Notes: generated by a model not told the origin, from the sequence alone. 32,000 bases of DNA from Thermofilum adornatum (GCF_000446015.1 NC_022093.1:1140001-1172000), one strand, 5' to 3'; shown: positions 1-32,000, counted from the first letter of the stretch. Program-made: numbers and translations.

Positions 1-462
1 GAAGGACTAATGGCACTAGAAGAAGCCTTAAAACAGGCGAAAAACGAGTACGGAATAGAGGGCCTCGTCACTGGGGCAATAAAGTCCAAGTACCAAGCCG
101 ACAGATTTAGCGAGGTCTGCAGGAAACTGGGCCTAGAAATATTTAGCCCTCTATGGATGAGAGACGAAATAGAGTTGCTTAGAGAAATCGTCGAAACAGG
201 GATCACGGCAATAATTACACGTGTAGGCGCCTACCCACTTAAAATGGATCTGCTCGGCAAGCCGATAAACAAGGAAATCATCAGCTACTTTGAGTCTCTC
301 AGGGAAATTTTGAACCCAAGCGGTGAAGGTGGAGAATACGAAACATTTGTCATTGATGCACCGCTCTTCAAAAAGAGAATAAAGATACTGAGGTCAAGGA
401 TTGTTGGAAAAGACTACGATGCCACCCTTCTAATTGAGGAGGCAGAGCTGGAAGACAAATAA
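1..462 (+). CDS. Diphthine-ammonia ligase / MJ0570-type ATP pyrophosphatase (Dph6-like), C-terminal ~150 aa; the 5' end lies outside the window
   Basis: Frame 1 is open from base 1. The translation (GLVTGAIKSKYQ...LGLEIFSPLW...SGEGGEYETFVIDAPLF) matches my memory of the MJ0570/Dph6 family C-terminal half, including the EGGE(F/Y)ETF motif. The ATG at 10 is probably internal. Confidence 0.65.
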   Translation, partial: EGLMALEEALKQAKNEYGIEGLVTGAIKSKYQADRFSEVCRKLGLEIFSPLWMRDEIELLREIVETGITAIITRVGAYPLKMDLLGKPINKEIISYFESLREILNPSGEGGEYETFVIDAPLFKKRIKILRSRIVGKDYDATLLIEEAELEDK

Positions 463-526
463 CATACTTGGTGATAGAATTCTGTTTTTCCACAGAGTAT
501 ACAATTAAGTGTCAAGTTTGGCAACC

Positions 527-534
527 TTTAAATA
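527..534 (+). promoter_or_regulatory. TATA-like box (TTTAAATA) for the ATP-cone gene
   Basis: A/T-rich octamer 30 nt upstream of ATG 564, with no SD motif between them. Consistent with an archaeal leaderless or short-leader promoter. Confidence 0.4.
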
Positions 535-563
535 CTTAGCAAGAATAAATATTTTTGACCATT

Positions 564-1127
564 ATGCCGAAGAAAATTGTAAAAAGCACAGGAAAACTAG
601 AGGAATTCGATAGAAACAAATTGATCAAATCCATCGTAGATGCTGGCGCACCTGAAGAAATAGCCATAGAAATTGCCAAAGAAGTAGAGTCAAAACTACA
701 AGAAGGAATGACCACGAGCGAGATACGCAGATATGTCCTCGCGAGACTAAAAGAACTAGCCCCACAAGCCTACGAAGCATGGACCTTCTACGACAGGATA
801 ACTAAGGGCAGAATCACCTTCGAGGACGGAAAATATATTGTAGTCGAAAAAGGCCACCTCTACCTCGGAAGAGAAGTCAAAGACATAGGCCCCAAAGGGC
901 TGTCCTCTTCAGAGGAAGTAGAAGGGATCCTCCACGAGTTAGAAGAAGACCTAAAATACGGCGTATCAAAGGCAACAATTAACGCGAGGCTCTATGCTTT
1001 GCTAATGGGAGTACTAAAGAGCAAGCACATGCCCAAAGAAGAAAAGGAAAAATCCGTCCAAATGATAAACGACTTCCGCCAGAAACTAGGATGGAAACCC
1101 TACGAGCTAAAGAAGCCAGTTGTCTAG
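564..1127 (+). CDS. Stand-alone ATP-cone domain protein with an uncharacterised C-terminal half
   Basis: The N-terminal ~90 aa (KIVKSTGKLEEFDRNKLIKSI...EIAKEVESKL...MTTSEIRRYVLARL) fits the ATP-cone pattern known from NrdR/RNR. I prefer ATG 564 over the TTG at 555 reported by the ORF track. Confidence 0.7.
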   Translation: MPKKIVKSTGKLEEFDRNKLIKSIVDAGAPEEIAIEIAKEVESKLQEGMTTSEIRRYVLARLKELAPQAYEAWTFYDRITKGRITFEDGKYIVVEKGHLYLGREVKDIGPKGLSSSEEVEGILHELEEDLKYGVSKATINARLYALLMGVLKSKHMPKEEKEKSVQMINDFRQKLGWKPYELKKPVV

Positions 1128-2002
1128 GAATTTCTGGTTGCAAGCGAAGTGCCATCACAGGTAACTCCTTTATCATTTAGCTGGTATAGTCCTTCCCTGC
1201 ATGTTGCAAATGTGACGCCTAAGCTGTGAGCTATGTCTCTTACCGTTGAGAGTGTCCTGTAGCGGTATTCTTTGTCTGCATATAGGTAGCCCTGTATCCT
1301 GTTTTTCCTGTCTCGATAAATGTGTTCGAACTTTGCCTCTAGGTCTGGGAATTCTGAAAGCATTCTGGCCAGGTTGTCGGGCTTGATTTTATATGTGGAG
1401 GACACGACGTGCCTAGCTCCAGCCGTTACTGCGGCCTCTAGCACGGCTGAGATAGATTCTTTTGAATCGTTTAAGCCCGGGATTATCGGGTCATATCTCA
1501 GGACGACTGGCACGCCGGCTTCTGTAAGCTTCTTTATCGCATAGATTCTCCTCGATGGGAAGGGTGCGCCCGGCTCTAGCCTTCTCGCCAGGGTCTCGTC
1601 GAGTGTTGTGATGGTTATTGATACGACGCTTCTCGCCTTGGAAAGTATGTCTATATCACGGGTTACTAGGTCAGATTTAGTGACTATCTCAATGACATAG
1701 TTGTCTGAAACTAGCTCAAGGAGGCGCCTAGTGTATTGGTACTTTGACTCCAGAGGCTGGTAGGGGTCGCTACTACTGCTTATGTTGATTATTGATCCCC
1801 TAGGTATCTTTGAAATATCTTTTCTGGCAGTCTCTAAAAAGTTGGCTTTGGGGCGAGGATTGAAAAAGTTCTTTATGTAGCTGGATGCATAGCAGTAGAG
1901 GCACCTGTGCTGGCAACCTGTGTAGGGGTTTACTGTATACTTGAAAGGACAGGTGCACAGGCTTTTTCCTCGCCATGGGTCAAAAGGTCGAATGTAGCTC
2001 AT
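1124..2002 (-). CDS. Radical SAM protein, SplB/COG1533-like (DNA-repair-photolyase-type annotation family)
   Basis: CxxxCxxC cluster motif in TGCQHRCLYCYASSY near the N-terminus. Length and overall pattern resemble the SPL-family radical SAM proteins. Start set at ATG 2002 (MSYIRPFDPW...); the 36-aa upstream extension in the ORF track looks non-coding. The stop overlaps the convergent gene in the palindrome CTAG at 1124-1127. Confidence 0.7.
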   Translation of the reverse strand: MSYIRPFDPWRGKSLCTCPFKYTVNPYTGCQHRCLYCYASSYIKNFFNPRPKANFLETARKDISKIPRGSIINISSSSDPYQPLESKYQYTRRLLELVSDNYVIEIVTKSDLVTRDIDILSKARSVVSITITTLDETLARRLEPGAPFPSRRIYAIKKLTEAGVPVVLRYDPIIPGLNDSKESISAVLEAAVTAGARHVVSSTYKIKPDNLARMLSEFPDLEAKFEHIYRDRKNRIQGYLYADKEYRYRTLSTVRDIAHSLGVTFATCREGLYQLNDKGVTCDGTSLATRNS

Positions 2003-2076
2003 TGGGCCTCTCCGTCGATATTTACTCAGAGTTTTCTTGGAAACATAAATTTTTATGGTACAAAATGTGTTGAGGC

Positions 2077-2259
2077 ATGATGGATGAAGAGGAAGTCCAG
2101 GAAAGGGCATCCCCCTTTGCTAGGCTCGAGTACGAAGAATGGAAGAGACACCAGACTCCACACCTAGAGGCAAAGGAGAAGACAAGCCAGTGGCTCTTCT
2201 TTATTGTGCTGGGCTCTCTCATGAGTTTACTAGCGATATATCTCTTGCTTTTCCTTTAA
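2077..2259 (+). CDS. Hypothetical small tail-anchored membrane protein (60 aa)
   Basis: Acidic N-terminus followed by one clear C-terminal hydrophobic helix (WLFFIVLGSLMSLLAIYLLLFL). It sits in an otherwise unassigned 327-nt gap. No homology recognised. Confidence 0.3.
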   Translation: MMDEEEVQERASPFARLEYEEWKRHQTPHLEAKEKTSQWLFFIVLGSLMSLLAIYLLLFL

Positions 2260-2329
2260 GGCATTTTTATTTAAACATTTCCAGATATGTTTTAATGCAG
2301 TTTTAAAAAGAATCTTTCCACGATAAAGA

Positions 2330-3343
2330 ATGCCAAAGGTAAATGTGGCAGTAGCTGGTCTGGGACGAATTGGCAAGGTTCACGCAGAAATAACTTTTAC
2401 TCGGCTAGAAAACGCCCGCCTAGTCGCAGTCATGGATGTAGTTTCCGAGTTGGCCAACTCTGTTGCAGAAAAATACAAAGTAAAGGCTTATACAGACTAT
2501 GACGCGTTGCTCAAAGACCCAGAGGTAGATGCTGTCTTCATAACGACTCCTACTAATCTCCACAAGGAAATGATAGTTAAAGCCGCGGAAGCCGGCAAAC
2601 ACGTGTTTACCGAGAAGCCTATAACTGTCACATCCAGTGAGGCCATCGAGGCAATCAAGGCCGCTGAAAAGGCCGACGTCAAGCTAATGGTCGGCTACAT
2701 GCGAAGATTCGACGATGCTTACGCTACAGCAAAGAAGAAAATTGTTGAAGGCTCAATCGGAAATCCCCTAGTCTTTATAAATATTGCTCGGGACCCAGGG
2801 GCGCCGCCCGGATGGGCACAGGATCCCAGACTAAGCGGCGGCATATTTCTGGACATGCTTTCCCACGACTTCGACATGGCCCGGTACCTAATGGGTAAAG
2901 AAGTTAAGGAGGTCTATGTCAAGGGCGACGCGCTCCTCTACAACGAAATTAAGCAGAAAGGCGACTTAGACGTGGTAACAATCAATTTCGAGTTCGAGGG
3001 AGGAGGATACGGTCTAATACACGGGAGCAGGAAAAGCGTCTTCGGCTATGACCTTCGTACAGAAATCATGGGAACAGACGGCACTATATATGTTGGGTCA
3101 CAAACTGACCCCAATCTAGCCGTGGGATCCAAGGACGGGTTGATATACAGAGGGGTTCAATGGTTCTGGTCAAGGTTCTATGACGCATATGTCCTTGAGG
3201 ACGCTGCCTTCATCAACTCGATACTGCGGGACGAGAAGCCACCGATAACGGGGGTAGACGGATTAAGGGTCGTCGAGATAGCTGAAGCATGCTGGAGGAG
3301 TGTCAAGGAACAAAGACCAATTTCCGTTAGAAGAACCCTTTAA
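2330..3343 (+). CDS. Gfo/Idh/MocA-family NAD(P)-dependent oxidoreductase (inositol/sugar dehydrogenase-like)
   Basis: N-terminal Rossmann motif VAVAGLGRIGKVHA, the family-typical EKP motif (VFTEKPIT) and a C-terminal alpha/beta domain. TATA-like TTTTAAAAA at 2301-2309. Confidence 0.85.
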   Translation: MPKVNVAVAGLGRIGKVHAEITFTRLENARLVAVMDVVSELANSVAEKYKVKAYTDYDALLKDPEVDAVFITTPTNLHKEMIVKAAEAGKHVFTEKPITVTSSEAIEAIKAAEKADVKLMVGYMRRFDDAYATAKKKIVEGSIGNPLVFINIARDPGAPPGWAQDPRLSGGIFLDMLSHDFDMARYLMGKEVKEVYVKGDALLYNEIKQKGDLDVVTINFEFEGGGYGLIHGSRKSVFGYDLRTEIMGTDGTIYVGSQTDPNLAVGSKDGLIYRGVQWFWSRFYDAYVLEDAAFINSILRDEKPPITGVDGLRVVEIAEACWRSVKEQRPISVRRTL

Positions 3344-3357
3344 AAGAAAGCTTTTTT
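3344..3357 (+). terminator. Oligo-T tract (CTTTTTT) after the oxidoreductase gene
   Basis: T6 run at 3352-3357, directly after stop codon 3341-3343 and between convergent genes. Archaeal termination typically uses T-tracts. Confidence 0.3.
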
Positions 3358-6164
3358 CATTCTTCCCAGTATTTTCTTGTCCTCGTATAGTTTGCCTCTG
3401 CCTGGAGAACATTCCTCGCTAGAGCCTCCATGCTGACGCCTTTTGATAATATGTTTTTAGCAGTTGTGGGCCCAACACCGTGACCTGCGAGGACAAATAC
3501 TGCTGGATATCCATACGACAAGACAAGAGAAGCGGATTGCCTAGCTTTCTCAACAAATTTTTTCTCGTCTGCTGACAGGTTTTCCTTTCTCCTCCATTTT
3601 TCGAGGATCTTTATCTTTTCTTCCTCGTATGGTCTTAGAACTGCGAGGGCTCTTGAGCCACAACGCGGACACTTGGAAAACAAATGGTAATCAGCAACCT
3701 TTATTGTCTGCCACCATTGTCCACAGTTTATACAGTAGAGTAGGACGTGCGAGTTCTCGATCCTCTTTATAATTGCCTGTATGATGCCAGAGGCGGGTAT
3801 ATCTGATGCAACTACACCCGCCTTCACGGTCGGCTTCTCAAATATTAACTGCGCTAGAGGTGTCAAGTCGTTTAGTTCTTTTATTATTATTGGTCTTTTG
3901 CCTCTTTCTATGTCTTGTAGGAATTCTTCTACTGAACGAAGGTCGAAGTGCTCAAATATAGTTGCCCTTATAGCTTCCGCATCGACAGGCGTCCCTACAA
4001 GTTTCCTCCTAATATTTGACAAGACTCCTGGCTCTGGTCTCGACTTCTTTATGTCTATTATGCCCATCTTTGAAGCAACGTGTGTGAACTCAATTAGATA
4101 TGAATTGCTCTCCCGTATAACATCGCTGAGAAAACGAAGTTTCCATTTCAGCCCCTCCACCAATATTTCTCTAAGCTTTCCCGGCGGCACATAAGACTCG
4201 CTAACAAGCAGAACCCTGTAGGGGTCGGAGAAATATTTAGCAGAGGATCCAGTATATCCCCGATAAGCATCTGCTAGGAGAAAGGCAAGCAGGTTATTCC
4301 CCTTCGTACCGAGATAGGAGTGAACCAGAACGAGGGTCTTATCCCTGTTCCTCACGAGTTCTACAAGGGTATTTTTCTCGCTTGGAACAGTTCCCAACGC
4401 TTCAAGAGTCTTGCCTACAAGCTCCACAGTTTTCTTGAAGGCTTCTTCCGGTAAACCATACATTCTTCGAAGTTTTTCCAGCTCTCCACTTGATGACATG
4501 TTTTCAGCTATGCGTCTATAGAGGGAAGCGACCTCGCGTGCAACTTTTCTATCTACAGGTAGGGTCATCCCTGTCCATATGGGTGGTTCGCCGAATTCAT
4601 GTATGTTTTCCGTGACGTATACCTTGTTTGCCTCTATGTCTACTTCTTCTACGTTCCACGCTTTTCCGCCTAGAATGATTATCTTGCCTTTGCCTATAAG
4701 TGAAGCGAAGGAGTAGTCTAGGGAACCAATTATTCTCCTTGACGCCATCTCAACAACGTCAAACGAGAAGGATTCAGGAATCATGGAAGCTGAAGAGTAG
4801 TAATATGAAATTGTTCTTCTTCCCATAGTGATATTTCCATTTGAAAATCTGATTATTCCTATGGAACGCATAAACTCCAGGAGATCTATTAGTTCTTTTA
4901 GAGATAAATTTTCAAAGGGAAGTGACCGAGTCACTACGTCGTAGAGTTTTTCAAGACTTATTTCACGATACTCGAGTACGAGCCCTGCTATTTGGTGTGC
5001 CAACACGTCTAGAGGTTTCTCGTGTGGTGCTTGCTCCTCTAGGTCCCCATTGACGCTCCTCCTAGCTAGGACGGCCGACTCCACCGCATCCTCGAGAAAT
5101 AATGGTACAATGACACCTCTCGATTTTTCCAATAAACTGTGACCAGCTCTTCCAACTCTTTGTACAAGCTTTATTGCTTGCTTTGGGGACCCAAACTGAA
5201 CTACAAGTCTTGCATAACCGATGTCCACACCTAGCTCGAGGCTGGACGTTGCAATAATGGCATCTATTCTTCCCTCCTTAAAGAGTCTCTCAGCCTCCTC
5301 CCTTTCGGCTCTTGAAAGGCTACCATGATGTACCCTAACATTTAGCCCATATTCATGAGTCAATATTCTTCCTATGAGCTCTGCAGTATCCCTAGTATTG
5401 GTAAAAACTATTACACCCCCGTCTCGGCAATACGAGGCAACTTTTTCAACTCTTTCTTCCAGATTTGCCTCGTTCCCAAGCTCCTCAATGCTTATTTCGT
5501 AAATTTTTCTTTCCTGCCATTCTATTACGGTTCCGCCTCTTCTACCAGAAAGAAGTCGAAGAGCAGTGTAGGGGTCTTTGAGCGTAGCCGACAGTCCTAT
5601 TATTTTTAAGTTAGGCGCAATTAGTCTCAAGCGTTCCAAGGCGAGCGAGAGCTGTGCACCCCTCTTGTCGTCCAGCAACTCGTGAACCTCGTCCACTATG
5701 ACCCATCTGATGTTACGCAATTTTTCCCGATACCTTTTATCAACCAACAGAAACTGAGCTGTCTCGGGAGTTGTAATCAGAAAGTGGGGTGGTTTCTCGG
5801 CTATCTTTTTACGTGTTTTTTGAGGCGTATCTCCATGTCGAATCTCTGCCTCGAATCCAAACATTTGGAAAAGCTCAATCATTCGGTCATAAATGTCCCT
5901 ATTGAGAGCACGTAGCGGAGAAATATAAATTGCAAAGATAGGTTCGCCCCCCTCATTGATGAGGTCGCGGAGAACTGGTAGAATAGCCGCCTCTGTTTTT
6001 CCGGCTCCAGTAGGTGCAACAATAAGGATATTTTGGTAGTGTCTAGATGCCTCTAGAGACTTCACCTGTATATAATTAAGTGTCTTGTAGCCAAGCCTCT
6101 CCAGTCCCTTTATAAGCTCCTCTTGGAGTAAATTGCTGAGCCTACGCAGTTCAACGCCCTCCAT
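3357..6164 (-). CDS. lhr: Lhr-family ATP-dependent DEAD/DEAH-box helicase (935 aa) with a C-terminal 4-Cys zinc ribbon
   Basis: SF2 motifs are present: APTGAGKTEAA (I), VDEVHEL (II), SAT (III) and QRVGRAGH (VI). There is a long Lhr-type C-terminal extension, and CINCG...CPRCG lies near the C-terminus. Confidence 0.85.
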   Translation of the reverse strand: MEGVELRRLSNLLQEELIKGLERLGYKTLNYIQVKSLEASRHYQNILIVAPTGAGKTEAAILPVLRDLINEGGEPIFAIYISPLRALNRDIYDRMIELFQMFGFEAEIRHGDTPQKTRKKIAEKPPHFLITTPETAQFLLVDKRYREKLRNIRWVIVDEVHELLDDKRGAQLSLALERLRLIAPNLKIIGLSATLKDPYTALRLLSGRRGGTVIEWQERKIYEISIEELGNEANLEERVEKVASYCRDGGVIVFTNTRDTAELIGRILTHEYGLNVRVHHGSLSRAEREEAERLFKEGRIDAIIATSSLELGVDIGYARLVVQFGSPKQAIKLVQRVGRAGHSLLEKSRGVIVPLFLEDAVESAVLARRSVNGDLEEQAPHEKPLDVLAHQIAGLVLEYREISLEKLYDVVTRSLPFENLSLKELIDLLEFMRSIGIIRFSNGNITMGRRTISYYYSSASMIPESFSFDVVEMASRRIIGSLDYSFASLIGKGKIIILGGKAWNVEEVDIEANKVYVTENIHEFGEPPIWTGMTLPVDRKVAREVASLYRRIAENMSSSGELEKLRRMYGLPEEAFKKTVELVGKTLEALGTVPSEKNTLVELVRNRDKTLVLVHSYLGTKGNNLLAFLLADAYRGYTGSSAKYFSDPYRVLLVSESYVPPGKLREILVEGLKWKLRFLSDVIRESNSYLIEFTHVASKMGIIDIKKSRPEPGVLSNIRRKLVGTPVDAEAIRATIFEHFDLRSVEEFLQDIERGKRPIIIKELNDLTPLAQLIFEKPTVKAGVVASDIPASGIIQAIIKRIENSHVLLYCINCGQWWQTIKVADYHLFSKCPRCGSRALAVLRPYEEEKIKILEKWRRKENLSADEKKFVEKARQSASLVLSYGYPAVFVLAGHGVGPTTAKNILSKGVSMEALARNVLQAEANYTRTRKYWEE

Positions 6165-6274
6165 ATATATCCATGTTCAACGCATAAAGTAAGGCTCAAA
6201 ATAAATTCTTTCCCAAAGACGATTCACACACGCTAATCTTAATAAAGCCACATGTCTAATTATTGAAGTAGGAA

Positions 6275-7081
6275 ATGGAGGAGATAACAGAGCTGACCAG
6301 AGAGCTTTCAGAATATATAAAACAGAAAAAAAGGGTATCTGCAGAAGAGCTGGTAAGTTGGAGCAAGAACAAAGGTTTAAGCTCGGTTATCCTATACATT
6401 GTTGTACAAGAACTACTCAAGGATAGAAGCTTCCAAGCAACAACAGACAAGATAATCATTGACGAAATCTTCCACATAGAGGTTCCCACTAGCCTATACT
6501 ACCTAGAAGCGACCGCAGAAAAAACCCCTATCCAACCCAAACAAATAGCTTTAAGAGAAGAGAAAAAGAAACAACGGAAAACTTCCGTTAAAAAGCCAGC
6601 TAAGGGGCCGTCCCTCCTAGCTTTTCTAGAACAACAAGAGGAACCCAAGGAATCTGAAAATGATCAAGATATGGAAAAGCCCGAAGAAGAACCTCTCCAC
6701 GAGCCTGAACAACTAACAGAGCCCCCTCCCAGCCGGCAAAATGAACCCCAAATATTTACATTCGATAACCGGCGAGAGCCAGAGCCCCCGCAACAAACTA
6801 GAGCAGCAGAACCAGTAATGTTCCAAGATCTCGAGATAACATCAGACCTTGAAACCGCTATACGCTACCTCGGGAAATATTGGAGTGTTGGGAGACTACG
6901 CCTCATAGACGATTTAATGGGAATGGGAGTCAAAGACCCAATCAAAGTCATAAATGAGCTGGCCAGGAAGGGCCTCATAGAGATCACCGAGCTAGATGTC
7001 GTAAATGCAAAGAAGGAATTAATTGAAGTCGCGAAAAGCTATCTTAAAGAAAAGAACATTGCGGACATCTTCTCGACTTAA
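6275..7081 (+). CDS. Hypothetical protein: two short winged-helix-like ends joined by a ~110-aa K/E/P/Q-rich disordered linker
   Basis: Clean ORF with TATA-like CTTAATAAAG ~30 nt upstream. The composition shift in the middle (EEKKKQRKTS...EEPKESENDQDMEKPEEEPLHEPEQLTEPPPSRQNEPQ) is read directly from the translation. No family recognised. Confidence 0.6.
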   Translation: MEEITELTRELSEYIKQKKRVSAEELVSWSKNKGLSSVILYIVVQELLKDRSFQATTDKIIIDEIFHIEVPTSLYYLEATAEKTPIQPKQIALREEKKKQRKTSVKKPAKGPSLLAFLEQQEEPKESENDQDMEKPEEEPLHEPEQLTEPPPSRQNEPQIFTFDNRREPEPPQQTRAAEPVMFQDLEITSDLETAIRYLGKYWSVGRLRLIDDLMGMGVKDPIKVINELARKGLIEITELDVVNAKKELIEVAKSYLKEKNIADIFST

Positions 7082-7115
7082 ATTCCCTAGTAAAAAACTG
7101 CAAATTTGTTTCCAG

Positions 7116-7442
7116 CTACTTCTTCCTTGAGGCAGGAACATATATTGGGACTTTAGAGTTCCTGTCCACAGCAACAACTAGGCCTCTCTGCTCAAGCTCT
7201 TTCAGTGTCTTCTTTGCCCTGCTAAGTTTTATGGAAAATCTCGAAGCTAAAACGTAAGGCGTAATGTACCTTAAGCCCTTGAGTTCCTTTATTATTTGCT
7301 CGAGGGAAACCTCTGTCAAGTTCCCTGTTGAAGCTTCTAACTTCATCTGGGGTTTTTTGCTTTCTTCTTTCTTCTTTGTTGTTTCTTCTTTCGTGGCTCT
7401 CTTTTCTAGGGCCGAGACTGTGGGTCTCTTCTTACCTCCCAT
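7116..7442 (-). CDS. rps25e: 30S ribosomal protein S25e
   Basis: Lys/Glu-rich N-terminus, then the conserved winged-helix region (ITPYVLASRFSIKLSRAKKTLKELEQRGLV). The size of 108 aa is typical. Confidence 0.85.
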   Translation of the reverse strand: MGGKKRPTVSALEKRATKEETTKKKEESKKPQMKLEASTGNLTEVSLEQIIKELKGLRYITPYVLASRFSIKLSRAKKTLKELEQRGLVVAVDRNSKVPIYVPASRKK

Positions 7443-7505
7443 GATTCACACCTGGTTGATACTATGGGAGAGTTTGCCTAAAAAGTTTTCGCATCTAAAC
7501 AGTTT

Positions 7506-8579
7506 TTAAATGTCGGTGACGCCGTCCTCTGTTATAGCGAAGGCGACCTCTTTCTCAGCATGCTTGGGGCTGTCTATGATTCTTGCTATACGTTTGCCCT
7601 CTTTTGCCTTCCTGAGCCAAATCCTGTATGTACATCCATGAGCCATTATGTTTCCGCCTGCTGGCTTCATGGGGTTTCCGAAGAAGATGTCCGGTGACGA
7701 CATAACTTGGTTAGTAACAACAACGGCCAGGTTGTATAGGCTAGCAAGCCGGTGAAGCTGGCTAATATGCCTGTTGAGTTTTTGTTGTCTTGATGCCAGG
7801 TTTTCGCGGCCTGGATATTCAGCTCTGAAGTGATTAATGAGGCTGTCGACAATTATCAGTCTAATATTCTGACTTTCAATGTATTTCTTAGCCTCATCTA
7901 CCAAGAGCATTTGGTGATCGCTATTGTATGCTCTTGCGTAGATTATGTTTTCTAGTGCCTTTTCTGGGTCTAGCTGTTTTGCCCTTGCTATCTGTATTAT
8001 TCTCTCCGGCCTGAAGGTGCCCTCTGTGTCTATGTATAGTGCCCTAGCGTTGAGGCCTCCCTTCTCCTTCGGTAGCTGGACCATCACCGCTAGCTGGTGG
8101 CAAATCTGAGTCTTACCAGCACCAAACTCACCAATCAGCTCAGTAATACTACCAACCTCAACACCACCCTCCAACAAATCATCCAAACTACGAACACCAG
8201 TACTGATGTATTCAAGGTTCTTCCTCTTTTCAAAAAGCACCCTAGCAGTGATGAATTCCTCTCCTCTATTAACCAGTTTCTGTGCAGCCCGGATTATGGC
8301 TATGGCCCTCTCTTCAGAACCAAGGACAACAGCTAGCTCATGTGCAGAAGCAAACGCAAGGTCACGCACAGAGTAGAAACCAGCCGCCCTAAGCTTCTGA
8401 GCAGTGATTCTCCCCACGCCATCTAGGTCCTCTAGTCTTATTTCTCCCTCGGGAACTTCCTCTTCAGACGGTTCAAGTGGTTCTTCTTCCAAAATCTCCT
8501 CTGCTAGCTTATCTGCATCAATCTCTTCTTCAAATGTTTTTTCCTCTTCTTCAACCTTTACCTTTTCTTTCTTAGGCAT
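7506..8579 (-). CDS. radA: DNA repair and recombination protein RadA (canonical), with a ~46-aa acidic N-terminal extension
   Basis: HhH N-domain ([19 protein letters not shown]), polymerisation motif GEEFITA, Walker [10 protein letters not shown], Walker B LIIVDS, and the L2 region through KPAGGN. Confidence 0.95.
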
Positions 8580-8699
8580 TACTAGACACTCCGAGTAAAA
8601 CTTACACCATAAATATAAAAACGTTGTCGTTGAAGTAGACCGAAAGTAAACACAGATAAGAAATAAAGCTTAATTAGATGGATATACCACAGTCATATC

Positions 8700-9227
8700 A
8701 TGCGTCAAGAACAGGTATATGGCGAACTCCACGAAGCCCTAAAGACTATAGTGAGCTATCTTTCCGAAGAGTGGAACAAACGTAACAACAGGGCGACACC
8801 TAGCGGCGTTCTCTCTGGTATTGGGTTTGACCAGATAGATCCATACTTAATTACCTACGGCTTTATTGTCAGGGGTCTCATCGAGAGAAGGAATCGAAAA
8901 ACCTATTTAACAAGGGTTGGCGAGGAAGCCCTTAATAGAATCATAGAGATAGCCGAGATTATCAGAGAAGACTCTTTGTTTCCAGACCTTGACAGAGGAA
9001 AAATCCTGGGGGCAACACTGTATGCTCTCTATGATTGGCAAAACAGCTATAGGACGGGGGAAGAATACTTGCAGTATCTAGAAAAGATCAAGGCTAAGAT
9101 CTTGGAAATTAAAAAGACTTCAGAGGAAAAGTTTAAGCTTCTAGCAGTCCTCCTGCCTCGAATAAAGCTGGATGAAGGCTACACGCTCGAGAAACTCCTA
9201 GAAGGCGTCCTGCATTTGGAAACTTAG
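8700..9227 (+). CDS. Hypothetical protein (175 aa), mostly helical, possibly winged-helix containing
   Basis: ATG-started ORF with A/T-rich upstream sequence (AAATAAAGCTTAATTAG). No motif recognised. Confidence 0.5.
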   Translation: MRQEQVYGELHEALKTIVSYLSEEWNKRNNRATPSGVLSGIGFDQIDPYLITYGFIVRGLIERRNRKTYLTRVGEEALNRIIEIAEIIREDSLFPDLDRGKILGATLYALYDWQNSYRTGEEYLQYLEKIKAKILEIKKTSEEKFKLLAVLLPRIKLDEGYTLEKLLEGVLHLET

Positions 9228-9284
9228 CAACTTTTGACAAGTAAAAATTAATTTTTTTCGCGCCTTCTAGTTTGTGGTGCGGCT

Positions 9285-10316
9285 TTGCAGAAACTAAGAG
9301 AACTTGAATACAACGCTTTAAAGTATGCAGTTGTAGCGAGGAAATACATCGACATTGCAAGAAGCCTAAAGACAACTCCGTCCTACGTGTCTAAACTTAT
9401 CACGGGTCTTGAAAGGAAAGGAATAAAGATCTACGGCAAATTTGACTACGCCTCCATAGGTCTAATAGAATACCTCATGCTTTTACCCTTCTCCCAAGAC
9501 ATAATGGAAAAAAACATACCATACATAATACAGAAAACTACCCTAATAAAATCCAAGCAAAAAATACTCATGCTGAGAGCACTAATCCCAGATGGAGCAC
9601 AAAAAGACTTTGCAGACATACTACAAGCAGACCCCAATCAAATGTGGAGGATAACAAGCTTCTCTTGGAACCCCTACTCTTCTCCGCTTACAGTCTACAT
9701 GCACGGCAAAATAACATCCAATACTCTACAGCTTACAGAGCTCCTAGAAACCAGAAAATTGGTACATACGCCGCCACCGAAGCAACAACAGAAAATAGAC
9801 AATCTAGACCTCGAGCTAGTAGCAGAGTTTACGAGGAACCCCTTCCTAAAGCTATCACAACTAGCCCAAAGAAAAAACATGAAAAACCAGACGCTAAACT
9901 ATCACTATACCAGCCACGTTAAGCCCATAAGACTAGAAAACGAGGTAATAATTAACCCACCCCCCGGATATGCAACAAGGCTACTACAAATAAAGACAAC
10001 GCGGGGACACGAAGAACACATAGCATGGGCACTCTCAAGCCTACACTACGTCCAAAACACTTACGCCCTGACCGGCACAGGAACAGTCTATACGTTTCTC
10101 TTCCCAGACCCCTACGAAGAAAAGCAACTAGCAGAAACCCTCTATACGTGTACAGCTATACTAGATTTTACGCTGTTTGGCTATGTCACAGCCAACAAAC
10201 GCTACACAGTTCCCTTTGGAGACATTATTGCAAATGGTAGATACAACATAGGAATAGTATATGAAGCACTACATGTACACCGCAGAAAAGCGAACTACGA
10301 CATATATGAGCTCTAG
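9285..10316 (+). CDS. Putative transcription regulator with two Lrp/AsnC-like HTH modules in tandem (343 aa)
   Basis: Two HTH-like segments: YIDIARSLKTTPSYVSKLITGLERKG, and LDLELVAEFTRNPFLKLSQLAQRKNMKNQTLNYHY. Each is followed by a ~100-aa beta-rich region. The only in-frame start after the upstream stop is TTG 9285. A TATA-like A/T run lies at 9241-9258. Confidence 0.5.
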   Translation: MQKLRELEYNALKYAVVARKYIDIARSLKTTPSYVSKLITGLERKGIKIYGKFDYASIGLIEYLMLLPFSQDIMEKNIPYIIQKTTLIKSKQKILMLRALIPDGAQKDFADILQADPNQMWRITSFSWNPYSSPLTVYMHGKITSNTLQLTELLETRKLVHTPPPKQQQKIDNLDLELVAEFTRNPFLKLSQLAQRKNMKNQTLNYHYTSHVKPIRLENEVIINPPPGYATRLLQIKTTRGHEEHIAWALSSLHYVQNTYALTGTGTVYTFLFPDPYEEKQLAETLYTCTAILDFTLFGYVTANKRYTVPFGDIIANGRYNIGIVYEALHVHRRKANYDIYEL

Positions 10317-10326
10317 CGTAGCATTC

Positions 10327-10860
10327 CTACGTATTCTTTTCTCTACGAATAATCTTGGGAGCATAGAGCAATGCATCTAGAGCCTTCTCCTCCCAATCAC
10401 TCACTAAGACAAGGCGATGTGGCGTCTCAACGTAGACGACGGGCTTTACTCCGAAGTTTAGGAAAACTAGGAGCCCATATACGCTGGCCTGTGTTGCCTC
10501 AGAGAGCTTTACCTCATCATAGCTTTTTACCTCTACAATCTTATAAGGCACCAAAGACCTGAAACATATAGTATCGGCCACACCATGAACCCAGCCAAAC
10601 CTAAAAAGCCATGCCAGAGGAAAAGGAATACACACGTCTCTATACTCTAGTATCCAGTCGACATCGCCAAATATACTTGAATGTACCCTGAGACCTTCCT
10701 CATAGCCCTTGCCCTTGCCTCTAGCCAGCCTCAAAGAAATCTCTGTAACACTAATTTTTGGGTCTCTTGACACCTTGGCCTTCTCGAACCTATTAATAGC
10801 AGTCCTAAGTAACCTATATCCGTATACAAGAGCCTCTTCAGGCATCCCAGACTCCATCAT
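10327..10860 (-). CDS. PD-(D/E)xK nuclease of the RecB/Cas4-like type, lacking the Cas4 Cys cluster
   Basis: Ordered motifs GDVD ... IVEVKS ... TQASVYG (D, ExK, QxxxY). There is no C-terminal CxxC. Start is ambiguous: ATG 10860/10857 gives a 23-nt overlap with the upstream gene, and ATG 10845 gives an ATGCCTGA overlap. The ORF-track start at 10911 lies deep inside the RadA paralog. Confidence 0.55.
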   Translation of the reverse strand: MMESGMPEEALVYGYRLLRTAINRFEKAKVSRDPKISVTEISLRLARGKGKGYEEGLRVHSSIFGDVDWILEYRDVCIPFPLAWLFRFGWVHGVADTICFRSLVPYKIVEVKSYDEVKLSEATQASVYGLLVFLNFGVKPVVYVETPHRLVLVSDWEEKALDALLYAPKIIRREKNT

Positions 10861-11785
10861 CCTTGATGGTGAACTGTGCAGACGCACCTTTTGCCAACCT
10901 AGGCGAGTCAAGGACTTCCATAAGCCAGGAGTCGCCTGCTTTCTTCAAGAAAAACCTATGCGTAGAGGCGTGTGCTATAATGTTTCCACCTGCTGGCAAC
11001 TTAACGGCCACGCCCCAGCTACTCGGCACAGAGACAACCTGGTTAGTTATAACTATCAACAAGTCGTAAAGCCTGCTAAGCCTCTTGAGCCAGTCCAAAA
11101 CATAGTTTATCCTCTGCTGACGCATCGCAAGCCATTCTCGCCCCCTAAATTGTGCCCTATAAAGCGCTATAACAGAGTCTATAATGACTAGTTTTACGCC
11201 CTGTCTTAAATACGGCTTCAAGCCTCTTACAACAAGCTCTTCCAGCTCATCTACATTTATAGGTCTAGCCACGAATACATTCTCGAGCGGATCTTTAACG
11301 CCAAATCTTTCTGCAATCTTCGTTACCCTCTCGGGACTAAACGTCCCCTCAGTGTCAATGTAGATAGTTTTTCCTCCCAGCCCACCTTTCCCAGGCGGCA
11401 ACTGTGCAGTTACGGAGAGCTGGTGACAGAGTTGTGTCTTTCCGGAACCATATTCACCCGCAAACTCGTAGATTTCCTGAACAACAAGACCACCCCCAAG
11501 CAACTCGTCGATACCACTTACACCAGTGGAGAGAGTGTCTCGCCCAGAAATCTGGGAAGCATATTCGTCTCCCTTCTGGACACTTACTTCCCACCGGGCA
11601 AGCCTTCTAGCAGTTCTAACTAGCCTAAGCGCTCTCTCGAATTCTATGCCAGCTATTTCTTCAAGCTCCTCAGGGTTGAAAAGCAACAGCTCCTCAACGG
11701 TATCTATCCCAGCATTCTTGAGCCTAGAAATTGTTACCTTGCCTATGCCCTCTTCTTTTCCTAGCTCTTCAATAGGAAGCGGCAT
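10838..11785 (-). CDS. Full-length RadA paralog (HhH N-domain plus RecA core), 315 aa
   Basis: HhH-like ISRLKNAGIDTVEELL, Walker A GEYGSGKTQ, Walker B LVIIDS, and NQV...LPAGGN. By eye it is roughly 45-50% identical to the canonical RadA core. ATG 11785 is preceded by GGTGAG 6-11 nt upstream, so I prefer it over GTG 11809. Confidence 0.85.
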   Translation of the reverse strand: MPLPIEELGKEEGIGKVTISRLKNAGIDTVEELLLFNPEELEEIAGIEFERALRLVRTARRLARWEVSVQKGDEYASQISGRDTLSTGVSGIDELLGGGLVVQEIYEFAGEYGSGKTQLCHQLSVTAQLPPGKGGLGGKTIYIDTEGTFSPERVTKIAERFGVKDPLENVFVARPINVDELEELVVRGLKPYLRQGVKLVIIDSVIALYRAQFRGREWLAMRQQRINYVLDWLKRLSRLYDLLIVITNQVVSVPSSWGVAVKLPAGGNIIAHASTHRFFLKKAGDSWLMEVLDSPRLAKGASAQFTIKDDGVWDA

Positions 11786-12338
11786 CGCCCTCACCACACG
11801 GCTTCCCATCGACGAAACACTTACCCCTACCCTCTATCTTCTCACATGCAAATGTCTTTACGAAACTCCACATGTTTTCGGTCTCCCTGTCCCCATACAC
11901 TATTATCGGGACCCTGTACACCTTTGCTATACGCGACAATATGTCATAGGAGTACATTAACCCCTCATGAACCCACCTAGTAAACCTTTTGTGGCTATCC
12001 TCGACAACGATGGGCACACGCTTCTTGTCAAGTTCACGGGGCAGGTCGAAAAGCAGGTACTCTAGGTACTCCTCGTCAAGAAAAGCTGGCAAGTATGCTC
12101 CACCAGCTATCTCCAACTGTGTCCCCCTAACATGCGTCAAGCCTGGAGACAAGACGTGTTTTTCCCCGCAAAAGGAAACCTCTAGCCGGATTGGAGAAAA
12201 AACAACCACAGTGTTCTCGGACAGAAATGTCAACTCCCCAGCAACGTCTCCCATAAACTTCTCAATTTCTTCTCTTCGAAAAACCTTGAGATGGCTAAGG
12301 GAAAAAACCTCTTTCCCAACAACAACCTGTCTACTCAT
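11769..12338 (-). CDS. Hypothetical protein (189 aa), orphan member of the RadA-paralog operon
   Basis: The ATG at 12338 overlaps the upstream stop (ATGA) and is preceded by GAGGGTG. Its 3' end overlaps the RadA-paralog start by 17 nt. No motif recognised, apart from an acidic patch (FLDEEYLEYLLFD) and a C-terminal Cys/Gly-rich tail. Confidence 0.6.
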   Translation of the reverse strand: MSRQVVVGKEVFSLSHLKVFRREEIEKFMGDVAGELTFLSENTVVVFSPIRLEVSFCGEKHVLSPGLTHVRGTQLEIAGGAYLPAFLDEEYLEYLLFDLPRELDKKRVPIVVEDSHKRFTRWVHEGLMYSYDILSRIAKVYRVPIIVYGDRETENMWSFVKTFACEKIEGRGKCFVDGKPCGEGDAASY

Positions 12339-12727
12339 CCAAACACCCTCCCACGGCTCCTACTAGCTAAAACCTCAAGCCACGGATTATCACGAAGATA
12401 ACTTGGAAGCTCGCTACTTGTTTCAATGCCCATTTCGGGCCCGCTCGATCTCTCAGGTAGCCTGGAAGCAAGAGGCTCTCTTGGAGTAATCTCCTCTCCA
12501 TAGATAACCCTCCTAGCGGCGAGAATGTGACGATATGCCTCTAAACCTTTATGGCTAAGAGAAACAAGTTGAAACCTCCCCTTCTTCTGGTAGTTTATCA
12601 AGCCATACTTTCCCAAGAGATCAACGACCTCTCTTGCCTTCCTATTGTTCCTAGAGATCTCGCTTAGCAGGACTTCTGATTCGCCAATCCTCGTAAGCCA
12701 GCCTACAATACGTGTAAACTCATCCAC
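12335..12727 (-). CDS. Winged-HTH protein (N-terminal ~75 aa) with a disordered Ser/Pro/Glu-rich tail; first gene of the RadA-paralog operon
   Basis: MarR/archaeal-wHTH-like pattern: LLSEISRNNRKAREVVDLLGKYGLINYQKKGRFQLVSLSHKG. GTG start at 12727, with CAAATATAAATTTG about 25 nt upstream on the coding strand. Confidence 0.6.
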   Translation of the reverse strand: MDEFTRIVGWLTRIGESEVLLSEISRNNRKAREVVDLLGKYGLINYQKKGRFQLVSLSHKGLEAYRHILAARRVIYGEEITPREPLASRLPERSSGPEMGIETSSELPSYLRDNPWLEVLASRSRGRVFG

Positions 12728-12825
12728 AATATAACTTTATTATCTTCAAATATAAATTTGTTATCATCCTGCATAACATAGTTATACAAGAAAACTATAA
12801 GATAGAAGTCGTCATAACGAGCTAC
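12728..12825. promoter_or_regulatory. Divergent promoter region with TATA-like elements and repeated ATAAC/GTTAT pentamers
   Basis: AAATATAAAT at ~12749-12758 could serve the minus operon, and AAAACTATAAGATAG at ~12791-12805 could serve tmk. The array GTTAT(12760)-N8-ATAAC(12773)-N3-GTTAT(12781) has extra ATAAC copies at 12731 and 12814. Confidence 0.45.
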
Positions 12826-13605
12826 ATGAACCAGTCAGTAGGAGAAAAAATATTCTGCCCCCACTGCGGAGACTACATTACCCCAAAAATCGAAAGAACA
12901 GCCACACCAACAGGTGAATTAATAATAGAATACTATTGCCCCAGACATGGACTAATAAAAACTGAGAAAAAGAAAAACTACGGCGGAAACCCAGTCAAGA
13001 TACCCGGAGGCCTCTACATAGCCCTCGAAGGAATAGATGGCTCTGGAAAAACAACACAAGCATCCCTGCTATACGAGTACCTCACAAACAAGGGCTACAG
13101 TGTGATTGTTGTAAGGGAACCATGGGTACAAGCAATAAAGGAAGTTCTTTACAAATATAACCTGGACGTCGAGGCAGAAGTCTACCTTTTTGCGGCAGAC
13201 AGGATTATACTTCAACGAGAAATAGTCTTACCTGCGCTAAGCGAGGGAAAAATAGTTATCTCTGACAGAACCCTTTATGCTAGCCTCGCATACCAGTCAT
13301 CCAGAGGGGCAGACCAAGACTTTATACGTAGAGTAAACAAATTCGTAAAGCCGCCCGACATAGTCTTCCTTTTAGACATACCAGTAGAGAAGGCCATGGA
13401 GAGACTCAGGAATAGGTCTTCCCTCACTCGCTTCGAGGACCCAACATACATGTACAGGGTAAGAGAAAAATACCTAAAACTGGCGGAGGAGGAAAAAGAC
13501 AAGTTCATAGTTCTAGACGCGTCAGGCACAATAGAAGAAGTCTACACGCAACTCGTAGACAAAGTTGAAGAAATCCTACAAAATTTAAAAGCAAACAAAA
13601 CATAG
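12826..13605 (+). CDS. tmk: Thymidylate (dTMP) kinase with a ~60-aa N-terminal zinc-ribbon extension
   Basis: P-loop LEGIDGSGKTT, a DR(I/Y)-type motif (AADRIIL) and LID-region pattern. The N-terminus carries CPHCG...(24 aa)...CPRHG. Confidence 0.9.
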   Translation: MNQSVGEKIFCPHCGDYITPKIERTATPTGELIIEYYCPRHGLIKTEKKKNYGGNPVKIPGGLYIALEGIDGSGKTTQASLLYEYLTNKGYSVIVVREPWVQAIKEVLYKYNLDVEAEVYLFAADRIILQREIVLPALSEGKIVISDRTLYASLAYQSSRGADQDFIRRVNKFVKPPDIVFLLDIPVEKAMERLRNRSSLTRFEDPTYMYRVREKYLKLAEEEKDKFIVLDASGTIEEVYTQLVDKVEEILQNLKANKT

Positions 13606-13613
13606 TATATCAT

Positions 13614-14198
13614 ATGAGACGTGGAAGCGCAACAAGCATAGTTCTCGTCATAGTCATCATTGCAAGCCTAGCATTCTACGCCGGGTTCCGCCTGGGCCAA
13701 ACCCAGACCCAACAAATAACTGCGCAAGCTCCACAGCAACCTGTACCGCAAGGGGAATGCATAAAGCTTGAAATAATCAACGATGATGACTACTACCCCA
13801 AACTTTTAGACTTACTCTCCAAGGCTAACAAATCCATTTACATTTCAATGTTTGAATTCAAAAGCGACACAGACGAGGTGGCAAAAGTCCTCGAATTACT
13901 AATCTCTAAAGCAAAGAAAGGAGTAGACGTGAAAGTCGTCCTAGAAAACACGATAGACGAGAACGAGCTAACGTATAGACGTCTCCTAGACAACGGGGTT
14001 CCAGTAAGATACGATACAAGATCTAGGACTACACATACAAAACTCATCATAATAGACGGCTACATAGTTATCGTAGGTTCCCACAACTGGAGCTACTCGG
14101 CGTTCATGAGGAACCATGAGGCAAGCGTAGCAATATACGATGAAAACATAGCCAAACAAGAGACAAAGTACTTCATGCAGATATACAGCGGCAACTAA
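13614..14198 (+). CDS. Single-HKD phospholipase D superfamily protein (Nuc-endonuclease-like size) with an N-terminal membrane anchor
   Basis: Complete HxK(x4)D(x6)GSxN motif: HTKLIIIDGYIVIVGSHN, with His codon at 14034. N-terminal hydrophobic helix SIVLVIVIIASLAFYAGF. It starts 8 nt after the tmk stop. Confidence 0.85.
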   Translation: MRRGSATSIVLVIVIIASLAFYAGFRLGQTQTQQITAQAPQQPVPQGECIKLEIINDDDYYPKLLDLLSKANKSIYISMFEFKSDTDEVAKVLELLISKAKKGVDVKVVLENTIDENELTYRRLLDNGVPVRYDTRSRTTHTKLIIIDGYIVIVGSHNWSYSAFMRNHEASVAIYDENIAKQETKYFMQIYSGN

Positions 14199-14416
14199 AA
14201 ATAGTCAAAAACAACGAAAATAGACATCAGCCAAAACATGGAACACATTTAATTTTTCATTCTTTCATAAAAAGAACGCGAGCTAAGGATAAAGAACACA
14301 GTAGGCCGGAGTAAATGTTACAATAGATAACCAGCCCCATAAGTTACAATTTGAATAATTTTCTTTGTTTCCAGTAAGGTTTACGTCTTTGTCTTGTCAA
14401 TAGGAAACGGGAGCTA

Positions 14417-14427
14417 GAAATTTATAG
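14417..14427 (+). promoter_or_regulatory. Promoter element GAAATTTATAG, 21 nt upstream of ATG 14449
   Basis: The identical 11-mer occurs at the identical distance upstream of ATG 14797 (14765-14775). Confidence 0.5.
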
Positions 14428-14448
14428 CCCCAAGACGCAGAGTCTCCT

Positions 14449-14739
14449 ATGAAAAAATCCCTCGACAAGGACAGGCTTGCAGGTCTAATAATTCTCATAT
14501 TCGCATTTACTCTAGGCTCCATCTATGCATACATTCTGCTCTTCGCAAGCGTTGAGACACAGCTACTAGTAATGAAAATTACTTCCCTCTTTGTTGTTGA
14601 AACATTCTTCCTTGTAGTAGCCTGGATAGGCATAACACTGCTCTTCTCTCCTCCAGAGGCAAAAATCAGAGAAATAGAGAAGCGTCTAGAAGAAGAATAC
14701 AACAAGCTACGCGAGCAAGGATATCCCTTTCCTTGGTAA
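14449..14739 (+). CDS. Small membrane protein (96 aa; two predicted TM helices plus a charged C-terminal helix)
   Basis: Hydrophobic segments LIILIFAFTLGSIYAYILLFA and ITSLFVVETFFLVVAWIGITLLF. A promoter-like 11-mer lies upstream. Confidence 0.45.
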   Translation: MKKSLDKDRLAGLIILIFAFTLGSIYAYILLFASVETQLLVMKITSLFVVETFFLVVAWIGITLLFSPPEAKIREIEKRLEEEYNKLREQGYPFPW

Positions 14740-14764
14740 AAAATATTTTCATTGGGTCTAAACA

Positions 14765-14775
14765 GAAATTTATAG
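14765..14775 (+). promoter_or_regulatory. Promoter element GAAATTTATAG, 21 nt upstream of ATG 14797
   Basis: Second copy of the 11-mer with the same spacing to a start codon. Confidence 0.5.
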
Positions 14776-14796
14776 GGCCATCCTCTTTAGATACAC

Positions 14797-16185
14797 ATGG
14801 ATAGTATTCTGGGGAAAGTTCCACTCGATAAAATATTAAAGACTATAGGCACGAAGAAGCTCGAGCTAGACTCCAACGAGATTTTCGGAGACTACTTGGC
14901 CACCGTTAATCCTGCGATAGGCGTGCCAGACGAGTTTCTAGGCTTCTTTGCCTACCACTACGCTGCCACAAACATAGCTGTCAGCTTCGCACGTCCAGAC
15001 TACGCTTTGCTAGATCTAAACTTCCCAGAAGGCTACACAGACGACACTATTGAGAAAATAATGAAAGACTTCCTAAGAGAGTGCGAAAAATATGGAACAA
15101 GACTCATAGGTGGACACACAGCCAGATACCGTGGCATTGAGTGGCCCATAGCTTCGACAACAATAATCGGGAAAAGGGTCAGAGAAAGAGAGCGGCCTAG
15201 CCCAGGAGACACAGTTCTCCTGATTGGAGAAGTAGGCCTAGAGACGGCCTGGCTCATGGGAGAAAAAATCGACCCCAGGACGCTCACCCCGCTCCCAACA
15301 GCACTCCAGCTTGCCAGTGCCCCGGGCCTCAAGCTTCTGCACGACGTCTCCGAGGGAGGAGTCTACAGGGCTATAGAAGACATTGCACGGGCATACTCTG
15401 TGGCGATAGATATCAAGAGTAATGAGATACCATTATACCCAGGCTTCCCCTCAGGCCTCGATCCTCTAACTTCTCCAAGCTATGGAACACTAATCGCCAT
15501 CGCAAATAGTCCACCTGGGCCCCTCTCCTACTGCAGCGAAAAAGGCATCAAATGCAAAGAGATCGGCAAGGTAGTTGCTAGAGATACCACACAGGTGCTA
15601 ATAGACGGGAAGCCCCAGAAACCAAGACAAACGTTACCAGTTGAAACCCTGTACTCGCCAAGTCTACTCGAGAAAGACGAATCCATGCTAAAACTAGCCG
15701 CAGAGTCCCTAGCACGAATACTATACCAAAACAACCTGCTATCAGAGACGGGAACAAACATCGCCTACCTGCCCCGAGACACGGACAATCCCAGGGAAGT
15801 GCTAGCCCTCGACGGGAGAATAATCAAGACAAAAAGTGGTCCAAAGATATGCGGGAAGCCAGCGCCAGGCGGCTCAACATACCTGGCAAACCTACTCATA
15901 GAAGCTAAAAGATCAGGATTGCCCTATAGAGCGGCCATCAACCTGCGCTACAAAAAAGAACTCGTCGAGAAACTTGAACAAGCAGGAATACAAGTCTACG
16001 ACGCATCGAGCCATGAGGAGCCTTGCCCAGTAATAGGAGCAATTAGAGCCGGCAACAGGGCACAGGCCTACTTCTACAAAGACAAGCCAAACCTAGAGCC
16101 GACACTGGTCATACTTGGGGAAGACCCCCTAAAGCTTGCAAATATGATTAGGCAACTCCTAGTAGAAAACCCCCTACAGCCCTAA
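14797..16185 (+). CDS. Fusion protein: PurM/AIR-synthase-related (ThiL-like) N-terminal domain plus ThiN-type thiamine-phosphate synthase-like C-terminal domain
   Basis: The N-terminal half has a PurM-superfamily pattern (...RLIGGHTARY...GDTVLLIGEVGLE...). The C-terminal ~170 aa (GTNIAYLPRD...LALDGRIIKT...GGSTYLANLLIEAKR...AAINLRY) matches my memory of the archaeal ThiN domain. Confidence 0.6.
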   Translation: MDSILGKVPLDKILKTIGTKKLELDSNEIFGDYLATVNPAIGVPDEFLGFFAYHYAATNIAVSFARPDYALLDLNFPEGYTDDTIEKIMKDFLRECEKYGTRLIGGHTARYRGIEWPIASTTIIGKRVRERERPSPGDTVLLIGEVGLETAWLMGEKIDPRTLTPLPTALQLASAPGLKLLHDVSEGGVYRAIEDIARAYSVAIDIKSNEIPLYPGFPSGLDPLTSPSYGTLIAIANSPPGPLSYCSEKGIKCKEIGKVVARDTTQVLIDGKPQKPRQTLPVETLYSPSLLEKDESMLKLAAESLARILYQNNLLSETGTNIAYLPRDTDNPREVLALDGRIIKTKSGPKICGKPAPGGSTYLANLLIEAKRSGLPYRAAINLRYKKELVEKLEQAGIQVYDASSHEEPCPVIGAIRAGNRAQAYFYKDKPNLEPTLVILGEDPLKLANMIRQLLVENPLQP

Positions 16186-16215
16186 AAATAAATACTCCCC
16201 TAAACCAAAATTGAA

Positions 16216-16278
16216 GCGATGATGACGCATTTGCCCCCCGGTGACCTGTGAGCCGGATTACCGCGTGCTGAATTTTTT
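16216..16278 (+). ncRNA. Candidate C/D-box sRNA
   Basis: C box AUGAUGA at 16219-16225 and D box CUGA at 16268-16271, a 53-nt box-to-box span. Degenerate internal boxes: GUGA at 16241-16244 and UGUGAG at ~16247-16252. TATA-like AAAAATAAATA at ~16186-16197 is about 25 nt upstream, and a T6 tract at 16273-16278 follows directly. Confidence 0.4.
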
Positions 16279-16331
16279 CCCAACCCAACCAGCAAACATT
16301 AAAATATACCAAAGAATAGTACAAAGCCAAT

Positions 16332-17054
16332 ATGGCTAGACTCTTGTTCCAGGAAGACAGCTACCTAAAAGAGGCAGAAGCAGCCGTCACAAAAATCGAT
16401 GGAAACAAGGTCTTCCTCGACTCAACAATTTTCCACCCGGGCCCCTCAGGCGGACTAGACACAGACAAGGGCTGGCTCGTCTTGCCCAACGGCGACAAAG
16501 TAGAAGTCGTCCAGGCAGTAGAAGAAGCCGGCGACGTTGCACACGTACTCTCGAGGACTGTAGAGCTGAAGCCAGGAGACAAAGTGAAATGCATCCTAGA
16601 CTGGGAGAGAAGACACAAGATGATGAGGCTCCACACAGCCTCCCACGTCCTAGCATCAATACTATATAACAGATACGGCGCCCTAGTCACTGGCGGGCAC
16701 ATCCAGCCAGACGAAGCAAAGGACGACTTTGACCTCTCAAACGTCGAAGACTGGAAAACCGCGTTCCAGCAGGCAGTCGACGAAACAAACACCGTGCTGA
16801 AAAAATGCATAGAGGTAAAGGTATACTGGCTCAGCAGGGAAGAAGCACTAAAAATACCAGGCATAGTCAAGCTTGCAGGCCGTCTTCCACCCAGCGTAGA
16901 GAAACTCAGAATAGTAGAAATCCCAGGCATCGACATACAGGCAGACGGCGGACCCCACGTGAAAAACACGTGTGAAGTTGGAGAAATTGTACTAAAGAAA
17001 CTTGAAAGCAAAGGAGCCAAACGCAAAAGAATCTACTATTCACTAAAAGAATAG
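16332..17054 (+). CDS. alaX: Alanyl-tRNA editing protein AlaX (AlaX-M type)
   Basis: HxxxH motif in MRLHTASHVL and a second metal-site region IQADGGPHV. The N-terminal beta-barrel domain and 240-aa length fit AlaX-M. Confidence 0.85.
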   Translation: MARLLFQEDSYLKEAEAAVTKIDGNKVFLDSTIFHPGPSGGLDTDKGWLVLPNGDKVEVVQAVEEAGDVAHVLSRTVELKPGDKVKCILDWERRHKMMRLHTASHVLASILYNRYGALVTGGHIQPDEAKDDFDLSNVEDWKTAFQQAVDETNTVLKKCIEVKVYWLSREEALKIPGIVKLAGRLPPSVEKLRIVEIPGIDIQADGGPHVKNTCEVGEIVLKKLESKGAKRKRIYYSLKE

Positions 17055-17249
17055 AAAGCTACATACGCCCAAAAGCCAAGAAGTAACCTTCGCACAGAGG
17101 ATCTCAGAATCGAAAAAGCGACCTACCTATGGGATTCATGGTCACGAAGGTGAAGTTAAGCCACGGGAAAGCACACTAGAAATAACTGCGTGTTGCCATT
17201 AGAGTGCAACTAAAATAAAACTAGGCGTAATATTTTTACTGACCTGGAA

Positions 17250-17936
17250 ATGGACGCTACAAGAAACATAATTGGTCTATTTGATTCAAACGTCGAGAAC
17301 TATGACTCGTGGTATGATGCCGAGTCGGGCAGGGCTGTCTTAGAGACAGAGGCAGAGATGCTTAGACGTGTATTGCCCAGGGGGCTCGGCGTCGAGATAG
17401 GTTCTGGGACCTGCAGGTTTTCTGGGCTTCTCCGAGAAGAGAGAGACATAGTGTGCCTTGATCCATCCCTTAGAATGCTTCGCCACGGCTATACACGGGG
17501 CAGATGCATTTTTGCAGTTGCAGGTGTAGCTGAGGACACGCCCTTAAGGAGTAGCTACTTCTCATTTGCATACATGGTAACCGTTATAGAGTTTCTCCAT
17601 GATCCAGCCATGGCCCTAAAGGAAACATGGAGAATACTTAAGCCCGGAGGCGTCCTTGCCGTCCTCTTCATCGAGAGGGAAAGCTCTTGGGGAAAATTTT
17701 ACATGGAGATAGCCCGGAAAGGCATCGACCCGATCCTTGCGAGGGCGAGACTCTACACAGCTAGGGAGGTAGACGAACTGCTAGCAACATCGGGCTTCAA
17801 GGTTCAGAAACATTTAATGTCCCTAGCTTATCCTCCACTAACTGTTCCCCCTGCTCCTCCAGAGATCTATGAGGAAGCTTGTAGCGACTGCGGCGTGACG
17901 CTTACAGTAGCCGCTAAGCCCAAAGAATTTATTTAG
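17250..17936 (+). CDS. Class I SAM-dependent methyltransferase (Methyltransf_11-like)
   Basis: Motif I GVEIGSGTCRF, and a post-II/III pattern (FAYMVTVIEFLHDP...LKPGGVLAV). Confidence 0.8.
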   Translation: MDATRNIIGLFDSNVENYDSWYDAESGRAVLETEAEMLRRVLPRGLGVEIGSGTCRFSGLLREERDIVCLDPSLRMLRHGYTRGRCIFAVAGVAEDTPLRSSYFSFAYMVTVIEFLHDPAMALKETWRILKPGGVLAVLFIERESSWGKFYMEIARKGIDPILARARLYTAREVDELLATSGFKVQKHLMSLAYPPLTVPPAPPEIYEEACSDCGVTLTVAAKPKEFI

Positions 17937-17959
17937 TACTTCTCAATATATGTTTACAC

Positions 17960-19165
17960 ATGGGAGAATACTCAAAGGCGATAGTTTCTACAACTACGCG
18001 TGACGGAAGACAAGTATACCTGTCTGGAGTAGCAAAGCCGCCCCAGCCAGGCCTAGACGAGGCCTTATCCAGTGTTCTAGCGTCGCTGTCCAATCATTCC
18101 TACAGCGAGCTAAACGGGGACAGGGTCGTCCTGGAAGCGAGAAAAATGCTCGAGTCACAGGGCTTCAAGGTCGAAAGCCTAGAAATATACGTTTCCCACC
18201 GTTGCCCAATGTGCGGGGCATCGATAAACATTACCCCCGAGACCGTCATCTATGTATGTCCCTACTGTGGCTGGACGGGCGACGTCTATGGGCACAGCCT
18301 AGCCTTTAAGGTCTGGCCTGCTCCACCAAGAGAAGCGGTAGAAGAAGCCGCAAGAAGGCTTGGAGGAGTACTAGACAATGCCACGTTGTACTATGTCCCT
18401 TTCTGGGTCTTCCGCGTAAATGTTACGGGAGAGTATACGGGGACAGCAGTCTACACGGTGCAACGCACTGAACGCGTGCCGGTAAGGAGGAACAGGGAGA
18501 CAGAGTGGGTAACAGTTGTAAGGACAGAGACCAGGACAAAGAAGGTTGCCGGCAAAATACGTTTCGAAACACTCAAGGGCGCATTCGGCCGTCTCTACGC
18601 TGAAATCTTTGGGGCAGGAGAATTAAAGAGCTGGGTAGAGCATTCCTGGCAGACAAATCCACCAAAGGAAATGGATCCACCTGAGCTGAAAAAATATGCC
18701 GAGAACTTTCTCTCTGCCGAGGTAAGTGATGAAGAGGCCCTTGGCCTTCTCAGAAAAGAGATAGACACAGAGATCTACCGCGAGATAGAAACGTCTGCCG
18801 CTAGGCAGGTAGAGGGGGCACTTACAGAGGTTCAAATCGAGTACCTATCTACCCAGGTAAACACGCCGGAAAAACACCTAGTATATGTGCCTTATTGGTT
18901 CTTCACATATAAAGTTAAGGGAAACCTGTATGCAGGGTCCCTTGTTGGCCCAACAGCCACAATTATCAGGGCTGAGAGGTACATCTCCAACGCGGAGCGA
19001 GTAGCAAAGATGATGAGTGCATGGGTAGCTGTCCTGGTTACTGGCGCATTTACAGAATTCGCCCTCCGATATGATGTCGGCTGGGGTTTTCTCGTAATTC
19101 CACTGGGCCTCCTAGGAGCCTATAAACTGGCGTCTTCAGCTTTTGAAGCGGCAGAGGTGGTTTAA
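17960..19165 (+). CDS. Zinc-ribbon protein with a C-terminal TM hairpin (401 aa); paralog of the next gene
   Basis: CPMCG-x15-CPYCG. Motifs YYVPFWVF and LVYVPYWFFTY. C-terminal hydrophobic segments WVAVLVTGAFTEFAL and GFLVIPLGLLGAY. Confidence 0.7.
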   Translation: MGEYSKAIVSTTTRDGRQVYLSGVAKPPQPGLDEALSSVLASLSNHSYSELNGDRVVLEARKMLESQGFKVESLEIYVSHRCPMCGASINITPETVIYVCPYCGWTGDVYGHSLAFKVWPAPPREAVEEAARRLGGVLDNATLYYVPFWVFRVNVTGEYTGTAVYTVQRTERVPVRRNRETEWVTVVRTETRTKKVAGKIRFETLKGAFGRLYAEIFGAGELKSWVEHSWQTNPPKEMDPPELKKYAENFLSAEVSDEEALGLLRKEIDTEIYREIETSAARQVEGALTEVQIEYLSTQVNTPEKHLVYVPYWFFTYKVKGNLYAGSLVGPTATIIRAERYISNAERVAKMMSAWVAVLVTGAFTEFALRYDVGWGFLVIPLGLLGAYKLASSAFEAAEVV

Positions 19166-20043
19166 TGCCTATTTGTCCATACTGTGGGGCAACTGTGGAG
19201 AGGCAGGCCGGGGAAGTAGTGCTTACGTGTCCCTTCTGTGGCACGGCGTTCACGCTTCAGGGAGTCGAGGTCGGAGAACACCTTATGGGCAGGGTCAATT
19301 ACGATATACAGCACCTCTTTCAGACCTTCAAGGCTTGGGCTCTGAGGATGCCTGAGACCCCCAACGATTTCACAGAAAAAGCCACCTTTAACGACTATAA
19401 CCTAATATTTTATCCCTTCTGGATCTACGTTGTAAGGGTGAAAGTTTCTTATCCAGGCGGCTCAGAAGAAATCACACATAACGTTGCCCTGCCAGCATCC
19501 ACGTCAATAACTAATTCGCCCATCGAGAAGGCGAGACTTTCACTGGCGGGCAAAGTATACTACAGCCACAAATATGTACTAAGCAACAATGGTAAAATCC
19601 TAAACCCAGACATCGACCCGTCCACGGCAGACCAAAAAGCTCTGACGCTGGCAGTCTCCCTTGCACAGCAGTCCCTAGCATACCGCTTCGGGGGCAGGGC
19701 CCGACTAAAGATAGACGGAACAGAAATAGTCGAAAGAAAACTCGTGCACCAGCCAATATTCCATGTAAATTATACCTACAACGGTAAAAATTACAAGTTC
19801 ATAGCTGACGCCTCCGACTCGAGGATTCTCTACGCCGAGGTACCCGTCGAACTAAGATTCCGCGTGGCGGCGATGCTTGGAGGAATCACATCCCTAATAC
19901 TTGGATTAGCAATGCTTCTCTTCTCCAATAATCACCCTGTATTTGCACTGACATCCCTGCTTGGCTTCCTAGTCGTGGGCGGCGTGTCCTTCAGCAAAGC
20001 TCTAACCTCCACCGTGGTTACTAGAAAATTCTTCGCCGAGTAA
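19165..20043 (+). CDS. Zinc-ribbon protein with a C-terminal TM hairpin (292 aa); paralog of the previous gene
   Basis: TAATG stop/start overlap at 19163-19167, with GAGGTGG upstream. CPYCG-x14-CPFCG. Motifs LIFYPFWIYV and LVHQPIFHVNYTY. Two C-terminal TM segments. Confidence 0.7.
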   Translation: MPICPYCGATVERQAGEVVLTCPFCGTAFTLQGVEVGEHLMGRVNYDIQHLFQTFKAWALRMPETPNDFTEKATFNDYNLIFYPFWIYVVRVKVSYPGGSEEITHNVALPASTSITNSPIEKARLSLAGKVYYSHKYVLSNNGKILNPDIDPSTADQKALTLAVSLAQQSLAYRFGGRARLKIDGTEIVERKLVHQPIFHVNYTYNGKNYKFIADASDSRILYAEVPVELRFRVAAMLGGITSLILGLAMLLFSNNHPVFALTSLLGFLVVGGVSFSKALTSTVVTRKFFAE

Positions 20044-20075
20044 TCCTAGAGCATATCCTCCTTGGTTTACAAAGA

Positions 20076-20083
20076 TTTTTAAG
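20076..20083 (+). promoter_or_regulatory. TATA-like box (TTTTTAAG), internal promoter candidate for 20105-21615
   Basis: Located 22 nt upstream of ATG 20105 in a 61-nt gap, with no SD motif before the ATG. Confidence 0.35.
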
Positions 20084-20104
20084 AATGAAAGACAACAAAC
20101 TATT

Positions 20105-20626
20105 ATGGCTGAAATATATAAAAAGGCTACAAGTAACTTACGTCTTCTCGAAAAACTCGAACTTATACTTCCAGGGTACCGGGGCTACAAGGAGAAGGAA
20201 CTCAGGCGGGAAACTGACCGCCTCATACGGGACTACCTCATATCTAAGATACAGCCAGCTTACAGGGACTTCAAAAACGCTATGAAGGCTATTGCCCTCT
20301 CAGGCGATCAGACACTCGCAACAGAATACAATGAGGTCCAGGCAATTTTTGACCGTGTCATCTCTAAGCTCAAAACAATGAGCTATGGCTATACAGGGTT
20401 CTTCGACCTAGTTAAAGTGGAGGAGCAACAGCTCGACAAGATGATCGAGTTTGACTGGAACCTAGTTTCAACGGCCGAGAGGATCCAAGAAAAAGCCCGC
20501 AACGTGGCTAAGTCTGATCCAGGCAAGCTAAGGGAAGCCCTAGACGACTTGAAAAACGAGCTACTTTCCCTCGAAGACACGTTAATTAACAGAGAAAACA
20601 TTATAAAAGGTGTGGGTGAGAAGTAA
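20105..20626 (+). CDS. All-alpha, coiled-coil-like protein (173 aa), uncharacterised
   Basis: Charged, heptad-like sequence throughout. There is a conserved-looking PGYRGYKEKELRRETDRLIR segment. The stop overlaps the next start (TAATG at 20624-20628). Confidence 0.65.
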   Translation: MAEIYKKATSNLRLLEKLELILPGYRGYKEKELRRETDRLIRDYLISKIQPAYRDFKNAMKAIALSGDQTLATEYNEVQAIFDRVISKLKTMSYGYTGFFDLVKVEEQQLDKMIEFDWNLVSTAERIQEKARNVAKSDPGKLREALDDLKNELLSLEDTLINRENIIKGVGEK

Positions 20627-21615
20627 TGCCCCAAGTAATCGAATGGGTAAACCCAGGGCCAGAGGACATCGTCTGGCGGTATCCAGATGAAAACATTACA
20701 TGGGGTGCACAGCTGATTGTCCACGAGTACGAGGTCGCGGTCTTCTTCAGGGACGGAAAAGCATACGACGTCCTCGGCCCGGGGAGACACACACTCACCA
20801 CCCAAAATCTTCCTCTCATTACAAAGGTTTTAACAACACTCGCCGGCTACCCAACAACGCCGTTCAAGGCTACAGTCATATTCGTATCTACAAAGACATT
20901 CAAGGGGCTCTTCGGAGGAAGAACCCAGACCACAGAGCTCGCACCATTAATGTTTAGGGGAGGCTACTGGTTCAAGGTCGGCGACCCAAGAATATTTGTA
21001 ACAGAGGTCGTTGGCGGACAAGGAAAATACACCTCCAGCGAGGTCAACGAGTTCATTAGGGGCTTTATAAACGAGAAAATAATCAAGCACCTTTCAACAT
21101 ACACACTGGCAGACGCATTCGCAAACATCGAACAAGTATCCTTCAAGACAAAGGCTTTCCTACTCGAAGAACTAAGACGCATAGGGCTAGAACTCATAGA
21201 CCTCAAATTCGAGGCAATAGACACCACACCAGAATACCGTGACAGGCTCTTCTGGATAAAACAAACAGGAGCCGCAGGCTACGTCCTCCAAATGGACACA
21301 ACAAAACAAGTAGCCCGCGAACTAGGAAAATCGCCCGGCGCAGCCGTAGGCGCAGGAGTAGCAATAATACCCCCACTAATGCAGCCCCCACCCGTACAGC
21401 CGCCGCCAGCTCCGCAGCCACAACAGCAGCCGCAACCAGTACAGCCCCAAACAAAAACATGTCCAAACTGCGGCCGCCAGGTACCCATCGATGCCATGTT
21501 CTGCCCCTACTGTGGCTACCGTTTCCCGCCCCCAACAAAGAAGTGTCCAAACTGCGGCAGGGACGTGCCGGGAGACGCCCTCTTCTGCCCCTACTGCGGA
21601 ACAAAACTAGCATAA
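20626..21615 (+). CDS. SPFH/Band-7 protein of the COG4260 (YdjI-like) type, with a P/Q-rich linker and two C-terminal zinc ribbons
   Basis: The N-terminus VIEWVNPGPEDIVWRYPDENITWGAQLIVHEYEVAVFFRDGKAYDVLGPGRHTLTTQNLPLI fits the family pattern I recall. The linker is PPLMQPPPVQPPPAPQPQQQPQPVQPQ. The ribbons are CPNCG...CPYCG, twice. Confidence 0.85.
   Translation: MPQVIEWVNPGPEDIVWRYPDENITWGAQLIVHEYEVAVFFRDGKAYDVLGPGRHTLTTQNLPLITKVLTTLAGYPTTPFKATVIFVSTKTFKGLFGGRTQTTELAPLMFRGGYWFKVGDPRIFVTEVVGGQGKYTSSEVNEFIRGFINEKIIKHLSTYTLADAFANIEQVSFKTKAFLLEELRRIGLELIDLKFEAIDTTPEYRDRLFWIKQTGAAGYVLQMDTTKQVARELGKSPGAAVGAGVAIIPPLMQPPPVQPPPAPQPQQQPQPVQPQTKTCPNCGRQVPIDAMFCPYCGYRFPPPTKKCPNCGRDVPGDALFCPYCGTKLA
21460..21612 (+). 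repeat. Tandem 84-bp (28-codon) duplication encoding the two zinc ribbons
   Basis: TGTCCAAACTGCGGC occurs at 21460 and 21544. TTCTGCCCCTACTG occurs at 21499 and 21583. Both pairs are offset by exactly 84 nt. Confidence 0.8.
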
Positions 21616-21654
21616 ATAAGGGGCAAAGCTCAACACTATGCTTTTCTCCTTTAC

Positions 21655-22653
21655 CTACCCCTTTAACACTAGCTTCCTAAAGAACCCCGGATACCTAGCG
21701 AGAAGGCCAGCGACTTCGAGCTTAGTAAGGTTTGCCGCTGTAACACGCTTCAATACTTCTATTGGGGCACTCAAGTAGAGTTCTCTCCTCTCAGCAGGTG
21801 AAGAGTTCTCCAGATACCTAATAATCCGCAACTGAATGTCAATATTAAATATTAAGCCATATTCTTCTAGAGACTTTCTGTACGGCTTACCATTTCTAAG
21901 TGAATCATACAGAGCCCTCGCCGACAAAAATCCGGGCCTTATCCCCTCGCCAGTAAGAGGCATCACTGCCCCTATGGCTTCACCTACAGCAAAATCTCCA
22001 TTGCCTGGCAAACGTAAGCCTCCAGCAGCAATAGGAGACCCCTTCAAAGAAACAATCTCTGCACCAATCTGCCTCGCCAAGAAGAGTACCCTGTCTCTGA
22101 GAAAATCATAATCTGCAAAGCCGCCTGCCCCAATATGGATGAGTCCGTCTCTTCCAGGGAAAACCCAGCCATAGCCCACTAGGTCTAAAAAGAAAAAGAT
22201 CTTGATTCGGTCTCTCTCTATGTTTGCCCTTGCCTCTGCCTGTAATGCAAGCGCCTTTCTCCCCTTGTATACAGGGTGCCCCCTCGCGTCAACCACTAGT
22301 CTGCAATCAATTAGCTTCCTGGGATCCACACCTCGATGTACAATATTTGCCCCCTCAAGTAGCTGCTTGAGGAGCAGTTCTTTATCCACAATGTAGCCTA
22401 GGACATCCCCCTTATACTCGTGTATAAGGCTGTTCTCCAGGAATATCTCGTATCCTCTAATTTTCTCGAGAATAGTTTCCTCTGGTAGCTTCATAAAATC
22501 ATCAATAGAGTAAGGTATCCCCCATCCGCACGGCTTACTAGCCAGCCTCCCATTAACCTCGAAGACGGTTACATCTGTTTCTTCTTCGCTTAAAAGCCGA
22601 GCCAGGTATGCACCAGAGGGGCCAGCGCCAACGATGCAGGCTTTTTCGGACAT
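21655..22653 (-). CDS. FAD-dependent oxidoreductase, geranylgeranyl reductase family
   Basis: N-terminal dinucleotide-binding motif CIVGAGPSGAYLARLL...VTVFE, and a later GD-type motif (FAVGEAIG). ATG 22653 places GxGxxG at the usual N-terminal position. GTG 22671 is the alternative given by the ORF track. Confidence 0.8.
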   Translation of the reverse strand: MSEKACIVGAGPSGAYLARLLSEEETDVTVFEVNGRLASKPCGWGIPYSIDDFMKLPEETILEKIRGYEIFLENSLIHEYKGDVLGYIVDKELLLKQLLEGANIVHRGVDPRKLIDCRLVVDARGHPVYKGRKALALQAEARANIERDRIKIFFFLDLVGYGWVFPGRDGLIHIGAGGFADYDFLRDRVLFLARQIGAEIVSLKGSPIAAGGLRLPGNGDFAVGEAIGAVMPLTGEGIRPGFLSARALYDSLRNGKPYRKSLEEYGLIFNIDIQLRIIRYLENSSPAERRELYLSAPIEVLKRVTAANLTKLEVAGLLARYPGFFRKLVLKG

Positions 22654-22670
22654 ATTTTTCTGCAAGGACA

Positions 22671-22928
22671 CTAGAGACTATTCAAGGTTTTCTCTAGTTC
22701 CTCGATCGTAAGCTTGCTAAATTGAAGGATGGCTTGGACTTTGTCGGGCTTCAAGAGAGTTATTATAGCGTCTTGATATAGGCCCTTTACAAGCGGTCCA
22801 TAGCTCGCAGTGATTTTTCCATTTTTTCTGAGCCACTCCTCAATTTTACCCATGCAGCCTTCTTCTACAGCTAGAAGATAGGTTTTGCTTGATGCACAGA
22901 CAAGGCTAGTGTTTTTTACACATGTCAT
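22671..22928 (-). CDS. Hypothetical small protein (85 aa, or 60 aa from ATG 22853)
   Basis: ORF immediately upstream of the reductase on the same strand. No motif recognised. Confidence 0.35.
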   Translation of the reverse strand: MTCVKNTSLVCASSKTYLLAVEEGCMGKIEEWLRKNGKITASYGPLVKGLYQDAIITLLKPDKVQAILQFSKLTIEELEKTLNSL

Positions 22929-23224
22929 CTTTATCCTATCACTTCTTTGAAGAGGTAAGATATAAATCAGTTTGTTCTGAGAAAAGAAGAGTAACAGTTT
23001 TTATTAAAATAAGCTTAGCGTGCGGCCCTTGAAAACGCTATTGCACCAGGCAAAAAATTCTGTCGTAGCCTCAAAAATGGGCAGAGAACAGATAGAGGCA
23101 ACAGTATTCAGGCAAACAATCACTAGAATTATCCTACTTGCCAGTATCTTTGTTAGCGCTACTGCTTTAGCGGGCTTGTCGTTAACAATTTCTACTAGCT
23201 AAAATCTCAAGAATATAGAGTCAA

Positions 23225-23866
23225 ATGAAGCAGACCTATCTCATCTACGGCATCTTAGCAGTCATAATAAGCATAGTAATTTATTTCTTCCTAACAGGTT
23301 ACACTCGCAGCATAGACCCAACAGAGAAACTTGTAACAGCGCAGAAAGCCATATTCTCTTCAAAGGGCTGGGCCTTCCGGGAAGAAATAAACTTCACCTC
23401 AACAAGGCTCATAATTACTGGTAACGTTGATCTCGAGCACAACATCCTGAACACGACCATGGTGAAGCTTGAAAACGGCTTTCCATCGTTAACCTTGACT
23501 TTTGCAAATAGGACTGGAACATATGCAAATATTGAGGGGGGATGGATAAAAATAGGTGAGGGATGGGCACCAGAACAGACGATACTTTACAAATTGTTTA
23601 CCCTTGCAACAGAGTCTAGCAGTAAAACGTATAGAACTTATGACACGTCCAACCATATATTCTTCGAGGACAACTGTTCCAGTAGTTGCAAGGACTTGTT
23701 CAATACTCTTGAAAGCCTAGCATCCTCCAAGGGTATACAGCCCGAGAAGTACATAGGAATAGTAAGAATCGAAAAAGAAAGAGTCAAGACAATATATTTA
23801 GAATTCCTAGGCGGTAAAACGACTATTTGCTCTCTCATCTATAGCATCGAGAGTATAAAAAGCTGA
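23225..23866 (+). CDS. Hypothetical membrane-anchored (N-terminal TM) protein, probably extracellular (213 aa)
   Basis: N-terminal helix YLIYGILAVIISIVIYFFLTGY, followed by an Asn/Thr/Ser-rich soluble domain. Confidence 0.5.
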   Translation: MKQTYLIYGILAVIISIVIYFFLTGYTRSIDPTEKLVTAQKAIFSSKGWAFREEINFTSTRLIITGNVDLEHNILNTTMVKLENGFPSLTLTFANRTGTYANIEGGWIKIGEGWAPEQTILYKLFTLATESSSKTYRTYDTSNHIFFEDNCSSSCKDLFNTLESLASSKGIQPEKYIGIVRIEKERVKTIYLEFLGGKTTICSLIYSIESIKS

Positions 23867-23876
23867 AAACGCGGAA

Positions 23877-24212
23877 TTATTCAAAATTTATGCGGAATTC
23901 AAAACCGTACTTTTGGAAGCCAAGCTTTTCATACCACTCGTGTAACGCTTCACGGCCAAACCTACTCGTCGCTATCATTTTGTAGCATCCCTGTTTCTTT
24001 GCAAGCTCTATAGCTTCCAGGACTAGTTGTTTTCCAATCCCCCTGCCTCTGAAATCCTCCTTCACGTAGACGTCTTCAAGAAGCGCATAGGGCCTCTCGT
24101 GGAGATCGTTTTTAATGAGGTAGACATAGCAGTGCCCAACTTCCTCGCCATCAATCTTTAGAGAGAGTCTGAAACCCTTGCTATTTATTGGCTGTGCGTC
24201 TATGGAGGCCAT
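23877..24212 (-). CDS. GNAT-family N-acetyltransferase (111 aa)
   Basis: Acetyl-CoA-binding motif A: VKEDFRGRGIGKQLVLEAIELAKKQG. Confidence 0.85.
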   Translation of the reverse strand: MASIDAQPINSKGFRLSLKIDGEEVGHCYVYLIKNDLHERPYALLEDVYVKEDFRGRGIGKQLVLEAIELAKKQGCYKMIATSRFGREALHEWYEKLGFQKYGFEFRINFE

Positions 24213-24251
24213 CCTTTCTTCCCGGCTTGTTTTCTTTCTATATATTTCTTC

Positions 24252-25259
24252 TTACTCGTTTTGCATGTCTATTGTTGTCTCCAAGATGTCTGTTCCATAT
24301 TCGAGGATTCTCCTGTAGCTTCCAATGATGCTTCTAATCGTTGACACTTCTTCTGGGTGTTCCTGGGACAGCTTCCTGAATATTTCATTTTCAAAACTCT
24401 TTATCTCGACAGCATCCACGTCTAGTAGCTTGTTTGCGGTATCTTTATCACGGCCCATGAATGCCGAGAGAGCCGCCTTCACAAACTGTGCAGTTTTGTC
24501 GGACAATGCTACTAGGTCTTTAGCTATCCCCTTCTTGTCCTTTAGTTCTTCTATTGTTAAGGCTATAGAGACTGCGCGGTCCCCTATTCTTTCGAGGTTC
24601 TTTAAAACCATTGCATAGTGCAACACCTCATGAGGTCTCTGGAGCCCGATTTCTTCCAGGCTTATTATGCCTCTAAGCCCCGTGTGAAGTTGCCGAAGCC
24701 CGTATAGATAAAGTTTGTCAATAATGTCGTCTCGGGAAGAAATATCGCTAGGCAAGATTTTTTCATTGTTCTCGAGGGCGAGTCTCACGTCTGACAACAT
24801 GCTGAGGGAAACATCGAGCATTTTCATAAGTATTGAAGAAATAGGTAGATCCTCTACGTTGACAAGGATCTGTAGAACCATTTCCCTGGAATCCTCATGA
24901 AGAATCTCTACGCCTATAAGCTTCCTGGTAATGATGTCTCGAATCGCTTTCTTAAACTCCAGGTCCTCACTGGGAAACACAACCTTGATAGTCTTATAGC
25001 CAGTAAGGTACTTCGACATAATCTCCCTCAGGACAGAGCCCTGGCTCATTCCCTTTTTGACCCGTATCTCTGTAGATGCTAGTGGCTCAGGCCTCTTAGT
25101 ACTGGGGAAAAGCCTTATTGAACCATCGCTTTCAAGGGATAAAACCACGAGGCTTCCCTTATCTATGTTCATTTTTTCTGCCCACTCCTTGGGTATAGAC
25201 ACTATGAACGTCGAGCCCCCTGTCAGCTGTACCCTTCTAACGATTTTATTTGTTGCCAT
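24252..25259 (-). CDS. PhoU-domain regulator with an N-terminal AbrB/SpoVT-type DNA-binding domain (archaeal phosphate-uptake-regulator-like)
   Basis: SpoVT/AbrB pattern VRRVQLTGGSTFIVSIPKEWAEKMNIDKGS, followed by two PhoU-like helical repeats (...ERIGDRAVSIA...). I prefer ATG 25259 because the promoter-like AAATTTATAG (minus strand, 25286-25277) lies inside the longer 25304 version. Confidence 0.75.
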   Translation of the reverse strand: MATNKIVRRVQLTGGSTFIVSIPKEWAEKMNIDKGSLVVLSLESDGSIRLFPSTKRPEPLASTEIRVKKGMSQGSVLREIMSKYLTGYKTIKVVFPSEDLEFKKAIRDIITRKLIGVEILHEDSREMVLQILVNVEDLPISSILMKMLDVSLSMLSDVRLALENNEKILPSDISSRDDIIDKLYLYGLRQLHTGLRGIISLEEIGLQRPHEVLHYAMVLKNLERIGDRAVSIALTIEELKDKKGIAKDLVALSDKTAQFVKAALSAFMGRDKDTANKLLDVDAVEIKSFENEIFRKLSQEHPEEVSTIRSIIGSYRRILEYGTDILETTIDMQNE

Positions 25260-25639
25260 TTCACTCAATAAAGACTCTATAAATTTATATTTATATTTTT
25301 TCATACATAAATGCGAGAACCAATACCTTGCCCTACAATAGACTGATAAAACTGTTCAAATTATTCTTATACAAAACTAGAATATGTATTTTTACGAGGT
25401 GAAGATTCATTTAATAGCGATGTTACTAGAACTAAAAGGGAGTGGAACCCAAGGCTACCTATCAATTTTATTGGGACAATTTTTCCCTTTACATACTATA
25501 AACTTACCACATTTAGAAGTTTCGCAAATCCTCAATACTTACTGATAAAAGAACTACAATGAATGTATGATTTCCCGTATTAAGAAAAGGTATTAAGGAT
25601 TGTATATATGATTTTTTGTATATCTATATTCAGAGATAC
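25260..25639. promoter_or_regulatory. Long A/T-rich divergent control region between the PhoU-like regulator and the hydrogenase operon
   Basis: 380 nt without a convincing ORF. GTATATATGA at 25602-25611 is 29 nt upstream of ATG 25640. AAATTTATAG on the minus strand is 17 nt upstream of ATG 25259. Confidence 0.45.
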
Positions 25640-26062
25640 ATGACGAGCATAAACTCAAAGCTAGGTTTTAGAAAGAAAAGTCTCTGGGTATACCATTTCA
25701 ACTCGGGTGGATGTAATGGATGCGACATTGAATTTGTCGCTTCACTAACACCAAGATTTGACCTAGAAAGATATGGAGTCCAATTGGTTCCAAGCCCCAG
25801 ACACGCAGACGTACTAGTTGTCACTGGCCCAGTTACTAAAAACTCCGAGGGTGCCTTAAAGACTATTTATGACCAAATTCCCGAGCCAAAAATTGTAATA
25901 GCCTTTGGAACATGTGCATGTAGCGGAGGAGTATTTAACAATTGTTACAATATTCTCGGAGGCGCCGACAAAGTTGTCCCCGTAGATATCAAGGTTCCGG
26001 GTTGTCCACCAAAACCTGAGGCCCTCGTAGAACTTCTAAAGAAATTGACCTTGGGTGACTAG
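25640..26062 (+). CDS. Group-4 [NiFe]-hydrogenase small subunit / NuoB-like (MbhJ/EchC-type)
   Basis: Proximal [4Fe-4S] ligand pattern GGCNGCDIE ... GTCACSGG ... PGCPP. I prefer ATG 25640 over TTG 25616. Confidence 0.9.
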   Translation: MTSINSKLGFRKKSLWVYHFNSGGCNGCDIEFVASLTPRFDLERYGVQLVPSPRHADVLVVTGPVTKNSEGALKTIYDQIPEPKIVIAFGTCACSGGVFNNCYNILGGADKVVPVDIKVPGCPPKPEALVELLKKLTLGD

Positions 26063-26065
26063 CAC

Positions 26066-27679
26066 ATGAGTGGGAAAATCCAAAGCAAAATGTTTGTAGA
26101 GCCAGGCACAATTTTAGATATTCTAAAAAAGGAAGTAGACAATGGATTCAACCACCTTGTTACAGTAACAGCTGTTGATCTAAAGGAAAGTATCGAGCTA
26201 ATATACCACCTAAGCGACCTAAAGGGCAACATAAAGCACGTGTCAACAAGGATTCCTAGGGATAAACCCGAAATAGCAACCGTCACGACCCTTATTCCTG
26301 GGGCAGACTTTTATGAACGAGAAATAACTGACTTATTTGGCATATCATTTTATGGGAAGCAGACTACTACTGGTCGGTTTATTTTACCAGAATGTTACCC
26401 ACCCGGTTCTCCCCCACCATTGTTAAAGAATGTCGATTCAAATCAAGTGAAAGATACTTTAGCCAAACAGGAGACCTGCGAATTCAAAGCTACAACTTTG
26501 CATGCACCATTATCGCCTGAAAGCGTCGTCGTCCCGGTTGGACCATATCATCCCGCCTTTAAGGAGCCAGAATACTTTAGCCTCGTCACAGACGGAGAAA
26601 GAATAGTCAAGGCATTTTTAAGGATAGGCTTTGTCCACAGGGGAATCGAGAAGGCAGCCGAGACTCGTAGCTATCTTAGGGACATTTTCCTGCTAGAAAG
26701 GGTATGCGGGATATGCAGTGCCTCGCATTCTTGGTGCTTTGTCGAAGCCGTTGAAAAACTACTCGGCGTAGAGCCACCTAGCAGGGCAACCTATCTCAGG
26801 ACAATAGTTGCAGAACTAGAAAGAATACACTCTCACTCCTTGTGGCTAGGTCTAGTAGGCTACTGGATAGGCTTCGAATCCATGTTTATGTGGGTTTGGG
26901 GCATACGTGAAGAAATAATGAATCTAATGGAAGAGATTTCTGGGAATCGTGTCCATAAGTCATTTGTGACTATTGGAGGTGTCAGGCGTGACGTCAGCGA
27001 TTCTCTATTGAGAAAGATACAGGAGAGAACAAAGGAATTTGGCAAACAGTTCGAAAATCTTTTGGACACACTGGTAAGTTCGGAGGAAGTTATAGAGAGG
27101 ACAAAGGGTATAGGAAAATATGACATAGAGGTTGCGAGAAAGTTCTGCACAGTGGGGCCCGTGAGGAGAGCCGCTGGCGAATTATTTGACGTAAGGAAGC
27201 TTGAACCGTACGGTGCTTATACCGAAGTCGACTTCGAGGTGCCTACCGAGGAAGAGGGAGATGTATACAGCTTGATCAAGATACGTGTTAAGGAGGTTCT
27301 TGAGTCTATCAACATAATCCACCAATTGATCGAGAAAATGCCCTCTGGGAATCCTGTGCCATCGCGATACTTTATGGGTACAGTTCCAGAGGGCGAAGCA
27401 TATGGTAGGATTGAGGCACCAAGGGGCGAGCTATTCTACTATGTAAAGGCAAATAATACACATAATCCTTACCGGGTCAAGATTAGAACACCTACACTTG
27501 CAAATATACAGCTCGTGGCTAATATTCTCGAGGGATACTCAATATCAGACTTCCCCGTAATCGTGACCAGTATAGACCCATGCTTCAGTTGTATGGACAG
27601 GGTAACGGTTATCAACAGTTCAACAGGGGAAAAGACCGTTCTACCAGTAAAACTATTGAAAGAAAAAAGGAGAAGGTGA
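26066..27679 (+). CDS. Fusion of a NuoC-like subunit (N-terminal ~150 aa) with the [NiFe]-hydrogenase large subunit (NuoD/MbhL/EchE-like)
   Basis: NuoC-like segment: TAVDL...IYHL...ADFYEREITDLFGI. NiFe-site motifs are intact: RVCGICSASH (~26698-26730) and DPCFSCMDR (~27575-27601), followed by a 25-aa C-terminal extension. GGTGAC lies upstream of the ATG. Confidence 0.9.
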   Translation: MSGKIQSKMFVEPGTILDILKKEVDNGFNHLVTVTAVDLKESIELIYHLSDLKGNIKHVSTRIPRDKPEIATVTTLIPGADFYEREITDLFGISFYGKQTTTGRFILPECYPPGSPPPLLKNVDSNQVKDTLAKQETCEFKATTLHAPLSPESVVVPVGPYHPAFKEPEYFSLVTDGERIVKAFLRIGFVHRGIEKAAETRSYLRDIFLLERVCGICSASHSWCFVEAVEKLLGVEPPSRATYLRTIVAELERIHSHSLWLGLVGYWIGFESMFMWVWGIREEIMNLMEEISGNRVHKSFVTIGGVRRDVSDSLLRKIQERTKEFGKQFENLLDTLVSSEEVIERTKGIGKYDIEVARKFCTVGPVRRAAGELFDVRKLEPYGAYTEVDFEVPTEEEGDVYSLIKIRVKEVLESINIIHQLIEKMPSGNPVPSRYFMGTVPEGEAYGRIEAPRGELFYYVKANNTHNPYRVKIRTPTLANIQLVANILEGYSISDFPVIVTSIDPCFSCMDRVTVINSSTGEKTVLPVKLLKEKRRR

Positions 27680-27684
27680 TTTAA

Positions 27685-28395
27685 ATGAACAAGTTGAGGG
27701 CAAGACTTGAGATAATTACATCTGCCATTAGGAACCTTCTGTCGACACCTATCACCCAGCCCCTTGCTACAAGCCTCCAGGATCAGCAAGTGAGGGGTAT
27801 ACCCATGCTTGATAGCGAGAAATGCCTAGGATGCGGTTTGTGTGCAAGGTCTTGTCCACCCGGAGCCATAACGATGGTTCCTGGAGGTAAGAAGGTAATC
27901 GCTGGGAAAGAAGTCCAAAGAAATATTCCAAGCTTCAATTATTATCAATGCATATACTGTGGGTTATGTGCTGATGTTTGCCCGGGAAAAGCCATAACAA
28001 TGGTCAAGAAGCAACCAGTAGAAATCATCTCTTTATCCCTTGTGGCTATACCTATTACGGATATTGAAGCCCTTAAGGTTCTTTTTGCGTTTATCTCTCT
28101 CTTGTTCTTGAATTTCCTTATCTACTGGATTTCAGGAAAAATTGCACCGAAAGGAAAACATTCCAGCAAGGCAGAAGAACCGTTTACAGGAGGTGTTGCT
28201 ACAAAACTTCCAGTATATAGATACCACATAGACGAGCTCTACATATTCATTGTGCTATTTACGATGTTAGAGGTTGCCTCCTTCATATTGATACTGGAGA
28301 GTTCTTTAAGTAGCACGTTTTTCTTGTCCTTATTATTCCTGGCCTATTTACTCATTTTGACTCTTAATCTACTTCACAGGGGTGTTGAAAAATGA
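27685..28395 (+). CDS. 2x[4Fe-4S] ferredoxin subunit (NuoI/MbhN-like) fused to a 3-TM NuoA/ND3-like membrane domain
   Basis: CLGCGLCARSCP and CIYCGLCADVCP. The C-terminal half has TM1, a loop with EEPFTGG (compare NuoA PFESG), then YIFIVLFTMLEVASFIL (compare NuoA FFVIFDVEALYL). GGTGA is 8 nt upstream of the ATG. Confidence 0.75.
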   Translation: MNKLRARLEIITSAIRNLLSTPITQPLATSLQDQQVRGIPMLDSEKCLGCGLCARSCPPGAITMVPGGKKVIAGKEVQRNIPSFNYYQCIYCGLCADVCPGKAITMVKKQPVEIISLSLVAIPITDIEALKVLFAFISLLFLNFLIYWISGKIAPKGKHSSKAEEPFTGGVATKLPVYRYHIDELYIFIVLFTMLEVASFILILESSLSSTFFLSLLFLAYLLILTLNLLHRGVEK

Positions 28396-29366
28396 CGAGC
28401 CTTCTTGATGAAGTGTTTACTGTCCTGGTTTTCCCGGGTTTCATCTTTTCAGTAGTTATGGCCTTCTGGTTTGAATATCTAGAGCGCAAGATAACTGCAC
28501 GCGTCCAAAAAAGAGTTGGACCACTGATTACTGGGCCCAGGGGACTTCTTCAGCCCTTCATAGACGTAGTAAAGTTGCTCTTTAAGGAAGAAATTGTTCC
28601 CAAAGGAACAGATATCTTCGCTTTCCGCATTGCTCCGGTTCTCGCAGTTACAATACCAGTGTTTGGAATGTGTTTCATACCGATAATTTCATGGAAAACA
28701 CCACTTTCGTTTCAAGCCGACTTCCTGCTTGTCTTCCTGCTTTTAGCTCTAAGTCTCCTAAACGTTGCTTTAACTGGATACTCCGTTCTCAGCCCATACA
28801 CCTCTATGGGTGTCGGTCGGCTCCTGGTTCAGTACTCAATGTACGAGGGCATTTTTCTCTTATCACTTATCTCTGCCATGATCCAGACCCAGACAATAAG
28901 CTTTGAAGGTCTACTTAGGTACCAATCTATAAAAGGGCCGTTGATACTTTATCAGCCAATAAGCTTTGTCTGTGCATTGCTTGCATTGCTTGCAAAACTC
29001 GAGAAAAGGCCTTTCGACCTGCCACATGCAAAACAAGAAATAGTTGCAGGATGGGAAACAGAGCTCAGCGGAAGAGGTCTCGCATTTATTCGGCTCTATA
29101 CAGATTTGAGCATGGTTTGGGGCATATCCCTACTAGTAATAGTCTTTCTTGGCGGTCCACTTGGCCCCGGCTTTAATTCATTGATGCCCGTTGCTGGATT
29201 TACTTGGTTTGCAATAAAAGCGCTTGGTCTCACTATCTTGCTCACAGTTATTAGCGCGTCTACCGGAAGAATAAGAGTCTATGGATTGGCGGACATTTTC
29301 TGGGAAAGGCTATATCCCTTGCTTCTTGTTCAGCTCTTGATTTCCTATTTTTTGAGGTGGTTGTAA
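28392..29366 (+). CDS. NuoH/ND1-like membrane subunit (MbhM/EchB-type)
   Basis: N-terminal ERKITARVQKRVGP motif typical of NuoH/HycD, and about 8 TM segments. ATGA overlap with the upstream gene. Confidence 0.85.
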   Translation: MTSLLDEVFTVLVFPGFIFSVVMAFWFEYLERKITARVQKRVGPLITGPRGLLQPFIDVVKLLFKEEIVPKGTDIFAFRIAPVLAVTIPVFGMCFIPIISWKTPLSFQADFLLVFLLLALSLLNVALTGYSVLSPYTSMGVGRLLVQYSMYEGIFLLSLISAMIQTQTISFEGLLRYQSIKGPLILYQPISFVCALLALLAKLEKRPFDLPHAKQEIVAGWETELSGRGLAFIRLYTDLSMVWGISLLVIVFLGGPLGPGFNSLMPVAGFTWFAIKALGLTILLTVISASTGRIRVYGLADIFWERLYPLLLVQLLISYFLRWL

Positions 29367-29367
29367 A

Positions 29368-29811
29368 ATGATGGAACTAGTATTCGCGTTTTTCGGGACA
29401 ATTTTCATAATAGGTGGCTTGCTCAGTAAAAGGATAACACCAGCATTACTGCTCTTGGCTCTTGGGACAACATTTGTAGCTCTCGCTATCGGTCTCCTAG
29501 TCAATACAACGGCTGGCTTACTTGTGTCAACTGTTTTTGCAGGTGCATTGGTAGCGTTAATGGCGCTATGGCTAATAATAGCAGAAGAGGAAACGACTAG
29601 AGCAGACCCAATCAATGTTTTATCTTTGGTCTTTATGGTCTTGCTCTGGTTTGCTCTAATGGTATTCATAGCCTTCAAATATCACCCAACGAGAAACCCA
29701 TACCTCTACATAAGAAACATGACCGAAACAGATCTTGAGCTTGTTTTTCTAGCTATGTTGGTTTCTGTTACGGGCGCTCTTTACCTTTTGAGAGGTGATA
29801 AACATGAATGA
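29368..29811 (+). CDS. Small polytopic membrane subunit, NuoJ-like by position and topology
   Basis: 147 aa with 4-5 hydrophobic helices. GAGGTGG upstream. Positioned between the H-like and K-like genes as in nuo operons. Sequence-level support is weak. Confidence 0.5.
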   Translation: MMELVFAFFGTIFIIGGLLSKRITPALLLLALGTTFVALAIGLLVNTTAGLLVSTVFAGALVALMALWLIIAEEETTRADPINVLSLVFMVLLWFALMVFIAFKYHPTRNPYLYIRNMTETDLELVFLAMLVSVTGALYLLRGDKHE

Positions 29812-30103
29812 ACAATTAATCCTCATAGGGCTAGGTGGAGTACTAGCCGTCTCGGGACTCTGTATTGTTGCCGCTACAAGAAACCTTATTAAAATAGCGA
29901 TGGGCATGCAGGCCATCATCCTAGGCTCACTCTTGATTACTGCCGTAGCTTTAAACAGTTTGCCAGAACCAAACGTCGATCCAGTTCTTCTAGTGACCTC
30001 TGTATGTGCTGCATCGGAGACAGTTTCGCTCTCAATACTCTATTTGGCTAGAGAAAAACACAGAACGATTGATCCTCAAAAAATCTCTAAGTTAAAGGGG
30101 TGA
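29804..30103 (+). CDS. NuoK/MnhC-like membrane subunit
   Basis: About 100 aa with three TM helices. It has a mid-membrane Glu (AASETVSLSI) and a C-terminal pattern like NuoK. ATG 29804 overlaps the upstream stop by 8 nt; GTG 29795 is the alternative. Confidence 0.65.
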   Translation: MNEQLILIGLGGVLAVSGLCIVAATRNLIKIAMGMQAIILGSLLITAVALNSLPEPNVDPVLLVTSVCAASETVSLSILYLAREKHRTIDPQKISKLKG

Positions 30104-30108
30104 GATGA

Positions 30109-31776
30109 ATGAATCCATTGTACGTTCCAGTGTTGCTTTTCGCTGGGAGCCTCTTTAATCTGATAGTGGGTCGTTTATCAAGAAAACTATGTGAGGCAGT
30201 ATCGGTTCTCATCACGGGTTTAGCTGCTGTTCTGTCTATTTACTTTTTCCTGTGTCCCATCGAAAACGGCTCGTTCCTGCCGATATATACTGATGGTATT
30301 TCTCGCTTAATGCTCCTAGTAGTCAACTCTCTGGGCGCACTTATAACACTTTACAGTGTTGGCTACATGGCTAATGATACGGGCTACACGAGGTACTATA
30401 CCCTGATTCTTCTCTTCATAGGCTCCATGTCTTGGCTTGTCTTAACCAGGGACCTAGTCCAGCTATACATATTCTGGGAAATGGTTGGTGTATGTAGCGC
30501 TTTACTCATTGCTTTTTGGTGGGAAAAGCCTGAAGCCAGGAGAGCCGGCCTCAAAGCCTTTACTGTTACGAGAATAGGGGATATCGGTTTGTTGCTGGCT
30601 ATAGCCTTAGCTGTTTGGCAGCTAAATACTACGGACATTTCTCAGCTCATAACTGCCCTCTCCAGTAATCAAGATCTTTCCGTACTCTTCTGCACCTTAC
30701 TCTTTGTCGCCGCTATTGGTAAGTCTGCACAGTTTCCACTGTTTGTCTGGTTGCCTGACGCAATGGAGGGTCCAACATCTGTAAGTGCACTTATCCACGC
30801 AGCCACGATGGTAAAGGCGGGCGTCTACCTCATAGCCAGATTCTACCCAGTAATCCAGCTAATCCCAGAAGTCCAGCACACAATTTCAACGATAGCTCTC
30901 ATAACAATATTTATCTCTGCTATAGCCGCTCTCGGAGCATTCGATATCAAAAAGGTTCTAGCATATAGCACGATCAATCATCTGGCACTCATGTTTCTCG
31001 CGCTCGGAGCAGGCTCGCTAACCGCCGCAATATTCCATCTGTTTTCTCACTCACTCTTTAAGGCTCTTCTATTCCTCACTGCCGGCATAATTATACATGA
31101 GACTGGGACCAGAAGCCTGGACGAAGTTTCTGGGCTGTGGGCAAGCGGCCTCAAGATTTTGGGAATAGCGTTCTTTGTTGGGGCATTAAGCCTGGCAGGG
31201 ATACCTCCACTTTCAGGATTCGTCACAAAAGAAATGGTGCTAGAATCAATGGAACACTTGTTCCCAGAGGAGACAGTAAACTTGTTATCATTCATTATAT
31301 GTCTCCTTTCATCGCTCTACATATTCAGGCTTTTCTTCAGGCTTTTCGTAGGGCATTCGACTCGGCATCTACATGAGAACATAGACACTATGGTTGTAGC
31401 TGTAAGCGTCCTCATCCTATTGACACTGATGGCAACAGTCCTTATTTACCCAATTTCTAGCATTATTGGTCTAAACATAGGAGAACTCAAAGTCAACCTC
31501 TATGCGCTAACTGGAACCTTCTTAGGGCTCTTGATAGCCTACCTCGTGTGGTGCACGAATAAATTCACTATGCTAAGAGTTTCCCTAAAGCCCTCTGGCA
31601 GAATAGCTGACCAAGCATTCTATATAGATAGGCTATACACGTTTATAGCAAAGAAAGCCCTGAACATATTGTCGGAGCTATCTACAAGCCTACAAACAGG
31701 GAACCCATCAGTCAATACTCTTTGGCTTATAAGTCTGCTTCTTATCCTACTCATATTTATCTTAGGGGTGATTTAA
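30109..31776 (+). CDS. NuoL/MrpA-like antiporter-type membrane subunit (MbhH-like)
   Basis: 555 aa and polytopic. Contains proton-pumping-module motifs: WEMVGVCSALLIAFW, KSAQFPLFVWLPDAMEGPT and HAATMVKAGVYL. Confidence 0.85.
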   Translation: MNPLYVPVLLFAGSLFNLIVGRLSRKLCEAVSVLITGLAAVLSIYFFLCPIENGSFLPIYTDGISRLMLLVVNSLGALITLYSVGYMANDTGYTRYYTLILLFIGSMSWLVLTRDLVQLYIFWEMVGVCSALLIAFWWEKPEARRAGLKAFTVTRIGDIGLLLAIALAVWQLNTTDISQLITALSSNQDLSVLFCTLLFVAAIGKSAQFPLFVWLPDAMEGPTSVSALIHAATMVKAGVYLIARFYPVIQLIPEVQHTISTIALITIFISAIAALGAFDIKKVLAYSTINHLALMFLALGAGSLTAAIFHLFSHSLFKALLFLTAGIIIHETGTRSLDEVSGLWASGLKILGIAFFVGALSLAGIPPLSGFVTKEMVLESMEHLFPEETVNLLSFIICLLSSLYIFRLFFRLFVGHSTRHLHENIDTMVVAVSVLILLTLMATVLIYPISSIIGLNIGELKVNLYALTGTFLGLLIAYLVWCTNKFTMLRVSLKPSGRIADQAFYIDRLYTFIAKKALNILSELSTSLQTGNPSVNTLWLISLLLILLIFILGVI

Positions 31777-31777
31777 A

Positions 31778-32000
31778 ATGGAGGAACAATTAATCCAGTA
31801 CTCATTTTACGGAGTATTTGCAGTACTACTCACAGGTTTTGCACCTCGGAAAGTATCCCGCTATCTTTCAACACTACTATCCATAGGTACTTTACTTGTA
31901 GTGTCTATCATCAGTATCGAAGCAAAGGGGATAGCTGGCATCGTAGGACTCGTCTCATCAACTATCGGGATAGCAAGCATACTTTCCGCCCATGAGCTTG
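31778..32000 (+). CDS. Further hydrophobic subunit (NuoM/N/MrpD-like?), with the 3' end outside the window
   Basis: ATG 31778 is preceded by GGGGTGAT. The frame is open to base 32000 (MEEQLIQYSFYGVFAVLLTGF...GIAGIVGLVSSTIGIASILSAHEL). It is not in the ORF track because no stop codon is reached. Confidence 0.5.
   Translation, partial: MEEQLIQYSFYGVFAVLLTGFAPRKVSRYLSTLLSIGTLLVVSIISIEAKGIAGIVGLVSSTIGIASILSAHEL

Follow-up and report, generated by a model that had tools for sequence, protein, structure and literature searches.

The window analysed here is a stretch of 32,000 nucleotides from the hot-spring archaeon Thermofilum adornatum (GCF_000446015.1, NC_022093.1:1140001-1172000). Reading of its open reading frames places four overlapping genes, O1, O2, RadA2 and O4, on the minus strand between positions 10327 and 12727 (Table 1). 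A first-pass annotation had described four such frames with overlapping junctions, and re-reading of the sequence confirmed their coordinates and every junction. O1 and O2 share an ATGA overlap at 12335-12338. O2 and RadA2 overlap by 17 nucleotides when RadA2 starts at ATG 11785, and GGTGAGGG is located just 5' of this codon. The start at 11785 is favoured over the one at 11809 because the RadA2 orthologues, upon comparison, begin with MP(L/I)PIEEL. The stop codon of RadA2 and the start codon of O4 are joined in ATGCCTGA at 10838-10845, an overlap of 8 nucleotides. Tight junctions recur in the orthologous loci, where they range from an overlap of 17 nucleotides to a gap of 5 nucleotides. The four genes are translationally coupled and are inferred to lie on a single transcript, the presumed promoter of which is the divergent intergenic region upstream of O1. 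The position of the TATA-like AAATTTATATTT at 12748-12759, centred about 26 nucleotides upstream of the GTG of O1, suggests a leaderless transcript.

Table 1. Genes and features of the locus, with positions counted from the first nucleotide of the window.
Feature	Position	Strand	Description
RadA1	7506-8579	-	canonical RadA, not in the operon; 357 aa, acidic N-terminal extension, intact FITA
p175	8700-9227	+	conserved gene between module and radA1, convergent with O4
p343	9285-10316	+	conserved gene between module and radA1, convergent with O4; weak MarR/HTH_24 matches
O4	10327-10845	-	172 aa, predicted PD-(D/E)xK nuclease of RecB/Cas4/RecE type; alternative start ATG 10860
RadA2	10838-11785	-	315 aa, full-length RadA paralogue; alternative start 11809
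O2	11769-12338	-	189 aa, predicted degenerate RecA/RadA-fold protein
O1	12335-12727	-	130 aa, GTG start, putative winged-helix protein
Intergenic region	12728-12825	-	divergent region common to O1 and tmk, TATA-like AAATTTATATTT; read from the sequence

The best-defined member of the unit is RadA2, which matches the Pfam profiles Rad51 (1e-65) and HHH_5 (2.6e-8). Its motifs were positioned by alignment to RadA1, PfRadA, SsoRadA and hRAD51 and comprise the dsDNA-binding HhH domain at the N-terminus, Walker A (GEYGSGKTQ), Walker B (LVIIDS), the catalytic glutamate, TNQ, PAGGN and the L1 and L2 loops, all of which are shared with archaeal RadA. Pfam and the alignment thus agree with the earlier description of a full-length RadA paralogue carrying HhH, Walker A/B and PAGGN. 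RadA2 is 42% identical to RadA1 and differs from archaeal RadA in its phylogenetic position and in the lack of the FxxA phenylalanine. RadA and Rad51 protomers polymerise by the FxxA motif, which lies in the inter-domain linker. In the alignment this site reads VQKG in RadA2 as compared with FMRA in PfRadA, FTTA in hRAD51 and FITA in RadA1, and the consensus of the RadA2 family is [VAI]-x-x-[GAL]. With 286.8 bits RadA2 exceeds the cut-off of 259 for NF003301 but its 263.6 bits for TIGR02236 stay under the cut-off of 361; RadA1, by comparison, passes both with 479 and 451 bits, respectively. The family, with at least 120 clusters, groups as a clade of its own on a long branch, apart from the RadA1 of Thermofilaceae, and those matches which bear an organism name are all from Thermofilaceae or an unclassified Thermoprotei/Thermoproteales MAG. 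Two other assignments were considered and rejected. That RadA2 is the single RadA orthologue of the lineage is ruled out by the separate clade and by RadA1 and RadA2 occurring side by side, and a RadB or aRadC protein is ruled out by the full N-terminal HhH domain and by the RadB model TIGR02237, which at 111.9 remains below its cut-off of 172; KaiC-type models match only weakly. By its sequence RadA2 is best described as a divergent RadA paralogue with intact catalytic motifs.

O2 had been taken for an orphan, which by its predicted fold it is not. The AlphaFold2 model (pLDDT 71) is confident for residues 50-182 and of low confidence for the N-terminal 49 residues. When it was compared to the PDB with Foldseek, UvsX, RadA, RAD51, KaiC and BCDX2 were the top matches (probability about 1.0, E about 5e-4), the best ones belonging without exception to the RecA family, and hhalign matched O2 to the RadA alignment from the Walker B to the TNQ region (E 7e-5) at a modest probability of 52-64%. 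A Walker-B-like strand (VVED) and the helix-strand which follows it (ILSRIAKVYRVPIIVYG) are retained, and a Walker A motif GxxxxGK[ST] is found in none of the 28 family members. All sequence relatives of O2 are from Thermofilaceae. Model and sequence point to a degenerate RecA/RadA-fold protein without a P-loop, and the module therefore contains two members of the RecA family.

O1 yielded weak matches to winged-helix models (DUF6293_C with E 0.04, PaaX with E 0.0014), and hhalign gave 93% to a winged helix-turn-helix (wHTH) family and 61% to an ArsR-type family, which bears out, with moderate confidence, the wHTH assignment proposed before. Its C-terminal tail, ELPSYLRDNPWLEVLASRSRGR, is conserved, with LP[SE][FYW]xx[DG]NPW[LV]x[VI][LI] as the family motif (the LPSFxRDNPWL tail). 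This motif is present in 23 of 25 dereplicated loci with an O1 gene and is absent from every other protein family of these 25 loci. The gene directly after O1 was always O2 or p203, a small AAA+ ATPase.

For O4 the candidate catalytic residues are H55, D91, E105, K107, Q119 and Y123. All but the histidine are invariant across 24 diverse homologues, and the pattern D..ExK..QxxxY occurs in 41 of 42 family members. The first-pass annotation had read an ordered D/ExK/QxxxY signature, and the order as well as ExK and QxxxY stood; the aspartate is D91, which sits in GVAD 14 residues ahead of E105-V-K107, as the aspartates of the GDVD that had been named are not invariant. No Pfam match was obtained for the protein of the window. 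Across the family all Pfam matches were below threshold: of 24 members, seven matched PDDEXK_1 (best E 2e-4) and two matched Cas_Cas4. HSDR_N was matched as well, and a PDB match to EXO5 aligns the motifs. The AlphaFold2 model is of low confidence (pLDDT 62) and has the topology alpha-beta-beta-beta-alpha-beta. In the PDB and BFVD the best matches to it are weak (E 1e-3 to 3e-2), and all of them are nucleases (RecE/Exo VIII, YqaJ-like, Cas4 SSO0001, MGME1, ACE1, RecB-type and viral Cas4/DUF83). The members have 0 to 7 cysteines each, none of them conserved. The invariant motifs, the missing cysteine cluster and model matches to nucleases of this type support the original view of a Cys-less Cas4/RecB-like protein, and O4 is predicted to have an intact active site of the RecB/Cas4 type. 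With Cas4 and RecB (PF01930, PF12705) it shares the ordered D, ExK and QxxxY and the predicted alpha-beta-beta-beta-alpha-beta core, but it lacks the four-cysteine Fe-S cluster, falls below the Pfam thresholds and is not CRISPR-associated here. The family is tiny, with 23 representatives at 50% identity within 1.8 billion proteins, all of them from Thermofilaceae-type loci.

The canonical RadA1 gene lies only 2.2 kb from the module, a neighbour which the first-pass annotation had not mentioned. The genes between them, p175 and p343, have no sequence match in Pfam, NCBIfam or the PDB and are co-conserved with the window-type module only. The order tmk< O1 O2 RadA2 O4 >p343< p175< radA1> is conserved in Infirmifilum and in Thermofilum, T. 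pendens Hrk5 among them. Co-localisation of the four genes extends to uncultured Thermofilaceae, so that the set proposed from one genome is found together in its relatives too, and every window-type locus has RadA1 in synteny with the module. The surroundings consist of DNA repair, replication and housekeeping genes (Lhr, PBP2, radA1 and tmk), and neither a tRNA nor flanking or att-like repeats nor an integrase were found at the locus of the window. Identity to the window proteins drops in parallel for RadA1 and RadA2 (94/91, 87/80 and 80/68%), which indicates vertical inheritance. Compared with RadA2, the accessory proteins evolve 3-4 times faster. For all four proteins dN is far below dS, with dS saturated, and together with their conservation this argues that O1, O2, RadA2 and O4 are real genes rather than chance open reading frames. 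At this locus the module is, as judged from gene order, a fixed chromosomal component. One might regard it as a decaying tandem duplicate of radA along with hitch-hiking lineage-specific reading frames of no coherent function, as radA1 is close and a family assignment is lacking for three of the four proteins. This is disfavoured and very improbable in view of the conservation of all four proteins across genera under the low dN just described, the invariant catalytic motifs of RadA2 and O4, and the conserved overlapping junctions.

A wider picture was obtained from 53 dereplicated RadA2 loci. O4 is present in 31 of these, directly downstream of RadA2 in 27, which is the most conserved link, while O1 occurs in 25, O2 in 22 and a SWIM zinc-finger protein in 12. 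Among the 27 RadA2 loci with long flanks, 23 have at least one partner. The order is shuffled, with O4 upstream of RadA2 in L033, L040 and L050 and O1-O2 divergent in L099, and in some loci p203 holds the slot of O2. The SWIM gene, which is absent from the window, adjoins RadA2 in its 12 loci, and all nine of nine of these proteins show the signature CxC...CxHxxA. Partners are not obligatory, since RadA2 is on its own in some loci (L018, L054, L074 and L060); a basal stand-alone clade is chromosomal and situated between nuo genes and nrdD. Some genomes contain several copies of the module. The association which had been put forward as a four-gene module thus recurs across Thermofilaceae, although not as a fixed set: the window displays one architecture of a shuffled RadA2 network with SWIM, AAA+ and ParB partners.

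Other loci of this network look mobile. In Infirmifilum sp. SLHALR2 a 4.4-kb cassette of the order ParB< wHTH> p203< O1-like< RadA2> O4> is found in two copies with different flanks, and some RadA2 loci are plasmid-like, with a HerA/DUF87/TrwB-like ATPase, an AEP primase-like gene, Csx3 and ParB. The fast evolution of the accessory proteins and these cassettes would fit an element-borne or conflict function as well as host repair. It is possible, though rather unlikely, that RadA2 and O4 are the core of a self-contained exonuclease and recombinase module, an archaeal equivalent of those of phages and rudiviruses, which mobile elements use for recombination-dependent replication, integration or repair, and of which the window copy is a domesticated descendant that has become chromosomal. 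Besides the duplicated cassette and the plasmid-like loci, the tight RadA2-O4 link, the resemblance of the O4 model to RecE/Exo VIII, YqaJ-like, Cas4 and viral DUF83 exonucleases, and a RadA2 clade which is far more diverse than expected for a single-copy family gene speak for this. Phage and rudivirus recombination operons offer a precedent (PMC5928155, PMC5062984). Lambda Red exo/beta, RecET, Sak4 with SSB, T4 UvsX and SIRV2 gp17-gp18-gp19 likewise combine a recombinase with a PD-(D/E)xK exonuclease-type gene and small DNA-binding proteins, RadA2 and O4 are adjacent and co-oriented as in such modules, and RecE, Cas4 and the rudiviral DUF83 nuclease resemble O4 in predicted fold (PMC5928155, PMC5062984). 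RadA2, however, is a full-length RadA-type ATPase and neither an SSAP nor a core-only Sak4, and the Thermofilum module contains no SSB gene. No relatives of RadA2 or O4 were found in PLSDB plasmids or INPHARED phages, and a RadA2 query found none in IMG/VR viral contigs. The stable synteny of the window copy across genera, its lack of att-like repeats, tRNA and integrase, and the chromosomal setting of the basal stand-alone clade also argue against an element-borne origin.

A defence or anti-mobile-element system, in which a RecA-like sensor of foreign single-stranded DNA or of replication intermediates would, with O1 and O2, activate or guide O4, is improbable. Fast-evolving accessory proteins, modular and shuffled gene content with several copies per genome, and a predicted nuclease effector would all suit it, and the neighbours in some loci are of the defence-island type (AAA_16/STAND-like ATPase, ParB_N, HerA-like ATPase and Csx3). 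The comparison of the module components with PADLOC-DB 2.0 returned noise only (mad8 with 5.6e-5 through the P-loop, Cas4 with 0.03, a CARF-associated wHTH with 0.005), though, and nothing resembling a toxin or an abortive-infection component is visible. RadA2 has the complete set of recombinase motifs and not the degeneration of a sensor, and the window-type module is found universally and in synteny beside radA1, among repair and replication genes, whereas defence genes are patchy. PHROG gave no match to the components either, and literature searches found no published description of such a module. The four-gene set thus appears to be undescribed so far, as had been supposed from its composition.

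The reading preferred here, to which a probability of roughly 0.5 is given, is an accessory homologous recombination module around RadA2 which couples nuclease processing to a RadA-paralogue complex. RadA2 and O2 would form a hetero-oligomer of RecA-fold subunits similar to Rad55-Rad57, BCDX2 or Csm2-Psy3. This complex would bind single-stranded DNA or single-strand/double-strand junctions in an ATP-dependent manner, and would then seed or cap RadA1 filaments or itself carry out strand pairing. O4 would provide the nuclease step, resecting 5' ends or trimming flaps and in this way making or tidying the single-stranded substrate. O1 would direct the complex to DNA, with its LPSFxRDNPWL tail docking on a partner, and may in addition autoregulate the operon. 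Related copies of the module would travel in plasmid-like cassettes, the copy in the window staying chromosomal.

In vitro, the archaeal RadA paralogues described so far act as inhibitors of RadA reactions (PMC8708640, PMC5928155), which together with the adjoining radA1 and the missing phenylalanine suggests another role. As this residue is lost, RadA2 may be able to receive the polymerisation contact but not to provide it, and RadA2 with O2 could mainly serve to regulate RadA1 negatively or to cap its filament ends, as an anti-recombinase in the manner of Sso2452/aRadC or RadB, O4 and O1 being co-transcribed but mechanistically separate. This reading is quite improbable. The known inhibitory paralogues, RadB and aRadC (Sso2452, Sso0777), are core-only, whereas RadA2 is full length with HhH and the L1/L2 DNA-binding loops; a coupling to a nuclease gene and a P-loop-less RecA-fold gene, as seen for RadA2, is not reported for them (PMC8708640, PMC5928155). 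That O4 remains linked although the architectures are shuffled speaks for a functional tie between O4 and RadA2.

The eukaryotic Rad51-paralogue complexes provide another comparison for the recombination module. Rad55-Rad57, BCDX2/CX3, Csm2-Psy3-Shu1-Shu2 and SWS1-SWSAP1 likewise pair an ATPase-competent paralogue with a RecA-fold subunit lacking ATPase motifs, O2 resembling Csm2 and Psy3 in this respect. In the Shu complex the SWIM protein Shu2/SWS1 is a partner of Rad51 paralogues (PMC6316741, PMC5727457), and sister loci of RadA2 have the adjoining SWIM gene; the resemblance is architectural, and the module of the window itself contains no SWIM gene. The eukaryotic complexes contain neither a nuclease nor a wHTH adaptor, whereas the Thermofilum module has both. 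By analogy, the module might be a prokaryotic counterpart of a Rad51-paralogue or Shu-type mediator, with a RadA2 unable to donate the FxxA contact paired with O2 or a SWIM protein, recruited by the O1 docking peptide and physically coupled to O4. This more specific proposal is tentative and on balance doubtful. If it is true, control of the main recombinase by a SWIM protein and a paralogue would have a precedent in archaea or would have been invented there independently, and the machinery would be simple enough for reconstitution.

To our knowledge archaeal recombination mediators are poorly understood, and only the core-only RadB and aRadC have been characterised, mostly as in vitro inhibitors. 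While the reach of the present finding is limited by its narrow taxonomic range, which is one archaeal family, it provides a genetically defined four-protein unit available from cultivated thermostable organisms (T. pendens and Infirmifilum spp.). With this unit it would become possible to test how the filament of the main recombinase is nucleated, capped or replaced by paralogue complexes, how nuclease processing is handed over to strand exchange, and whether archaea have a parallel to the SWIM-plus-paralogue partnership of the Shu complex. As plasmid-like cassettes contain the same RadA2-O4 core pair, the finding is relevant to the recombination of mobile elements in hyperthermophiles as well.

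The four overlapping open reading frames at 10327-12727 lie on the minus strand with exactly the coordinates which the first-pass annotation had assigned. The window is chromosomal DNA of Thermofilum type, since the contigs identical or almost identical to it, and the homologues, belong to Thermofilum and Thermofilaceae. They are termed O1, O2, RadA2 and O4 in transcription order and are listed with neighbouring genes in the table. For RadA2 the start at 11785 is favoured over the ATG at 11809 because its orthologues begin at MP(L/I)PIEEL. O1 and O2 are joined by ATGA (12335-12338), O2 and RadA2 overlap by 17 nt (11769-11785) with GGTGAGGG ahead of the overlap, and the RadA2/O4 junction is ATGCCTGA (10838-10845). 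In orthologous loci the junctions are equally tight, the extremes being an overlap of 17 nt and a gap of 5 nt. Within the divergent intergenic region 12728-12825, AAATTTATATTT is located some 26 nt ahead of the O1 GTG, a position which would be compatible with a leaderless transcript. Comparison of the window with T. pendens yielded dN values of 0.13 for RadA2, 0.40 for O1, 0.38 for O2, 0.50 for O4, and 0.08 for the canonical RadA (RadA1). As dS is saturated between the two, a dN/dS ratio could not be calculated; dN is far below dS, so the four genes are real and constrained. That they represent a non-functional duplication is most improbable. RadA1, which adjoins the module at a distance of 2.2 kb, was absent from the first-pass annotation.

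Genes of the module and selected further genes of the window
Feature	Position	Strand	Remarks
O1	12335-12727	minus	130 aa, GTG start
O2	11769-12338	minus	189 aa
RadA2	10838-11785	minus	315 aa; upstream ATG 11809 possible
O4	10327-10845	minus	172 aa; alternative start ATG 10860
RadA1	7506-8579	minus	357 aa; canonical RadA
p175 and p343	8700-10316	plus	between module and radA1
Thymidylate kinase (tmk)	12826-13605	plus	N-terminal extension
PLD-family protein	13614-14198	plus	PLDc_2, Nuc-like; directly downstream of tmk
AbrB-PhoU fusion	24252-25304	minus	350 aa; AbrB/MazE-type DNA-binding domain fused to two PhoU domains

The recombinase had been described as a full-length RadA paralogue, and its helix-hairpin-helix domain and complete set of ATPase motifs bear this out (Pfam Rad51 1e-65, HHH_5 3e-8). 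RadA2 scores 287 bits with NF003301 (cut-off 259) and 264 bits with TIGR02236 (cut-off 361), RadA1 being above both of these NCBIfam cut-offs; the two proteins are 42% identical. Walker A, Walker B, the glutamate of DTEGTF, TNQ, the L1 arginines, an L2 of normal length, PAGGN-AHA, and DSP are all retained in the alignment. The phenylalanine of the FxxA motif is the knob which binds one protomer to the next, as known from structural work on RadA and on RAD51 with BRC repeats. This hallmark is absent from RadA2, which has VQKG in place of FMRA in PfRadA, FTTA in human RAD51 and FITA in RadA1, and the position reads [VAI]-x-x-[GAL] across the RadA2 family. Judged by its residues, RadA2 is predicted to be catalytically intact yet unable to donate the polymerisation phenylalanine. 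It differs from RadA in two respects, the FxxA motif and orthology: the RadA2 clade, comprising at least 120 clusters at 90% identity, is well apart from RadA1, and the named organisms among its matches are all Thermofilaceae or unclassified Thermoprotei/Thermoproteales MAGs. RadA1 is extended ahead of its helix-hairpin-helix domain by about 45 glutamate-rich residues, an unusual length, and RadA2 has no such extension.

The 189-amino-acid protein O2 can no longer be regarded as an orphan in terms of its fold. By sequence it has no relatives outside Thermofilaceae, and hhalign gave no link to p203, a small AAA+ ATPase of other RadA2 loci. The AlphaFold model (pLDDT 71, residues 50-182 confident) retrieved only RecA-family proteins as top Foldseek matches in the PDB, namely UvsX, RadA, RAD51, KaiC, and BCDX2 subunits, with a probability of about 1.0 and E about 5e-4. 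Profile-profile comparison aligned residues 85-149 with the segment of RadA from Walker B to TNQ (E 7e-5, probability 64%, or 52% with a broader O2 alignment). As a Walker A motif is found in none of 28 family members, O2 is an ATPase-dead RecA-fold protein. A possible zinc site, made up of four cysteines that all close orthologues share, was dropped because these cysteines are not kept in the wider family.

The family to which O4 belongs is very small, 1.8 billion proteins yielding 23 representatives at 50% identity. Comparison of 24 diverse members shows D91, E105, K107, Q119, and Y123 to be among the invariant residues, in the order D / ExK / QxxxY of RecB/Cas4-type nucleases. The nuclease assignment made initially is supported except for its candidate catalytic aspartate, which is D91 of GVAD rather than the non-conserved GDVD. 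Sub-threshold matches to PDDEXK_1 occurred in 7 of the 24 members, with further weak matches to Cas4, HSDR_N, and DUF2800. Alignment with EXO5 from the PDB was marginal (E 0.16) and placed all three motifs in register. Although the AlphaFold model is of low confidence (pLDDT 62), the structures it matches best, both in the PDB and among viral structure predictions, are uniformly nucleases (RecE/Exo VIII, YqaJ-like, Cas4 SSO0001, MGME1, ACE1, AdnA, rudivirus DUF83, and RecB-family exonucleases). The family contains no conserved cysteine, so a Cas4-type Fe-S cluster is not present; O4 shares the catalytic motifs with Cas4 but lacks this cluster and stays below the profile threshold. The motifs predict that O4 is a nuclease of the RecB/Cas4 type and that its active site is intact.

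With moderate confidence O1 is a wHTH protein, as had been proposed. It gave weak matches to DUF6293_C, PaaX, and CARF-associated wHTH models, and hhalign linked it at 93% to a small wHTH family and at 61% to an ArsR-type family from related loci. Its most conserved part is the extreme C-terminus, (E)LP[SE][FYW]xx[DG]NPW[LV]x[VI][LI]xxRGR, found in 23 of 25 dereplicated O1-bearing loci (L019 and L070 are without NPW). This motif persists in proteins whose N-terminal half has a zinc ribbon in place of the wHTH domain, and does not occur in other protein families of the O1-bearing loci; it looks like a docking peptide. No link to O1 or O2 was obtained by hhalign for p387 and p327, two partner families of other loci. 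Sequence-profile searches of the PDB with O2 and O4 alignments returned noise or marginal matches only (HisF, PF0469, and the EXO5 match). Scans of O1, O2, O4, p343, and p175 against Pfam, NCBIfam, PHROG, and PADLOC gave no family-level assignment. A role of the module as a defence system, which has no support from PADLOC, is unlikely.

Co-localisation of the four genes extends to related genomes. Thermofilum and Infirmifilum share the syntenic arrangement tmk< O1> O2> RadA2> O4> p343< p175< radA1>. The type strain T. pendens Hrk5 has it as well (CP000505, 960-973 kb), the four module genes lying at about 965.7-968.1 kb. Identities to the window fall in parallel for RadA1 and RadA2 (94/91, 87/80, and 80/68%), as expected under vertical co-inheritance. 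The conserved genes p175 and p343 co-occur with the window-type architecture only; neither matched Pfam, NCBIfam, or PDB sequences, apart from weak MarR/HTH_24 matches of p343.

For a wider survey 95 RadA2 loci from genomes and metagenomes were dereplicated to 53 groups, and partners were counted within 5 kb of RadA2. O4 is present in 31 groups, directly downstream of RadA2 in 27 of them, O1 in 25, O2 in 22, a SWIM-signature protein (CxC...CxHxxA, in 9/9 sequences) in 12, and p203 and ParB_N in four each. It is improbable that RadA2 acts as a pure anti-recombinase or capper to which the nuclease is mechanistically unrelated. At least one partner was found in 23 of the 27 groups with long flanks; RadA2 stands alone in the remaining four, in three of these between nuo genes and nrdD. 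The gene order varies: O4 O1 O2 RadA2 (L040, L050), p327 SWIM O4 O1 O2 RadA2 (L033), O2< O1< RadA2> O4> (L099), p387 p327 SWIM RadA2 O4 (L012, L013), and RadA2 O4 ... O1 p203 (L051, L085), the gene directly after O1 always being O2 or p203. Survival of the association through these rearrangements is the strongest evidence obtained here that RadA2 and its partners form a functional system.

The SWIM-type proteins (135-166 aa; L012:4487-4978, L013:4516-4980, L033, L052, L084, L089, and others) share an invariant CxC-x13-14-CTH[IV]AAV, often occur with p387 and p327, and usually replace O1-O2; no match to the Pfam SWIM model was reported for them. One Thermofilum species carries a 97-aa reading frame resembling the C-terminal end of TnpB/IS200-605 OrfB (...HGGINAALNILVGG...) between RadA2 and O4 (L003:9467-9760, also L004, L005, and L023), which interrupts their translational coupling. 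A full 432-aa TnpB-like gene with a faint Cas12f1-like_TNB match is located 5 kb upstream in this type of locus, and a related population (L022) is without the insert. The anaerobic ribonucleotide reductase NrdD (1483 aa; L018:8210-12661) beside RadA2 in the stand-alone loci contains intein and LAGLIDADG segments.

It is possible, if rather doubtful, that the module is an element-borne exonuclease-plus-recombinase unit which has been domesticated here. Some RadA2 copies do have surroundings that look mobile. Infirmifilum sp. SLHALR2 (CP182482) has two copies, at about 0.61 and 1.11 Mb, of a 4.4-kb cassette of six genes in the order ParB_N< wHTH> AAA+(p203)< Zn-ribbon O1-like< RadA2> O4>. Their DNA (L016:3121-7502 and L017:3172-7502) is about 75-87% identical and their flanks are unrelated; the cassette has either been duplicated or is mobile. 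Genes for a membrane-anchored HerA/DUF87/TrwB-like ATPase, an AEP primase-like protein, and Csx3 occur in other RadA2 loci. Several results speak against mobility as a trait of the whole family. No relatives were found of RadA2 in IMG/VR viral contigs (RadA2 query only), of RadA2 or O4 in PLSDB plasmids, or of O4 in INPHARED phages, the plasmid and phage searches returning distant haloarchaeal RadA genes only. The window region shows no tRNA, flanking repeats, or compositional anomaly and its synteny is conserved, and an integrated element around the module was rejected. The neighbours are housekeeping genes (Lhr helicase, PolB1-binding protein 2, S25e, RadA1, Tmk, PLD-family protein, ThiN, AlaX, and nuo).

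Csx3, of the CRISPR ring-nuclease family (Pfam E 2e-22), is located directly upstream of RadA2 in L051:3995-4324, L085, and L059, loci which also hold the HerA/TrwB-like ATPase, the AEP primase-like gene, and ParB; an anti-CRISPR function carried by an element is one possibility for this Csx3. The thymidylate kinase has a zinc-ribbon-like N-terminal extension of about 60 aa (CPHCG ... CPRHG) absent from typical Tmk and, judged by length, kept in T. pendens and Infirmifilum orthologues. For the PLD-family protein, which is predicted to have a membrane helix at its N-terminus, either nuclease or phospholipase activity is possible; almost all window-type loci keep its gene in synteny with the module.

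The module consists of two RecA-family proteins, a predicted RecB/Cas4-type nuclease, and a probable wHTH protein as putative adaptor, which are translationally coupled and evolutionarily linked. The favoured mechanism, to which a probability of about 0.5 is given as a whole, combines a RadA2-O2 complex with end processing by O4 and targeting by O1. RadA2 and O2 would form a paralogue hetero-oligomer binding single-stranded DNA or junctions, which may nucleate or cap RadA1 filaments or itself pair strands. O4 would resect or trim DNA ends to provide the substrate, and O1 would target the complex and possibly autoregulate the operon. In this genome the module would be a fixed part of a repair neighbourhood. 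The element-borne and defence alternatives involve the same biochemistry as the favoured mechanism and differ from it mainly in who benefits.

The archaeal paralogue families described so far, RadB and aRadC, consist of the core alone and in vitro act mostly as inhibitors (PMC5928155, PMC8708640). Literature searches turned up no description of a nuclease-coupled, full-length RadA paralogue, nor any work on RadA paralogues of Thermofilum. The suggestion of an undescribed module stands within the literature searched, and the module is richer than first proposed. In the Rad51-paralogue and Shu complexes of eukaryotes, an ATPase-competent subunit is joined by degenerate RecA folds and, in the Shu complex, also by a SWIM partner (PMC6316741, PMC5727457). 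The resemblance is architectural; the eukaryotic complexes have no nuclease, and the window module is without a SWIM gene. The SWIM-signature protein beside RadA2 in sister loci recalls how SWS1/Shu2 partners Rad51 paralogues in eukaryotes. Viral exonuclease-plus-recombinase modules include the rudiviral gp17-gp19 operon (PMC5062984), but their recombinases differ from RadA2. By comparison the module would work like both kinds of system and appears to be a member of neither. It is best read as a probable recombination module built on RecA paralogues, to which a nuclease of its own belongs. While the small taxonomic range narrows the reach of the finding, its weight lies in the architectural parallel with the Shu and Rad51-paralogue complexes and in its being experimentally tractable.
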